A stretch of 64,000 nucleotides of DNA, taken from assembly GCA_963674595.2 (NCBI GenBank), contig CAXXFV010000016.1, positions 544,001-608,000 on the forward strand, given 5' to 3'. The notes beneath the pieces are model-generated. The model saw only the letters and a list, made by a program, of their open reading frames with translations. It made no database searches and was not told where the DNA came from. Positions 1 to 64,000 of this stretch are shown here, piece after piece. The stretch comes from a bacterium (lineage in GTDB: Bacteria > Zhuqueibacterota > Zhuqueibacteria > Residuimicrobiales > Krinioviventaceae). How positions within the stretch are numbered: position 1 is the first letter of the stretch; the number at the start of each line of letters is the position of its first letter. The translations under genes and the position numbers were made by a program.

Positions 1-902
1 GTTAATTCAGTGCAGGCCGCATAACCACAATCGATACAAACCTCATCAGATGCCCGACAGCAGACCGACTCGCCGTCCACGTCCAGAACCGAGGCAATCG
101 GCATACGCCTCGGCCAGTTGCCGGTTTTTAATGCAAGCAGACCTGCCCGTGAATTTATAACAGGCAATCTCTTTTTAATACAAGTCAAAAGCCGGTCAAT
201 GATCGGGGCGCGTTCCTGCGCCGTCAGGAACAATTCGTCCCGCCCATAATAAGGTGTATGAAAGTAAAACATAACGCCGGTAACAGGGAATTTTGTTTCC
301 TATACCCAGCGAAGAAATGGTTCAATACCCTTTTCCGTGTTGCGGTCGATGACATAAATAACGGCAATTTTCGAATGCCGGCTTTCACGGACAATTCGTT
401 CCACTTTATAAAAATGATCACCGCGCCGTTTTTCAAAAACACTCGGCAGTCCGTCCATGCTCACCCATACAAGATCAGCCGATGTTTCAATGCCCAGTGT
501 GCCATTCGTATAAACATGAACATGAAAAAAGCCCATTCGTTTTGCTTCGAAAATGGCATCTTTAAGTTTGTGCTTTCCATCGCGCCATAACATGGGTTCT
601 CCGCCGCTGAAATAAAGTTCACGAAATCCGCGTTTTCGGGCGTTTTGCATGGCGACTGTTAACTGTTCCCAGGTCATGTCCGGACGGCCTGTGTTGGCAA
701 TGTGACAACCTTTGCATAAAAGGTTACAACGGTCTGTCAGGACAATGCCATATATGAGAGGCTCCCAATGCCGCAGAATAATAAAACGCCATGAATAACA
801 GGCATAGAAGAAAAGCCTGTTCCACAAGTCCCTTTCAGGTTTTTGGAGGTTTCTGAAAAAAGTATTACTAATTGAGGTTTTTGTATCTTTTATTTCAGAC
901 AT
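1..902 (-). pseudogene. Radical SAM protein interrupted by one in-frame TAG (300-302); 3' end runs off the window
   Basis: CxxxCxxC (CNLLCKGC), FSGGEP and YTNG motifs. After the TAG the same frame stays open to base 3 (ETKFPVTGVMFYFHTPYYG...VCCRASDEVCIDCGYAACTEL), giving a Cys-rich C-terminal domain typical of radical SAM enzymes. Confidence 0.75.
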
Positions 903-1205
903 TAATTAGCTTTCGGGAAAATGTTCAGGTTGAGCTAATGTTGATCTGCATAAAACTGAGGACAAACGGGTGGCTTGAAATATAACTATTTCAGGCTCAA
1001 TTTGATAGGACACAGCCTCTTTCTTCAGCTTAAACACTCTAGTGTGCAGCATTATTCTATCTCATTTTTTTAATTTTTGTGATGGAAAGAACGGCAGTAC
1101 CATATAGAACAGAAATGACAGCATTCGATGTTTTATCCCTTTTAAAACATTATCGTAGAATTATTCATTGGTGCGTTTTGAAAAAGTATATCCAACCCAC
1201 CCATA

Positions 1206-2031
1206 TTATTGTTGATTTATCACGTATTCTTTAAAGGCTTTAATAGAGTCATCAAATTCAAGTCCGTAGGTGTTTTTAAAAGGCTTTGTCCGGATTGCAG
1301 GTTTTGATAATCGTTTTGACGTACTTTATAAATTTATCCCTGCCGTATTGGTCAATAAGGTAATCCACTATACAGGCATACTCGGAATAAATAAAACCGA
1401 TTCTGTATTTTATATCAAGTTTGGTTTGTTTTTCCCTTTTTGTATGAAAATCCTGCGGTCGTATAAAGTTGCCGTTAAGGATATATTGATAGGTTTCCTC
1501 TTTTGAAGGGTAGAAGGTGGTCCCCATTTGGTTGGCGGAATACATTGCAGTGCCTTCGTGAAGCCATTTGGGAAATTTTGCGGCTTTGAATAATCCGATT
1601 TGTTGATGTATGAGTGAATGGGTCAGCTCATGTGTGAGATAAATTTTTAAAGAAATTTCACCGCGCTTTGCTTCTTCCAGTGACCAGGGAGCAATTATAA
1701 CGTCGCCGTTATAAAGCGAACAAAATCTGGCTTTTGTTAAGGATCGCTGATAAAAGTTTTCGGCGTCTTTGAATATAAATATTCTCGGTTTGCTTTTAAA
1801 TTTCATATCGAGGAATTTTTCAATAGGGGGGAACAGAGCGTCTATCATGGCAAAATCTGTAAATTCCGCTCCGTTTTGAATATATATAACCGCCTGCTCT
1901 GTTTCGGTTGGTGAAAATCCGATAATAACAGGCGAATAGGGGAACAATTTACCGAATAAAAAGCTGTAAATAACAAAAATAACAATCAGAACAACGACTG
2001 TTAAAATAGAATATTTAATAGGTTTATTCAT
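1206..2031 (-). CDS. HEXXH zinc metallopeptidase (peptidase MA-like), N-terminal membrane anchor, apparent +1 frameshift near the C-terminus
   Basis: HELTH and downstream WLHEGTAMY motifs. ORF stops at 1276 in TTT TAA AAA; removing one T gives the family-like tail KNTYGLEFDDSIKAFKEYVINQQ* ending at 1206. Confidence 0.7.
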
Positions 2032-2203
2032 TGTTTTAATTCTTTCAGATCGTGGTGATGTTTTCTGTGCTGTTCGCTTTTTTTATCTGATATTTATATA
2101 ATACGTTTTCCTTTGAAAAAGTTTCGAGAGTAATACATTCAGGTATTGACGGTAATATGTGATACGTCTGAATATATTGTTTTCGTTTGATCGAATTATC
2201 TTT

Positions 2204-3175
2204 TCATGCCCAGTCTAAAATTGAATATATCAAAAACAAGCAAAATAGCGCAAAAAGAGCAGCACAAACAGATGCAATATACATAATACTCACAGCATTT
2301 TTAATATCTGCTGGTTCAATATTTTTAAAGTTGTCGCCCAGTAAAGGTTTTTTTGAAATTTTACCTTTATGAAAATTCGTTCCTCCTAATTGAATATTTA
2401 AAGCGCCGGCCATTGCCGCTTCCCCGTGTGCCGCATTCGGGCTTGGATGTTTTAATCGATCTCTTTTGCATATTGAAAAAGAACCGGCAACATTAAAGCC
2501 TCTCAGGAAAGCAGCAAAAGGTATTAAAATAAATCCTGTAATTCGGGCGGGAACAAAACCAAGTATATCATCAAAACGTGCGGCTGTTTTTCCGAAAAAT
2601 TCATATTTTTTATTTTTGTAGCCTATCATGGAATCCAGTGTACTGACCGTTTTATAAAGCATAGCGGCTACAGGTCCACCCAGAACCAGATAAAACATCG
2701 GCGCAATAATGCCGTCTGAAAGATTTTCAGCAACGCTCTCTATGGCAGCTCGCGATACATTTTCAGGTGAAAGGTTTTCCGTGTCCCTGCTGACTATCAT
2801 ACTGACGGCTTTGCGCGCATTGGCAATGTCATTCTGATCCAGATATTTTTTTACTTTTAATGTTTCAAATGCGAGGGACTTTGTGGCAAGACAATAAAAA
2901 CCTGTAATGATTTCAACAAGAGTATAAAGTATAAAGGACAATTTCCCTGTTATAAATAACAGTAACCAGACAGATAGTGAAGAGGTCAATATAACAATAA
3001 AGGTTAAAAGAGAACCATGAATAAATTTTATCTTGTTTGAGGAATTTTGCGGATAAAATATTTTTTCTAAAAAACGAACCAATCTGCCTATCATTCGAAT
3101 TGGATGCGGCAGCCAACGAGGGTCCCCAAGTAATATATCCAGAATATAGGTAATTATAAAACTAGATGGGTTCAT
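2204..3175 (-). CDS. cbiB: Adenosylcobinamide-phosphate synthase CbiB/CobD
   Basis: GDPRWLPHP, IVSRDT, ESVAENLSDG, TLDSMIGYK and HPSPNA motifs; multi-TM 323 aa. Confidence 0.95.
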   Translation of the reverse strand: MNPSSFIITYILDILLGDPRWLPHPIRMIGRLVRFLEKIFYPQNSSNKIKFIHGSLLTFIVILTSSLSVWLLLFITGKLSFILYTLVEIITGFYCLATKSLAFETLKVKKYLDQNDIANARKAVSMIVSRDTENLSPENVSRAAIESVAENLSDGIIAPMFYLVLGGPVAAMLYKTVSTLDSMIGYKNKKYEFFGKTAARFDDILGFVPARITGFILIPFAAFLRGFNVAGSFSICKRDRLKHPSPNAAHGEAAMAGALNIQLGGTNFHKGKISKKPLLGDNFKNIEPADIKNAVSIMYIASVCAALFALFCLFLIYSILDWA

Positions 3176-3267
3176 TTTTATTCTCTGTTAATAAGATGTG
3201 TATGTATGATATCAACTCTATTTAATATAATGCTTTGGAATGTATTATTTTTCGGAACCCGAAAACA

Positions 3268-3325
3268 CCGGGGACAATCCCCTTTGATTTTCTGTTACCG
3301 GTCCAGACGTTGGGGCCTGTCCCGG
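3268..3325. repeat. Imperfect inverted repeat CCGGGGACAATCCCC ... GGGGCCTGTCCCGG
   Basis: Arms at 3268-3282 and 3312-3325 are near-complementary GC-rich islands in AT-rich DNA. Confidence 0.55.
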
Positions 3326-3343
3326 CATATTTTATGATATTAG

Positions 3344-3941
3344 GACAATCAAAACAAGTGTTTTTTTATTAAAGGATTGGGTGAATAATCCGTTTTATTA
3401 CATACCATGATTGCCCAATGTGAACAAACCGTAGGGGCAATCCCCCGTGATTGCCCAAAGTAAACAGATCGCAGGGGCAATCCCCCGTGATTGCCCAAAT
3501 TGAACAGATCGCAGGGGCAATTCATTGTGATTACCGTTACCAGGACAGACACAGGGGTCTGTCCCTACGGTTTTTGGGGACAATTTGACAATCAAAATAA
3601 GTGTTTTTTTATTAAAGGGTTGGGTGGATACAACGTTTTATTACATATCATGATTGCCCTTTGTGAACAGATGGTAGGGGCAATCCCCCGTGATTGCCCA
3701 AATTGAACAGATCGCAGGGGCAATTCATTGTGATTACCGTTACCAGGACAGACACAGGGGTCTGTCCCTACGGTTTTTGGGGACAATTTGACAATCAAAA
3801 TAAGTGTTTTTTATTAAAGGGTTGGGTGGATACAACGTTTTATTACATACCATGATTGCCCTTTGTGAATAGATGGTAGGGGCAATCCCCCGTGATTGCC
3901 CAAAGTAAACAAACCGTAGGGGCAATCCCCCATGATTGCCC
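3344..3941. repeat. Nested tandem array of REP-like palindromes (BIME/REPIN-like)
   Basis: Higher-order units start at 3344, 3587 and 3790 (periods 243 and 203 bp). REP-A G(T/C)AG-GGGCAATC-CCCCRT-GATTGCCC lies at 3431, 3471, 3674, 3876 and 3916, with degenerate copies at 3511 and 3714, on a 40-bp sub-period. REP-B GTAG-GGACAGAC-CCCTGT-GTCTGTCC lies on the minus strand at 3543-3568 and 3746-3771. Confidence 0.92.
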
Positions 3942-4168
3942 GTTACGAACTGCAAACATTGAAAAAAATAAACTTTTTGCAATATACTATTGCCTTTTTG
4001 ATAAAAATTGTTTGATTACAGGTATGGATAGATGACAAGGTATTGTTTTCTCCCCCCTCCAGGCTTTGACTGGTATTCCCACCGAACAACATAATACCCT
4101 TGCCGTGCTGAATCTCTAATATCATATACACCGCCAGGTGTAAATAACGATAATCAGAGAGGTGCAAA

Positions 4169-6103
4169 ATGGACAACAAGACTTTAAAAAATCTGTTCAT
4201 CACATCGCTGGTGTTTTTTACCATGTTATCTTCTGCTTTTGCCGCTGACCGGCTTTCCGGCCGCGTTTACGAGGGCGACACGGGCGTAGAACCTCCCACA
4301 TCAACAGCTTTGGCAAATGTAACGGTTACGCTTTATGCTTCCAACAACAGTACCCAGCTTGGGTCACAAATTGACATCACCACCACCAACAGTGAGGGAT
4401 GGTACGGACTCGATGCTGATGAGGGGTACGAATATTATACCATTGTTGAAACAGATCCTTCCACGCACTATTCGGCAGGGGCGACTTCGGTTGGCGGAAC
4501 GGTCGTAACCAGCAATCGAATCCGTTACAGTGTTGCAGCAGCGCCGTTGTCACAGCAAACACTCACCGGCAACAAGTTTTGGGACAAACCAACCGCCCCG
4601 GCAAACACAAACCCTGTTGCTGATGCCGACGGTCCTTATTCCGGCATGACAGGGCACTCGATTACGTTGGATGGTTCCGGTAGTTACGATCCGGATTCCG
4701 GTGACAGCATTGCCGGCTATGAATGGGACCTGGATCATGACGGACAGTACGATGATGCGACCGGGGTCAGCCCATCACATACCTGGTATTCGGCCGGTAC
4801 TTTTTATATTGAACTCAAAGTAACGGATACTCATGGCGCATCCGATACGGACAGCACGATTGTAACAATTTCTCAGGAACCGCGCGAATGCGAGGCGAAT
4901 TTTTCCGCATCACTCCTTTCCGGGTGTGCGCCGTTGACCGTTAATTTTTCAGATGCGTCCACCAATGCTGTTTTCTGGGAGTGGACTTTTCCGGGCGCAA
5001 GTCCGGGTTCAAGCACACAAGAAAATCCGATTATTACCTATTCGACTCCCGGTGATTATAGCGTAAAACTAAAAATTATCTGTGAAGGAGGGTATGTTGA
5101 CTCGGTCATTGTTTTGAATTACATCCATGTGCAGCAATGTGAAGAAGAAATCGATTTTGGCGACGCACCGGATTATTATCCCACCTTGCTTAGTGATGAC
5201 GGTGCCCGGCACCTGATTGATCCTGACCTGTTTTTAGGCAGCAAAATTGATCCCGAATCTGATGGTCAGCCGGACGGCGCCGCTATGGGTGATGACAATG
5301 ACGGGAATGATGATGAGGACGGTGTTAACTTTGTGTCACCCTTTGTCACCGGTGCAACGGCAAATCTGGATGTGACCGCATCGGCAAGTGCTGTATTAAA
5401 CGTATGGATTGACTATAATCAAAACGGCAGTTGGGCTGAAGCCGACGAACATGTCTTTATAGACAAGGCGGTTACACCAGGACTCAATAATCTCACCGTA
5501 AATGTTCCGGCAAATGCTGTTACCGGCGAAACCTTTGCCCGTTTTCGATTGACCTGGGAGGCCGGTATGGGTTATGATGGTTCTGCTGAAAATGGTGAAG
5601 TGGAAGATTATTTGATTCAAATTGAACCGGGAGAAAATGATAATTCCGTCGGGGACAGGGTTTGGGAAGATTTAAACCACAACGGACTTCAGGATGAAGG
5701 AGAACCGGGACTGGACAGCATTTATGTATCACTGCTTGACCAAAATGGAAATTATCTGGCATCTACAGTGTCCAATTTGAGTGGCTTTTACATGTTTTCC
5801 AATTTAACCCCGGGCAGTTTTTATTTTCGATTTTCTACGCGATACGGGTATGTATACAGCCCGGCTGATCAGGGAACAGACGACGCTATTGATAGCGACG
5901 CGAATACCGCTACAGGTGAAACGCCGGTTTTTAGCATAGCGGTTGGTGAGAATATTGCCAATATGGATTGCGGTTTATACCGTGAGGCGGGTACGGACGA
6001 GTACGATTTTGGCGACGCACCTGACCCGACGTTCCCAACATTGCTGGCAAACGACGGGGCCAGACATGTGATCCATGAAAATGTTATATGGGAGCCGGTA
6101 TAG
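4169..6103 (+). CDS. N-terminal part of a giant secreted GEVED-repeat protein (signal peptide, two PKD domains, GEVED, SdrD B-like); frameshifted into the next ORF
   Basis: Signal peptide ending SAFA; PKD motifs (PVADADGPY, YEWDLD, WEWTFPG); DFGDAP...GEVEDY; SdrD-like VGDRVWEDLNHNGLQDEGEPG. Ends mid-repeat at GARHVIHENV. RBS GAGAGGTG. Confidence 0.85.
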   Translation: MDNKTLKNLFITSLVFFTMLSSAFAADRLSGRVYEGDTGVEPPTSTALANVTVTLYASNNSTQLGSQIDITTTNSEGWYGLDADEGYEYYTIVETDPSTHYSAGATSVGGTVVTSNRIRYSVAAAPLSQQTLTGNKFWDKPTAPANTNPVADADGPYSGMTGHSITLDGSGSYDPDSGDSIAGYEWDLDHDGQYDDATGVSPSHTWYSAGTFYIELKVTDTHGASDTDSTIVTISQEPRECEANFSASLLSGCAPLTVNFSDASTNAVFWEWTFPGASPGSSTQENPIITYSTPGDYSVKLKIICEGGYVDSVIVLNYIHVQQCEEEIDFGDAPDYYPTLLSDDGARHLIDPDLFLGSKIDPESDGQPDGAAMGDDNDGNDDEDGVNFVSPFVTGATANLDVTASASAVLNVWIDYNQNGSWAEADEHVFIDKAVTPGLNNLTVNVPANAVTGETFARFRLTWEAGMGYDGSAENGEVEDYLIQIEPGENDNSVGDRVWEDLNHNGLQDEGEPGLDSIYVSLLDQNGNYLASTVSNLSGFYMFSNLTPGSFYFRFSTRYGYVYSPADQGTDDAIDSDANTATGETPVFSIAVGENIANMDCGLYREAGTDEYDFGDAPDPTFPTLLANDGARHVIHENVIWEPV

Positions 6104-9100
6104 ACGGTGAGCCGGATGGTCAGCCGACAGCCGATTCTCAGGGTGATGATTCGGACGGTAGTGACGATGAAGATGGTATCGTATTTCTGAACGATTTTGT
6201 TCCGGGTAATTGGGCAAGTTTTACTGCCACCGTTTCTGTTAAAGGAAATTTAGGAGGGTGGCTGGATTTTAACGGAAACGGCAACTGGACTGATGCAGGC
6301 GAGTCTGTTTTTATAAATGACACAACTGTTTTTGCCGGAGCCAATACATGGTCAGTCAAAGTTCCACAGAACGCTGTTATCGGAAATATCATAACGCGAT
6401 TTCGATTCAGCACACATCACGGCCAGACTTTTGATGGTGAATGGCCGGACGGTGAGGTGGAAGATTATTCAGTGGAAATAAAGGAAAGTTCCGACCTTGG
6501 AACGATTACTATTATCAAAAAAGCCTATCCGGCTGATAATACACCGTTTCCTTTCAACAGTGATTTCGGACCTTTTACTTTAAAAGACCCGGCTGCGCCT
6601 TCAGTTACCTTTGCCGGAGTTAAACCCGGCACCTATAATTTTAAAGAGAATATCCCGATGGGTTGGCCGGTTATTGCGATTAATGCTCAGGACCCGAATG
6701 GCGGATCGTCTGTGGACGCTACAAACGCTTCGGCAAGTATCGTGATGGACGGGAACGAACATATTATTGTTACATTTACCAATTATCAGGGTGATTTGGA
6801 TAATCTGGATTTTGGTGACGCACCGGACCCGACATATCCGACTTTGATGGCTAATAATGGCGCCTGTCATGCGATAAAACCGGGCTTTTATCTGGGCTCG
6901 GGAATTGATCCGGAACAGGACGGCCAGCCTTCAGCTTTGGCGGACGGAGACAATGTAAACGGCGTGAATGATGAACATGGTGTGATTATGTCACCGTTCA
7001 TCGCGCCGGGGCAATCCGTGCCGGTAACAGTTGTTGCTTCTGATACGGGCGTGATAAATGCCTGGTTTGATTTTAATATTAATGGGAACTGGGGTGATCC
7101 CGGTGAGCATGTTATTGCCGCGCAGCCGGTATGGCCGGGTGCTAATCTGTTTACATTTAATGTTCCTTCTGGAGCTGTTCACGGCTTGGCGTTTGCACGA
7201 TTTCGTTTAAGCTCTTCCCGTCAGATAAGCTATGATGGATTCGCTCTTGACGGTGAAGTGGAGGACTATGCCGTCGAAATTGTTGAACAAGGTGATGACG
7301 GATCGCTTGTTGTTTATAAGGATGCAAATCCAAAAGACAACACGCCTTTTATGATATGTATGCAGATGACGAATTCATTTTTTAATATTTTGTGTACACC
7401 TTTGATGGACCCGTTAAATAATAAAATGACAGTGTTGAATCCTGTAAATATTCAAAACATTTCCGAAGCTACTATTCCGGGGTGGACGTTAAAAGACATT
7501 CAAATAACCGGTGATACGGACAACGGATCAACAATTGATGTGACGGCAGGCCGGGTTGATCTGGATTATGATCCGGGTGAGAATATTGTAATTACATTTA
7601 AAAATGCAATATCAGAAGACGAACAATCCTATGATCTGGGTGACGCGCCGGATGGCACTAATCACGATGGTTTAACAATGAATGCTTATTCCGGTGTGCC
7701 GGCCCGGTTTCCAACCGTGTTTGATCCGGCAACAGGTACGCCGCAGGGTCCGAGACATACCAATCCCAAAGCTGATGCGTGGCTCGGTGCTGATGTGTCC
7801 GGAGAATTGGAAGCTGATCTTTTACCGGATAGTGATGGTCTGAGCAATCTTGATCCGCCAAATGATGCGGCTGACCGTGACCGGTATGATGATGGCGTTA
7901 ATATACCTTTTGCCTTACCCCCATGTCAGGATGTCTATTTTGTTTACAAGCTGACCATACCGCCGGGTACGGTAGGTAAAGACAGATATGTAAATGCCTG
8001 GTTTGACTGGAACCGTGACGGGGACTGGGAAGATGTTTTTACCTGCGAAACACAGTATGACGCACCGGAATGGGCCGTTCAAAATCAGTTGATTCCGGGA
8101 GGATTTCCGCCAGGCACCTATCTTTTTGCCACACCATTATTCAAATCCTATCATCCCCAGGGCAAAGAGAATGATCCTATTTGGATGCGGATTACCATAT
8201 CGGAACAAGCAACCGGTTTTGGTGGCGGCAGTATCGGTGAAGGTCCGGCCAACTGTTATCTCTATGGCGAGACCGAAGATTATTATTTTGTACCGCAGGA
8301 TACGACGGACGATGCACAATTTGATTTTGGTGACGCACCGGATCCCGGTTATCCGACATTGCTGGCAAACAATGGCGCGCGTCATGTTATTATTCCCAAT
8401 TTTTATCTGGGAAACGGCATAGATTCGGAAAGCGATGGGCAGCCCTTTTCCATGGCAGATGGCGATGATAAAAATACCGTTTATTCGGGATTACCCTATC
8501 CTCCGGGAGACGAAGATGGTGTACAAATTCCACCGATAATTACAAAAGGCGGGACTGTCTCTGTTAAAGTCCTGGCTTCTGCACCCGGTGTTTTAAACGC
8601 CTGGCTTGATTTTAACATAAACAATAGCTGGGCAGATGCCGGAGAACATATTATTGCAGCACAGCCGGTTATTGCCGGTATGAATTCATTTTCCTTTAGC
8701 GTCCCCTCAACGGCGCAAACGGGACAGTCATTCGCGCGTTTCCGCCTAAGCTCTGTACGGAATATCAGCTATAATGGAATAGCGCCGGATGGTGAAGTGG
8801 AAGATTATGCTGTCGCTATTCAAGGAGGGGACGGTGGTAATATAACCATTATTAAAGATGCAAATCCAAAGGACAATACCCCGTTCTGGATTTCTGTTGT
8901 TTATGGTGTCAGCGGCGGGGCGGCCCCTTACCGTGATCCCATTATGAATACGGCAACCATAACCAATGGCCCTGTTGGAACCTATAATATGGGTGAAAGC
9001 GTACCGACCGGGTGGGTCCTTGACGATATTGTGGTGACCGGAGATGCCGACAATGGATCGAGCATTGATCTGGGAAATGCTCTGGTGGACGTCGATTTGG

Positions 9101-11796
9101 ATGCCGGTGAAAATATTACTGTTGTTTTTAAAAACAGTAAATCCGGTGATGAAGAATTGTTCGATTTAGGTGATGCGCCGGATTGCACCAACCATTCCGG
9201 TCAGATGATGTTTGCCTATTCCGGTGTTTTGGCACGCTATCCCACCGTATTTGATCCGACCACGGGACCGCTGCAAGGGCCAAAGCATATTCATCCGCGT
9301 GATCTGGTGTTTTTGGGAAACCGGGTATCATTGGAAGCTGAAGCTGATATTGATGTAGATGAGGACCCGACGAATAATATTCTTCCGCAAAACAACAAAC
9401 CGGACCTTGATTATTTTGATGATGGTGTGAAATTGCCATTGGTCTTGCCCGATTGTGATACAACATCTTTCCAGTTTAGTGTTACTGTTGTTCCCGGTGT
9501 AACCCGGCAAAATTTTTATGTCAATGTCTGGTTCGACTGGAACCGTGATGGTGACTGGGAAGACAATGTCCCTTGTGATGGAACAACCGCCGCTGAGTGG
9601 GCTGTGCAAAATTATATGGTCACCTTAAGTTCAGGACACCATGTGTTATCTACTCCGTCATTTCGTTCTACTCATCCAACTTTTACCGGAAATCCGCCGC
9701 CCATTTGGATGCGGATAACAATCACAACCCAGGCCGCCGATACCGACGATGGCTCCGGTCCTGCTAATGGTTATAATTATGGTGAAACCGAAGATTATTT
9801 CTTTACGCCGCGTTTGCATAATGATATACAATATGATTTTGGTGATGCACCGGATGATGCAAACACTTCAATCTATCCCACGCTGCATATAAACTGCGGC
9901 GCTTATCATGACATATTGAACGATTTTAAACTTGGTGGATTAATAGATGCTGAAATTAACGGTCAGCCGACTCCGGATGCCATGGGTGATGATAATACGG
10001 CTTCGGATGATGAAGATGGAGTAACCTTTCAGACGCCGATAATTCCCGGACAATCGGCTGTTGTACAGGTGGTTGCATCTGATTCCGGAATTCTAAATGC
10101 CTGGATTGACTTTAATGCAAATACGGCCTGGGCAGATGTTAGCGATCATATTTTCATTGATGTTCCACTGGTTGCCGGTAATAATATGCTGACGTTTAAT
10201 GTGCCGTCAACTGCTTTATTGGGACCATCTTTTGCCAGATTCCGATTCAGTAAACTTCCCTTTGTTCTGCCTGTTGGGTATGGTCATGCCGGTGAAGTGG
10301 AGGACTATCAGGTTGAAATTGTTTCCGGCGAACAGGGACCTCCGTTGAAATGGATGCAGTGGCCGTTACGTAATGAGGATTTGGATTTGCCTTACACTCC
10401 CTATTATATAGGTTGGGATGTCCTTTCTGATTATGATGACACGTTTGTAGCAGACGACTGGTTCTGTAAAGCGCCCCGGCCGGTAACGGATATCCATTGG
10501 TGGGGCTCCTATGCTCTATGGGACAGCGCTTTTCCGCCGCCTGTTTGTCCGGATTCTTTTCATGTTGGAATTTGGAGCGATGTGAAGCCGGATGAATTTT
10601 GGGATTGGAGCCGTCCCCGTGAACTGCTTTGGGAAATTGTTGTTGCCCGGTCAGCGCTTCACGAACGGGCCGTGGAAAATGATTTTCATCCGGATTATAT
10701 GAGTAAACCGGATACCTGTTTTCAATACGACTATGACATTCCTATGGCCAAATGGTTTATACAGGAAGGTGATTCCACAGTTTACTGGTTGAGCATTGGT
10801 GCGATTTATAATGATGTCGTTCCGGATTCGTTTGTCTGGGGATGGTTAACCCGTGAACATTTCTTCCAGGATGATGCTGTATATGTTTACGATCCTGTTC
10901 AACCGACTGTCGGCGATACCACCATTAAAACCGAACCCATTAGTGAGGGCTGGGACATGGCCTTTGTGCTCGGTACGGATGATTATTTTCTGGAATTTGA
11001 TTATGGTGATGCCCCTATGGAACGGTACCCGACCTTATTTGGGCAAAACGGGCCTTTGCATATTATTGATCCATTGGTCTTTCTTGGTGAGCGTATCGAT
11101 CCGGAGGAGGATGGTCAGCCTGATTTTACCTGTACCGGTGATGACAATGACGGCAACAATGATGATGATGGAATTATCTTTATTGTATCCACCGAGACAG
11201 ATCCAAATACCTATGTCAAAATTACAACTTCCTGTCCCGGTTTTGTAAACGCCTGGATGGATTTTGATAATAATGCTGACTGGACTGATCCTGAAGACCG
11301 GATTTTATATGATGAACCCGTTCCTGGCGGACAATCTGTTTTACCGATACCGGTTCCGCAAGGATTTGAGATCGGCACTTATTTTAGCCGTTTCCGGTTC
11401 AGCACCCAGCCAGGTTTGACATTTGTCGGCATTGCTATTGATGGTGAGGTGGAGGATTATTACGCAGACCTGAGCACTGGTGATGTAAAGGTTGCCGATA
11501 ATACCAACGAATTACCAAAAGATTATCAGTTATATCAGAATTATCCCAATCCATTCAACAGAACAACGGAAATCAGATATGATTTACCGAAAGACGGATA
11601 TCTGCGGATGTCCATATATAACCTGACAGGTGCAGAGGTGCGTTTGCTGGTGAATAAATTTACCAGCGCCGGCAGTTATCAATTGTGTTGGGATGGCCGG
11701 GACAATCATGGGCAGATAATGTCCACCGGTATTTATCTGTTGGTTATTGATGTTGGTGACTATAGAACCATGCGAAAGGTTGTGCTGCTGAAATAA
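6088..11796 (+). CDS. C-terminal part of the giant GEVED-repeat protein with T9SS-A/FlgD-Ig-like sorting tail
   Basis: Starts mid-repeat (MGAGIDGEPDGQP); seven GE(V/T)EDY motifs; ends LYQNYPNPFN...WDGRD...GIYL...RKVVLLK; no signal peptide of its own. Confidence 0.88.
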   Translation: MGAGIDGEPDGQPTADSQGDDSDGSDDEDGIVFLNDFVPGNWASFTATVSVKGNLGGWLDFNGNGNWTDAGESVFINDTTVFAGANTWSVKVPQNAVIGNIITRFRFSTHHGQTFDGEWPDGEVEDYSVEIKESSDLGTITIIKKAYPADNTPFPFNSDFGPFTLKDPAAPSVTFAGVKPGTYNFKENIPMGWPVIAINAQDPNGGSSVDATNASASIVMDGNEHIIVTFTNYQGDLDNLDFGDAPDPTYPTLMANNGACHAIKPGFYLGSGIDPEQDGQPSALADGDNVNGVNDEHGVIMSPFIAPGQSVPVTVVASDTGVINAWFDFNINGNWGDPGEHVIAAQPVWPGANLFTFNVPSGAVHGLAFARFRLSSSRQISYDGFALDGEVEDYAVEIVEQGDDGSLVVYKDANPKDNTPFMICMQMTNSFFNILCTPLMDPLNNKMTVLNPVNIQNISEATIPGWTLKDIQITGDTDNGSTIDVTAGRVDLDYDPGENIVITFKNAISEDEQSYDLGDAPDGTNHDGLTMNAYSGVPARFPTVFDPATGTPQGPRHTNPKADAWLGADVSGELEADLLPDSDGLSNLDPPNDAADRDRYDDGVNIPFALPPCQDVYFVYKLTIPPGTVGKDRYVNAWFDWNRDGDWEDVFTCETQYDAPEWAVQNQLIPGGFPPGTYLFATPLFKSYHPQGKENDPIWMRITISEQATGFGGGSIGEGPANCYLYGETEDYYFVPQDTTDDAQFDFGDAPDPGYPTLLANNGARHVIIPNFYLGNGIDSESDGQPFSMADGDDKNTVYSGLPYPPGDEDGVQIPPIITKGGTVSVKVLASAPGVLNAWLDFNINNSWADAGEHIIAAQPVIAGMNSFSFSVPSTAQTGQSFARFRLSSVRNISYNGIAPDGEVEDYAVAIQGGDGGNITIIKDANPKDNTPFWISVVYGVSGGAAPYRDPIMNTATITNGPVGTYNMGESVPTGWVLDDIVVTGDADNGSSIDLGNALVDVDLDAGENITVVFKNSKSGDEELFDLGDAPDCTNHSGQMMFAYSGVLARYPTVFDPTTGPLQGPKHIHPRDLVFLGNRVSLEAEADIDVDEDPTNNILPQNNKPDLDYFDDGVKLPLVLPDCDTTSFQFSVTVVPGVTRQNFYVNVWFDWNRDGDWEDNVPCDGTTAAEWAVQNYMVTLSSGHHVLSTPSFRSTHPTFTGNPPPIWMRITITTQAADTDDGSGPANGYNYGETEDYFFTPRLHNDIQYDFGDAPDDANTSIYPTLHINCGAYHDILNDFKLGGLIDAEINGQPTPDAMGDDNTASDDEDGVTFQTPIIPGQSAVVQVVASDSGILNAWIDFNANTAWADVSDHIFIDVPLVAGNNMLTFNVPSTALLGPSFARFRFSKLPFVLPVGYGHAGEVEDYQVEIVSGEQGPPLKWMQWPLRNEDLDLPYTPYYIGWDVLSDYDDTFVADDWFCKAPRPVTDIHWWGSYALWDSAFPPPVCPDSFHVGIWSDVKPDEFWDWSRPRELLWEIVVARSALHERAVENDFHPDYMSKPDTCFQYDYDIPMAKWFIQEGDSTVYWLSIGAIYNDVVPDSFVWGWLTREHFFQDDAVYVYDPVQPTVGDTTIKTEPISEGWDMAFVLGTDDYFLEFDYGDAPMERYPTLFGQNGPLHIIDPLVFLGERIDPEEDGQPDFTCTGDDNDGNNDDDGIIFIVSTETDPNTYVKITTSCPGFVNAWMDFDNNADWTDPEDRILYDEPVPGGQSVLPIPVPQGFEIGTYFSRFRFSTQPGLTFVGIAIDGEVEDYYADLSTGDVKVADNTNELPKDYQLYQNYPNPFNRTTEIRYDLPKDGYLRMSIYNLTGAEVRLLVNKFTSAGSYQLCWDGRDNHGQIMSTGIYLLVIDVGDYRTMRKVVLLK

Positions 11797-11811
11797 AAAA
11801 TGATTAAAACG

Positions 11812-11852
11812 AAAGAGGAGAATAATTAAAATTTTTGATTATTCTCCTCTTT
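11812..11852. terminator. Probable bidirectional terminator hairpin between convergent genes
   Basis: AAAGAGGAGAATAATTAAAA / TTTTGATTATTCTCCTCTTT inverted repeat (19 of 20 complementary). Confidence 0.75.
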
Positions 11853-11915
11853 ATATTTTAATGTTCATTAGGAAATGAATATCGAAAAACTTTTGCCATA
11901 TTCTATATTTTCGTT

Positions 11916-12779
11916 TCATTCAACAGGAATATATATTTCACTTTCCGATTCCGGATTATAGGGTCCCAGGCATTTTTCACCGTAAAATTCAAAGTTAAAG
12001 GGTTTGGTCAGTTTGTAATCGGTTTCCGGTAAAAACTGGTTGTAAATATATTTATAGGTATAACCCACCTTATTGGCAAGTCCTTTATGAATAAAACACA
12101 GATAGTGTCCCTGGGGAATGATCTTAACCACAAACTGCGGCTGAATTTCATCCATGCTGTTTACCTCAACGCCGATAAAAAAATACAATCCACCCAGTTC
12201 CTGTTTTTCCGACCAGTACTGCACCTGATAGAACCGCTCCGGTTGTAACCTGTTTTTTATGGTATGCACTTCATTCATAAATTGGCCCCATTCTTTAGAC
12301 AGGTCATTTATCTTACAGTCATCACTCAGGAAAAAAGAAATACCGGCTAATATTTTTTGCGGCAACTCAACAAGCTGAGGCAGACTGTTTTTCAGCTTTT
12401 CTGACTGGTAAAGATAATCCTCATTAATACGATTGACAACAGGTAAATTGGAAATCGACAGGCCTTTCTTAACCTGTTTTGGATTGATGCCAAAAGTCTT
12501 TTTAAAGGCGCGTGAAAAGGCCTCGTGACTGTTAAACTGATAATCATAAGCGATTTCAATGATTTTTTTATTTGTATCTCTTAATTCTATCAACGCTTCA
12601 CAAAGCCGGCGTTGCTGAAGGTATGTTTTGGGTGAAAAACCAGTGACACTCGCGAACAGACGGATAAAATGGTACAGTGAATAGTGTACGGAATTCGCTA
12701 TATCCAACACATTTAATTCTTTTTTTAAATTTTTTTCAATGTATTGAACTGATTTTAAGATTATTTCTTTGTTGGTCAT
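11916..12779 (-). CDS. AraC-family transcriptional regulator with C-terminal GyrI-like effector domain
   Basis: N-terminal AraC HTH (YSLYHFIRLF...IAYDYQFNSHEAFSRAFKKTFGINP); GyrI-like C-terminus (FEFY...SEIYIPVE). Confidence 0.92.
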   Translation of the reverse strand: MTNKEIILKSVQYIEKNLKKELNVLDIANSVHYSLYHFIRLFASVTGFSPKTYLQQRRLCEALIELRDTNKKIIEIAYDYQFNSHEAFSRAFKKTFGINPKQVKKGLSISNLPVVNRINEDYLYQSEKLKNSLPQLVELPQKILAGISFFLSDDCKINDLSKEWGQFMNEVHTIKNRLQPERFYQVQYWSEKQELGGLYFFIGVEVNSMDEIQPQFVVKIIPQGHYLCFIHKGLANKVGYTYKYIYNQFLPETDYKLTKPFNFEFYGEKCLGPYNPESESEIYIPVE

Positions 12780-12838
12780 TTTATGCTCTGAAATTTATAA
12801 TATAAATTCCCCCCATTAGCAGGGGGGAGGCGAATATT

Positions 12839-13315
12839 TTAAAAGTTGAATTCATTTTCCCAATTAAAGGTCGCCGCATCCTCATCCCATTCCGGCCAGT
12901 GTTTACACCAATCCGGAACTGAACAATCTCTGACCCGTTCGCTTTTATTGTACGGTTTAATATCGATAACAGGTGTGCCGTCTTCAGCGTCTATATAAGG
13001 TGTATAAATAATGCCTTTAGCATAATCTATGTTTTGTACGTATATAGTTGTCAAAAGCACAGGATTCGGCCGGACCGGTGAACGTGTTGCAAAAATACCA
13101 ATTTTATCCGGACCTTTTTTATAGGGCTTTTCACCGATAAGGGTTTGGCGATATTCAGGGGATGCATATAAATGTCCCCACCAGCTTATTTGTAAATGAC
13201 TAAATCCGTTTATGTTGGTCAACGCCGGAATGTACGTGCCTTCCAGTTCGATACGGAATATGCCGTTTTCGCATCGGACAACCCCGATGGGATGAATGTC
13301 TATTTTAATTTCCAT
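12839..13315 (-). CDS. TrmO/TsaA-like SAM-binding domain protein
   Basis: HPIGVV, GFSHL, GIFATRSPVRPNP and DAEDGTPVIDIKPY motifs; RBS CGAGGAG. Confidence 0.85.
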   Translation of the reverse strand: MEIKIDIHPIGVVRCENGIFRIELEGTYIPALTNINGFSHLQISWWGHLYASPEYRQTLIGEKPYKKGPDKIGIFATRSPVRPNPVLLTTIYVQNIDYAKGIIYTPYIDAEDGTPVIDIKPYNKSERVRDCSVPDWCKHWPEWDEDAATFNWENEFNF

Positions 13316-13976
13316 AATGACTCCTCGATTTTAAATGAGCAAATTAATTATGGATACCGGTCATCCATAGGTTAAAATAGACATTTTTTTTCTACAATGC
13401 TTGATTGTTCTTGCCATTATAATATAAATTAGTTGATATATTTTGCTGTTTACAAATTTCAAAGTCTTTATTAGTTTTTAAAAATTAAACCTTTTACGAT
13501 TTGGATACAAATGTTAAGGAGGTTGTCAAGATTAAAATTGTGATATGTAATTTAGTATGTGGATACTACAGTCGAAAAAAATGCTGTAAGTGATTTTTTT
13601 AAAAAAAAGTATTGCTTGGTAAAAATTTATTAATTATGTTTATATTATTTTTTATGAACTTAAAAAGTAATAGCAATTTATGGGATGATGGTGATGATGA
13701 TGGGAATATTAAATTGCATGTGGTCTAATGTTATGTGAGTCAGTATAATTAAAACTGATTTATGGGTTACAAGTTTTATACTGATGACATATTCCAGCAT
13801 TCCTTTCACTTCTTATTCTATCCCTAAAAAAGATAATTTACTCTTGTATTTTACTGACAGCCGTATTTTCTGTAAATATACCCAATATTTATTGGAATTA
13901 TAATTTTTCTTTACATGGGAGCTAAAAATCCCATATGGTGTTAAGAAGATTTTGTCGAGTAATTTTTGAGGATTTG

Positions 13977-14309
13977 ATGAAAAAACTGAACTATATTTTT
14001 TGTTTGTTGATATTGACTTGTTTTCAATATTTACATGCAGAGGGTTCAATCGTCGTTAAAAATGCCGGTATGAAGCAGATTAACGGTGTATATGTTCAAA
14101 CGGGAATATATAAGGACCACCCTGTTTATGTAAAGGATGAATGCAAAATTCAATATAAGGGATGTAGAAGCAAATGGGTTATTTATTATAAAGATAAGGC
14201 CTTTTATAAAAACATTCAGGACAGTGATGTGTGCCCGTTAATTGACTGGCAAATGACCTGTTTGGCTAAAAAAGATTCGCTGTATGTTCCTCTATTGCAG
14301 AAAAACTGA
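13977..14309 (+). CDS. Small secreted Cys-containing hypothetical protein
   Basis: ATG 13977 follows GAGG; signal peptide MKKLNYIFCLLILTCFQYLHA; shares a module with the next gene. Confidence 0.7.
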   Translation: MKKLNYIFCLLILTCFQYLHAEGSIVVKNAGMKQINGVYVQTGIYKDHPVYVKDECKIQYKGCRSKWVIYYKDKAFYKNIQDSDVCPLIDWQMTCLAKKDSLYVPLLQKN

Positions 14310-14337
14310 CTATTATAATTTTTAAAAGGAGACGAGT

Positions 14338-15999
14338 ATGAAAGTTGTTAAAATAATTCTACTGAGTGTGCTTTTGTTATTACCCTTGCAAGTGTTTGCT
14401 GAAACTGTCACCTTTCCTGTTTCCGGTTTAAGTTTTACTGAGAACAACCATTCATTTTCTTTTAGTGGTAATGGACAGATTATTAGTAACAGTTACAGAA
14501 GTGCTTCCTATTGTGCTATGTTAAACTCTAATTATGGCGCCAGTTGGTATTTGACGAAAGTAGGAGGCAACAAATTTCAGTTAAATAATTTATGGATTTA
14601 TAACCTGCAGGGTTATAGCTATTCCATCCAGTTTAAAGGATATGACGGAAGTACTGAAAAGTATTCAAAGGATGTTACAATACCGACCGGGGGGTATTCA
14701 CAGGTTACATTCAGTGGTTGGACAGACATAACAAAAATTCAAGGAATTTCACCCACAGCTAGTACCGGGTGGGCTTGTGATGACATCAACTATACGGTTA
14801 ATAATACGGCGCCTACCAACATTACGTTGGATAATTCTGCCGTGGATGATGGTGATCCAAGTGGAACAACAGTCGGCACATTTACGACTACAGATACGGA
14901 TGATAATGGTGCACATACATATACATTTGCATCCGGTGGTGCAGACAATGGCAGTTTTACCATAGACGGGGCATTGTTGAAAACAGCATTCGTGGCTGAC
15001 TATGATACAAAAAACAGTTATTCTGTAAAAATACGATCCACAGACACCGGCAGTTTGTGGTATGAAAAAGATTTGGCGATAACAGTAAATCCTGCGGCAC
15101 CCAGTCAATATATCGTTACGAGTGCGGAAAACTCTGATTATAATGGTACTTATGTGCGCAATGGCAGTCTGAATGGTTATCCCAAGTATACAAAAGGGAG
15201 CTATAATTTAGCTTATAAAGATTGTAGTATTCAATGGTTTATTGGTGTAGGTGATGATCCTTCCCCACCAACATATTCATCAACAGAATCTGCGTCACTA
15301 CCTCCATCTTCGGGGTGGAGTCAAGGTTGTACATGGGACTTTACATCTTCTGATGTTAGCGTTGCCGATGGTGACGGATCATTGCCAGTAGAATTATCTG
15401 ACTTTACTGCAGTTTCTGAGAGAGGTACTATTTTAATCAAATGGAACACCCAAAGTGAAACCGGCCACCTCGGTTTTATTGTGCAGCGAGCACAAATTCA
15501 ACAAAATGAAAAATTAACCTGGTGTGATATTGCCGGCTACAAACACGACCAATCATTAAAAGGCACAGGTGATACAACAAACAAACGCGAATACCAATAT
15601 CGAGATAAAGATGTTGAAAAAGATGAGCAGTATTCTTATCGTTTAGTCAGTGTGGCGCTCGATGGAAGTCGGGAATATTCATACAGTATAAATGTTACCA
15701 ATAATTCATCAATACCTAAAGACTTTTCGCTGCATCCGGCTTATCCCAATCCATTTAATCCGGCAACCACATTGAGTTTTGATATTGCTGAACCTTGTTA
15801 TGTGGAAATTTATGTGACAAATGTTACCGGAAAATATGTCAGAACACTGATGTATCAGGCATCTCCAGCCGGGCAACATACCGTACAATGGGATGGTTTG
15901 GACCACCAGGGAGTACGGTCGGCAAGTGGTGTTTATTTTATCATCATGAAAACCAGTCAAAACCACCATTTCTCCCAAAAAGTATTAATGTTAAAATAA
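14338..15999 (+). CDS. Secreted protein with cadherin-like domain and T9SS-A/FlgD-Ig-like tail
   Basis: Signal peptide; NTAPTNITL...DYDTKNSYSVKIRSTD cadherin-like repeat; LPVELSDFTA; AYPNPFNP...WDG...SGVYF tail; RBS AGGAG. Confidence 0.85.
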   Translation: MKVVKIILLSVLLLLPLQVFAETVTFPVSGLSFTENNHSFSFSGNGQIISNSYRSASYCAMLNSNYGASWYLTKVGGNKFQLNNLWIYNLQGYSYSIQFKGYDGSTEKYSKDVTIPTGGYSQVTFSGWTDITKIQGISPTASTGWACDDINYTVNNTAPTNITLDNSAVDDGDPSGTTVGTFTTTDTDDNGAHTYTFASGGADNGSFTIDGALLKTAFVADYDTKNSYSVKIRSTDTGSLWYEKDLAITVNPAAPSQYIVTSAENSDYNGTYVRNGSLNGYPKYTKGSYNLAYKDCSIQWFIGVGDDPSPPTYSSTESASLPPSSGWSQGCTWDFTSSDVSVADGDGSLPVELSDFTAVSERGTILIKWNTQSETGHLGFIVQRAQIQQNEKLTWCDIAGYKHDQSLKGTGDTTNKREYQYRDKDVEKDEQYSYRLVSVALDGSREYSYSINVTNNSSIPKDFSLHPAYPNPFNPATTLSFDIAEPCYVEIYVTNVTGKYVRTLMYQASPAGQHTVQWDGLDHQGVRSASGVYFIIMKTSQNHHFSQKVLMLK

Positions 16000-16006
16000 G
16001 TTCTTT

Positions 16007-16048
16007 ATGGCGGTATGATAATATTTTTGTACCGCCATTTTATTTTCT
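16007..16048 (+). terminator. Rho-independent terminator candidate
   Basis: ATGGCGGTA / TACCGCCAT stem followed by a T-rich tract just after the stop at 15999. Confidence 0.65.
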
Positions 16049-16084
16049 ATAATTATAAGTATTAATTCTGATTGATGTGAATCT

Positions 16085-17089
16085 ATGCGTTTGTTTCGTT
16101 TTACCGGTCCCAATATTGGCTTGAAACTTTTTCCATATTTGGTTTATTTATCATTTTTTGTATTATCTGTCGATTTTGTCTATAGAACGATAAATGATAT
16201 AAATTATATGAATAGATCAAAGTGCATCCTCAATCAGATTATACCGCCATTGCTTTTTTTATTTTACGAGTATTTTATCGAATTAGCCATGATTGTTATT
16301 GTGGGGATATTCATCGCTGTTGTTTTACAAGCCTGGTTCAGTCGTTTTTACCGGTTTTTCCCCACAAACCCGGTAACTGCATTTCTATATGCATCTGTTT
16401 TACCGGTTTGTTCCTGTAGTGTTTTGCCGTTACTGGAAACATTGGATGAAAAATTATCCTATCGGACGTTGATAACATTCATTGTCGCCGCCCCGCTTTT
16501 AAATCCATATATTATTGTTTTGTCATTTACTGTTTTGGGGCCTCTATATGCTGTTTTACGTATTTTTAGTTCATTCCTGCTTGCTGTTTGTGCCGGTTTC
16601 GTCCTGGAGCTTTTTTCAGGCGGCAAACAAGCGGTAAACAAACACATAAATTTTTCATGTGATTCTTCCAATTGTGTGGCACCAGGAAACAGCCCTTTTG
16701 AAAAAAGTTATCACATGTTTAAAAAAATTATCCCCTATTTGGTTATTGCCGGTATACTGGGAATTGTTTCAGAATTGTTATTGCCAATGCAATTTATGGG
16801 CAATCTGAACATCGGCACAGGATTAAAAAGTCTGCTGGTCTTTGTCCTTGTTGGAATACCTATTTATTTTTGTAACGGAACAGATGTTTTATTCTTACGT
16901 CCATTAATCTGTAATGGTATGGGAATGGGGACAGCTATTGCATTTTCTCTGACATCAACAGCGATCTGTATTTCTTCTTTTGTGATGTTATTAAAATTCC
17001 TGGGGAAAAAACAAACTGTAATTTTGACATTATTTATTCTCATATCCACAATCTTGTTAGGTGTTGCCATTAATTTGCTGTTGGGATAG
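16085..17089 (+). CDS. Permease, ArsP/DUF318-like (start may be ATG 16207)
   Basis: LPVCSCSVLP, FIVAAPLLNP and IPIYFC motifs; many TM segments. Confidence 0.8.
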   Translation: MRLFRFTGPNIGLKLFPYLVYLSFFVLSVDFVYRTINDINYMNRSKCILNQIIPPLLFLFYEYFIELAMIVIVGIFIAVVLQAWFSRFYRFFPTNPVTAFLYASVLPVCSCSVLPLLETLDEKLSYRTLITFIVAAPLLNPYIIVLSFTVLGPLYAVLRIFSSFLLAVCAGFVLELFSGGKQAVNKHINFSCDSSNCVAPGNSPFEKSYHMFKKIIPYLVIAGILGIVSELLLPMQFMGNLNIGTGLKSLLVFVLVGIPIYFCNGTDVLFLRPLICNGMGMGTAIAFSLTSTAICISSFVMLLKFLGKKQTVILTLFILISTILLGVAINLLLG

Positions 17090-17170
17090 GGGTTTTCAGC
17101 AGGGGGGCAGGTATACCTGCATTATTTTATTGTAGTAAATATTCATCCGAATCCATTTATTATTATCTTT

Positions 17171-19462
17171 TTATTGCAAAACAAAGTTAAAATCTTTATT
17201 CAGTGTTAAATTATATTCTTGTGCAGTAACAGAAACTTCCAGATTATACAAACCAGGATCGAGTTTACTTAAATCCAGAGTCATATATTCATAAGTATTT
17301 TTTTGGGCAGCAAAACCCTGAACCGCAATGGACAGTTTTTTGTCATTGGAAAAAAATAATCCTGTCAGTTTATCCATAAAACTCTTTTTGAGTTTTCCCA
17401 ACGATTTGATTTGATAGATGATGTCGTATTCAACATTTTTTTTCTCACTCATGGGCAGATTATAAAGCTCAAAATAGAGATGTAATGGATTGTTTAGCCC
17501 ATACTTTAGATCCGGTTTAGGGAGCACCTTTAAATTATTTTTAATAAACTGACCCGATTCGTCTGTTTTTGTGATCTGCCCTGCCGGTTCCAAATCGCTC
17601 ATAAACGGTTTATCATTAAAATCATTTTCCGACGCAATTTTTATTTTAAATCCGCCCATTTTATCCATCGTTGGTATTTGTAAAGACAAACTTGTGAAAT
17701 AAGATTGGCCGTTATGTAGTGAAAAGTTTAATTGTCCCGGCCAATAACCGAGCGAATCTATCCACGTTTTTATTTCGTCCAATGAAACCACCCGGTTCTT
17801 TTGAATAACCGTGTTCCAGTTTTCATCAAAAACACCAAGTCCGATGTTGAGTTCTGTTTCCATATCCAGGGTGTCCGGAATGGTTGCTATAAATTGAGAA
17901 CATAAACTGTAATACAGCTCATAATTGCTTTTCTTTTCATCTCTGGCAAAACCGGCCAGATAACAGGAGACATTAATGTTTTTTTCCTGTTCGTTCCATT
18001 GATAATAGTCTGAATTCAAACCCTCATAAATCACTTTTTCGTTTTCCAGTTCCAACATCTCTTGAAGTTGATGTTTTTCCCGATCATCAGAAGATGTTAA
18101 AAGCCTGAAATATTTTTTGTCCCAACCCATACAATCCACCAGCATTTTATCCGGCAGTATGGGTGTTATTTGGGATTCCATCCTGGTTTTAATAAAATGA
18201 AATATTTTTGCCGGTGTCGATTCTGTTTGATAATAAAACCACGATTCACCGCTGTCCAGCCCTTCCCACCATTTGCCGGCCTCGACCGTTGCGTTTCCGC
18301 CGCACACTCTGCTCTTTTCATTCGGTGGCCCATAACGAATATAAATCACTCCCTGGTCATCATACCGGTCCGCCATGTCATAAATATCCGGACATTCAAA
18401 AACAGCGTCAACAGCCTGCCACCTGGTTTTACCGATTTTAACCTGCCTATGGTTTTTTTCTGCATAATCACATCTTTTTAAATGTTCAATTAATCTTGCA
18501 TTGTAAGAGGATGATGGAAAGGGATTTCTTCGCAGCCATGATTTTTTAATATAGTTTTTCGCCTGAAGGTAATTCAGGTTTTTTAAATACCGCAACTCTG
18601 CATCAGAAAAGATGTATTTTATATCATGAAAAAGGATGGTTGCATCCTTTTCATTGGATATGGCCTCAATGGCATCATTATAGTATAATTCAGCCTTTTT
18701 GTACATGTTTTGCTGAAATGCCAGTTTTGCCTGTGAAAGTAAAATCGCACATGGCGAGATAAATGGGGGACTGTTTAAAGAATTAAAAATCGATTCGGCT
18801 TTTTCCAGCTTACCCTTTTGACGATAATATTCGCCCAGAAAATAACGGGACAATTCATCCGGACGCTGCAGCAGTTTAACATCATTTTTATTGCCTCTAA
18901 AAATAAGGGCGTCATAATAAAAATAGACTTTATAATACGCATCCAGATCATCCGGAAAGAATTTCAGGTGATGTTGTAAAAGTTCGATGGCCTGTTGATA
19001 TTTTTCTTGATAGCCTTTTAATATGGAATATTCATACAAGACATTTTTCATTGTCGAATCAGCAGCCAAAACCGCCTGAAAACATTTCTCGGAATTTTTC
19101 CAGAACCGTGTCCGTATAACAAATGACGAAAAATAACCTTTTGCCCGGTAAGCCTGTGCCGTTATTATCTGGGCGTCCAGGTTGTTTTTGTCAATTTTTA
19201 GAACATGGTCCATTAACAGGAGGGCATTGTCCCATTGTCTTTGTTCGATATAAAACTGACCCAGTGTTTGATGGGCAAACAAATGATGTGGTTCGTCCCT
19301 GCATATTTTTTGCATCATTTTGATTGCTTTTCCTGCCTCACCCGCTTGATATATCACTATGGATTCCCTGACCTTTTCCTCTGTGGTCGGCGGTTGACAA
19401 TATCCAATGGAATACAGCAATAAAATAAAAAAAGTAATTTTCTGAGTAAAATGAACCGGCAT
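17171..19462 (-). CDS. TPR-repeat protein with GWxTD-like domain
   Basis: Signal peptide, TPR-like helices, WLRRNP...NARLIEH and DDQGVIYIRYGPP motifs; C-terminal YFELYNL...LDPGLYNLEV Ig-like region. Confidence 0.8.
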   Translation of the reverse strand: MPVHFTQKITFFILLLYSIGYCQPPTTEEKVRESIVIYQAGEAGKAIKMMQKICRDEPHHLFAHQTLGQFYIEQRQWDNALLLMDHVLKIDKNNLDAQIITAQAYRAKGYFSSFVIRTRFWKNSEKCFQAVLAADSTMKNVLYEYSILKGYQEKYQQAIELLQHHLKFFPDDLDAYYKVYFYYDALIFRGNKNDVKLLQRPDELSRYFLGEYYRQKGKLEKAESIFNSLNSPPFISPCAILLSQAKLAFQQNMYKKAELYYNDAIEAISNEKDATILFHDIKYIFSDAELRYLKNLNYLQAKNYIKKSWLRRNPFPSSSYNARLIEHLKRCDYAEKNHRQVKIGKTRWQAVDAVFECPDIYDMADRYDDQGVIYIRYGPPNEKSRVCGGNATVEAGKWWEGLDSGESWFYYQTESTPAKIFHFIKTRMESQITPILPDKMLVDCMGWDKKYFRLLTSSDDREKHQLQEMLELENEKVIYEGLNSDYYQWNEQEKNINVSCYLAGFARDEKKSNYELYYSLCSQFIATIPDTLDMETELNIGLGVFDENWNTVIQKNRVVSLDEIKTWIDSLGYWPGQLNFSLHNGQSYFTSLSLQIPTMDKMGGFKIKIASENDFNDKPFMSDLEPAGQITKTDESGQFIKNNLKVLPKPDLKYGLNNPLHLYFELYNLPMSEKKNVEYDIIYQIKSLGKLKKSFMDKLTGLFFSNDKKLSIAVQGFAAQKNTYEYMTLDLSKLDPGLYNLEVSVTAQEYNLTLNKDFNFVLQ

Positions 19463-19538
19463 AGCAAACCTCCCACAGTTTTAAATCGCCCTTAATTTCT
19501 TTACCCATGCAGTTATATTTTGAAGTTATAAAGTTGCT

Positions 19539-20240
19539 TTAGCTTTTCAAGTAATTTTGATGTAAATACTCGAGCACCTTGTTCATCAGTTGATTTGTAG
19601 AGTTATATCGTTCAGATGGTGCGGATAAAATATTTTCTTCTATTTGTATATATTCTCCCGGTACAAGCTCATCACGGCAATTGGCGACAATCTCCTGAAC
19701 AGATTCTTTGGTCATTTCAAGATGAAACTGCAGTCCGATAACGTTTTTGCCAATTTGAAAAGCCTGGTTTCGGCAGACATTGGTTTCGGCAATTCGAACA
19801 GCGCCTTTTGGAAGGTCAAAGGTTTCTCCGTGCCAGTGAAAAACTATTGTTGATCCCGGGAATTCGAATGCAGCATTGTTTGCCGGTGTAACGGCATTTA
19901 CAGAAAACCAGCCGATTTCTTTAACCGAATTGGGATATATTTTTTCACCCAGTGCGCCGGCTAAAAGCTGCGCCCCCAGACAAATTCCCAAAACCGGTTT
20001 TCCGGATTCAACAAATTCTTTGATAAATCTTTTTTCCTGTACCAGCCAGGGATATTCAGATTCGTCATTAATGCTCATGGGACCGCCCATGATAACTAGA
20101 AAATCAATGTCCTTTTGATCGGGAAATTCTGTGTTTTTGAAAAGTTGGGTACACGTAATATTGTATCCGGTTTTTTCAAACCAGTCTTTAATACTGCCAA
20201 GACCTTCAAAGGGAACATGTTGTAAATAATGTGCGCGCAT
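19539..20240 (-). CDS. Type 1 glutamine amidotransferase (GuaA-like standalone)
   Basis: QHVPFEGLG, MGGPMS, GICLGAQ, HWHGETF and QFHLE catalytic motifs. Confidence 0.93.
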   Translation of the reverse strand: MRAHYLQHVPFEGLGSIKDWFEKTGYNITCTQLFKNTEFPDQKDIDFLVIMGGPMSINDESEYPWLVQEKRFIKEFVESGKPVLGICLGAQLLAGALGEKIYPNSVKEIGWFSVNAVTPANNAAFEFPGSTIVFHWHGETFDLPKGAVRIAETNVCRNQAFQIGKNVIGLQFHLEMTKESVQEIVANCRDELVPGEYIQIEENILSAPSERYNSTNQLMNKVLEYLHQNYLKS

Positions 20241-21443
20241 TTGGTTTCCTATATTTTATTAATATTATATAACTAAAATTGAGTAAACTCGAAATATAAA
20301 GCTGAATTGTTAACCTTTTTCAGCTAATAATTTTGAAAATTCATTTACAAATGACGTTGCTTCCTGGGCAACTCTGGCAGATGAAAGATAATTAAATCTT
20401 CCCTGACGTCCTAATGTATAAATTCCAAAATTTTCTACCTTGTTAATTAAGTTTTGAGCTTTATTAATTTCTGTTGTGGTATACAGAGGATAACCATAAT
20501 CTGTTATTGTTCCACCCTTGTATTTAAAAATTCCTTTGAACAAAAAACTTTTGGATATATGCTGTTCAAAATTTTGCTTTTGTTGTTCCAATACAAGTTC
20601 ATTTTCAGGACCGTTTTTATGTGGAGCCAAAGTGCCTTCAACAGTAAAATAAAGTTTACTGCTTTCACTATTTGATTGTTTGAATATTGTAATCCTTTTC
20701 CAATCTCCTTCGGGAGAATAATTCATAATTATTGAGGCGTTGGAATTCATAGTTCCATGAAATTCATAAAATAGCGAATACAATTTCAGATATGTCAAGT
20801 CACAATTTTGGTTTGGAAAACAACAGTTATTTAGTTCGGTTAAAGGGATTGTTGATATAATATAATCATAAGACCGTGTATTGCCATTAAAATGAATTGA
20901 ATAATTATTTTTATTCCTGTCTATTTGTCTAATATCAGAATTGTATAATATATTAATATTTTTTGATGTTAGATGATTTTCAATTTTTTTAAATATTTGA
21001 TCAAATCCTTGATTAGAGATACGAAGCAGTTTTTTGTTTGGTACTGTGTTATTGTTTTTTTTACGGAAAATAGGGGCCCATTTTTGTTTAATATATTTTT
21101 TTATTTTGTAATTCTCTAAAAACAACATTCTTTTATTATAAAAATCGATGTCAATATTTCTATTGTCGGTGTGAAATAGTTTATTTAAATAGCTTTCCAA
21201 TCCGCTGTTTTTATAAACAACATCGCTGATTGTATATTTTATTCTCGATTCGAATTTCGGATCATTTCTATGATTAATTTTACTTATTAATAAAGACGCC
21301 ATTGCAAGATAAAAATTTACAATTCCATTTTCTTTGATATAATTTTTTAAATTAAGCGGAAAACTGTAATGTAATACTTATCTTTGAACTTGAGAAAAGG
21401 GCCAAAAATATTAAATTAGTCTATTATGAAAAATGGAGGCCCA

Positions 21444-21749
21444 ATGAGCAAACGAAGACGCTTTACTGCTGAAGAAAAAGTCCAAATTTTAAGAGAACAT
21501 TTAGAAAATAAGATCAGCATATCCGAAATAGCTAAACAATATAATATTCATCCTGTAGTTATACACAGATGGAAAAAAGAGCTCTTTGAAAATGCGCTTG
21601 ACGGTTTTTCCGGCAAACATAAAAAGCGTAAAGGAAAATCTGTCAAAGAAGAACGTCTTGAAACCAAAGTCAGCAAAATGCAGGAAGTCATCACCGAACT
21701 CTCCACAGAGGTCGTTGATTTGCGAAAAAAGTATTTTGGGGCAACCTGA
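21444..21749 (+). CDS. IS3 transposase OrfA (HTH)
   Basis: RRRFTAEEKVQIL...IHRWKK HTH; RBS GGAGG; ends just after the A AAA AAG slippery site. Confidence 0.92.
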   Translation: MSKRRRFTAEEKVQILREHLENKISISEIAKQYNIHPVVIHRWKKELFENALDGFSGKHKKRKGKSVKEERLETKVSKMQEVITELSTEVVDLRKKYFGAT

Positions 21750-21787
21750 AAAAGACATGGGTTGCTCCTGATGTTAGAGATGATGTT

Positions 21788-22714
21788 TTGTCTTCTCTGC
21801 AAACGTTAACGGCAAAGACCGGTGTTCCTTTGAGTTTATTACTCAAGACCATTGGTTTGTCCTGGACCCGGTACTATGACTGGCAAAAACGTTTTGGTCA
21901 ACCAAATCAACATAACAGCGACACACCTCGCAGCTTTTGGCTGGAACCGTGGGAGTGTCAACGTATCATAAAATACAAAAAGGAACATATGCAGATCGGC
22001 TATAAACGACTGACCTATATGATGCTTGATGAAAATGTTGTTGCTGTGAGCCCGTCAACGACCTATCGTATTCTGCGGAACGCCGGACTCACAAGTCAAT
22101 GGAATAACAGTACGTTACAATCAAATAAGAAAGGCTTTATTCAACCCAAAAGACCGCATCAGCATTGGCATATAGATATTTCCTATATTGCCTTTCATGG
22201 TTCGCATCTCTTTTTGATTTCTGTACTGGACGGATTTTCAAGATTTATCGTTCACCATGAATTAAGAACTCATATGCAGGAATATGATGTCGAGATTGTA
22301 CTGCAAAGAGCTTTGGAAAAATATCCAAATGAAAAACCTCGAATTATTTCCGATAATGGTTCACAGTTTATTGCCAATGACTTTAAATCTTTTTTAAGGT
22401 TAAATAATTTGACGCACGTTCGAACTTCGATTAATCATCCACAGTCGAATGGTAAAATTGAAGCTTTTCATAAAATCATTAAAAATGAATGCACCCGAAT
22501 TCAAAGTATGATTAATCTGGAGGATGCCAGAAATAAAGTCGTACTTTATATCCATCAATACAACTATAACCGGTTACACAGTGCTATTGGATTTATTACA
22601 CCATTTGACAAATTATCAGGAAAAGCTGATAGTATTTTCAAAGAACGTGATATGAAACTTGAACAAGCCCGCCAAAGAAGGCAGGAAAACAATAAAATTA
22701 TAAAGGCAGCTTAA
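21788..22714 (+). CDS. IS3 transposase OrfB (DDE integrase core), probably made as an OrfAB -1 frameshift fusion
   Basis: WHIDISY, ISDNGSQF, PQSNGKIEAFH and YNYNRLHSAIG motifs; the frame is open upstream to the slippery site at 21725-21731. Confidence 0.93.
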   Translation: MSSLQTLTAKTGVPLSLLLKTIGLSWTRYYDWQKRFGQPNQHNSDTPRSFWLEPWECQRIIKYKKEHMQIGYKRLTYMMLDENVVAVSPSTTYRILRNAGLTSQWNNSTLQSNKKGFIQPKRPHQHWHIDISYIAFHGSHLFLISVLDGFSRFIVHHELRTHMQEYDVEIVLQRALEKYPNEKPRIISDNGSQFIANDFKSFLRLNNLTHVRTSINHPQSNGKIEAFHKIIKNECTRIQSMINLEDARNKVVLYIHQYNYNRLHSAIGFITPFDKLSGKADSIFKERDMKLEQARQRRQENNKIIKAA

Positions 22715-23132
22715 AACTAACTTATTTCAAATATGCCTTTTCTCAAGTTTACCTTGAACCTTTACAGTAAAAGTTATTTAATGGTGTTATTAATATCGGT
22801 TTGATTTCTTCTGATATAAAATCTGATTTAATAAATGGGAATGTTTTAAAAATACTATTATTCTCATAAAAAATAAAACTGCCTATGTCATAATTTATTT
22901 CGTTTCGTTTTACTGAAGATATCAATCCTCCAAGTTGAGAACGTTTTTCCAATAAATCGATTTTAAGGTTCGTGTTTTGTGCTAATTCATTAGCTATGAA
23001 TATTCCTGAAACGCCTCCGCCTAACACTGCTAATTTGACCAATTTATCCTCCCATAAGCTTTTGTGTACTCGAGTATATTCAAGTGGTATGAAATATTAG
23101 TTTAAAGATTTCACCGATTTGTAATGTTATTA

Positions 23133-23627
23133 TCAGGGTTCAACAATTTTGTATCCATTCAATTCCGCAAATATTTTAAAATGTTTTCGGATTTCCATGT
23201 TTTTGTAATAAGGGACATAGACTGTTATGCCATTATCCCTATTCAATTTTTGATAAATATCGAATGTGGCGTATTCAAATTTTACTTGTTCAATATCCTG
23301 CCATGAAATTCTTTTTGCTTTTTGAAAATAGTTGTCTTTAATTTCCAGTTTGTCCGCTAAAAAGTGGATGTATTGTCCGCCAAAAATTTTGTTTAAAACC
23401 GGGATAATGATATAAAACCAGCAAAGCACAACACCTGAAAAAAGTTGAACGTAATTTATGATCCTGTTCATAGTTTCCGTGTTCGAATCTCTTTTAATGA
23501 AAAAAGTAGTTATTAAAAAAGCGGCGAGAAGAACCATGATGATAAGGTGGAATTTATTTGTTTTGTTGGAAAAATCAGGGCTTTGCATAAACATGGAACC
23601 AATGTGAATTTTTTTGTTTTCCGGCAT
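23133..23627 (-). CDS. Hypothetical membrane protein (2 TM plus possible PH-like C-terminus)
   Basis: Two hydrophobic segments; ISWQDIEQV motif; GGAG upstream of ATG 23627 (ORF extends to 23657). Confidence 0.6.
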   Translation of the reverse strand: MPENKKIHIGSMFMQSPDFSNKTNKFHLIIMVLLAAFLITTFFIKRDSNTETMNRIINYVQLFSGVVLCWFYIIIPVLNKIFGGQYIHFLADKLEIKDNYFQKAKRISWQDIEQVKFEYATFDIYQKLNRDNGITVYVPYYKNMEIRKHFKIFAELNGYKIVEP

Positions 23628-23704
23628 TTTAATGTTCTCCGTATTAAAAATAATCACGTCCGTATCGTAGATTTTTTATTACAAAAACAACAAAGAATCC
23701 AGTA

Positions 23705-24340
23705 TTATTTTTTTATTAAAGTGTCCAATTCGAGTGTTTTGTCCGAAATTTTTATTTTAAAAAATTGATTTGATTCTTTAAATTCTATTATGTTTAGATT
23801 GTCAACATCGTATATATGGTCGGCAAAATTTTTTTCAAATATTTTTTTCTCTAATATAGGTATGGTTTTATATCGTTTACTGATAGTGAGATGTTTACCA
23901 CCTAAACCGACCCACCCATAATTAGATTTATTTAAAAAGTATTGATTTACTATCCTTTCAGTTTGTCTTTTGTTTGTATAATCTCCAATCACCCATATCA
24001 CCGCCATAAAAGCAATGGTGGATATCAAAAGAATCGACACTATAGGAATAATTCCAAAAAAATTAAGTATCCTTCTGGTTTTGATGTTTTTAAGGTATTT
24101 GATATTCCACACTATATAGCAATATGTGATATATGTTAATATAATTATTGAAATATTCAATGATTGCCATACAAACATTATTTTTAAAAAAATATATATA
24201 GTGATCAGTACAAGTAAGAGGCAAAAGAGTGTTGAAACGTAGATAAAACGTTTATGATTGAATTTTTTTTGTCGAAACGTTATTAAATACGATAGAACAG
24301 GAATTGCAAATATGGATATGTAAATGATTAAGACATGCAT
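23705..24340 (-). CDS. Hypothetical membrane protein (about 4 TM)
   Basis: 211-aa ORF in very AT-rich DNA with four hydrophobic segments. Confidence 0.6.
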   Translation of the reverse strand: MHVLIIYISIFAIPVLSYLITFRQKKFNHKRFIYVSTLFCLLLVLITIYIFLKIMFVWQSLNISIIILTYITYCYIVWNIKYLKNIKTRRILNFFGIIPIVSILLISTIAFMAVIWVIGDYTNKRQTERIVNQYFLNKSNYGWVGLGGKHLTISKRYKTIPILEKKIFEKNFADHIYDVDNLNIIEFKESNQFFKIKISDKTLELDTLIKK

Positions 24341-24562
24341 AATTGGTACTCTTTTCCCAATTTTATAACTGAATGTTTTGGAATTTATATGTTTTAAAAG
24401 AATTCCTCAGTCGTTGGCCATTTTGAACTTTTTTGTGCTTTAGAATCTTTTTGGTACACACTTGATAGTCAAAGTACTCCAATAATTAACAAAAAAATAT
24501 ATTCATTCTGTTTAATTAGTTTTGTAATTATTTTCAATTCAGTGTTCCAAATATTAAATTTA

Positions 24563-25117
24563 TCAAGATAGCCTTTTAAAATATCTATCATCCTGCCATT
24601 TTAATGGATTTTCTATAATATATTGTTGAATGCGGTTGAGATCTTTTTCATCGCGGATGATATGTTCATAATAATTTCGCTGCCACAATTTTTCATTGAA
24701 ACGACGCCAATTGTATTGTTTTACGCCGCCAATATACCGTTTTGTTGTTAATGATTTAAATCGTTGTACAACCTCGGGTAATGAAAACGTATGGGCAATC
24801 CCCTGTGATTGCCCGTTATTGGGACAGACACAGGGGTCTGTCCCTACGTTCGTGATGTTGATAATACCGTGCAAATGATTCGGCATAATTTGGTATAAAC
24901 CAATATCAATCCCATGGTAAAATTGTGGTATTTCATTCCATATATTTTTGATCATAATCCCCGGATCATTTAACACCATTTTTCCATCTTTAATGTATCC
25001 AAACAGCATTTCGTGGTTCTGTGTACAGATGGTTACAAAATACCAACCCGGTTGGGAATAGTCATATCCCTTTAATCTGATCGATTTACGATGGTGTTTA
25101 TCGGGATTGTATTTCAT
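24563..25117 (-). CDS. REP-associated HUH (Y1) tyrosine transposase, RAYT/TnpA-REP-like
   Basis: RKSIRLKGYDYSQPGWYFVTICT; HUH motif MPNHLHGII; LWQRNYYEHIIR; catalytic-type YIIENP; in-frame REP pair at 24789-24847. Confidence 0.93.
   Translation of the reverse strand: MKYNPDKHHRKSIRLKGYDYSQPGWYFVTICTQNHEMLFGYIKDGKMVLNDPGIMIKNIWNEIPQFYHGIDIGLYQIMPNHLHGIINITNVGTDPCVCPNNGQSQGIAHTFSLPEVVQRFKSLTTKRYIGGVKQYNWRRFNEKLWQRNYYEHIIRDEKDLNRIQQYIIENPLKWQDDRYFKRLS
24789..24847. repeat. Inverted REP-A/REP-B doublet inside the RAYT coding sequence
   Basis: GTAT-GGGCAATC-CCCTGT-GATTGCCC, 7-nt spacer, GGACAGAC-ACAGGG-GTCTGTCC-CTAC. Confidence 0.9.
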
Positions 25118-25191
25118 GTTATTTGGTATTAAAATATTTAATGATAAATTTTTTATTTTTCGAATTTATATGTTTGAACGTCATCTATATT

Positions 25192-25337
25192 CCGTTTTGT
25201 TGTTAATGATTTAAATCGTTGTACAACCTCGGGTAATGAAACCGTAGGGGCAATCCCCTGTGATTGCCCGTTATTGGGACAGACACGGGGGTCTGTCCCT
25301 ACGTTCGTGATGTTGATAATACCGTGCAAATGATTCG
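25192..25337 (-). repeat. Partial RAYT gene copy with REP doublet (25244-25302)
   Basis: Near-identical to about 24737-24882. Confidence 0.9.
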
Positions 25338-25405
25338 ACCTGGCTTGGAGCCAGAAAAAAAGTTGCTTCTAAATTCTCGTGAGAAATTACTATTCTTTGT
25401 AATAA

Positions 25406-26116
25406 TTAATCTATGCTTAATATTACCTTTTCATTTGATAAAAATTTTAGCCCTATTTTTGTAATTACAAAAAGTAAAATAATAACTATTATCTGATATA
25501 TAATAAATGAAAATTCTATATTAAATTTATTGGGTTTTAAAAAATAAAATAAAGCACCGATAAAGATATAAAATCCTATTCTTATCTTTGTTTCATCTTT
25601 TGATAGCATCGTTACTATACCGATAAACCCGATTAGAAAAAGACAGATAATAGGATTAATTACCAAGAGTGATATTAATCCATGGGTGGAAGGGAAAAGC
25701 GTTTGAGCACTAATGATGGAATGGTTGATAATAATTAACATTGCAAAAGATAAAATAATCGACAAAATATAACCCACTGTTAAAATTGCCAATGTTTTTC
25801 CCAACCAAATTGTTTTTATATTTAATGGAGTTGAAAGTAATGAATGTATTGTATTTGATACTTTTTCTTGAAGAAAGAGCTGGTAATTAGCAGAATAGGC
25901 TAGGAACAAGATAAAAAGAATGGAATAAAAGAGGAAATAAAAATCAATTGCTAATGTTAATAAATTTTTATCAAAACTTATTTTTAAGAACATCTTGAAT
26001 GGCAAGTAAATCATCATCATACCAGCCAACAGAATCATTACATAAATTCTTTTCTCTTTTAATAAATCTGTGAGCTGTTTTATATAAATCACTTTTAACA
26101 TAAAGTATCCTTTCAT
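25406..26116 (-). CDS. ABC-2 type transporter permease
   Basis: QEKVSNTIHSLLSTPL...IWLGK ABC-2 signature; about 6 TM; ATGA overlap with the ATPase stop. Confidence 0.85.
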   Translation of the reverse strand: MKGYFMLKVIYIKQLTDLLKEKRIYVMILLAGMMMIYLPFKMFLKISFDKNLLTLAIDFYFLFYSILFILFLAYSANYQLFLQEKVSNTIHSLLSTPLNIKTIWLGKTLAILTVGYILSIILSFAMLIIINHSIISAQTLFPSTHGLISLLVINPIICLFLIGFIGIVTMLSKDETKIRIGFYIFIGALFYFLKPNKFNIEFSFIIYQIIVIILLFVITKIGLKFLSNEKVILSID

Positions 26117-26874
26117 TCATTGACATACTTGAAATAGACTTTTTCCAAGTTATAAGCTTTATTTTCTGCGCGGCTTTTTAGAGAATGCACAGTTTCTTCA
26201 AGTTTAATCTCTCCGTCCTTAATAATAGCGATTTTATCACAAAGACGATCGACTTCATACAGATTATGGGAACTAAAAAAAACGGATATTCCTTTTTCCT
26301 TTAACAGATATAAAAGATGCTCTCTTACTACACTTTGCATGTCAGGATCAAGTCCGTTAAAAGGCTCATCAAGAATTAATAATTTAGGCTCATGAAGTAT
26401 TGCGCGAATAAAAGAAGATTTTTTTTTCATTCCCTGACTAAAAGTTGATACTTTATTGTTTTTATTTGTGGATAGATCAAATTTCACCAACAGTTCATCA
26501 ATTAGCTTCATTCCTTTTTTTTGGAAATTCAGTTTGTAAATGTCAGAATAAAATTTGAGGTTTTCCAATAATGTCATGTTTCCATACAGACCGTCATTTT
26601 CGAGCATAAAACCGATGTTGTTTTTATAATTTTTTAATGAAGAATTTCCATTGAATTTTATTTGACCTGTGAATTCTTCATAAAGGCCCAAAATAATTCT
26701 AATCGTTGTTGTCTTGCCGGCACCATTCGGTCCCAGGTATCCAAATATTTGACCTTGCTCCATATTAAACGAAATGTTCTTTAATATCTGCTTTCCATTA
26801 ATCGATTTGGATACATTTTCAAGTGTAAGCATGATATTTTTTGTTCCTTTTGGTTGTTTTGAATTATTGCTCAT
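26113..26874 (-). CDS. ABC transporter ATP-binding protein (start 26874 or 26832)
   Basis: Walker A GPNGAGKTT, signature FSQGMKK, Walker B LILDEP, H-loop SSH. Confidence 0.93.
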   Translation of the reverse strand: MSNNSKQPKGTKNIMLTLENVSKSINGKQILKNISFNMEQGQIFGYLGPNGAGKTTTIRIILGLYEEFTGQIKFNGNSSLKNYKNNIGFMLENDGLYGNMTLLENLKFYSDIYKLNFQKKGMKLIDELLVKFDLSTNKNNKVSTFSQGMKKKSSFIRAILHEPKLLILDEPFNGLDPDMQSVVREHLLYLLKEKGISVFFSSHNLYEVDRLCDKIAIIKDGEIKLEETVHSLKSRAENKAYNLEKVYFKYVNE

Positions 26875-26904
26875 ATTTAAGCGTCTACATTTAATTAGGA
26901 TATT

Positions 26905-27178
26905 TTTTAAAATATCTATCATCCTGCCATTTTAATGGATTTTCTATAATATATTGTTGAATGCGGTTGAGATCTTTTTCATCGCGGATGATACGTTCAT
27001 AATAATTTCGCTGCCACAATTTTTTATTGAATCGACGCCAATTGTATTGTTTTACGCCGCCAATATAATGTTTTGTTGTTAATGATTTAAATCGTTGTAC
27101 AACCTCGGGTAATGAAAACGTATGGGCAATCCCCTGTGATTGCCCGTTATTGGGACAGACACAGGGGTCTGTCCCTAC
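26905..27178 (-). pseudogene. 3' half of the RAYT gene (duplicate), starting exactly at the REP-B GTAG
   Basis: 274 bp nearly identical to 24574-24847; lacks the N-terminus and HUH motif. Confidence 0.9.
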
Positions 27179-27211
27179 CAAATATTATCACCCATAACAA
27201 TATTTTTATTT

Positions 27212-27357
27212 AACATCATCTATATATCGTTTTGTTGTTATTGCTTTAAACCATTGTACAATCTCAGGTAATGAACCCGTATGGGCAAGCCCCTGTGATT
27301 GCCCTTACTCTGTGATTGCCCAAAGTCAGGACAGACACGGGGGTCTGTCCCTACGTT
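27212..27357 (-). repeat. Diverged RAYT fragment with expanded REP doublet
   Basis: Resembles 25178-25305 with substitutions; has an extra TGTGATTGCCC half-arm; REP-B ends CTAC at 27354. Confidence 0.8.
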
Positions 27358-27586
27358 ATTCAAATGTAATCTTTTCCTCGTATATATTCGCTACCCAATT
27401 TTTAATATTTGGAAAATCCGTAAAAGCCGTGCCTGAGAATGTCCCGAAAAATTCCAGCCGTCCGAAGCAACAATGTTTTTACTTGTAATAAGATAGTACA
27501 AAATATACAATAACCGCGCAAGCTGTTTTTAAAAAAATTACGACTTTTTCTGCTGCTAAAATATTTGAAGCTTTGTTCATTTTTTA

Positions 27587-27615
27587 TTGACTTTATTGTC
27601 CTTTTCTGTTATCTT
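27587..27615 (+). promoter_or_regulatory. sigma70-like promoter candidate
   Basis: TTGACT-17 bp-TATCTT with TGn extended -10. Confidence 0.45.
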
Positions 27616-27883
27616 GGTCCATTCAAGATTTATATTTTTAGGGACGGTTTCGTTGGGTTCCTTTATCCTGTGAAATTATATTTTTATTACTTTTGGGTAT
27701 GTTGTATCGCATAATATAACTTTTGTTATATCGTACAGATGTGATACGCATTGATGGTAATTGCTTTACTTGTGGATTGCGGTTTTAATGGTATTTATGG
27801 TACTGTTAAGGCATTTATTAATAATGGGTGTTCATTTTACGGATGGACCCGGTTTAAATTAATTTCCCATCAAATAAAGGGGT

Positions 27884-28831
27884 ATGGTTATGAAACGCTT
27901 GTTTGTGAAATTTCGGTATGTTGTGCTGTTGCTCGTTGCTGTAGTATGTTTTGGCTTTATGTTTGTTAACCGCCGGCCTGATTCAGAAATGGAATATGTC
28001 CGTTTAATGGTTGCCGCCAATAATGATTACAAGGTGCAGTTTACTTTTGATCAGTATGAGTCCCTGCTGCAAAAGCTGACGCAAGCTAGATTCAAGGTCC
28101 TGCCGCTTGAGCTTTTTCGACAGCACTATGATCCGGACAAAATTTTGGTTGGGTTGCGGCATGATGTTGATCTACAGCCTTTTACGGCCGTGAAAATGGC
28201 TAAACTGGAAAAAAAGTATGATCTTCCTGCCACCTACTATATCCTGCATTCTGCTTTTTATTACGGAACCATTGAAAACAGAGATGTTACCCGTCGGCCC
28301 TGCATGGACCGGATTTACAAACAGATATATAAACTGGGGCACGAGATAGGTGTGCACAACGATCTCATGACGCTGACAGTTTCAGGTATTGATCCTCTGG
28401 CTTTTCAAAAACAGGAATTGGAATACTATTGCGATCTGGGCATTCCAATTACCGGTTCCTGTGCACATGGGTATCCCTTGTTTAAACAGATTGGTTTACC
28501 GAATTTTAGCATGTTTTCCGACTTTTGCTCATCGGGGAGTTTTAATTTTGCCAACCAATCCTATAACTATGGCGAGTACTCTCTTGAGGAGTTTGGCTTT
28601 GAATATGAAGCCTATCATATTGACCATAATATTTTTATCAGAGATTCCCGGGGGCGGTTTAGCGTGGGTTCTTTTCAGGATGTGCTGAAAACTGTGGACG
28701 CCTGTCGTCCGGGCGACCGGATGATAATTTTGACACACCCGGTTTGGTATGGTGAGCAGGTCGGACATGAAATTCATTATGAACATGCGGACAAGGACAA
28801 AGAGGAGCTCAATATTTTTCAGACAGATTAG
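27884..28831 (+). CDS. Polysaccharide deacetylase-like (NodB-fold) protein with N-terminal anchor
   Basis: LRHDVD, ATYYI, GHEIGVH, CAHG and LTHPVWY motifs. Confidence 0.78.
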   Translation: MVMKRLFVKFRYVVLLLVAVVCFGFMFVNRRPDSEMEYVRLMVAANNDYKVQFTFDQYESLLQKLTQARFKVLPLELFRQHYDPDKILVGLRHDVDLQPFTAVKMAKLEKKYDLPATYYILHSAFYYGTIENRDVTRRPCMDRIYKQIYKLGHEIGVHNDLMTLTVSGIDPLAFQKQELEYYCDLGIPITGSCAHGYPLFKQIGLPNFSMFSDFCSSGSFNFANQSYNYGEYSLEEFGFEYEAYHIDHNIFIRDSRGRFSVGSFQDVLKTVDACRPGDRMIILTHPVWYGEQVGHEIHYEHADKDKEELNIFQTD

Positions 28832-28864
28832 GTTTGTGTTTTATCTTAAACGTATAAAAGACGC

Positions 28865-29482
28865 TTAAATCCCGTGGATCGTGATTTTAATACCGTCGAT
28901 TATAAGTATAACGGCAAAAATCATCAATACAATACCCAGTAGCTTTTGAATATTAAAAAAAGTTTTGGGTGAAAAGAATTTTTTTGACCGGCCGACAACT
29001 ATGGCCATGAATATTTTTGAGCCGATAAGGCAGCAATAAAATCCTGCCAGAAATGCTATGAATGCGATATTGCTGACATGTAAGGCTTTTACCAGGATCG
29101 GTGAACCAATCATGATCCAGAAAATATAGGGGTGAGGACTGGCGAAATTGACAATGACCGCTTTGAAAATGGATTTTGGGGGCTGTTTTTGAATAGACAG
29201 CTCCTGATCTGTTTTAAATCCTGAAATTCCCAGATAAAAAAGATATACCGCCCCAAATACTGACAATGCCCCCAGCAGCCACGATAAATAGGACAGTTTT
29301 TGTAAAAGCAAATAACTGCCGAGAACAATCGGTGCATCCGTGATAAAAGGCGCCAGAGAGGCTTTGATACCGGCTTTGGTATTGTGGCTGAATGTTTCGG
29401 AAATGACAAGGGCTGACAGTGGTCCCGGACTGAAACCGGCCGTCAGCCCTAATGTTATTCCCATTGTTAAAAAAGTCAACAT
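28865..29482 (-). CDS. LysE-family translocator
   Basis: GFSPGP, GAVYLFYLG and NFASPHPYIFW motifs; probable ATG 29482. Confidence 0.88.
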   Translation of the reverse strand: MLTFLTMGITLGLTAGFSPGPLSALVISETFSHNTKAGIKASLAPFITDAPIVLGSYLLLQKLSYLSWLLGALSVFGAVYLFYLGISGFKTDQELSIQKQPPKSIFKAVIVNFASPHPYIFWIMIGSPILVKALHVSNIAFIAFLAGFYCCLIGSKIFMAIVVGRSKKFFSPKTFFNIQKLLGIVLMIFAVILIIDGIKITIHGI

Positions 29483-29505
29483 AGATTTATAACTATATAT
29501 TAATA

Positions 29506-30759
29506 TCAGTTCCGTAAATGTCCTTCGCCCATTACAATCCATTTATAGGAAGTCAGGTCTTCAAGACCCATAGGGCCGCGGGCATGCAGTCTGTCTGTTG
29601 AAATGCCGATTTCAGCGCCCAGGCCATAGACGCCGCCGTCTGCCAAACGTGTTGAAGCATTGACAATTACGGATGAACTGTCTGTTTTTTTAATAAAGCT
29701 GTTTGCTGTGGAAATGTTGGTTGTTACAATGGCGTCGGTATGACCGGAGCCGTATTTGTTGATATGTGCAATCGCTTCGCTTTCATTGTCGACAATTTTA
29801 ACCGCCAACACAAGGTCAAGATACTCATCATACCAGTCTTGCTCCGTCGCCTTGACAACATTTTTATTATATATAGCAATCGTTTTTTCACAACCCCGAA
29901 TTTCAACACCGGCGTCCTGCAGATTTTTTAAAGCTTTTGGCAAAAATTCAGCAGCAACGTCTTTATGGACCAACAGTGTTTCCATGGCGTTGCATACACC
30001 GGGGCGTTGAACTTTGGCGTTTTGGGCAATGTCCAGGGCCATTTGCATATCCGCATCCTGATGAATGTAAACATGGCATATACCTTTATAATGTTTCAAT
30101 ACCGGAATACGTGATTTTTCCACAACGCTTTTGATGAGACCTTCCCCGCCGCGGGGAATAATCAGGTGGACCAGATCGTCGAGGACCAGCAGTTCGTCAA
30201 CAGCTTTGCGGTCTGTAGATTCAATATAGGAGATCAGGTTCGGATCTGCATTGTTTTCTTTTAGCGCGTCTTTTAACACATTCACCAGCGCCATATTGGA
30301 ATAAAAGGAACTGCTGCCGCCGCGCAGAATAACGCCGTTGCCGGATTTTAAACACAGTGTGGCCGCTTCGATGGTGACATTTGGACGGGCCTCGTAAATA
30401 ATACCAATGACGCCGATAGGTACCCGCATGCGCCCCACTTTAAATCCTTCCGGTCTCACATTCATCTCGGATATGCGTCCGATTGGATCGGTCAATGCAG
30501 CAATTTCATGACAGGCCTGAATCATACCTTTAATACGTTTGTCCGTTAAGGTGAGGCGGTCTATCATGGCATTGGAAAGCCCGTTTTTTTTACCTTTTTC
30601 CAGGTCTTTGGTATTTTCCTGGATTAAATAGTCTTTTTGCTTTTCAATATTCTCGGCAATAGAAAGTAATATTTGGTTCTTCAACTTTGTCGTGCCTGCA
30701 TCCAAAAATGTTTCATAGGCTTTATATACATTTTGGGCTATAGTCTTTACATCATTCAT
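29506..30759 (-). CDS. proA: Gamma-glutamyl phosphate reductase
   Basis: VPIGVIGIIYEARPNVT, PGVCNAMETLL, NASTRLADG and GISTDRLHARGPMGL motifs. Confidence 0.98.
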   Translation of the reverse strand: MNDVKTIAQNVYKAYETFLDAGTTKLKNQILLSIAENIEKQKDYLIQENTKDLEKGKKNGLSNAMIDRLTLTDKRIKGMIQACHEIAALTDPIGRISEMNVRPEGFKVGRMRVPIGVIGIIYEARPNVTIEAATLCLKSGNGVILRGGSSSFYSNMALVNVLKDALKENNADPNLISYIESTDRKAVDELLVLDDLVHLIIPRGGEGLIKSVVEKSRIPVLKHYKGICHVYIHQDADMQMALDIAQNAKVQRPGVCNAMETLLVHKDVAAEFLPKALKNLQDAGVEIRGCEKTIAIYNKNVVKATEQDWYDEYLDLVLAVKIVDNESEAIAHINKYGSGHTDAIVTTNISTANSFIKKTDSSSVIVNASTRLADGGVYGLGAEIGISTDRLHARGPMGLEDLTSYKWIVMGEGHLRN

Positions 30760-30768
30760 TATATGCTC

Positions 30769-31920
30769 CTATAGGATAATCAGATTGTCCCGATTAATAA
30801 TTTCCGTATAAAATTTTTTCCCCAATATTTCCTGCATCATGTCGGTTTTTTTGCCTTTGACCTTTTCAATATCCGTATTGGAAAAATAGGTAATTCCCTT
30901 TCCAATCATCTTTTTTTCCGTATTAAAAATTCCGACAATACTGCCTTCACTAAAATTTTTTTCTGTTCCCAGAATACCGCCGGGGAGTAAACTTTTGTTA
31001 TGGTTGACAAGTGCGTCTTCTGCACCCGGATCGATAAAAATTTTGCCTTTGATTTTATTATTAAAAAATATCCAGCGTTTTCTTTTTTTTCGGTAACGGT
31101 TCTCCGGTCGGAAAAACGTTCCAATATCATCACCATTAAGCAGGCTTTGCAAATCCGGATGAAAACCATCCGTGATAATAACAGCTGAACCGGCCTGGGT
31201 TGAGTTTTGTGCAGCCTTTAACTTTGAGGTCATGCCGCCCAATGAAAAATTGTTTTGCCTGTCATCAATGAGTTTGAATAGTGAATCATCAATTTTTTCA
31301 ATAAAAGAAATTCGCTGTGCATCCGGATTGTGGTGTGGATTTTTATCAAACAAACCGTCCGTATCGGTGAATAAAACCAACAAATCCGCGTCAATCAGAT
31401 TGGCGGTTAATGCCGACAGGTTGTCATTGTCTCCGAACTTTAATTCGTCAACAGCAACAGAATCATTTTCGTTGACAACCGGAATGGTATTATAATCAAA
31501 AAGAGACCTGATACAATCACGGGCATAGAGAAATCGTTGCCGGTTTTCAATAATATCATAGGTCAGCAGAATTTGCCCGATGGGGATATCATTCTTTTCA
31601 AAGACTTTATTCCATTTTTCCATGAGAATGCTTTGCCCGATGGAGGCGCAGGCCTGGATTTTTTTCAGATCAGTGGGACGGGTTTTTAATCCCAATTGCT
31701 GCATACCGAATCCCACGGCGCCGGATGTGACAATACAAAACTGAAATCCTTTTTGACGATAGTGGGCTATATCTTTAACAAGTTTATTGATACGTTTTTT
31801 TTCAAGATCGTTGTGATGTGATAACAGGACTTTTGTGCCGAGCTTTAAAACGATTTTTTTTGCGTCTTTCAGATAATGGCGGCGGTCTGTTATTATTTCC
31901 TGTTTTTTCGCTGGTGTCAT
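30769..31920 (-). CDS. proB: Glutamate 5-kinase with PUA domain
   Basis: VLKLGT, VTSGAV, NENDSV, FGDNDNLSA and GGMTSKL motifs; probable ATG 31920 (ORF extends to 32025). Confidence 0.97.
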   Translation of the reverse strand: MTPAKKQEIITDRRHYLKDAKKIVLKLGTKVLLSHHNDLEKKRINKLVKDIAHYRQKGFQFCIVTSGAVGFGMQQLGLKTRPTDLKKIQACASIGQSILMEKWNKVFEKNDIPIGQILLTYDIIENRQRFLYARDCIRSLFDYNTIPVVNENDSVAVDELKFGDNDNLSALTANLIDADLLVLFTDTDGLFDKNPHHNPDAQRISFIEKIDDSLFKLIDDRQNNFSLGGMTSKLKAAQNSTQAGSAVIITDGFHPDLQSLLNGDDIGTFFRPENRYRKKRKRWIFFNNKIKGKIFIDPGAEDALVNHNKSLLPGGILGTEKNFSEGSIVGIFNTEKKMIGKGITYFSNTDIEKVKGKKTDMMQEILGKKFYTEIINRDNLIIL

Positions 31921-32060
31921 TGTATATAGTTTCCAAATTATTAAACACAAAGTGATAATATATTTATATGAATTGTTAATTCCAATAAAAAATAATAACC
32001 TATGGATATTATTAATTTCATGCAATGTGTTGTAAAATTAAAAAATTATTCATGTTCATC

Positions 32061-32089
32061 TTGACAATGAAAAGTCTGTGCAATATTTT
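32061..32089 (+). promoter_or_regulatory. sigma70-like promoter candidate
   Basis: TTGACA-17 bp-TATTTT upstream of the RBS GGAG and ATG 32131. Confidence 0.55.
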
Positions 32090-32130
32090 ATAAAAAAAAG
32101 TTTACCGCTTAATCTCTGGAGAATGATCAT

Positions 32131-33255
32131 ATGGCCGAAAAAATGAATATTGACCGAAGAAAATTTTTAAAAGGTATGTTGGCAGGAACAACTGCCGGAG
32201 TTTTATCAATTGAAAGTTGTCTGGCAGGAGACCAAACAGCAGAGAATAAAATATTAAATTATCAGTCTGAAATGCCCTACAGGCGTGTCGGCCAAACAGA
32301 TGTTTATCTCTCTGTTATCAGTTTTGGCGGACTGGTATCCGAAGAAGCTGTTTACCACTATGGCATTGACCGCGGTGTCAATTTAATGCACATGTCTAAA
32401 AGTTACAAAGGCGGCCGTTCTTTAGAGGTCTTGAGCAAGGTAATGAAATCCAAAAGGGACAAGGTTTATATCGCTTTTAAAGATAATTTTGATGACATTG
32501 ATGAAATATTAAAAAAATTAAACACGGACCATATCGATTTTTTAATGTTTAACCGTCACAGTCCGGATGAAGTGATTGATGAAGAAAATCTGGAGCGTTT
32601 TGAAAAATATAAAAAACAGGGCAAAGTCCGTTATATGGGACTGACGTCGCACAAAAATGTTAAAGAGTGCGTCAGGGCCGGAATTGATGCCGGGTACTAT
32701 TCGCTTATCATGCCGGTTTTAAATCAGCCGGCCTTTGAAGCCATGTCCGAAGAATTAGCTGACGCTGAAAAGAAAAATGTCGGTATTATGGCAATGAAAT
32801 CAATGAAGGGGATAGATGGCGCTGAACTGGAACATGCTCATTTGAAAAAAATTTTGGCAAACAAAGCAGTTACAACGGTGAACAAGGGAATCGGTTCTTT
32901 TGACATGCTTGATGCTTATATGAAATCAGCCAATGAAGTATTGACTTCTTATCAGGACAGTCTACTGTACCACTATGCACAGCAAAATAAAACCCTGAAC
33001 TGTATGATGTGCGGTGAATGTGAAAAAGCCTGTCCGGAACAGGTAGAAATTTCGACTCAGCTCCGCTGTTATGATTATTATGAAAATCAGTTGCAAGACC
33101 GATATACCGCTGTTACTTCCATGCAGGCCATTCCTGTTTTGCAGCGCAGTGAAAACGTGTGCCGTTCCTGCAAAACCTGTGAGCAGGTATGCCCGAACGG
33201 TATTAAAATTATTGAAAAACTAAAAGCATCCAATTATTTGTTTCATTTGACATAA
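32131..33255 (+). CDS. Aldo/keto reductase with Tat-like signal and C-terminal 2x[4Fe-4S] domain
   Basis: DRRKFLK; MPYRRVGQT...SVISFGG; GKVRYMGLTSH; CMMCGECEKACP and CRSCKTCEQVCP. Confidence 0.88.
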   Translation: MAEKMNIDRRKFLKGMLAGTTAGVLSIESCLAGDQTAENKILNYQSEMPYRRVGQTDVYLSVISFGGLVSEEAVYHYGIDRGVNLMHMSKSYKGGRSLEVLSKVMKSKRDKVYIAFKDNFDDIDEILKKLNTDHIDFLMFNRHSPDEVIDEENLERFEKYKKQGKVRYMGLTSHKNVKECVRAGIDAGYYSLIMPVLNQPAFEAMSEELADAEKKNVGIMAMKSMKGIDGAELEHAHLKKILANKAVTTVNKGIGSFDMLDAYMKSANEVLTSYQDSLLYHYAQQNKTLNCMMCGECEKACPEQVEISTQLRCYDYYENQLQDRYTAVTSMQAIPVLQRSENVCRSCKTCEQVCPNGIKIIEKLKASNYLFHLT

Positions 33256-33338
33256 AATAGTTGCGACATGGATTAAATCCGGCTTTGAATGTGTTAGCCT
33301 TTTAAACGTTTATCAATGATTTTAAAACGGGAGATAAA

Positions 33339-33914
33339 ATGGCAGAAACACCTTCAACTATGCTGGAACTGGATACAAAATTAATTGATTTCGAACTATT
33401 CGATTTTGATAATATAAAGTTTTCAACAAAACAACTTGATGGAAAACCGGTTTTAATTGTTTTTATATGCAACCATTGTCCATTTGTCAAACATATTATT
33501 AAAAAGTTTTCCGGGCTGGCCAAAGACTATCAGAAAAAGGGCGTGGCCATTGTCGCTATCAACTCGAATGATATTGAGGCCTATCCGCAAGATGCCCCGG
33601 ACAAGATGAAAATATTTGCCCGGCTTAATCAATTCAGTTTCCCCTATCTTTTGGATGAAACTCAGGAAATTGCCAAGCTGTTCAAAGCCGCCTGTACGCC
33701 GGATTTTTATCTTTTTAATAAAGACCATGAACTGGTTTACAGGGGGCAGTTTGATGACAGTCGGCCCGGAAATAATATCGAGGTAACAGGTTCCGATTTG
33801 ACCAGGGCAATTAATGATATGCTTGAAAACAAAAAAATTACTTTTGAGCAATATCCATCGGTGGGATGTAATATCAAATGGAAAACGGGAAATCAACCTG
33901 AATATTTTGGTTAA
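33339..33914 (+). CDS. Thioredoxin-family (AhpC/TSA-like) protein
   Basis: FICNHCPFV, AACTPDF, YRGQFDDSRP and SVGCNIKW motifs. Confidence 0.92.
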   Translation: MAETPSTMLELDTKLIDFELFDFDNIKFSTKQLDGKPVLIVFICNHCPFVKHIIKKFSGLAKDYQKKGVAIVAINSNDIEAYPQDAPDKMKIFARLNQFSFPYLLDETQEIAKLFKAACTPDFYLFNKDHELVYRGQFDDSRPGNNIEVTGSDLTRAINDMLENKKITFEQYPSVGCNIKWKTGNQPEYFG

Positions 33915-33923
33915 AATATATAA

Positions 33924-34517
33924 TTATTCAGAGGGTATCATTTGCTTTGTTTGAAACCACAGTAATGTAATCAGTGATTTGGCATCGCAAATTTTGCCCT
34001 CCTGAATCATTTTATAAGATGTTGCATAGGGCAGTTCAATAAGCTTAATATCTTCCGACTCGTGGTCCAACCCGCCGCCGCTGTTTATCTGAACAGCGTT
34101 TTTTATATCGGCAATATAAAGGTATATTCGTTCCGACGTAGCCCCGGGACTGGGATATATTTTGGTGATATATTCCAGATATTCCTGAGCGACATCGTAG
34201 CCGGTTTCCTCTTCAATTTCACGAACGGCTGTTTCCAGAGCTGTGTGGTCTTTTTCCATGGCACCGGCAACCACTTCCATTGTCCAACCGTTTTCTTTTT
34301 CAACAGTATGAATGGGGTAACGAAATTGTTTTACAAACAGAAAAGTCTTTTTAATGGAATTATATAATAATATAGCAACCGCATCACCGCGATAAACATG
34401 TAATCGGGTTACTTGATCACTCAACTCTCCGTCGAATTTTTCAAATTTCAGGTCAACTTTTTCAAGATTTAAAAAACCGTTAAATAGTGTTTCTTTGTTT
34501 ATAATTTCTACTTTCAT
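33924..34517 (-). CDS. NUDIX hydrolase (ADP-ribose/NDP-sugar pyrophosphatase, NudF/NudK-like)
   Basis: QFRYP, Nudix box AG...AVREIEEETGY, YPSPG and GGGLDHESEDI motifs. Confidence 0.92.
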   Translation of the reverse strand: MKVEIINKETLFNGFLNLEKVDLKFEKFDGELSDQVTRLHVYRGDAVAILLYNSIKKTFLFVKQFRYPIHTVEKENGWTMEVVAGAMEKDHTALETAVREIEEETGYDVAQEYLEYITKIYPSPGATSERIYLYIADIKNAVQINSGGGLDHESEDIKLIELPYATSYKMIQEGKICDAKSLITLLWFQTKQMIPSE

Positions 34518-34542
34518 TATCGTCCTGTATTATTGAAATTAA

Positions 34543-36045
34543 TTACCAACCGACCGGGAATCCGGACAATTGGATGTTAAAAATTGGAACCGCAATTAAA
34601 AGGATAAAAATTGTAATAATGATAATACTCAGCAAATCCAGAATAAACCCTGCCTTGATCATTTTTGAAATGGGAACATAACCTGAACCAAAAACGATAG
34701 CATTGGGAGGTGTAGCCACTGGCAGCATGAACGCACAGGATGCCGCCAAAGTTGCCGGCAGCATCAGTAAAAAGGGATGAATATCTGCTGATCGCGAAAT
34801 AGCCGCCAGGACAGGTAAGGCCATTTGTGTTGTTGCTGTGTTGGAATTTAGTTCCGTCAAATAGGTCAGTATTGCTGAAATACCTGCAACTGTCGGTATG
34901 TTTGAAAGTGTGGACAAAAAACACATCTTTTCACCAATCCAGTTGGAAAGCCCGCTGCTGGCTAATCCGCCGGCCAGGGCAAAACCACCTCCAAACAATA
35001 AAAGAATGCCCCACGGCAGTTTAACCGCTGTTTTCCAGTCCATAAGCATTGAAGATTTTGAGCCGGATGGTATTAGAAAAAGCATAATACTCATAAAAAT
35101 AGCGACTGTTCCGTCATCTGCGCCCGGGAAATTGAGCAGCGTGCTCCAGCCTTTAATTGTAAAGCCGTCTCCAAATTCTATGTTTTTACGGAACATCCAT
35201 AACAATGCTGTTAATACAAAAACAACAAATTGTCTTTTTTCCGGCGTAGTCAAAGGCCCCAGGGCTTTTCGTTGCTTTTTAATAATGGATTTGTCTGCCA
35301 GTTGAAAGTCGGCTGAAACTGGAAATACCAGCCATGCCAATACAAACCAGCTTGTCAGTAAAAAGAACAGCACAAACGGAAGACCGAGAAACAGCCATTT
35401 CGCAAAACTGATCTCCGGTGCGTTTGGAAATTCCATTTGAAATATCTGCATAAAAACAACATTAGGCGGCGTGCCGATAAGCGTTCCGATGCCGCCGATG
35501 CTGGCCCCGTAGGCAATGCCAAGCATGACCAGTAAGGCAAAATTATCAGTAAATTTATTTGACTCTTTATAGTTATCCAGGCTTTGTTTGATAATGGATA
35601 TACCAATCGGCAGCATAACCATGGTGGCGGCTGTATTGGAAATCCACATGGATAAAAAGGCCGTCGCCAGCATAAAACCAAGAACAAGTCGTTTGGGGTT
35701 TTGCCCAATGTTGGATAGGATAAACAAAGCAATTCTTTTATGCAGGTTCCATTTTTCCATGGAAAGGGCAATGATGAACCCTCCCATAAATAAAAAGATA
35801 TAAGAGTTGAAATAAAATGCTGAAACCGTTTTCCCGTCCATAATACCCAATAACGGGAACAACGCAACCGGCAGCAGGGCCGTAACCGGCAGGGGAATGG
35901 CTTCGGTCATCCACCATATTGCAATAAGAATCGAAATGCCGGCTGTTCTGTAAAGCAATACATTGTTCGCATCTGACGGGATTAACAGGAAAAATACAAA
36001 AACCAGCAAGCCTGCAAATAGTCCGATTTTATTTTTACGATTCAT
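34543..36045 (-). CDS. SLC13/DASS sodium:dicarboxylate (or sulfate) symporter
   Basis: WWMTEAIP, SMWISNTAA, IGTPPN and FMLPVATPPNAIVF motifs. Confidence 0.94.
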   Translation of the reverse strand: MNRKNKIGLFAGLLVFVFFLLIPSDANNVLLYRTAGISILIAIWWMTEAIPLPVTALLPVALFPLLGIMDGKTVSAFYFNSYIFLFMGGFIIALSMEKWNLHKRIALFILSNIGQNPKRLVLGFMLATAFLSMWISNTAATMVMLPIGISIIKQSLDNYKESNKFTDNFALLVMLGIAYGASIGGIGTLIGTPPNVVFMQIFQMEFPNAPEISFAKWLFLGLPFVLFFLLTSWFVLAWLVFPVSADFQLADKSIIKKQRKALGPLTTPEKRQFVVFVLTALLWMFRKNIEFGDGFTIKGWSTLLNFPGADDGTVAIFMSIMLFLIPSGSKSSMLMDWKTAVKLPWGILLLFGGGFALAGGLASSGLSNWIGEKMCFLSTLSNIPTVAGISAILTYLTELNSNTATTQMALPVLAAISRSADIHPFLLMLPATLAASCAFMLPVATPPNAIVFGSGYVPISKMIKAGFILDLLSIIIITIFILLIAVPIFNIQLSGFPVGW

Positions 36046-36167
36046 TTTTTCATCTTTTTTTTATACCGTTTTTTCAAATATAATTGTTCGTGTTTTGGAT
36101 TTCAAGTTAAATTTTGTTTTTTTATAAAGTTAAATTTAGATATTCGATAAAATAAAGGAAAAATAGC

Positions 36168-36196
36168 TTGACAAACCAGACTGAATTTTTTAAAAT
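36168..36196 (+). promoter_or_regulatory. sigma70-like promoter
   Basis: TTGACA-17 bp-TAAAAT, 27 bp before TTG 36224 (RBS GGAG). Confidence 0.65.
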
Positions 36197-36223
36197 TGGT
36201 AGTCTATAAACGCGGAGATTGGG

Positions 36224-37744
36224 TTGAAAAAGAAAATCAGATTTATTAATATTTATATATCCATGGTCCTTGTATTATCTCTGGCTTGTTCTCATGATAA
36301 TAAGGCCCGTGTTACAATTTTTCATACAAATGATATGCATGCACAATATTTACCTGTTCCGGCAATGTGGAGTCAAAAAGAACCAAAACCTATGATCGGT
36401 GGAATGGTTGCACTGGAAAAGACAATTACAAAATACAGGTCTTTATATTATCCATCAATTTTATTAGATGCAGGGGATATAATGACAGGAACCCCTATAT
36501 CCAATATAGAGTATAAAGGTGCAAATGGTGGTGCTTTTGTAGAAATGATGAACCTGATCGGTTATGATGCTTTTACGGTTGGGAATCACGAGTTTGATCA
36601 GGGTACGGATAATTTAAACCGGTTGTTGGACTTGGCGGACTTTGATGTTCTGTCTGCAAACCTGTATTCGAACCGGGAATTGTTTACCAAAAAGGCGTGG
36701 GCCGTTTACAATGTTACCGGCAAACGCATTGGCGTTATTGGTTTGTTAATGGAAAATCTGGCCGGTGTCGTTAACAAAAAAAACATACAAGGCCTTGAGG
36801 TTAAAAACCCGATAGAGGTTGCAGCAGATCTTGTGGAAAAACTTGATCCTGAAACAGATTTGTTAATTTTATTAACCCATCAGGGACTTGATGCTGACAT
36901 TGAATTGGCAAAAAATATAAAAAATGTTGATATCATTGTCGGCGGGCACAGTCACACCCGGTTAGATAAAGTAGTCAATATCAATGGCGTGCTGATTGTT
37001 CAGGCCGGTTCGGGCAGTCAGTTTTTGGGACGATTAACCGTTGATGTGGCTGGTGATTCTGTTGCATCCTATGAACATGAGTTAATACCTGTTTGGGCTG
37101 AAGAAAATATTAATAAAAAATTAAAAGTCAGCCGGATGGTAACGCATTATAAGAATATCATTGATAAACAATACAAACAAAAAATCGGCACCTTGTTGAC
37201 TGATTGGAAGAGAAGCAACTATGGAGAATCTAATCTTGGAAATTTTTTAACAGATGCGCTTCGGGAAAGATTTTACGGAGATTTTGCTGTTCTCAATGGC
37301 GGTGGGATTCGTAAAGATTTGCCTGCCGGTGCTATTACAAGGCTGGACATAAATGAGATGCTGCCTTTTTCAAATTATATCGTTTTGTTCAAATGTACCG
37401 GTCAACAACTTGTTCAACTGGTGCAAAAAAATGCGGATGCTTCTGTAGAAAAAAAATATAACATTCTTCAGGTTTCCGGATTGAGTTATAAATATCGTAA
37501 GACCAATAATGCGGCAACAATCCTGTCGCCGGAAATAAACGGTAAACCAATTCTACCGGATGCCGTATATACAGGTGTTGCTGTCGATTTTATTGTTCAT
37601 GATCAGGCAGAAAAATATTTCGGTTTTCAACCAAAAGAAATTACCGAAACAGGTGTATTATTATCAGATGTTATTATTGACTATATAAAATTAAGATCGA
37701 ACATTTCTTCAAAAGTTCTAGGACGAATAAGAAAAATTAAATAA
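36224..37744 (+). CDS. Bifunctional metallophosphatase / 5'-nucleotidase (probable lipoprotein)
   Basis: HTNDMH, LDAGD, GNHEFD, GGHSH, ESNLGN and NGGGIR motifs; LAC lipobox. Confidence 0.93.
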   Translation: MKKKIRFINIYISMVLVLSLACSHDNKARVTIFHTNDMHAQYLPVPAMWSQKEPKPMIGGMVALEKTITKYRSLYYPSILLDAGDIMTGTPISNIEYKGANGGAFVEMMNLIGYDAFTVGNHEFDQGTDNLNRLLDLADFDVLSANLYSNRELFTKKAWAVYNVTGKRIGVIGLLMENLAGVVNKKNIQGLEVKNPIEVAADLVEKLDPETDLLILLTHQGLDADIELAKNIKNVDIIVGGHSHTRLDKVVNINGVLIVQAGSGSQFLGRLTVDVAGDSVASYEHELIPVWAEENINKKLKVSRMVTHYKNIIDKQYKQKIGTLLTDWKRSNYGESNLGNFLTDALRERFYGDFAVLNGGGIRKDLPAGAITRLDINEMLPFSNYIVLFKCTGQQLVQLVQKNADASVEKKYNILQVSGLSYKYRKTNNAATILSPEINGKPILPDAVYTGVAVDFIVHDQAEKYFGFQPKEITETGVLLSDVIIDYIKLRSNISSKVLGRIRKIK

Positions 37745-37758
37745 TAAAAGGTGATAAA

Positions 37759-37989
37759 ATGCTGGCTGAAAGTGTAATAAAACCTCTGATCCGTGCTGGT
37801 GTCAAACCAAAATTGATTTGGGCCGTATGCCGGACCGGGCGATTGGTTATGGAAGAAAATAAAAATGATTTAACTCAGCAGGATGTTGATGAATGGAATT
37901 CGGCTTTAAAAGAATACCAGGAAAACTATCCAATGGATGATTGGGATATGAAAAATCTTGAAGAGATTATTGTTGAGGATAAATTTTAA
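37759..37989 (+). CDS. Small hypothetical protein
   Basis: 76 aa, RBS AAGGTG, fills the gap between co-oriented genes. Confidence 0.65.
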   Translation: MLAESVIKPLIRAGVKPKLIWAVCRTGRLVMEENKNDLTQQDVDEWNSALKEYQENYPMDDWDMKNLEEIIVEDKF

Positions 37990-38016
37990 TATCTAATTAA
38001 TGATGTGGAGTGTGTC

Positions 38017-39465
38017 ATGAAACAAAAATTGGATCTTTTGGAAATCGTTTGTCTTGGTCTTTTAATAGTTTGGATTATATCCTGCGCTGTTAATCCCGTC
38101 ACCGGTAAAAGAGATTTTATGTTGTTAACCGAGGCCGATGAAATTGCTTTGGGTGAACAAACAGACAAAGAAATAATACAGACCTATGGTCTTGTTCAGG
38201 ACTCTGAACTCGAAGCTTATGTTACGCGTTTGGGCAAGGAGATGGTCCCGCAGACACATCGCCCAAATTTAAATTACCAGTTTAAGGTTCTGGACACGCC
38301 GGTTATTAATGCTTTTGCAGTGCCGGGAGGATATGTTTATTTTACCCGGGGCATTTTAGCTTATCTGAATAATGAAGCGGAATTTGCCGGTGTACTTGGT
38401 CACGAATTGGGGCATGTTAATGCACGTCACTCCGCCATACAATACAGTCGGGCACAATTGGCCCAGGTTGGACTTGGGATTGGAGCGATTTTTTCCGAAG
38501 ATTTTCGAAAGTATGCCGGTTTGGCCCAATTTGGTGTCGGCCTCTTATTTATGCGGTTCAGTAGAGATAATGAGCGCCAGGCCGATGATTTGGGTGTAGA
38601 GTATTCCACCAAAGCCGGATATGATGCCAACTATATGGCCGAATTTTTTAATACCCTGGAACGAATGAATCCGGGTTCGGACCAAAGTGGTTTACCCGGA
38701 TGGTTTTCAACACATCCGAACCCTGTAGACCGTATTGCGGCCGTTAAACGTAAAACAGCAGAATTGCAAAAAGTTTATCCTAAAGATAAATTTGCCGTCA
38801 ACCGAAACGAATACCTTAATAATGTCAACGGCATTGTTTTTGGACAAGATCCAAGACAGGGATATGTGGAAGGCAATAGTTTTTACCATCCACAATTAAA
38901 AATTACTTTTTCCGTCCCCAGTAATTGGTCACTTAATAACACACCAGAACAGGTCCAAATGCTTTCCAAAGACCAGGACGCGGCGGTTTTGTTTTCTCTG
39001 GCAGAAGGCGCCACTCCTCTGGATGCCTCCAAAACATTTACACAAAATGCCAACGCACAAATAAAAACATCCGATGCGTTAAGCATTAACGGAATGCAGG
39101 CCCAGGCGGTTGTCAGTCTTGTTCCTTCGGATGGTGATACGCTGGAAGTTTTATCCTATTTTATTAAAAAAGACAATAATATCTTTGCTTTTCATGGATT
39201 CTGTAAGGAAAGTCAGTTTAAAACTTATAAATCTGTTTTAAATCAGCCAATGGCGGGATTTAAAAATTTAACCGATCCTAAAAAATTGAATGTCAAACCT
39301 GCCAATTTAAAACTGGGAACTGTGAAAAATAATACAACTGTGCAACAGGCGCTTTTAGGATTTGGAGTAGAGAAGGAAAAACTGGAAGAGATCGCTCTTA
39401 TGAACGGAATGTATTTAACCGACCAGGTGTCCAGTAATACATTGTTAAAATATGTTTCAAAATAA
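38017..39465 (+). CDS. M48-family zinc metalloprotease, lipoprotein
   Basis: CAVNPVTG, NAFAVPGG, HELGH, FSRDNERQAD and STHP motifs. Confidence 0.92.
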   Translation: MKQKLDLLEIVCLGLLIVWIISCAVNPVTGKRDFMLLTEADEIALGEQTDKEIIQTYGLVQDSELEAYVTRLGKEMVPQTHRPNLNYQFKVLDTPVINAFAVPGGYVYFTRGILAYLNNEAEFAGVLGHELGHVNARHSAIQYSRAQLAQVGLGIGAIFSEDFRKYAGLAQFGVGLLFMRFSRDNERQADDLGVEYSTKAGYDANYMAEFFNTLERMNPGSDQSGLPGWFSTHPNPVDRIAAVKRKTAELQKVYPKDKFAVNRNEYLNNVNGIVFGQDPRQGYVEGNSFYHPQLKITFSVPSNWSLNNTPEQVQMLSKDQDAAVLFSLAEGATPLDASKTFTQNANAQIKTSDALSINGMQAQAVVSLVPSDGDTLEVLSYFIKKDNNIFAFHGFCKESQFKTYKSVLNQPMAGFKNLTDPKKLNVKPANLKLGTVKNNTTVQQALLGFGVEKEKLEEIALMNGMYLTDQVSSNTLLKYVSK

Positions 39466-40276
39466 AATTTATCAGAAAAGTAAATGTGTGAAATCCAGAA
39501 TATATAAAATTACCTTGATTGTTTTTTTGACGTTGCACACCTATCTGCTGTTTCCAGGAATGTTTATTCTTTACAAAATGATGGGCAGTAGGATGTCTCC
39601 AGGTTGTAGGGCAAATGATTTCCATTTTTCCTTGTATGGTTTTTTGGCGATCATGGTTGTTTCATATATTGTAATTTTTCTGGCCATCAGGTTTGCTTTT
39701 TATTTTCCAAAATCAATTATGTTTAGAATAATAACCATCAGTGGTTATCTGATTTTAACGTATTTTTTATGTTCAAATTATGACAAAATTTATGGTTTTC
39801 ATGCCTGGTTTGAAAATACATTCACCACAGAAATGAAGGCTTATCGGGGACCATGTCTAGATTTTTGGAATAAACCTTATAATGATGAGATTAGCCAATT
39901 TTTATCGTTGCAAATATGGACAATGCACCCTGATTCTTATGAAAGATTAAGTACTGTATTCTCTGATTTAGATACTGATGATTGGGTGTTGACCACTATT
40001 GGTATGTTTAAGGAAAATAGTCATTGGGAGTCAAATCCTGTTTTTCTCGATAGTCGAGAGCATAATATCAAAAGATTAGAAGATTTTGACAAAAAAAAGC
40101 TAACCTATCTTGTAGGAAGGGAGATTAAAAATAAAAGTGTTGAGCGGCTTTTTAATGGAGAAGATAAGGTAAACTCAAGATTTATTAATTATATAATGGC
40201 TGATTCTACTTTAGATGATTCAAGTGAATTAAAAATACTTTATTCTATGATTGATTCTCTGATGGCTGCAAAATAA
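39452..40276 (+). CDS. Hypothetical membrane protein (3 N-terminal TM); start uncertain
   Basis: 274-aa ORF with hydrophobic N-terminal half, followed by a terminator. Confidence 0.55.
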   Translation: MFQNKIYQKSKCVKSRIYKITLIVFLTLHTYLLFPGMFILYKMMGSRMSPGCRANDFHFSLYGFLAIMVVSYIVIFLAIRFAFYFPKSIMFRIITISGYLILTYFLCSNYDKIYGFHAWFENTFTTEMKAYRGPCLDFWNKPYNDEISQFLSLQIWTMHPDSYERLSTVFSDLDTDDWVLTTIGMFKENSHWESNPVFLDSREHNIKRLEDFDKKKLTYLVGREIKNKSVERLFNGEDKVNSRFINYIMADSTLDDSSELKILYSMIDSLMAAK

Positions 40277-40313
40277 ATTATGACATGTTAATCTGATTAT
40301 TTCAAATATTAAT

Positions 40314-40352
40314 AAAAAAAGCCGCATCAACAAGATGCGGCTTTTTATTTTT
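40314..40352. terminator. Bidirectional rho-independent terminator
   Basis: AAAAAAAGCCGCATC-AACAA-GATGCGGCTTTTT between convergent genes. Confidence 0.88.
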
Positions 40353-40998
40353 AAAGTGACTTTTTACTAAAATACCAGTCTGTATAATCATATCCAAGGC
40401 TGGCCCGTTTCTCTGCGTCGGCCTGGGTTGTTGGAGGTGGAACAATAACTTTGTCACCTTCCTGCCAGTTTTCCGGTGTGGCAATACCATTTTTGTCTGA
40501 TGTCTGCAAGGCAACCAAAACACGATAGATTTCGTCAATACTGCGTCCGTTGGACAATGGATAATAAACCATTGCTCTCAAGATGCCTTTATCATCAATA
40601 ACAAAAACAGCGCGCACAGCCGATGTGTCGGCAGCGCCCGGATGGACCATGCCGTAAAGTTTGGCTACGTTCATATCCAGATCTGCAATAACCGGAAATG
40701 GTATTTCAACATCAAAATTATCTTTTATATTTCGAATCCATGCAATATGAGAATGAACACTGTCAATACTCAGACCAATGATTTCAGTATTTCGTTTTTT
40801 AAAATCATCAGATTTACGAGCAAAAGCCATAAACTCTGTTGTACAAACCGGTGTAAAATCGGCCGGATGTGAAAACAGGACAACCCATTTTCCTTTATAG
40901 TCAGATAAACTAATATCACCATGAGTTGTTTTGGCTTTAAATTGAGGTGCTGGTTCATTTAATCGAGGTAATGTTACTTGAATTTGTTCGTTTTCCAT
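40351..40998 (-). CDS. Peroxiredoxin (Prx6/1-Cys type)
   Basis: FSHPADFTPVCTTE, VRAVFVID and ATPENW motifs; RBS AGGAG. Confidence 0.95.
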   Translation of the reverse strand: MENEQIQVTLPRLNEPAPQFKAKTTHGDISLSDYKGKWVVLFSHPADFTPVCTTEFMAFARKSDDFKKRNTEIIGLSIDSVHSHIAWIRNIKDNFDVEIPFPVIADLDMNVAKLYGMVHPGAADTSAVRAVFVIDDKGILRAMVYYPLSNGRSIDEIYRVLVALQTSDKNGIATPENWQEGDKVIVPPPTTQADAEKRASLGYDYTDWYFSKKSL

Positions 40999-41075
40999 TT
41001 TTTCATCTCCTGTATTTGGTTTTAAATGTGCTTTTAAGATAAGATGTACTGATAATAATTTTGATTCAAAAAAAA

Positions 41076-41600
41076 TTAAAATTTCCCATCCATCCTAAAT
41101 TCAGCCTCGTCAAACCAAAACCCTGTTTGATTTAAATGATCATATTCTGCCTGCAACAAATTATAATGAAAAACTTCCTGTTCGCGTACAAAACTAAAAA
41201 TTTTCTTAACGTCCTCGTTTTCAGCCAGTTCAGAAGATTTTTCGAAAAAAGAGATGGCCTCTTTTTCCTGTTTCATGGCCAATCTAAGGGCGTTGAGTTC
41301 GTCTGTTGTTACTTTTGTCGCATCTTTGGCAGGTTGTTTTACACCAAATACAGGTACTTGTCTTGCTTGCGGATAGTCTTTTATAATATCTTGCCAGTTG
41401 TCAAGATTGTCCAAAGATTTTAACATCTTTTTAAATGTTGCAAGATGCAAGTTTTCTTCGTCCGCCAACATTTGAAAAATTTTCTTCCCTGATTCACTCT
41501 TTGTTGTAGTTGCCGCTTCCAGATAAAATTTGCGGCCATTCTTTTCCAGATCAATGGATGTTTTAATTGCTTCACCAATCGAATATTTTTTGTCCGGCAT
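41076..41600 (-). CDS. Ferritin-like/rubrerythrin-family protein
   Basis: E...FY and EENLH / EQEVFH di-iron motifs twice; ATG 41600 after GAAAGGAAGG. Confidence 0.87.
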   Translation of the reverse strand: MPDKKYSIGEAIKTSIDLEKNGRKFYLEAATTTKSESGKKIFQMLADEENLHLATFKKMLKSLDNLDNWQDIIKDYPQARQVPVFGVKQPAKDATKVTTDELNALRLAMKQEKEAISFFEKSSELAENEDVKKIFSFVREQEVFHYNLLQAEYDHLNQTGFWFDEAEFRMDGKF

Positions 41601-41625
41601 TGTCCTTCCTTTCAAAAAAGTGTGA

Positions 41626-42081
41626 TTAGTTTTCTCCTTGAATAAATGTATCGTATATTGATTCAATCCTTTCAAGGTGTTTTTTTTCTTCCTCGGCCAG
41701 CCATAAGAGTATTTTTTTTGTTTCAGTATCCATAGCCATTTCAGCCGTTTTTAAATAAAATTTTTCTGCTATGCGTTCCCGTTTCATTGCAAAGATAAGG
41801 ACATCCTGAATATTGTCAACGGATTCAATTTGCTGGTCTGTTAAAAAATCAATAAATGAGGCATTGTCTTGCTTATCAGCAGTTATTTCAACCTTTAAGG
41901 AATTGGCATCAAGTTCAAGTAATTTTTCTTTATGTACTTTTTCTTCTGAAGCCAGGTCCTGAAACAATTGTTTGACTGATTTGTCTTGAGCCGCATCGCT
42001 TGATTTTTGATAAATTTGTTGCGCTTCTATCTCTTTTTCAATAGCTTTTTCAATTATAGTTTTACTATCCAGTTTTTCCAT
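41626..42081 (-). CDS. Ferritin-like/rubrerythrin-family protein
   Basis: AIEKE..A..IY, EEKVH, AMKRE..A..FY and EEKKH motifs. Confidence 0.87.
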   Translation of the reverse strand: MEKLDSKTIIEKAIEKEIEAQQIYQKSSDAAQDKSVKQLFQDLASEEKVHKEKLLELDANSLKVEITADKQDNASFIDFLTDQQIESVDNIQDVLIFAMKRERIAEKFYLKTAEMAMDTETKKILLWLAEEEKKHLERIESIYDTFIQGEN

Positions 42082-42191
42082 ATAGCCTTTTTCCTTGTTT
42101 TTTCGTTTTTTAAAATGTATCAAATCCTGTAACAATAATCAATAGCCAGTTTACTGTTTTAATCATAATACTGAAAATGATAAAAAAATTC

Positions 42192-42220
42192 TTGCGTTAC
42201 TTTAATACAAATAGTATATT
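42192..42220 (+). promoter_or_regulatory. sigma70-like promoter candidate
   Basis: TTGCGT-17 bp-TATATT upstream of GTG 42276. Confidence 0.5.
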
Positions 42221-42275
42221 GAGTGAATAGTGCCTGTGCTTATATGTTGGCCGAGTTCAAGATGTTGAGGATTGT

Positions 42276-43001
42276 GTGAAATTAGGCATATTTTCAGATA
42301 TCCATGGTAACCTGTCGGCAGCTAAGGCTGTTTTGAAAGACCTGGAAAAGCAGAATTGTGATAAAATTATTTGTTTGGGCGACCTTGTTGGTTATGGCCC
42401 TTATCCTAATGAATGTATTGATCTTGTGAAAAAAGAGGCTGATGTAATTCTTGCCGGTAATCACGATCATGCTGCCATTGGATATACAAATGTTATGAGT
42501 TTTAATGTATATGCCAGATCATCTGCCGAATGGACGTTAAAAAGGTTATCCGATGAAAATCGTGAGTTTTTAGAATCATTACCTCTGACTCATTCGGAAA
42601 ACGATGTATTCTTTGTTCATGCAAGTCCGGTTAAACCAAAGGAATGGAATTATGTTTTAACAGAACATAAAGCCGAGCGGGCATTTGAATGTTTTCAGGA
42701 AAAAATATGTTTTATCGGTCATTCACATGTGCCCGTTGTCTTTTTTAAAAACGAAAACGATATAGCCGTAGAATTAAAAGAAACAGAATTTTTTGCAAAT
42801 GATCATAGATATATAATAAACGTAGGCAGCGTAGGGCAGCCAAGAGACCGAAATTCGTGTGCTTGTTATGCAACTTTTGATCTGGAGAACAAATTTTTTA
42901 AATTATTTAGAATTGAATACGATATAGAATCAACACAAAAAGCCATGTTGGATTTTGATTTGCCGGTTTTTTTAGTAAAACGGCTGCAGTATGGTAATTA
43001 A
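42276..43001 (+). CDS. Calcineurin-like metallophosphoesterase
   Basis: SDIHGN, GDLVGYG, GNHD, GHSH and NVGSVGQPRD motifs. Confidence 0.93.
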   Translation: MKLGIFSDIHGNLSAAKAVLKDLEKQNCDKIICLGDLVGYGPYPNECIDLVKKEADVILAGNHDHAAIGYTNVMSFNVYARSSAEWTLKRLSDENREFLESLPLTHSENDVFFVHASPVKPKEWNYVLTEHKAERAFECFQEKICFIGHSHVPVVFFKNENDIAVELKETEFFANDHRYIINVGSVGQPRDRNSCACYATFDLENKFFKLFRIEYDIESTQKAMLDFDLPVFLVKRLQYGN

Positions 43002-43038
43002 CCGGGGGAAAGTAAATAAAAGGAAAAGAGGCGTCATT

Positions 43039-43548
43039 ATGCAACCAAAGAACAGCAACAATGGGAAACGTCTGGTATTTTCCGAGGAAAGCTACGACAA
43101 AATAAATCGCACCCTTCAGGAACTCGCAAAACGGCTTCCTGCTCAGCTCTGTGTCTTTGCCGATAAGAATGGATATGTGATTAGTTATTTTGGGCTGGAT
43201 TCTGAAATCGACTTGACCTCACTAACGGCTTTGTCTGCCGGGGCTTTTTCTGCCACCGTGGAAATTGCTTCCCAAATCGGAGAATCAGATCAGTTTAAAT
43301 TTATCAATCATGAAGGACAAAAAAACAATCTCTATTTAAGCAGCATTTCAGATCATTATATGATGATCATTGTTTGTGACAAGAGTGTTGCTGCCGGAAT
43401 GGTAAGGGTTTTAACTCATCATGCTATTCAACGAATCGAAAGTCTGATAGCGGAATTAAAGCTGGAAAATAAAAAAGCTATGCAATATATAGACGTTGAA
43501 TTTGGCAGTTTATTGACAAGTGAGTTAAACAGAACTTTTGGCCTGTAA
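43039..43548 (+). CDS. mglB: Roadblock/LC7 protein, MglB-like GAP
   Basis: LVFSEE, DKNGYVI, LTALSAGAFSAT..IA..IGE, HEG and GMVR motifs; directly upstream of mglA (ORF extends to 42991). Confidence 0.85.
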   Translation: MQPKNSNNGKRLVFSEESYDKINRTLQELAKRLPAQLCVFADKNGYVISYFGLDSEIDLTSLTALSAGAFSATVEIASQIGESDQFKFINHEGQKNNLYLSSISDHYMMIIVCDKSVAAGMVRVLTHHAIQRIESLIAELKLENKKAMQYIDVEFGSLLTSELNRTFGL

Positions 43549-43556
43549 AAAACATC

Positions 43557-44135
43557 ATGTATATCGATCATTTTCGGCAAGAAATTTTTTTTAAAATTGT
43601 TTATTATGGACCAGGTCTGGGAGGAAAAACAACGAATTTAGAGTATATTCATGCTCATATCGATCCTTCCAGAAGAAGTAAACTCGTCTCTTTAAAGACA
43701 AAAGAAGAACGAACGCTTTATTTTGATTTTCTTCAACTGGAAGTAGGTCGCATTAAAGGGATGAAGCCGCGGTTCCATCTTTATACGATCCCAGGTCAAT
43801 TACAATATGGCGCCAGCCGTCAATTGATTTTAAAAAATGCGGATGCTGTTGTCTTTGTTGCAGACTCTCAGTCCGCACGGTTGAGAGATAATTTGGAAAC
43901 CTTGGCCGACCTGGAACGTAAACTGATAAAAATGAACAAAACCCTGGCAACGTTTCCCTGGGTTATGCAATATAATAAACGTGATTTGAATAATTCTGCG
44001 CCTTTGAGTCGGTTACAGGCTCGGTTAAATTTTATTAATGTGCCTTTTTATGAAGCTGTTGCCAGAGACGGTAACGGCGTATTTGAAACATTAAAATCTG
44101 TTATCGAATTAACTGTACAAAAAATGTTGGATTAG
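43557..44135 (+). CDS. mglA: Small GTPase MglA
   Basis: KIVYYGPGLGGKTTNL, ERTLYFDFL, LYTIPGQ, VFVADSQ, NKRDL and EAVA motifs. Confidence 0.93.
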   Translation: MYIDHFRQEIFFKIVYYGPGLGGKTTNLEYIHAHIDPSRRSKLVSLKTKEERTLYFDFLQLEVGRIKGMKPRFHLYTIPGQLQYGASRQLILKNADAVVFVADSQSARLRDNLETLADLERKLIKMNKTLATFPWVMQYNKRDLNNSAPLSRLQARLNFINVPFYEAVARDGNGVFETLKSVIELTVQKMLD

Positions 44136-44156
44136 CTATACATTTTCAGGTAAAGC

Positions 44157-44591
44157 GTGAGTGGAGGGAAAAATAATTTTATGAATAATTCAACAATAAA
44201 AATAGATAATAACGAACCGGTAGCTTTACAAAAAAAAATAGAGTTGTTGCTCAAAGAGAGTGTATGCACAGGTGAGTTGGAAGCCATGTTTTTATATGAC
44301 CAACAGGGCTTACCAATTGCAGGTTTCAGCAGTAACACCAATCTTGGGGAAATGATGGCCGTAGAAATTTCTGTTTTGATTATGACGATTAAAGATAAAT
44401 TGTCTCAGCTTGGAAATAATTCCGGCCTGAAAGAAATTTTAATAGAAAATGAAGAATCAAAGCGCTTTGTGTTTCGGTTTATTCCTTTTTATCATGAAAG
44501 TGCTGTTTTAGTTGTTGTTGTCCCGCCACGTAAAAGATATCGAGCTATAGTTAATCGCTTTACTAAAGCTTTCTTGAAATTGGATTTCTAA
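44157..44591 (+). CDS. Second roadblock/LC7-like protein (start may be ATG 44181)
   Basis: LYDQQGLPIA motif, roadblock-like alpha/beta pattern and size, adjacent to mglA. Confidence 0.65.
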   Translation: MSGGKNNFMNNSTIKIDNNEPVALQKKIELLLKESVCTGELEAMFLYDQQGLPIAGFSSNTNLGEMMAVEISVLIMTIKDKLSQLGNNSGLKEILIENEESKRFVFRFIPFYHESAVLVVVVPPRKRYRAIVNRFTKAFLKLDF

Positions 44592-44614
44592 AATATTCCG
44601 GAATTATAGATAAT

Positions 44615-45928
44615 ATGACATCCACCCGTCCTGCTAAACCACCACTCTCTGCTACAATTTCATGGATTTTATATGATTTTGCCAATACCGCCTATTCCAT
44701 GAATGTAGTATCTTTGTATTTCAGTACATGGATCATTCTTGATTTAGCCCAGCGAGATATATGGGTCTCTGCGGCCAACTCTTTATCCATGCTTTTAGTT
44801 GCCATAAGTATGCCTGTTTTAGGTGACTGGTCGGATCATAAGGGGAAAAAAGTATCTCTTTTATTGTTATTTACAGCCGTTTGTATTTTGGGTACCGCCG
44901 GCATGGGCACCGGAGGATTTACAATAAATAATGTGGCTATTTTGGTCCCCCTGATGTTGTTTTTTTATACGATTTCAAATTATGCTTATCAGGGCGGTCT
45001 TGTTTTTTATAATGCATTAATGCCGCATGTCAGTACCCCACGCACAATCGGGCGTATTTCCGGATATGGTGTTGCCTTGGGTTATCTGGGATCGGTTACC
45101 GGACTGATGATTGCCCGTGCCTTTGTTGAAGGCGATTTTTTTGGTATGAATATTTCATTCATTCAGGGCCAGGGAACGGCCGGCGCGTTCTTCCCGACAG
45201 CTATAATTTTTCTGATCTTTTCAATTCCGCTGTTTATCTTTGTTAAAGAACCAAAGGTGCAGGTTGATCAGGAAAATGACTGGAGCGTGTCAACGTCCTA
45301 TAAAAAAGTTTGGATGATTTTAAAGGATACACAAAAATATCCCGGTCTTTTACGGTTTTTAATAGCCAAGCTTTTTTACGAAGACAGTGTGCAGACGATT
45401 ATTTTATTTATGGGTGTTTATACCCAGGCCGTAATGGGATTTTCAAGAGCTGAAGCAAACCAGTTTTTTATTGTTGTTATTCCTTCGGCCATTATAGGGT
45501 CCGCACTTTGTGGAATTTTAACAGACCATTATGGTCCGAAAAAGACATTATTAGGCGTTATCTTTCTCTGGGTCATTTCCTTAATATGTGTAATATTAAT
45601 AACAAACCAATTTGCTTTTTGGATTATCGGATGTGTTATTGGTGCACTGCTTGGTTCTGTTTGGACGGCTGCACGCCCGCTGCTGATATCACTGGTTCCA
45701 AGTCACATGTTGGGAGAATTTTTTGGCTTGTATGCCCTTTCGGGTAAAGTCGCTGCCATACTGGGTCCGTTAATCTGGAGCTTGACGACTTTTTTGTTTA
45801 ACGATTTTGGTGATGCCATAAAATATAAAGCGGCCATCGGTGCCTTGTTGATTATCATGTCAATTGGATTTTTTATTTTGATACCTGTTCCGGATTTTCA
45901 TAAAAAACAAAAATCCGGCAGATTATAA
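44615..45928 (+). CDS. MFS transporter (ATG22/UMF1-like)
   Basis: SWILYDFANTAY, VFYNALMP, ISGYGVALGYLG and EFFGLYALSGK motifs; about 12 TM. Confidence 0.9.
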   Translation: MTSTRPAKPPLSATISWILYDFANTAYSMNVVSLYFSTWIILDLAQRDIWVSAANSLSMLLVAISMPVLGDWSDHKGKKVSLLLLFTAVCILGTAGMGTGGFTINNVAILVPLMLFFYTISNYAYQGGLVFYNALMPHVSTPRTIGRISGYGVALGYLGSVTGLMIARAFVEGDFFGMNISFIQGQGTAGAFFPTAIIFLIFSIPLFIFVKEPKVQVDQENDWSVSTSYKKVWMILKDTQKYPGLLRFLIAKLFYEDSVQTIILFMGVYTQAVMGFSRAEANQFFIVVIPSAIIGSALCGILTDHYGPKKTLLGVIFLWVISLICVILITNQFAFWIIGCVIGALLGSVWTAARPLLISLVPSHMLGEFFGLYALSGKVAAILGPLIWSLTTFLFNDFGDAIKYKAAIGALLIIMSIGFFILIPVPDFHKKQKSGRL

Positions 45929-46263
45929 TTCCAGTGAATTGATGCTTTGATGTTTAGTATATTTTGCTTAAACTGTACAATATATTTTTTTAATATTTTC
46001 CAAGTGTTGACCAAAAGTAACGTAATTTATATTTGAGTAAATATTTTATTTTCACATAATTATATTATAAATAGTTAGTTGGGTTATTTTTTGGTTGTTT
46101 GGCTCAGTTATTGCATTTTAGAAAAATTTAAGATTTTAGGTTTTAATTGTTTCTTAAACGCCACAAAAGAAATGGTGTTAATTTTACGCAATATTTATGT
46201 ATCGTTAATATATAATAAGTATATAATAAAATATATTTAATCCTAAACCAAAAGTGAGTTTTG

Positions 46264-46845
46264 ATGAAAACAAAAAATCTGACTGTCCTGTTTCTTTTCT
46301 TTTCATTTTCTGTTTTATTGGGTCAAACCACTACTGATGATGATCCTCAAAAAACTCCTGGTTACCTTCTCGGTGAAGAACAGCAACTCGAGATGATCGT
46401 CCATATTTGGGGTGAAGTTAAAAATCCTGGTGAATTTCGAGTTCCCTATAATATTAATGTATTGGAATTAATGTCAAAAGCCGGCGGCCCCACAGAGTAT
46501 GCGGATATTTCCAAAGTAAGCATTACCAGAGAGTCTGAAAGTTGGTTTCTCACTCAGGATGCTTTAAAAACTTTGGTTGCTGAATCACGTGCCGGAAGAA
46601 TAACGGAAGAAAAACTGGACGAGTCATTAAAAACTCATTTTGCTCGTCGTATAATGAAATATAATGTAGACAAGTATTTAAAAGATAAACAAGGTTTAAA
46701 TCCTCCGCCGGAATTACAGCCGGGTGATGTTGTTGTCGTTCCACACAATTCCTGGCATCGGTGGCGAGAAATAGTACGTGTGGCTCATGAAGTTGCAGTT
46801 ATTGCCAGCGTTTATGTATGGTATTTGAGATCTAAAAATGATTAG
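46264..46845 (+). CDS. SLBB-domain polysaccharide export protein (short Wza/OPX-like)
   Basis: Signal peptide; VHIWGEVKNPG, AGGPTEYA and LQPGDVVVVP motifs; C-terminal amphipathic helix; first gene before wzc. Confidence 0.82.
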   Translation: MKTKNLTVLFLFFSFSVLLGQTTTDDDPQKTPGYLLGEEQQLEMIVHIWGEVKNPGEFRVPYNINVLELMSKAGGPTEYADISKVSITRESESWFLTQDALKTLVAESRAGRITEEKLDESLKTHFARRIMKYNVDKYLKDKQGLNPPPELQPGDVVVVPHNSWHRWREIVRVAHEVAVIASVYVWYLRSKND

Positions 46846-46859
46846 CGAGAAGTGTTTTT

Positions 46860-49220
46860 ATGCAAATGAATGATAAAGAACAATTACCTACATATTCTTT
46901 GATGAATATTTTCATCCGAAGAGGATGGTATATTGTCTTGTGCCTTTTAGCGGTGCTGGTACCGATTATTTATTATAATCAAACAGCAACACCCACTTAT
47001 GAAGCGGTAACAACAATTATCTATGAAGAACCGCGCCATGTAAATATGACCGGAACTTCGCCACAGTATGACACTTTTGGCAAAGAAACTTTGGTAAATC
47101 AGATACAGGAAATTCAGAGTCGTGCTATCGCTTTAGAAGTTGTTAAATCATTACCGTCAAAAGTATTGCAACAAATTCCTTTACCTGAGGAAAAGCCTTC
47201 TGATTTTGAACCAAAAGCTTTTTATGCTGCCGTTGTACGAGATAATATTCTGGCAGCTCCAATTGCAGAATCGGACGTTATTCAGATCAAAGCACGGGCA
47301 AGTGATGCCTATGGCGCTATGGTGATTGCCAACACAATTACCAATGTGTTAAAAGAAAGAAACCTTCGTATTCGTAAAGATGAAGTTAGTGGTGTACGAG
47401 CTTTTATTGAAGAACAACGTGATAACTATAAAGAGAAACTTGAAGAATCTGAAACACGTTTGCGAAATTTTAAAGAACGTAATCGTGTGACTTCCCTTGA
47501 TAAAGAAGTGGATGAAGTATTACAACGTATTACCCATATTGATGTATTATATCAGGAAACCAAAGCAAATCGGGAAAAGACCCAGGAAAGCCTTGTAGTC
47601 ATTCAGGATAAAATAAACAAACAACAGAAAAACCTGGTGCCTTCCATTTCTGATATTTCGACACAAGTTGTGAAACAGTTGAAAGAACAATTGGCCCAGT
47701 TACAGGACCAGTACATTCGGTTGCAATTACAGGGTATCCCTGAAAATAATACCCGAATGGTGCAAATGCGTGCTGATATGCAGCGGATACGTGATAATCT
47801 CGCTGAAGAAGCCACAAAAATTGCCGAAGCAGATAATGTTATCGATCCATTGTCACAAATTTCCAACTTGTATCAGCAAAAAATTACAATGGAATTGCAA
47901 TTGGAAACATATCGTACCCAGGAACGATCTTTGGCTGATGCAATTAAACAATATGAAGGAAAGCTTACTAACCTGCCGACAAAAGAATATGAACTGGCCA
48001 GATTAACCAGGGACCGTGAACTGGCAAATAATATTTATATCATGCTGTCCGAACGCCGTGAAGAAGCGCGTATCAGCGAAGCTGAAAAAGTTGGTAATAT
48101 GCGGGTCATCGATAAGGCAGAAATGCCCAAAAAACCGGTAAGCCCGCGCAAGCAATTGAACCTTGCCATTGGCCTGATGTTGGGATTAACGATGGGTTTA
48201 GGTCTTGCTTTCTTTTTAGAATCTCTGGATACTTCTCTAAAAACGCCTGATGAAGTTGAAAAGAAAACAGGCCTTACAATCATCGGCTCCATCCCGAGAA
48301 TTAGGGCGACAAAGGGTAGTGAAAAAGATGACAAGGAAACAACGAGAGAGTTGGGGCAGCCTTCCAATCGTCTTATAACATACAGACGACCCTCGGCTCC
48401 TGCTTCTGAAGCTTATAGAACATTAAGGACCAATTTACAATTTTCTGATGTATCTGATAATGTCGGCACAATTATGTTGACCAGTTCCGGCCCGCGTGAA
48501 GGAAAATCAACGACCGTAGCTAATATTGCTGTGACTACGGCCCAAATGGGGCTTAAAACACTTGTTGTGGACGCTGATTTAAGGCGTCCGACGATACACA
48601 TGATTTTTGGGTTACATAGAGAACCGGGATTGTCAGATATTTTGCAGCATTTTAATAACAATGGTTCGCCGGCTGATGTTATGACAATAGTTGACGGAAA
48701 AGTATCAGAAGAATCTGACGATACTTTGGATTCAAAACTGCCATTAAAGCAGGCCTCGATACGAGCCAAAAAAACACTCCAAAAAATTGCGTCGCTGGAT
48801 GTTGCCATTAGTGAAGCTGTACAATCTACTGGTATTGCAAAACTGGATGTATTGACCTGCGGTACACTTCCTTTTAATCCATCCGAGGTTTTAGCCAGTG
48901 AAACAATGCGTGATATTTTGACATTAACCAAAGAAAAGTATGATTTTATTTTTATTGATGCACCTCCAATTATCGCCGTTACGGACGCGGCTGTTTTGGC
49001 CCCCCATGTGGATGGCGTTGCTTTGGTTATTGAATCCGGGCGAAATGACCGAGAAATCGTCTTAAAAGCAAAAGGATTGTTAAACCGTGTGGGTGATAAT
49101 TTAGTCGGTGCGATTCTTAATAATGTGCCGGAAAAAAATCTATACGGCGATTATAATTATTATTATACTTATTATTCTGAAAGAGATCAAAAATCCACTA
49201 AAAAAACCAAAAAAAGTTAA
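46860..49220 (+). CDS. wzc: Polysaccharide co-polymerase / BY-kinase (Wzc/GumC-like)
   Basis: Two TM, coiled coil, EAYRTLRTNL, GPREGKST, DADLRRP, IDAPP and Tyr cluster YGDYNYYYTYY. Confidence 0.93.
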   Translation: MQMNDKEQLPTYSLMNIFIRRGWYIVLCLLAVLVPIIYYNQTATPTYEAVTTIIYEEPRHVNMTGTSPQYDTFGKETLVNQIQEIQSRAIALEVVKSLPSKVLQQIPLPEEKPSDFEPKAFYAAVVRDNILAAPIAESDVIQIKARASDAYGAMVIANTITNVLKERNLRIRKDEVSGVRAFIEEQRDNYKEKLEESETRLRNFKERNRVTSLDKEVDEVLQRITHIDVLYQETKANREKTQESLVVIQDKINKQQKNLVPSISDISTQVVKQLKEQLAQLQDQYIRLQLQGIPENNTRMVQMRADMQRIRDNLAEEATKIAEADNVIDPLSQISNLYQQKITMELQLETYRTQERSLADAIKQYEGKLTNLPTKEYELARLTRDRELANNIYIMLSERREEARISEAEKVGNMRVIDKAEMPKKPVSPRKQLNLAIGLMLGLTMGLGLAFFLESLDTSLKTPDEVEKKTGLTIIGSIPRIRATKGSEKDDKETTRELGQPSNRLITYRRPSAPASEAYRTLRTNLQFSDVSDNVGTIMLTSSGPREGKSTTVANIAVTTAQMGLKTLVVDADLRRPTIHMIFGLHREPGLSDILQHFNNNGSPADVMTIVDGKVSEESDDTLDSKLPLKQASIRAKKTLQKIASLDVAISEAVQSTGIAKLDVLTCGTLPFNPSEVLASETMRDILTLTKEKYDFIFIDAPPIIAVTDAAVLAPHVDGVALVIESGRNDREIVLKAKGLLNRVGDNLVGAILNNVPEKNLYGDYNYYYTYYSERDQKSTKKTKKS

Positions 49221-49304
49221 TTTATAACTATACAACATAATATTCCCAGTGATTATGTGTTGATGTGATGATGGGTGTTGTGTTTTTTTTAACGGGAATT
49301 AAAT

Positions 49305-50741
49305 ATGACAAATTTGCGACGAAAATTACTTGCCAAAGGGACACGTTTTCTTGATCTGTTGGCAATGGTCATTACTTTTTCTCTTTCTTTGTATTTATTT
49401 GCACCTGCCGACGCACCTCAAGACCTGATTGGTTTTTTTACACAAAAAATTAAGGTTATAAATGTTATCGCTTTGACAGGGCTTGTTATTGGCTGGGTAC
49501 GATTGTTTCGATATTTCGGCCTATACGAGGTAAGAAGATTTGGTAAAATCTATCTGGAATGGCTGGATATTATTAAAGCTGTAACAGTAAATGTGTTGTT
49601 GCTAGCTGCCATAGGTATATTTTTTACCCGACGCAATATTACAAAGGAAGTATTGCTGGCATTTTGGTCCTCTAATATTGTCTTGACGATTTTGTTTCGA
49701 GCCATTGTTCGTGAATATCTCATATCTTTGCGTAACAAGGGAAGGAATCTTCGGTTTGTTGTGTTTGTCGGAACCAATCCACGTGCTTTAGACTTTGCTC
49801 AAAAAATACTTCAGCGCAGAGAATTAGGATTTCGACTTTTAGGTTTTGTAGACGACCAATATGGCTCAATTCATGATAATTTTCCAAAGGCAAAACATTT
49901 ATGCACGTTGGACGAATTTCCTGCTTTTCTTGAAAATAATATTGTAGATGAGGTTTTTATAATTCTTCCGATAAAATCATATTATGAGCAAATTCATAAA
50001 ATTATTGGTCTTTGTGAGGAATTAGGTGTTGTCTGTCGTGTTCCTTCTCATTGGTTTGATTTTCGTACAGCCAAAACATCCGCTTTTGATCTGGACGGAA
50101 TACCTGTAATGACAATTTATACCGGTTCCAATAATCAAATGGAATATCTGTGGATAAAGCGCGTTTTGGATGTTGTTATTTCATCGCTGATGATGGTTTT
50201 AGCAGCACCGATGTTTGCAGTTATTCCGCTTCTTTTAAAAGTTACATCAAAAGGACCTGTGTTTTTTTCGCAAGAACGAATTGGTTATAATAAACGTCGT
50301 TTTAAAATGTTAAAGTTTCGAACAATGGTGGAAAATGCAGAGATGCTTCAATCAGAGTTGGAACATTTAAACGAAGCTGATGGACCTGCCTTTAAGATCA
50401 ATAATGATCCCAGAATAACTTCTGTAGGAAAGTGGCTTCGTAAAACAAGTCTCGATGAAATACCACAGCTCATTAATGTGTTATTGGGTGATATGAGTTT
50501 GGTAGGGCCAAGACCTTTGCCTGTTCGCGACGTTGAAGGAATTGATGAAAGATGGCAAAAACGAAGGTTTAGTATGCGGCCTGGTCTAACATGTTTGTGG
50601 CAGATAAATGGAAGAAATAATTTGCTTTTTAAGGATTGGATGCGGTTAGACCTTGAATATATCGATCAATGGTCTATTTCACTCGATTTTAAAATACTGT
50701 TCAAGACAATTCCTGCTATTTTAAAAGCCACAGGACAATGA
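49305..50741 (+). CDS. Polyprenyl-phosphate glycosylphosphotransferase (WcaJ/CpsE-like initiating transferase)
   Basis: KRVLD, KFRTM, DPRIT.VGKWLRKTSLDEIPQL.NVL.GDMSLVGPRP and PGLTCLWQ motifs. Confidence 0.94.
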   Translation: MTNLRRKLLAKGTRFLDLLAMVITFSLSLYLFAPADAPQDLIGFFTQKIKVINVIALTGLVIGWVRLFRYFGLYEVRRFGKIYLEWLDIIKAVTVNVLLLAAIGIFFTRRNITKEVLLAFWSSNIVLTILFRAIVREYLISLRNKGRNLRFVVFVGTNPRALDFAQKILQRRELGFRLLGFVDDQYGSIHDNFPKAKHLCTLDEFPAFLENNIVDEVFIILPIKSYYEQIHKIIGLCEELGVVCRVPSHWFDFRTAKTSAFDLDGIPVMTIYTGSNNQMEYLWIKRVLDVVISSLMMVLAAPMFAVIPLLLKVTSKGPVFFSQERIGYNKRRFKMLKFRTMVENAEMLQSELEHLNEADGPAFKINNDPRITSVGKWLRKTSLDEIPQLINVLLGDMSLVGPRPLPVRDVEGIDERWQKRRFSMRPGLTCLWQINGRNNLLFKDWMRLDLEYIDQWSISLDFKILFKTIPAILKATGQ

Positions 50742-50783
50742 TTTGTGAATCAGGCTGGATGATTATTTTGGTTGGAGACATAT

Positions 50784-51935
50784 ATGCCTGTTAAGGTGTC
50801 GGTTGTAATGCCTTGTTTAAATGAAGAAAAAACACTGGGAATTTGTTTAAAAAAAGCTCAGAAAGCATTACAGGAAGAAAATATTGAATATGAAATTATT
50901 GTAGCGGATAATGGCTCAACAGATAAATCTGTTGAAATAGCCACTTCTTTCGGCGCCAGGGTTGTTCATGAACCGGAAAAGGGATATGGCAATGCATACC
51001 GAAAAGGTCTTGATGCGTCTTTGGGTGAGTATATCATTATCGGTGATTCAGATGATTCTTATGATTTTGCTGATATAAACCGCTTTCTCGAACCTTTACG
51101 GAATGGTGCCGAATTTGTTATGGGGACCCGTTTGAAAGGGAAAATAGAAAAAGGCGCCATGCCCTGGCTGCATCGGTTTATCGGTAACCCGTTTTTATCC
51201 TGGCTCTTGGATTTGATGTATAATAGTGGAATTTCGGACGCACATTGTGGAATGAGAGCTTTCACAAAAGAATCGTACAGGCGGATGAATTTGCAGACAA
51301 CCGGGATGGAATTTGCATCTGAAATGGTCATCAGAGCCGCACAACTCGGTTTGAAAATAAAAGAGATTCCTATTACGTTATATAGGGACGGCCGAAATCG
51401 TCGTCCTCATTTACGATCATTTCGGGATGGCTGGCGGCATCTTCGGTTTATGTTGTTACATAGCCCGACTCATTTATATATCTGGCCCGGTACGTTTATG
51501 TTTTTGCTCGGAATGGTGCTGCTGTTTGCTCTTTTACCCGGGCCTTTTCATATAGGCGAACGTTATATTGATTTGCATGTTATGGTCCTTGGAAGCTTGT
51601 TTGCCATTTTAGGATTTCAAATTATCAATATTGGAATTTACGCACGAATTTATGCCTATACACATCATTTTATACCCAATGATGCAAGCCTGCAAAAAGC
51701 TTTTAAATTTTTTAATTTGGAACGAGGTTTGATTAGTGGTACATTGATATTTTTAATAGGTTTTTTTACAGATTTGCGTATTTTAATAGTGTGGATTTCA
51801 AATAATTTCGGCCCGCTTAACGAAGTAAGGTTAGCTCTTCTTGCTTCAACGTTAATGATCATCGGTGCCCAAATTGTTTTTTCATCCTTCTTTTTAAGCA
51901 TGTTAGGCATTAAAATTCGCCCGCCTGCAGATTAA
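50784..51935 (+). CDS. GT2 glycosyltransferase, polyprenol-phosphate sugar synthase-like, with C-terminal TM region
   Basis: VVMPCLNEE, ADNGSTD, GDSDDSYD, SDAHCGMR and GMEFASEM motifs. Confidence 0.9.
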   Translation: MPVKVSVVMPCLNEEKTLGICLKKAQKALQEENIEYEIIVADNGSTDKSVEIATSFGARVVHEPEKGYGNAYRKGLDASLGEYIIIGDSDDSYDFADINRFLEPLRNGAEFVMGTRLKGKIEKGAMPWLHRFIGNPFLSWLLDLMYNSGISDAHCGMRAFTKESYRRMNLQTTGMEFASEMVIRAAQLGLKIKEIPITLYRDGRNRRPHLRSFRDGWRHLRFMLLHSPTHLYIWPGTFMFLLGMVLLFALLPGPFHIGERYIDLHVMVLGSLFAILGFQIINIGIYARIYAYTHHFIPNDASLQKAFKFFNLERGLISGTLIFLIGFFTDLRILIVWISNNFGPLNEVRLALLASTLMIIGAQIVFSSFFLSMLGIKIRPPAD

Positions 51936-51983
51936 AATATGTTTTAAAAAATTTTTAATGTAATTGTAAATTAGGATATTAGT

Positions 51984-53735
51984 ATGATCATAATTGGCAT
52001 GAATGATATTGCCGGCGCTCATCATAACAGTAGTGTTTCTCTTATAAAGGACGGTAACATTCTGTTTGCTTCCTCGGAAGAAAGATTTTCGCGAATAAAA
52101 TTTGATATGAATTTTCCGTCAAATGCGTTACAAGCTGCATTAGACTATACGGGATTGACATTAAATGACGTGGACTATTTTGCTGTCGGGTATCCACCAT
52201 CTTCATTTTATTCTGATTTGTTTTGTCGTAAGTTTTTTGACTTACCCCGGTCTCTTTTAGGACTTGTCGGCCATAATTTTTTCGGCATGTTTAAATATTT
52301 ATTACCAAATTTTAAAAAAATGTACAAACCGGCTGTTTATGAAAACGGTTTAAAGAAATTTGGTGTGCCGGATGAAAAAATAGTTTTTGTCGATCACCAT
52401 TTATCTCATGCTGCCAGCGCCTACCGATGCAGTGGTTTTGATGAATGTTTGACGATTAGTATGGATGGATTTGGACCCAATGGTCAGGGTGAAAATATTG
52501 CCGGACAAATTTATACGTGTAAAAATGGTGATATGACGCTTTTGGAAGAAATTCCGTTATATGCAACAGCTTTGTGGTATTCGGCCTTTACCGTTTGTCT
52601 GGGACTAAAATATATGGACGGGGAAGGAAAGACAATGGGCCTTGCTGCCTATGGCGATCCCGATGTTTGTTATGATGATGTAAAAAGTATGGTTTTTGAA
52701 AATAAAGACGGAGAGTGGTTGGGGTACCCCTATTGGGTGGATTATATTATGGTCCCCCGTGATGAAATTTTAATGTCTACCTATTCCGGCCGCCGAATTA
52801 TGTCTCTCATTGAAAAACATGGTAAAGAACATGTAGCGGCTGCTGCACAAAAATTGTTGGAAGAACGAATTTTAGGATATTTGGAAGAACTAGGTAAAAA
52901 ATACAAGTTTTCAAAAGTGGCGTTAGCCGGCGGTACCTTTTTAAATGTCAAAGTCAACAAACTTATATTAGAGCTGCCGTTTGTCGATGAAATATTCATC
53001 CATCCCCATGCCAGTGACGGCGGAACAGCCATTGGCGCTGCGCTTGAACTTTATTATCAAAAAACAGGTGATAAAAATCAAATTAAATTAACTGATTCAA
53101 ATCTTGGTGTTAGTTATACGGATAAACAGATTTTAGATGCTCTCGAATCCTTTAATAGTCAAATAGAGTGGCAGAATTTGGGAGATGGTATTTCAGAATA
53201 TGTTGGTGAGGCTTTGACCCAGGGCAAAGTTGTTGGATGGTTTCAGGGACGTGAAGAGTGGGGCCCGCGTGCTTTGGGGCGCCGCAGTGTGTTGGCTGAT
53301 CCCCGTGACCCTGAAACAAGGGAAATTATAAACAGCAAAATGAAGAACCGTGACTGGTTTATGCCTTTTGCCCCGAGCTGTATGGAAGACAGGGGGGAAG
53401 AGTTTTTTGTCAATTTCTGCAAAACTCCTTTTATGACCCTGGCGTTTGATGTTGTGAAGGGTAAAGAAGGCGATGTCAGTTCTGCAATTCATGTTGATAA
53501 TACTGCACGTGTACACAGTGTAACACCTGAAAATATACTTTATTATAATGTTATCAAGAAATTTTATGAATTAACAGGTGTTCCTGTTATTTTAAATACA
53601 AGTTTTAACCAGCATGGTCTGCCGATAGTTCATCGCCCAAAAGAAGCAATTGAACATTTGTTATGGGGTTGTGTTCACGAATTGGCCATTGGAAGCTATA
53701 TTGTCCGGATTAAAGATAGCAAGCAGGATTCATGA
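51984..53735 (+). CDS. O-carbamoyltransferase (NodU/CmcH family)
   Basis: EERFSRIK, HHLSHAASA, EGKTMGLAAYG, GPRALGRRS, PFAPS, HVDNTAR and LNTSFN motifs. Confidence 0.94.
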   Translation: MIIIGMNDIAGAHHNSSVSLIKDGNILFASSEERFSRIKFDMNFPSNALQAALDYTGLTLNDVDYFAVGYPPSSFYSDLFCRKFFDLPRSLLGLVGHNFFGMFKYLLPNFKKMYKPAVYENGLKKFGVPDEKIVFVDHHLSHAASAYRCSGFDECLTISMDGFGPNGQGENIAGQIYTCKNGDMTLLEEIPLYATALWYSAFTVCLGLKYMDGEGKTMGLAAYGDPDVCYDDVKSMVFENKDGEWLGYPYWVDYIMVPRDEILMSTYSGRRIMSLIEKHGKEHVAAAAQKLLEERILGYLEELGKKYKFSKVALAGGTFLNVKVNKLILELPFVDEIFIHPHASDGGTAIGAALELYYQKTGDKNQIKLTDSNLGVSYTDKQILDALESFNSQIEWQNLGDGISEYVGEALTQGKVVGWFQGREEWGPRALGRRSVLADPRDPETREIINSKMKNRDWFMPFAPSCMEDRGEEFFVNFCKTPFMTLAFDVVKGKEGDVSSAIHVDNTARVHSVTPENILYYNVIKKFYELTGVPVILNTSFNQHGLPIVHRPKEAIEHLLWGCVHELAIGSYIVRIKDSKQDS

Positions 53736-53753
53736 GGATAGAAAATAATTGAT

Positions 53754-54803
53754 ATGGCTGATGTGAACCTGAAAATATCGGTTGTTGTGGTTTGCTTTAA
53801 TACAGAGGAAACTATAACAGAATGTATTGAATCGTTATTACATCAGGCATATCCAAAAGAATTGTATGAAATTATTTTTGTGGACAATGATTCGAGTGAC
53901 CAGACCCGGACAATAATAAAACGATATAAAAAATCTAATCCGAATATCAGGCTCATTTTAAATCCGGTGCGTAATATCGCCGCGAGTAGAAACCTTGGTG
54001 TACAATATGCTCAATACGAGTATATTGCTTATATTGATGCCGACTGTGTTGCGCCTTTGGATTGGCTGCAAAAACTGGCATATGGCTTTACGGAAAAGAA
54101 AAAGGATAACCCTAATCTGGCAGGTGTCGGCGGGGCTAATTTCCCCCCTTTAACAGGTCACAAATTTTATAACTTGCTAGCGGTTTTTTTAAATACCTAC
54201 TGGGGAAGTCACGGATCTGTTCAAGGTAAACGTTTTACAAAAGATAAAAAAGTACCACATTTACCAACTGTAAATTTATTGTATAAAAAAAATATTCTTC
54301 TGCAAATCGGCGGCTTTGACAACACTTTAGGCAATATTGGAGAAGATCAGGATCTAAGTTTTCGGTTAGCTAATTCAGGCTTTTGCCTGTACTATATAGC
54401 AGATTGCGGTGTTATACATAAAATGCGTTCAAACTGGCATTCATGGATTAAAAACATGTTTACCTACGGCAAAGGCCGAACCTGGATAATGATCAAACAC
54501 CCGCAGCATATTGAGCCGGCTTTATTTTTTCCCTTTTTGTTTGCGCTGCTGCCGTTTTATTTGATTGCCGGTTTTTATCATTGTTTTTTTCTGTTGCCAT
54601 TCTGTTATTTTCCAATATTTTTTGTTATTAGTTTAACAGAATGTATAAAAGTAAAAAAGTTAAATTTTACATTAACTTTATTTGCTTTATATTTTTTGAC
54701 ACACTATTTTTACGGAATCGGACAATGGTATGGGCTTTTTAAAAAGCCGGCTAAACCTGATGTGCCCTTTAATGAATATGAAATTTTGGATGATGAATTA
54801 TGA
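53754..54803 (+). CDS. GT2 glycosyltransferase with C-terminal TM helices
   Basis: VDNDSSD, SRNLG, YIDADC, GGFD and EDQDL motifs. Confidence 0.9.
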   Translation: MADVNLKISVVVVCFNTEETITECIESLLHQAYPKELYEIIFVDNDSSDQTRTIIKRYKKSNPNIRLILNPVRNIAASRNLGVQYAQYEYIAYIDADCVAPLDWLQKLAYGFTEKKKDNPNLAGVGGANFPPLTGHKFYNLLAVFLNTYWGSHGSVQGKRFTKDKKVPHLPTVNLLYKKNILLQIGGFDNTLGNIGEDQDLSFRLANSGFCLYYIADCGVIHKMRSNWHSWIKNMFTYGKGRTWIMIKHPQHIEPALFFPFLFALLPFYLIAGFYHCFFLLPFCYFPIFFVISLTECIKVKKLNFTLTLFALYFLTHYFYGIGQWYGLFKKPAKPDVPFNEYEILDDEL

Positions 54804-56704
54804 AATCTGAAAATATAAATATCAAGATATTATTTAAAAGGCTGACGAAATCTTTGCTTTTGATTGGACTGATTGCCGGTTCTATATTCGGTCTGGAATT
54901 GTCTGTTTTTGGAGATTTGTCGGCATATCCTAAAGATGTTTTTGTTTTTACATTTTTTGTGTCAATCCTTTTTATTGTTATTTATTACTTGTTATTCAGC
55001 ATATTGGCATTTGTCGCTGTTTTATTTAAAGTTGATAAAGAAAAAATATTGGCGCTTGTTAATATAGTTGGATTTTCCAGCATTCTTTTTACGCAATTTT
55101 CTATTGTATGGATTGAATTTAACAGACCGATCAAGTTTGGGATTTTGACTGTTTTAATGTTTGTTATTATTGCCCTGATCTCGGTATCCATACCCATTTT
55201 AGTCCGAAAGGCATTAAAGAACGTTAGAATAATAAAGTTTTTTAACAGTTATTATATGCTGTTGGCGTACGGAATCGTTTTTTGTTTGTTTGTGCTGATG
55301 TTATCGATGTTTGTCCGCAATACGCCGGTACGGGAAAACACATTGGGTTTTCTGTCTCCGAAAAACAAAGTTTTGTTTTTCGGCTTGGATGCCGCCGACT
55401 GGCAAATTATGGAGCCCTTATTGGAATCCGGTAAACTGCCGAATATTCAATCGTTAATTGAAAACGGCGCCAGCGGAAACTTACCTACATTGACATCTTG
55501 TTATAATCCCTTTGTTGGTACGATTACCCAGGGTGTTAAAAGCGCTGCAATCTGGAACAGCATTTTTACCGGAAAATCACCATATAAACATGGTATTAAG
55601 GATTTTACCTATACGGAAATTCCCGGTATAAAAAATCCCTATCGTTATCCATTGCTGCCGTCATTTTTACCCAATCGTGGCTTGATTAAGAAAACTTTGG
55701 GATTAAATTACAGGCCCTTTATCCGGCCTATGCGAAAAACAAAAGCAGCCTGGAATATGCTGACGGAAGCCGGATTGGAAACAGCCGCCCTTGGATGGTG
55801 GATGACCTGGCCGGCTGAAAAGATAAACGGTGATTTGTTAACCGACCGGTTTGATGATGAAGATTTGCCTTCGCGTTGGTTCCCTGAAGATCTGGTTAGA
55901 ACATCAGAGGTTGATTCTGTCATTGCAAATATTAAAAATCCATTACAAAAAGATATGGATTTGTTTACTTCATTTTCCTATGATCCTGATTTCAAGTCAA
56001 TATTTAAACCGCAAAGCCGCGAATACCTTTATAATGAGTTGTTATACAATCTTTTTAAAAGTTATTATGAAGACAAGTTTAAAAGCAGTTTGGGACTGCG
56101 GTTGTTAAAGCAGCATCAATATGCTTTTTGCTCTGTTTATTTTTATGGATTTGATACAGCCGGGCATGCTTTTATGCGTTTTAAATATCCGGAACTGTTT
56201 ACTGATGTAAACAAAGATGCAGTGAAATATTTTGGAAATATTATTGATACGTATTTAATGTGGGCTGACAACGAAATCGGAAAATATTTGAAAATTATCG
56301 ATGATAACACGATTGTCGTAATTTGTTCCGATCATGGTATGGGCCCCTGGCAAGGTGTTAGATTGGCAAAAAAAGATGTACGGTTATCCGGCAGCCACCG
56401 TAAAAATGGTATTATTATTATATCCGGCAAACCAATTCGTAATACAAAAATTTCTCCGGCATCTGTTTTGGATGTATTGCCGACCATTTTTTATTTATTG
56501 GGAATGCCTGTTGCGAAAGATTTTGACGGCAGTATAATTGAAAACGCTATAGAGTCTTCATACCTGCAGAAAAATCCTGTAAATTTTATAAAGACATATG
56601 AAACAGAACGTTACGTTGAGCGAAAAAGTGTTTCTATCGACTCTACACAAAAATTTGATGATGCAATGATCCAGCGGTTAAGGGCTTTGGGCTATATAAA
56701 ATAA
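54800..56704 (+). CDS. Membrane-anchored alkaline-phosphatase-superfamily (phosphodiesterase-like) protein
   Basis: About 5 N-terminal TM; GLDAADW, SAAIWNSIFTG, DTAGH and SDHG motifs; C-terminal RLRALGYI. Confidence 0.85.
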   Translation: MKSENINIKILFKRLTKSLLLIGLIAGSIFGLELSVFGDLSAYPKDVFVFTFFVSILFIVIYYLLFSILAFVAVLFKVDKEKILALVNIVGFSSILFTQFSIVWIEFNRPIKFGILTVLMFVIIALISVSIPILVRKALKNVRIIKFFNSYYMLLAYGIVFCLFVLMLSMFVRNTPVRENTLGFLSPKNKVLFFGLDAADWQIMEPLLESGKLPNIQSLIENGASGNLPTLTSCYNPFVGTITQGVKSAAIWNSIFTGKSPYKHGIKDFTYTEIPGIKNPYRYPLLPSFLPNRGLIKKTLGLNYRPFIRPMRKTKAAWNMLTEAGLETAALGWWMTWPAEKINGDLLTDRFDDEDLPSRWFPEDLVRTSEVDSVIANIKNPLQKDMDLFTSFSYDPDFKSIFKPQSREYLYNELLYNLFKSYYEDKFKSSLGLRLLKQHQYAFCSVYFYGFDTAGHAFMRFKYPELFTDVNKDAVKYFGNIIDTYLMWADNEIGKYLKIIDDNTIVVICSDHGMGPWQGVRLAKKDVRLSGSHRKNGIIIISGKPIRNTKISPASVLDVLPTIFYLLGMPVAKDFDGSIIENAIESSYLQKNPVNFIKTYETERYVERKSVSIDSTQKFDDAMIQRLRALGYIK

Positions 56705-56712
56705 AAAGATAT

Positions 56713-57744
56713 ATGCGAGAACAAAAATATAAATATAGAATTAATGTTTATCAGGAAGTGCGGTTGCTTGTAAAAACTTGTCTTATGCAAACTTATACCC
56801 GGCATAATCAAGGTAATAAACCAAACGCATTCGTTTTTTCAACCCCGCGAAGCGGGTCAACATGGCTTATGGAAATGATTTTAACGCAGCCTGGTTTCCG
56901 TTATTGTGATGAGCCGTTTAACATTCGAACCTATGCCGTACGCAAATGGCTGGGTTCAAGTCGGTGGCAGGAATTTTGCAACAATGAAGATTTTGACAAG
57001 GTTGAAAAATATTTTCAACGTTTTATGCAGAATAAACCTTGTCATGCAAAGCTAAAACATGTTCTGCCGTTTAGTGATTTTTATCAAAAGTGCACGGACC
57101 GTACAGTTTTTAAAATATTGCATGCCGGTGAAGACCAGTTTAACTGGTTTGCTGAAAATTTTAATGGAATTGTTTTCTTTTTAATCAGGCACCCGATCCC
57201 GGTAAGTTTATCCAGAAAATTTTTACCGCGGCTGCCGATGTTAGTCAATAGTATGAAAAAAAACATTTATACAGAAGAACAAATTCGATTTGCCCAACAA
57301 ATTTTAGAAAGCGGCAGCAAACTTGAAAAGGGTGTTTTGGATTGGTGTTTACAAAATTACGAACCGTTAAAAAATTTTCATGAGGATTGGTGTTTAATTA
57401 CTTATGAACAATTGTTAGTGGATCCGCTGCCCGCTATATCTGTTTTAACAGAAAAGTTACAACTGCCCTATGCGGATAAAATGAAACAATATCTGAATCG
57501 CCCGTCATCTACAACCTGGCAGTCTGATTCTGCAACAAAATCTGCCTTTAATAAGGACGGTTCGAAAAACTGGTTGCTGGAAAAATGGCGAAAAAAAATT
57601 GATCATGAAACCGAAACAACGTTGATGAATATTTTAAATGTTTTCGGGATCGATATTTATTCAATAAATAATGTTCTGCCCAATAAACGCTACTGGATAT
57701 CTGAAACCGACAATGTTCTCGTCAGAACAGGAATGTTAAATTGA
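56713..57744 (+). CDS. Sulfotransferase
   Basis: 5'-PSB loop PRSGSTWL, EPF, 3'-PB IRHP...SLS, and YEQL motifs. Confidence 0.85.
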   Translation: MREQKYKYRINVYQEVRLLVKTCLMQTYTRHNQGNKPNAFVFSTPRSGSTWLMEMILTQPGFRYCDEPFNIRTYAVRKWLGSSRWQEFCNNEDFDKVEKYFQRFMQNKPCHAKLKHVLPFSDFYQKCTDRTVFKILHAGEDQFNWFAENFNGIVFFLIRHPIPVSLSRKFLPRLPMLVNSMKKNIYTEEQIRFAQQILESGSKLEKGVLDWCLQNYEPLKNFHEDWCLITYEQLLVDPLPAISVLTEKLQLPYADKMKQYLNRPSSTTWQSDSATKSAFNKDGSKNWLLEKWRKKIDHETETTLMNILNVFGIDIYSINNVLPNKRYWISETDNVLVRTGMLN

Positions 57745-59102
57745 AAGATGCGCTTTTAAAATTTTATATTAATCTGAGAAACAATGATAAAAAAATCCTG
57801 TTTCTTTTTCTGGCGGTTGCCTTTGTTGTCCGCCTTGTTTTTATTTTAATTCTTGATCCACACGGTTATTATCTGAGCGATGCCAGGCATTATGATAATG
57901 CGGCAAAGAGTATCCTTGCAGGGGAAGGATGGGGAGAAAAGTATTATCGGTCTCCATTATATCCTTTGGTTATGGCGTTTGTCTATTTTATCTCGGGCCC
58001 TTCATTTGTCAATATGCGTCTTTTTGACGGTGTATTGAGTGTTTTAATTTGTCTTTTTGTTTTTTTAATAGCCAAACATGTATTTAATAAAAAAATTGCT
58101 TTCATTGCCACAGCAATTGCGGCTGTTTTTCCTCATTTTATTGCGTTGACCGGCATTTTGTATTCCACGAATTTATTTACATTGTTGTTGGCTGTTTCAT
58201 GTTATTTTGCTCTCAAAAGTGATACTGCTCTTAAAGTTAAATATGTTGTACTCAGTGCCATTTTTGCAGGATTGGCAGCCCTCACAATTCCATCAATACT
58301 TTTTATTCTACCTTTTTGGATGGTCTTTTTAGTTTTTGCCCGAAAATCACAAATCGTTAAAAGAATTGGTTTCGTTTCTCTCTATATTTTAGTTTTTATG
58401 GCCGTACTGACCCCATGGACAATACGAAATTATCATAAATACGACAGACTTGTTTTGGTCCGCCCTTTACCTAACCGCGTTTTACCTGATTTTAATAGTG
58501 AAAGTGTACAAAACCACAAAGTTGAGAGTGGTTTTAAAGAGGTTTCCGATTATTTGCGGGAGCATCCGAACGGTACAAAAGATGACCAAGTTTCAAACAC
58601 AGTTTTACATTATTTAAAGCACCCTGTTTCTGCCTTTCAGTTTACACTTAAAGAATCAATCCATTTTTGGGCGCTTTACCCGGATCGTTTAAATACAATG
58701 CGCCCGGAATATCGTGAAGCGATTCAGGCTAAGGATAATCGGATGGTCCGTGATGGCGATTTTATATGGAAGTCTGTCAAGATCGTTAGTATCATCGTTA
58801 TGTTGCCGGTTTTTTTATTGGCATTAACCGGGTTATTTTTTGGGAATATCTTTACCCGAAAAACACTTTTTTTGCTCTTGACTATTTTTCCATTTTCAAT
58901 CGGCTATTCCATGATTTATGCCGAAGTACGGTACCGTATTCCCGTTGAACCTTATATACTCATATTTACTGCTGTTGGAATTTATCATTTGTTTTTGTTT
59001 ATAAAATCAAAATATAAAAAAAAACGTATAAATGACGAAATAGCTGTCTCAATCTCTGATACTTTAAGATCACCAGTCACCTCTGAAAAATTAGATTCAT
59101 AA
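57741..59102 (+). CDS. GT-C membrane glycosyltransferase (ArnT/PMT-like)
   Basis: D..HY...A, RSPLYP, PWTIRNY and RYRIP motifs; many TM. Confidence 0.82.
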   Translation: MKDALLKFYINLRNNDKKILFLFLAVAFVVRLVFILILDPHGYYLSDARHYDNAAKSILAGEGWGEKYYRSPLYPLVMAFVYFISGPSFVNMRLFDGVLSVLICLFVFLIAKHVFNKKIAFIATAIAAVFPHFIALTGILYSTNLFTLLLAVSCYFALKSDTALKVKYVVLSAIFAGLAALTIPSILFILPFWMVFLVFARKSQIVKRIGFVSLYILVFMAVLTPWTIRNYHKYDRLVLVRPLPNRVLPDFNSESVQNHKVESGFKEVSDYLREHPNGTKDDQVSNTVLHYLKHPVSAFQFTLKESIHFWALYPDRLNTMRPEYREAIQAKDNRMVRDGDFIWKSVKIVSIIVMLPVFLLALTGLFFGNIFTRKTLFLLLTIFPFSIGYSMIYAEVRYRIPVEPYILIFTAVGIYHLFLFIKSKYKKKRINDEIAVSISDTLRSPVTSEKLDS

Positions 59103-59104
59103 TT

Positions 59105-60589
59105 ATGTATAATACTCTTGCAAAAAAACGCACGCCCGCACAAATTGTTTTGTTTTTATTGTTCGGTCTGGTATTGGGAATTTCTGTTGCCGGAGTTTCT
59201 AATTTATCGAATCGGGGGCTGATTGTCGCTTTGATAGGTTTATCATTTCCTTTTATTGCATTAATAATAGGTGATATCAGACGCGTTCTCATGTCGGCAA
59301 TAGTGTTCACAATTCCTATCCGAATTGATATTAATGTAATGAACAAATTTGAAAATCAAGCCGGTGCGTCGACTTTGGGGATTTCTCTGACAGACATTAT
59401 TCTGATTGTATTGTTAATATGGTGGCTTATCGAAGTTGTGTCTAATGACAATATTCGAATTCGTTATTTTGCCAGGATCATTGTTCCTGCTATTTTATAT
59501 CTGGAAGCATGTATGTTGACGCTTTTGTGGGCGCCGCGTATGGACCTGGCATCTATGGAACTGGTACAGATGGCCAAAGTGCTGTTATTATTTTTCGTTT
59601 TAGCCAATCAGATACGTAACCAAAGTGATTTGAAATTGATTATATGGGCATTTGTGCTGACCGTCGGTTTTGAGTCTTTAATTGCTGTGCTGCAAACGGC
59701 TACCGGACATTCATTGTCATTGGGCTTTTTAGGAGAAGCAGAGAAAAACGCCCAGGCTGCCGGTAGATTATGGAGAGTCGGCGGAACTTTGGGGCATCCC
59801 AACAGGCTTGCCATGTTTTTGGAATTGCTGCTTCCGTTATGTTTGGGCCTTGTGTTTTGGGAAAATTTGAAATGGAAAAAATTGATAGCCTTTGCCGTTT
59901 TTGGCATGGGAGTCATTTCATTAATATCAACCGGTTCACGAGGTGGGTGGATCGGCTTAATGTTTTCTATGGTTATCCTTTTTTATTATCTCATTGTTAC
60001 TAAAAGAGTTCAAACCCGTTCTATTATTGGGCCTGTTTTAATTTCTGTTATAATACTATCCGTTATTGGTTATTATTCATCGGAAATGATTGAACGACGT
60101 CTTACCGGAGATGATTACGGCTCTGCGGAAAGCCGAATTCCCATGTTTAAGACCGCTTTTGCTTTGATTGCCGATAAACCTGTGGGTGGAGTCGGTATTA
60201 ATAATTATCAGGTAGTAATGAAAAAATACAACACTGCTGTTGAAAGTCTTCGTTACAAGTCAATCGACCGGCCTGTACATAATATGTATTTATTAATCCT
60301 CGGAGAAAGTGGTTTTATCGGCTTTATTACATTTGGTATTTTAACCATCTATCTATTTTTTATTGTAATCAAGGCAATAAGGAGTCCTAATAAAATAGTT
60401 TCGATTGTATCCATGTGTTTGTATGGCGGTTTTTTTGCGTTTTATCTTCATGGCCTTGTTGATAAACACCCGCCAGGTGGTTATTCATTGTTTTATGCTA
60501 TGATGGCAATAGCTGCTTCAGGATACTATTTTGACGATAAATCGAATGATACTGATTCTTTACTAAATGATAATTTGAATTTGAATTAA
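59105..60589 (+). CDS. O-antigen ligase/polymerase family protein (probable Wzy)
   Basis: RVGGTLGHPN, TGSRGG, GVGINNY and VHNMYL..LGESG motifs. Confidence 0.88.
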   Translation: MYNTLAKKRTPAQIVLFLLFGLVLGISVAGVSNLSNRGLIVALIGLSFPFIALIIGDIRRVLMSAIVFTIPIRIDINVMNKFENQAGASTLGISLTDIILIVLLIWWLIEVVSNDNIRIRYFARIIVPAILYLEACMLTLLWAPRMDLASMELVQMAKVLLLFFVLANQIRNQSDLKLIIWAFVLTVGFESLIAVLQTATGHSLSLGFLGEAEKNAQAAGRLWRVGGTLGHPNRLAMFLELLLPLCLGLVFWENLKWKKLIAFAVFGMGVISLISTGSRGGWIGLMFSMVILFYYLIVTKRVQTRSIIGPVLISVIILSVIGYYSSEMIERRLTGDDYGSAESRIPMFKTAFALIADKPVGGVGINNYQVVMKKYNTAVESLRYKSIDRPVHNMYLLILGESGFIGFITFGILTIYLFFIVIKAIRSPNKIVSIVSMCLYGGFFAFYLHGLVDKHPPGGYSLFYAMMAIAASGYYFDDKSNDTDSLLNDNLNLN

Positions 60590-60613
60590 ATAAAACTAAA
60601 CTGAAAGTCTTGT

Positions 60614-61810
60614 ATGCTCAGAAATATGGCTTTTAAAATCGGGAGTGTTTCTTTTATTTTTGCACTTGTTATGGTGCTGGCAATGCTTTCGAACATTATT
60701 TTGGGTAATGTTCTAAGTCAGGAAGATTTCGGTCACTTTCATCTTATACGGACAATTATTCTTTTTATCGCGCCTTTAGCAATCTGGGGGCAAAGTATTG
60801 CGGCGGCACGTTATTTTAGTCAAAATGATATAAGCCAATTCCGATGGGGAAAAGCCTTTATAAAAATTATGCTGGTCGTTATGGTTTTGGTCATACTGAG
60901 TGTTATCATTGTTCATTTTGTATATCATCTTTCTTTACCCTATTTAGTAAGTATTGGTTTTGCGATTTTTGCAACCTGTGGTACATTGTTTTTGTCCAAT
61001 GTTGTTCGAAGCCAGCAACGTTATTCTCAAGCCATATTAATGTTTAGCGGTTTCCGGATTTTATTCTTTTTATTACTGGTTGTTATATATTTTTATACAA
61101 AGCTGACAACGGCTTCTGCCGTATTTGCCTTTATTGCTGTTATTGTTTTAATGATGATTTTTAATCTTATTTTTACCTTTAAAACAGTACCTCGTGGAAA
61201 TACGGACGTCCCCAATGAAATGCACACCACAGGACTTTTGTTAATGGGAATTGATGCATCCGTAGACCTTTTTGCATCTCTTGACAGTTTGGTGATACCT
61301 AAAATTCTTGGTTTAGAAGCATTGGGGCTTTATGCCGCTACTATGGTTCCAACCCAGATTTTTAAAGTCCTTAATAAATCTTCAAAATACGTTTGGGTCC
61401 CAGAGTTCGGCAGAAATGGAAATATCCGGTTTAAAAAATTAAATGCTGCCGTAGCCCTTGTAGCTGCTTTTCTTGTGATCAGCCTCGCTGCTTTTGCTCA
61501 TCCGATTTTGGATTTGCTATACCATGGTAAATATAATGAGGGTGTTCCGCTTTTCAGAGTTCTTGTCATTGTAGGTGCATTACGGTTATTTTATAGCCTG
61601 GGTTCAAGTGTGGTTATGGGGAAATTGGGAAAAGAAGCCTTGAAATATCATTTGGGCTTTACGTTATTTACAGTGGCTTTATATGCTTTTTTACTTGTTA
61701 CTTTTTTACGAACGTTTGGTCTCATGGGTGCCGGATATGCTTTGGTTATAATAACAATAGTTAGAGTTCTGACAACTTATTATGTAATTTATCTGTTTAG
61801 AAATAAATAA
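60614..61810 (+). CDS. Oligosaccharide flippase (Wzx-like)
   Basis: LSQEDFG, ALGLYAA and FGLMGAG motifs; about 12 TM; locus context. Confidence 0.8.
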   Translation: MLRNMAFKIGSVSFIFALVMVLAMLSNIILGNVLSQEDFGHFHLIRTIILFIAPLAIWGQSIAAARYFSQNDISQFRWGKAFIKIMLVVMVLVILSVIIVHFVYHLSLPYLVSIGFAIFATCGTLFLSNVVRSQQRYSQAILMFSGFRILFFLLLVVIYFYTKLTTASAVFAFIAVIVLMMIFNLIFTFKTVPRGNTDVPNEMHTTGLLLMGIDASVDLFASLDSLVIPKILGLEALGLYAATMVPTQIFKVLNKSSKYVWVPEFGRNGNIRFKKLNAAVALVAAFLVISLAAFAHPILDLLYHGKYNEGVPLFRVLVIVGALRLFYSLGSSVVMGKLGKEALKYHLGFTLFTVALYAFLLVTFLRTFGLMGAGYALVIITIVRVLTTYYVIYLFRNK

Positions 61811-61812
61811 AA

Positions 61813-63033
61813 ATGGCAAAACGTTTATATTATTTCACAAATGAAAGAGTTCCCAGTCAATCGGCATGCACCATACAACAAATGAACATGTGTGAGGCCT
61901 TTGCTGACTGCGGATATGACGTTACGTTTGTTCGGCCATTTTATTTGGAATTAGCTAAAAGTAAAACCTCTGATATATTTGAATACTATCAGGTAAAACA
62001 AAATTTTAAAATTCGTACGCTTTTTACCTTGCTAAGTTTAAGCAAGCCAAGACGGACCATGATGAACAGGGGCAAAGTTAAACTGGCCTTTATCGGCGGA
62101 TTGTCGATGGTGATTGTTACCTGGTGTTATGCTTTTCTTTTGTTGTTAAAAGGTTCGTTGAATAGCGATACCATTATTTTTTCACGTAACCTGAATGCCG
62201 CTCTGGTTTTTTTGAAATTCCGTCGGGTTTTTAAAAGAGCATCGTGTAAGGTGATTTTTGAAGCGCACTCGTTGTCACAACCACGAAGGCAATCTTTTTT
62301 TACACAGGTTTTACAACAGGCTGATGTAATTGTGGCCATTACAGAAACCTTAAAGAATGCGATAGTTGAAAAGTATACTATTCAACCTGTTAAGGTCATT
62401 GTACAACCGGATGGGATAAACGCGCAACGGGTGCAGCATGTTGTTCACAAACAAAATGCCCGTAATAAAATTAATATTCCTTATCCCTATGAAAACCTGA
62501 TTGTATACACCGGGCAAATTATTGCAGGAAAAGGTGTTAAGGTTTTTATCAAGGCTGCATCGTATTTTGATGAAAGGACAATATTTGTTGTTGTTGGAGG
62601 TACTCCGCAAAGCATAGATGAAATTAAATTAAAAACAGATGCTGATAAATTGCACAACCTGTTTTTTACCGGATTTGTTTTGCCGGCTGATGTTGTTTAT
62701 TATCAGGCTGCGGCTGATGTGCTTGTGCTTCCGAACACACAGTCCGGTTTCATTCATGAATATACATCACCTTTAAAGCTTTTTGAATATATGGCTTCAA
62801 AGAGGCCGATCGTTGCCAGCAATTTACCGGTTTTTCATGAAATTTTGCAGCACGAAAAAAATGCATTATTGGTTGAACCCGGAAATGAAATTGAATTGGC
62901 AAATTCTGTAAAACAGCTATTATCTGATTCCGAACTCGGATATAAGCTATGTAAAAATGCATTTGAAAAAGTGTCTGACTATACTTGGGAAAAACGGGCC
63001 TTAAAAATTTCAGAGTTTGTAGAGTCCTTATAG
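61813..63033 (+). CDS. GT4 glycosyltransferase
   Basis: FEAH, YTG...GKGV, SPLKLFEYMAS.RPIVAS and YTWEKRA motifs. Confidence 0.92.
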   Translation: MAKRLYYFTNERVPSQSACTIQQMNMCEAFADCGYDVTFVRPFYLELAKSKTSDIFEYYQVKQNFKIRTLFTLLSLSKPRRTMMNRGKVKLAFIGGLSMVIVTWCYAFLLLLKGSLNSDTIIFSRNLNAALVFLKFRRVFKRASCKVIFEAHSLSQPRRQSFFTQVLQQADVIVAITETLKNAIVEKYTIQPVKVIVQPDGINAQRVQHVVHKQNARNKINIPYPYENLIVYTGQIIAGKGVKVFIKAASYFDERTIFVVVGGTPQSIDEIKLKTDADKLHNLFFTGFVLPADVVYYQAAADVLVLPNTQSGFIHEYTSPLKLFEYMASKRPIVASNLPVFHEILQHEKNALLVEPGNEIELANSVKQLLSDSELGYKLCKNAFEKVSDYTWEKRALKISEFVESL

Positions 63034-63094
63034 TTATATATTTTATTTAAAAAAATGTTGGATAATTTAATGATTTATCTTATATAAATATGAT

Positions 63095-64000
63095 ATGGAA
63101 AAACCGAAAAACATACTTTTAATTACAATAGACAGTTTGCGATATGATCATTTATCGGCATATGGCTATGATAAAGAAACAACGCCGAATTTGGATATGC
63201 TCGCCGCTGATGGAACGCTATTTGAAAATGTCATTGCGCCGGCTAACTGGACCGGTGCGGCTATCGCTTCCATTTTAACCGGACTTTATCCAACCAGTCA
63301 CGGATATACGAATCTACGATATTTTCTTGATAATGAAATTAAAACATTACCGGGTATTCTTCAGGAAAACAATTACAAAACCGTATGTTTTTCCAACAAT
63401 ATGTACATTAGTTCCAGGACCGGACTGGCACAGGGTTTTGATCAGTTTTTCTATCAGGGGGGACTTGATGCAGACCGTAAAAGCAATCCTAAAAAATCGT
63501 ATCATTCTCTAACTGCTCAAGTGAAAAAAATGCTGCCGCACCGTTTAAAATCTCATTTGCGGGATGTTATTGATTCCACCAATATTCAAAAAAGTTTAAA
63601 ACGGGACGACGGTGCCTGTAAAACAGAAAAAGCCTTTAAAAAGTGGCACACTGCTCAAAACAATGACAATACTCCTTTTTTTGCTTATATCCATTACCAG
63701 GAACCCCATTCGATTTATTTTCCGCCCAGGCCATATCGAAAACGTTTTTTCAGCGGTTCATGGTTAAAAGAAAGTTCTTATTTAAAATTTGACCATATCG
63801 GATATTATGCCGGACAAGTTGATTTCTCTGAACAAGACATACAGCATTATCAGGAATTATATGACGGGGAAATTGCTTATCTTGACTGGCGGATTGGCAG
63901 ACTGTTTGATTATTTAAAAGAACAGAATATTTTTGACAACACCCTTATTATTGTTACTGCGGACCACGGTGAATTGTTTGGCGAGAATGGTTATCTGTGG
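63095..64000 (+). CDS. Sulfatase-like hydrolase/transferase, partial (not in the ORF track because no stop lies within the window)
   Basis: My translation gives MEKPKNILLITIDSLRYDHLSAYGY..TTPNLD..NWTGAAIASILTGLYP..HG; HYQEPH, YDGEIAYLD and TADHGE motifs. Confidence 0.88.
   Translation, partial: MEKPKNILLITIDSLRYDHLSAYGYDKETTPNLDMLAADGTLFENVIAPANWTGAAIASILTGLYPTSHGYTNLRYFLDNEIKTLPGILQENNYKTVCFSNNMYISSRTGLAQGFDQFFYQGGLDADRKSNPKKSYHSLTAQVKKMLPHRLKSHLRDVIDSTNIQKSLKRDDGACKTEKAFKKWHTAQNNDNTPFFAYIHYQEPHSIYFPPRPYRKRFFSGSWLKESSYLKFDHIGYYAGQVDFSEQDIQHYQELYDGEIAYLDWRIGRLFDYLKEQNIFDNTLIIVTADHGELFGENGYLW

Follow-up and report, generated by a model that had tools for sequence, protein, structure and literature searches.

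RAYT remnants and in-gene REP doublets at the edges of variable DNA in a low-GC genomic island

In the window analyzed here (the whole stretch of 64,000 nucleotides presented above), a foreign ABC transporter gene pair lies among one intact and three partial copies of a gene for a REP-associated tyrosine transposase (RAYT). The partial copies, their boundaries, structural differences between related strains and the recurrence of broken RAYT genes in other genomes were all directly observed. We consider it probable that this layout arose by recombination between REP doublets within a pile of decaying RAYT copies in a strain-variable island, the ABC pair being bystander cargo and no dedicated capture device being involved. 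RAYTs are commonly regarded as quiet, single-copy, domesticated genes, and their role is still debated.

RESULTS

Layout of the locus

The features of the island are as follows.

20250..27800, no strand assigned: low-GC, strain-variable island (gene GC 25-32%, against about 38-42% in the flanks)
23133..24340, minus strand: two AT-rich membrane-protein genes (ORFs of 174 aa and 211 aa), downstream of RAYT
24563..25117, minus strand: intact RAYT (TnpA_REP) gene, an ORF of 184 aa
24789..24847, minus strand: in-frame REP doublet within RAYT (from sequence, folding and genome-wide arrays)
25153..25338, minus strand: SF1, an old RAYT remnant with 33 nt of HUH-coding sequence, a doublet (25244-25302) and a diverged tail with a stop
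25406..26116, minus strand: ABC-2-type permease, 236 aa, 25% GC (ORF; weak Pfam ABC2_membrane_4 match)
26113..26832, minus strand: ABC ATPase (Pfam ABC_tran, 2e-28)
26905..27178, minus strand: R3', the 3' part of RAYT (codons 91-182), with a doublet (27120-27178) and without the HUH half
27205 (approximate start)..27357, minus strand: SF2, an older RAYT remnant with a doublet (27279-27354) and a tail

An earlier note on this DNA described an intact RAYT with three partial copies; all four are present on the minus strand, co-oriented, and each keeps a GTAG-footed REP doublet. An AT-rich ABC ATPase and permease pair does, as the note said, lie between RAYT pieces. The same module was also said to occur on both sides of the pair, which holds insofar as RAYT pieces flank both; the modules, however, are not identical, since the downstream side has a whole RAYT gene and the upstream side lacks codons 1-90.

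Intact RAYT gene and its in-frame REP doublet

The predicted protein has an HUH motif (H81-L-H83), a catalytic tyrosine (Y166) and a metal-binding asparagine (N170, inside YIIENP). Across 21 aligned sequences, each of these positions is either invariant or conserved in at least 90%, and the counterparts of Y166 and N170 in 4ER8 fall within YIYINP (Y115 by our count; N119 according to the available part of the paper); overall sequence similarity to 4ER8 is marginal (E = 0.036). Pfam Y1_Tnp passes its cut-off (26.2 bits against 23), whereas NCBIfam REP_Tyr_transpos stays below (62.4 bits against 80) and aligns to the C-terminal half alone, because the loop insertion splits the domain. An AF2 model (pLDDT 81.9, pTM 0.77) retrieved ISDra2 (1.3e-6), 4ER8 (5.4e-6) and IS608 (about 3e-5) from the PDB with Foldseek, and the protein is predicted to have an IS200/IS605-type fold. 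All catalytic residues are kept, as judged by the 4ER8 alignment and the conserved columns, and the gene appears to encode a REP-associated tyrosine transposase that looks functional and belongs to subclass 2.4 (RAYT group 4).

Single-copy, domesticated behaviour is not what this RAYT shows: the genome has five paralogues (34-52% identical, the nearest at 52%), and within 2.3 kb of the gene there are also a partial copy at 98% identity and a fragment at 97%. A second full copy close to it in sequence was found nowhere in the 6.6-Mb genome. An IS200/IS605 insertion sequence was considered and rejected: there is one full copy alone, there are no near-identical copies, and the next paralogue is at 52%. 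A scan of 24300-27600 for sigma-70-type promoters gave 20 promoter-like sites, in line with the 17.5 +/- 4.7 expected, and the terminator-like matches in this interval were the REP hairpins themselves.

The REP doublet had been placed beside RAYT. It in fact lies within the reading frame, at codons about 91-110 (encoding about VGTDPCVCPNNGQSQGIAHT), in the loop that follows the HUH motif. The first hairpin reads GTAG-GGACAGAC/GTCTGTCC and the second, inverted, GGGCAATC/GATTGCCC-CTAC, the foot of the latter being mutated to CATAC in the intact gene. In the AF2 model, the loop that holds the doublet (residues 88-111) has low pLDDT. When folded as single-stranded DNA, the doublets of the intact gene (both strands), SF1 and R3' gave -17 to -18 kcal/mol, against -7 to -8 for shuffles (z, -4.4 to -5.6); for SF2, z was -1.9 over a stretch shorter than the whole doublet. 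GTAG-footed doublets near RAYT are the one in the gene and that of SF1, 127 nt upstream of the start; downstream of RAYT, none was found. Among the 18 loci of distant homologues that were inspected, 13 have a hairpin of at least 7 bp in the same loop. Carrying a REP within the gene characterises the family, as has already been published; the premise that RAYTs merely adjoin their REPs has been outdated for subclass 2.4 since in-gene REPs were reported in 2018.

Partial copies

SF1 matches RAYT nt 236-386 over 151 nt (25187-25337, 97.4% identity), beyond which it continues as an older, diverged RAYT remnant down to about 25153; at the protein level it matches aa 76-143, with one TAA. R3' is 98.2% identical to RAYT nt 271-544 over its 274 nt. 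Its homology begins exactly at GTAGGG, the GTAG foot of the doublet, and stops three codons short of the RAYT stop codon, which is essentially the gene end. Three of the four changed codons are non-synonymous (R127H, E142K and H152R), H152 being at least 90% conserved, and R3' is a decaying pseudogene. SF2 is about 79% identical to RAYT, has a 17-nt internal duplication in its doublet, and at the protein level matches aa 100-134, with two TAA. Its tail resembles that of SF1 more than RAYT, and the tail motif ATATAGATGAYGTT is common to SF1 and SF2 and absent from RAYT. Because they share this motif, SF1 and SF2 would be older copies of one kind, the first 151 nt of SF1 having been homogenised with RAYT. 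Identities of 97-98% over 151-274 nt cannot be due to chance.

ABC pair and other island genes

The ATPase ORF is open back to 26922, inside R3', but its start is most likely at 26832, since the homologue at locus L054 starts at the matching Met. The best NCBIfam matches of the ATPase were to lantibiotic-protection and DrrA-type subfamilies, all below cut-off. A metagenome scan yielded only two other loci with the pair (L053 and L054, probably one organism). The permease homologues there are 64% identical, and the pair is 76% identical over two genes only, in other contexts, and AT-rich relative to its surroundings. By tblastn and blastn, neither locus has RAYT or REP adjoining the pair. The permease was found in none of 18 genomes of the same family, and the right-flank gene gave weak matches in 2 of the 18. 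In view of its GC content (25-32%) and of homology that is limited to two genes in other contexts, the pair is a foreign, horizontally acquired exporter pair.

AT-rich orphan genes had also been described downstream of RAYT. The two membrane-protein genes at 23133..24340 fit this description (neither matched a Pfam family above cut-off), but the segments 20310-21302 and 22749-23042 are a single flavin amine-oxidase-like gene, split by an IS3-family element. The IS3 element entered the island recently.

Differences between related strains

Three related strains (X3, X7 and X8) were compared, using contigs about 95-99% identical over the aligned pieces. These are short de Bruijn contigs that break at the same repeats, and the sides of the joints measure 25-35 nt (unstated for X7). 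Leaving aside those caused by the IS, the strains show three structural differences; for two of these, an end falls within a REP doublet or 8 nt away from one. In X7, a contig of depth 2.8 joins 25269 to 27138 with 9 nt between them and so skips the ABC pair (25270-27137); the two sides of the joint correspond to the same point in two doublets. X7 depth falls to 0 over 25973-26339, but coverage of this strain is about 3x, and one bin of the permease still has a depth of 2.2 and one of the ATPase 5.6, so that one low-coverage contig skips the pair and its complete absence is not implied. The suggested search for an empty-site allele thus led to a junction within doublets, at low and patchy coverage. 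A circle junction would read as internal RAYT sequence, and contigs therefore cannot reveal it.

The X3 and X8 contigs leave the window order at 23180 and pass via TATTG into the REP hairpin foot, with an 8-nt tail kept. Between 23181 and 24852 there is no long piece among the contig pieces listed for these strains, and depth is low or nil in several bins. Contigs of both strains span 25308-27099, and the adjacency of the ABC pair and R3' hence exists in independent assemblies. The strain-level structural differences at doublets, including one contig that skips the ABC pair, are what the present analysis adds, together with the broken RAYT halves of related genomes and the doublet arrays around a toxin-antitoxin cassette described below.

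RAYT halves and REP arrays elsewhere

No fewer than four other genomes of the order contain RAYT halves broken at the internal REP. Pieces located in other genomes were as follows.

G017:C2: 3' RAYT half starting at the GTAG REP (read in sequence)
G013:C51: tandem extra 3' RAYT half (read in sequence)
G013:C43: 3' RAYT piece (read in sequence)
G013:C29: 5' RAYT half that ends at the REP (read in sequence)
G026:C2: two scrambled, decayed RAYT copies, 1815 bp apart, around an HlyIII-family gene (read in sequence)

A tblastn survey of 27 distant RAYT loci for extra RAYT pieces found two pieces around other genes inside a contig at none of them. The extra pieces that did appear were a weak 25-aa match (L028), a fragment locus (L051) and two RAYT halves at opposite contig ends (L046).

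Across the genome studied here, the two 15-nt doublet feet have 48 and 42 matches (at most two mismatches) in 13 clusters, mostly tandem arrays. In the array units of 76 nt, the 17-nt linker resembles the 3' and 5' doublet flanks of RAYT joined together. On contig C17, two arrays of the same doublets bracket a YefM/YoeB toxin-antitoxin pair and a membrane gene; these arrays around a toxin-antitoxin cassette and the decayed G026 copies around the HlyIII gene are looser parallels to RAYT-bracketed cargo. A full-text literature search returned no RAYT halves bracketing genes and no REP-bounded cargo differences; the supplements of Quentin 2018 and Di Nocera 2013 may bear on both.

DISCUSSION

A REP doublet in frame within the gene, after the HUH motif, is the hallmark of TnpA_REP subclass 2.4, or RAYT group 4 (PMC6006769, PMC5581495; here and below, published work is cited from the parts of each paper available to us). 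The RAYT described here has in common with this subclass the Y1 HUH fold, the WQ motif, long REPs with GT[AG]G feet, a variable insertion between beta3 and alphaC that consists of REP sequence read in frame, and several diverged paralogues per genome; its length (184 aa) compares with a median of 194, and, like the subclass, it putatively lacks a C-terminal tail domain (PMC6006769). Its HUH context is NHLH, against NH[IFV]H listed for subclass 2.4, and its Y motif YIIENP, against YIxNNP; subclass 2.6 has NH[LIV]H, but also YIH[QN]NP and a tail domain (PMC6006769). Partial copies bounded by the in-gene REP, REP-bounded strain differences and sandwiched genes, as seen here, are not described in the available part of that paper, in which partial sequences were discarded before analysis (Quentin 2018, PMC6006769).

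The E. coli REPtron resembles the present locus in the GTAG at the 5' foot of the hairpin and in its inverted REP pairs (PMC3479197, PMC8266576), and the catalytic Tyr and Asn of its TnpA_REP (4ER8) are those that align with our RAYT. By analogy, REP cleavage and in vitro strand transfer of the E. coli type would be a possible chemistry for the rearrangements here (PMC3479197, PMC8266576). E. coli REPs, however, flank the gene and are dispersed in hundreds, whereas here the doublet is in the gene and its family falls into 13 clusters. Another likeness is to enterobacterial rearrangement junctions, at which short imperfect palindromes end duplications and excisions without a dedicated system; Slack et al. 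(2006) counted no more than 4 junctions with REPs and argued that REPs are not preferred there (PMC1428787). Compared with those junction REPs, the doublets here are longer, and one lies inside the gene of the presumed cognate enzyme. The study of F'128 by Kofoid et al. (2003) is said to belong with this work on REPs as chromosomal rearrangement junctions.

For accessory-gene capture, the systems to compare are composite transposons, IS26 translocatable units, IS91/ISCR one-ended capture and attC cassettes. As in composite transposons, IS26, ISCR elements and integrons, direct repeats of recombination-competent sequence flank accessory genes, and, as with attC and HUH elements, the sites are folded single-strand hairpins (for the integron comparison, see PMC8266576). 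Unlike those systems, the locus lacks both a second competent end and a second copy of the enzyme; it holds no series of different cassettes, its flanks do not recur around other cargo, and it bears no target-site signature. An integron was rejected, there being neither integrase nor cassette array. The earlier proposal that the REP-bearing segment of RAYT serves as a capture site thus survives as a recombination site linked to variable content and not as an integron-like or composite-transposon-like capture system. The genome comparison that the note had recommended turned up one cargo unit only, RAYT fragments with gene flanks beyond the doublet occurring at no other place in the 6.6 Mb; reuse of the same flanks with different cargo was found neither there nor at the 27 distant RAYT loci, and the ABC cargo was not seen to travel with RAYT/REP flanks at L053 or L054.

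If the layout arose by recombination between doublets, as we think probable, SF2, R3' and SF1 would be what is left of three or more RAYT copies, older or duplicated, around the intact gene, and their co-oriented doublets would act as portable blocks (48-60 nt) of hairpin-forming homology. Exchange between two doublets would delete, duplicate or move the DNA between them. R3' would be the remnant of a full RAYT after a deletion that ended at the GTAG foot of the internal doublet; X7 would have had the R3' tail, the ABC pair and the 33-nt HUH piece removed by doublet exchange, or would never have received them; and X3 and X8 would have lost a segment beginning 8 nt after the doublet. We infer that the exchanges take place at the doublets themselves, and regard host recombination or replication slippage at the hairpins as more likely than RAYT catalysis. 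The strain data as such fit loss and gain of the ABC pair alike, and RAYT catalysis or host recombination alike. Several breakpoints do lie at fixed distances from the REP foot (in R3', SF2 and G017:C2 at GTAG itself; in X3 and X8, 8 nt to the 3' side of the foot), which would be predicted by a site-specific nuclease and is explained less naturally by plain homologous exchange. It is nevertheless unlikely, in our judgment, that RAYT itself mobilized a cassette, by binding its in-gene doublet on single-stranded DNA, cutting near the foot and transferring the strand to another doublet. The doublet-to-doublet block (R3' tail, ABC pair and HUH piece) would then move as a unit, either as a circle integrating at a doublet, which would also yield the U-cargo-U layout, or by read-through like IS91/ISCR one-ended transposition. 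Besides the fixed breakpoints, such mobility would suit the extra block of the window relative to the X7 contig, which is bounded by two co-oriented doublets and, if circularised, would restore RAYT without interruption from codon 79 onward to its end; it would also suit the linker of the 76-nt array units, the C17 arrays, the retention of all catalytic residues, and the cleavage beside REPs and strand transfer by E. coli TnpA_REP in vitro (PMC3479197, PMC8266576). Weighing against it are the single unit with RAYT flanks in 6.6 Mb, the two other ABC-pair loci, both without RAYT or REP flanks, and the 27 distant RAYT loci, none with a bracket inside a contig. Moreover, according to PMC8266576 (2021), earlier studies concerned the E. 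coli group 2 enzyme alone, and the discussion in that paper deals with groups 2 and 3; the E. coli enzyme cuts at CT dinucleotides, of which there are none at the breakpoints here. The upstream copy (R3'), without an HUH half and with a conserved His lost, also counts against a capture system. The broader proposition, that the in-gene doublet of subclass 2.4 RAYTs is a working site at which, and at other copies of which, the enzyme cuts and rejoins, so that doublet-bounded blocks excise, integrate or copy as units, strikes us as rather unlikely.

Exchange between REPs might be dispensed with if whole RAYT genes (REPtrons) had landed repeatedly at a REP-rich spot and then undergone ordinary deletions; the copies would be co-oriented because single-strand transposition follows the direction of replication, and the ABC pair would have come between two of them by accident, via unrelated horizontal transfer. 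The RAYT/R3' homology does end essentially at the gene end, as for a gene-sized copied unit, SF1 and SF2 long predate R3' (about 79% against 98%), the genome has its five diverged paralogues, and the island has recently taken up an IS3 element. Yet this history leaves unexplained why deletions end at or next to doublets (in the window and the three strains) and why the internal REP is the point at which RAYT is split into halves elsewhere, and the genome has no full second close copy as a source, the nearest paralogue being at 52%; we hold it to be quite improbable. That the partial copies or their order were made by mis-joined repeats is scarcely credible, although contigs of the source run break at each repeated piece, so that the order of the unique blocks is unconfirmed by them, and the 274-nt repeat permits an alternative path (a chromosome with R3' beside the downstream genes, plus a 2.3-kb circle). 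Contigs of run X1 cover the unique blocks with 0 differences and extend from either side into the repeats (22740-24603, 24853-25221, 25308-26934 and 27326-29776), the independent strains X3 and X8 have their contigs over 25308-27099, X7 has contigs over 22869-24831 and 24818-25269, and the copies are told apart by diagnostic substitutions.

Differences between close strains at or next to the hairpins fit hairpin-driven shuffling of DNA, and fall short of showing a dedicated gene-capture machine. What a gene pays, or gains, by carrying its target hairpin within itself can be seen here: RAYT breaks there repeatedly, and it is at these hairpins, too, that neighbouring accessory genes vary from one close strain to the next. 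Should host recombination be the cause, the locus would still be a clear case of an island shuffled by REP doublets that serve as portable homology. If RAYT is responsible, the locus would provide in-genome evidence of DNA rearrangement by a group 4 RAYT and a simple model substrate, namely, one doublet whose breakpoints are defined, one of them at the GTAG foot and one 8 nt beyond the other foot. A working in-gene site would explain both the RAYT halves in several genomes and the strain-level gain and loss of accessory genes; it would amount to HUH-driven, hairpin-delimited cassette exchange in which the transposase gene is itself one of the attachment sites.

RESULTS

Structure of the RAYT locus

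The earlier note had described an intact RAYT gene and partial copies, all in one orientation, around an ABC transporter pair. Nucleotide and protein-level matches confirmed this observation and bore out both the coordinates and the co-orientation of the pieces.

Features of the RAYT locus, in minus-strand order (window coordinates)
Right flank, followed by SF2
27357-27205, minus: SF2, partial RAYT copy, ~79% identical to RAYT; then a 26-nt spacer
27178-26905, minus: R3', partial RAYT copy, 98.2% identical over 274 nt to RAYT nt 271-544
26832 (most likely start) to 26113, minus: ABC ATPase
26116-25406, minus: ABC-2 permease; then ~70 nt
25338-25153, minus: SF1, partial RAYT copy, 97.4% identical over 151 nt to RAYT nt 236-386; then ~35 nt
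25117-24563, minus: intact RAYT
24340-23705 and 23657-23133, minus: two membrane-protein genes
Last: flavin amine-oxidase-like gene, interrupted by an IS3-family element

At the protein level, R3' covers RAYT aa 91-182, SF1 covers aa 76-143 with one stop, and SF2 covers aa 100-134 with two stops. In the alignment, the homology of R3' to RAYT begins exactly at the G of a GTAG, upstream of which lies the spacer following SF2, and it ends three codons short of the RAYT stop, which is essentially the end of the gene. Beyond its 151-nt match, SF1 aligns as a diverged RAYT-like tail, and the tails of SF1 and SF2 have a sequence in common (ATATAGATGAYGTT...) that is unlike RAYT. Judged by these alignments, SF1 and SF2 are older copies of one kind, and the first 151 nt of SF1 have been homogenized with RAYT. 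Four codons differ between R3' and RAYT, and three of these change the residue (R127H, E142K, and H152R); since H152 is conserved at ≥90% in the conservation columns, R3' is a decaying pseudogene and not a second enzyme.

The IS3-family element (21366-22766, 1,401 bp; orfA 21426-21749, orfB 21788-22714) splits the flavin amine-oxidase-like gene into 22749-23042 and 20310-21302. The genome holds five full copies (97.7 to 100% identity) and one decayed copy of this element. Its insertion at this locus is recent, because in contigs from the three related strains, all of which lack the element, 21365 is joined directly to 22767.

The REP doublet and the RAYT protein

In every RAYT piece, GTAGGGACAGACCCC(T/C)GTGTCTGTCC is separated by a short spacer from its inverted counterpart, GGGCAATCACAGGGGATTGCCC(C/A)TAC, so that two GTAG-footed hairpins form a face-to-face doublet. 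Folding was far more stable than that of shuffles for the doublets of R3', SF1, and, on both strands, the intact gene (z scores of -4.4 to -5.6); for SF2, an incomplete stretch was folded, giving z = -1.9. The second foot in the intact gene (24789-24792) reads CATAC, versus CCTAC, a proper GTAG on the opposite strand, in the related strains X3, X7, and X8, so that it is the window's own RAYT gene that carries a mutated foot; SF1 retains the proper one.

The 59-nt in-gene doublet is in frame and encodes approximately residues 91-110, between H81-L-H83 and a helix starting at L113. In the AlphaFold model (mean pLDDT, 81.9), low confidence is limited to this loop and the termini. Structurally, the model comes closest to the transposases of ISDra2 and IS608 and to E. 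coli TnpA_REP (4ER8), and Y166 and N170 align to YIYINP, the catalytic stretch of 4ER8. Given this confident predicted fold, these matches, and the aligned catalytic residues, the RAYT gene looks functional.

A RAYT gene that carries a REP internally is of an already known kind; RAYTs of subclasses 2.2 and 2.5 have no such internal REP. Quentin et al. (2018; PMC6006769) describe tnpA_REP genes with inserted REP sequences that leave the frame unbroken. We fetched 27 related loci and examined the 18 (17 distinct) with a near-full-length match; 13 had a loop hairpin whose stem measured 7 bp or more, with GTAG...CTAC feet in four of these, while four had short loops without a hairpin and one was frameshifted. 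The other four RAYT paralogues of the genome likewise have long, odd loops. Two RAYT paralogues encode repeat-derived loops different from that of the window's RAYT, namely, ESCIRPESCIHPESHIHPES...GDHKDRPYG (G000:C8:51424-51996) and VGAKNFSPL (G000:C7:32287-32838), and the former gene has a single hairpin of the window type 145 nt upstream.

Doublets and ABC pairs elsewhere

Searching the 6.6-Mb genome with the two 15-nt feet (≤2 mismatches) gave 48 and 42 matches, which group into 13 clusters. Contig C17 carries two tandem arrays, from which 36 complete units were extracted (24 are 76 nt long and 12 are 75 nt long), and one further array each lies on C27 and in the window (3408-3945). The four doublets of the RAYT locus make up three clusters, C14 has a lone doublet, and the remaining five clusters are single matches. 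RAYT sequence outside the doublet was found at no further place in the genome besides this locus. The array at 3408-3945, which lies between a minus-strand gene ending at 2204 and a gene for a large secreted protein starting at 4169, has a 203-nt tandem period (2.4 copies) with both hairpin types intermixed. The two C17 arrays (region G000:C17:82637-86770; L055 2638-6770) flank a 1.3-kb segment with genes for a YefM-type antitoxin, a YoeB-type toxin, and a membrane protein of 224 aa that belongs to no known family; these doublets thus bracket accessory genes at a second locus.

None of the 18 genomes searched from the same family yielded a homologue of the permease. The sole relatives of the ABC pair that we found are on two metagenome contigs (L053 and L054), with 64% identity for the permease and 76% DNA identity over exactly the two genes. 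There, too, the pair is AT rich (27% GC versus 37 to 46% around it), but the surroundings differ from the window, one including an IS21 element, and neither contig has a RAYT or REP beside the pair. The ABC pair thus moves between genomes without these flanks.

RAYT halves in other genomes

RAYT matches (E ≤ 1e-5) occur in 21 of 43 genomes of the order. The loop fails to align, so many genes give a pair of matches divided at aa 90-110. The loci were retrieved by their similarity to RAYT, and match ends near the loop are partly an alignment effect; where a half has no partner, however, the missing half is real. One genome has a half (aa 108-182) that starts at a GTAG...CTAC REP (G017:C2). Another has a full gene followed, 230 nt on, by a near-identical second 3' part starting in the REP region (G013:C51), a 3' piece with a stop (G013:C43), and a 5' half that ends at the REP (G013:C29). 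In G026 (C2:187500-190200; L063 2500-5200), an HlyIII-family gene lies between two decayed, internally scrambled copies that are 1,815 bp apart; in the upstream copy, RAYT pieces are joined out of order, with a REP beside each junction. Fragments at G010:C478, G021:C98, G022:C446, G042:C330, and G002:C124 are broken elsewhere.

Four contigs with distant homologues (L043, L046, L048, and L049) end inside the RAYT loop, the matches stopping at aa 86-109 at the edge; L046 has a 3' half at one end and a 5' half at the opposite end. Short-read assemblies seem to be interrupted by in-gene REPs, which may be the origin of many RAYTs entered in databases as "partial."

Comparison with related strains

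That the locus itself is an assembly artefact is barely credible. Contigs from X1, the probable source run, show 0 differences across each unique block, but they are broken at every repeated piece. In the related strains X3 and X8, one contig spans 25308-27099, which makes the adjacency of the ABC pair and R3' independent of the window's assembly. X3, X7, and X8 come from other studies, are ~95 to 99% identical to the window over aligned pieces, and are represented by k-mer contigs, in which the sequence on either side of a joint is short.

In X3 and X8, the ATPase has an 87-nt in-frame deletion (26659-26745) between 10-nt direct repeats. The Walker A codons are lost with it, and the transporter is thus probably nonfunctional in these strains. 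A second contig extends from 23180 into a REP foot by way of five bases, keeping only 8 nt of RAYT tail. Among the contig pieces listed for X3 and X8, no long one falls within 23181-24852, and several bins there have little or no depth; the 3' part of RAYT and most of both membrane-protein genes appear to be missing.

In X7, one contig covers 22869-24831 and another 24818-25269, the latter resuming at 27138 after 9 nt; this joint connects corresponding points of the doublets in SF1 and R3'. At an overall coverage of ~3x, depth is 0 over 25973-26339, and the depth seen in two ABC bins is partly due to 35-nt chance matches with unrelated flanks. The X7 form may either have lost the R3' tail, ABC pair, and HUH piece (33 nt of HUH-coding sequence in SF1) or represent the state preceding their arrival. 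Among these strains, two of the three structural differences not due to the IS3-family element end in or beside a doublet.

DISCUSSION

The simplest account is a pile of co-oriented RAYT copies; a deletion ending at the internal doublet would have removed the 5' part of the copy that lies upstream of the ABC pair. The copies with their REP-defined boundaries, the differences between strains, and the recurrence of RAYT halves are direct observations; we infer that exchange between co-oriented doublets could have produced the R3' boundary, the X7 form, and the scrambled copies in other genomes. Host recombination or hairpin slippage within such a decaying pile is, in our judgment, the probable agent; independent arrivals of RAYT copies, with no exchange between doublets, strike us as quite improbable.

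Another possibility, which we regard as unlikely, is that RAYT itself might mobilize blocks of DNA. A site-specific cut is hinted at by several independent ends at the GTAG foot and by the X3/X8 end, which falls 8 nt beyond the other foot, after TTCAT; at the same TTCAT point, the 17-nt linker of the array units switches its likeness from the 3' flank of RAYT to the 5' flank. According to PMC3479197 and PMC8266576, E. coli TnpA_REP makes GTAG-guided cuts at CT dinucleotides beside REPs and performs strand transfer in vitro. Unlike those cut sites, none of the breakpoints at this locus has a CT dinucleotide.

The proposal of the earlier note that the REP-bearing RAYT segments form a gene-capture system survives in part. 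The strain differences support doublets as recombination sites linked to variable genes; a capture system as such is not supported, given that the ABC pair occurs elsewhere without RAYT or REP and that RAYT flanks are found at one locus only. In the literature searched, as far as its available text extends, we found no description of REP-ended gene halves or of doublet-bounded strain differences. Within that literature, the in-gene REP is the known part of these findings, and the REP-ended halves together with the doublet-bounded differences between strains are the new part.
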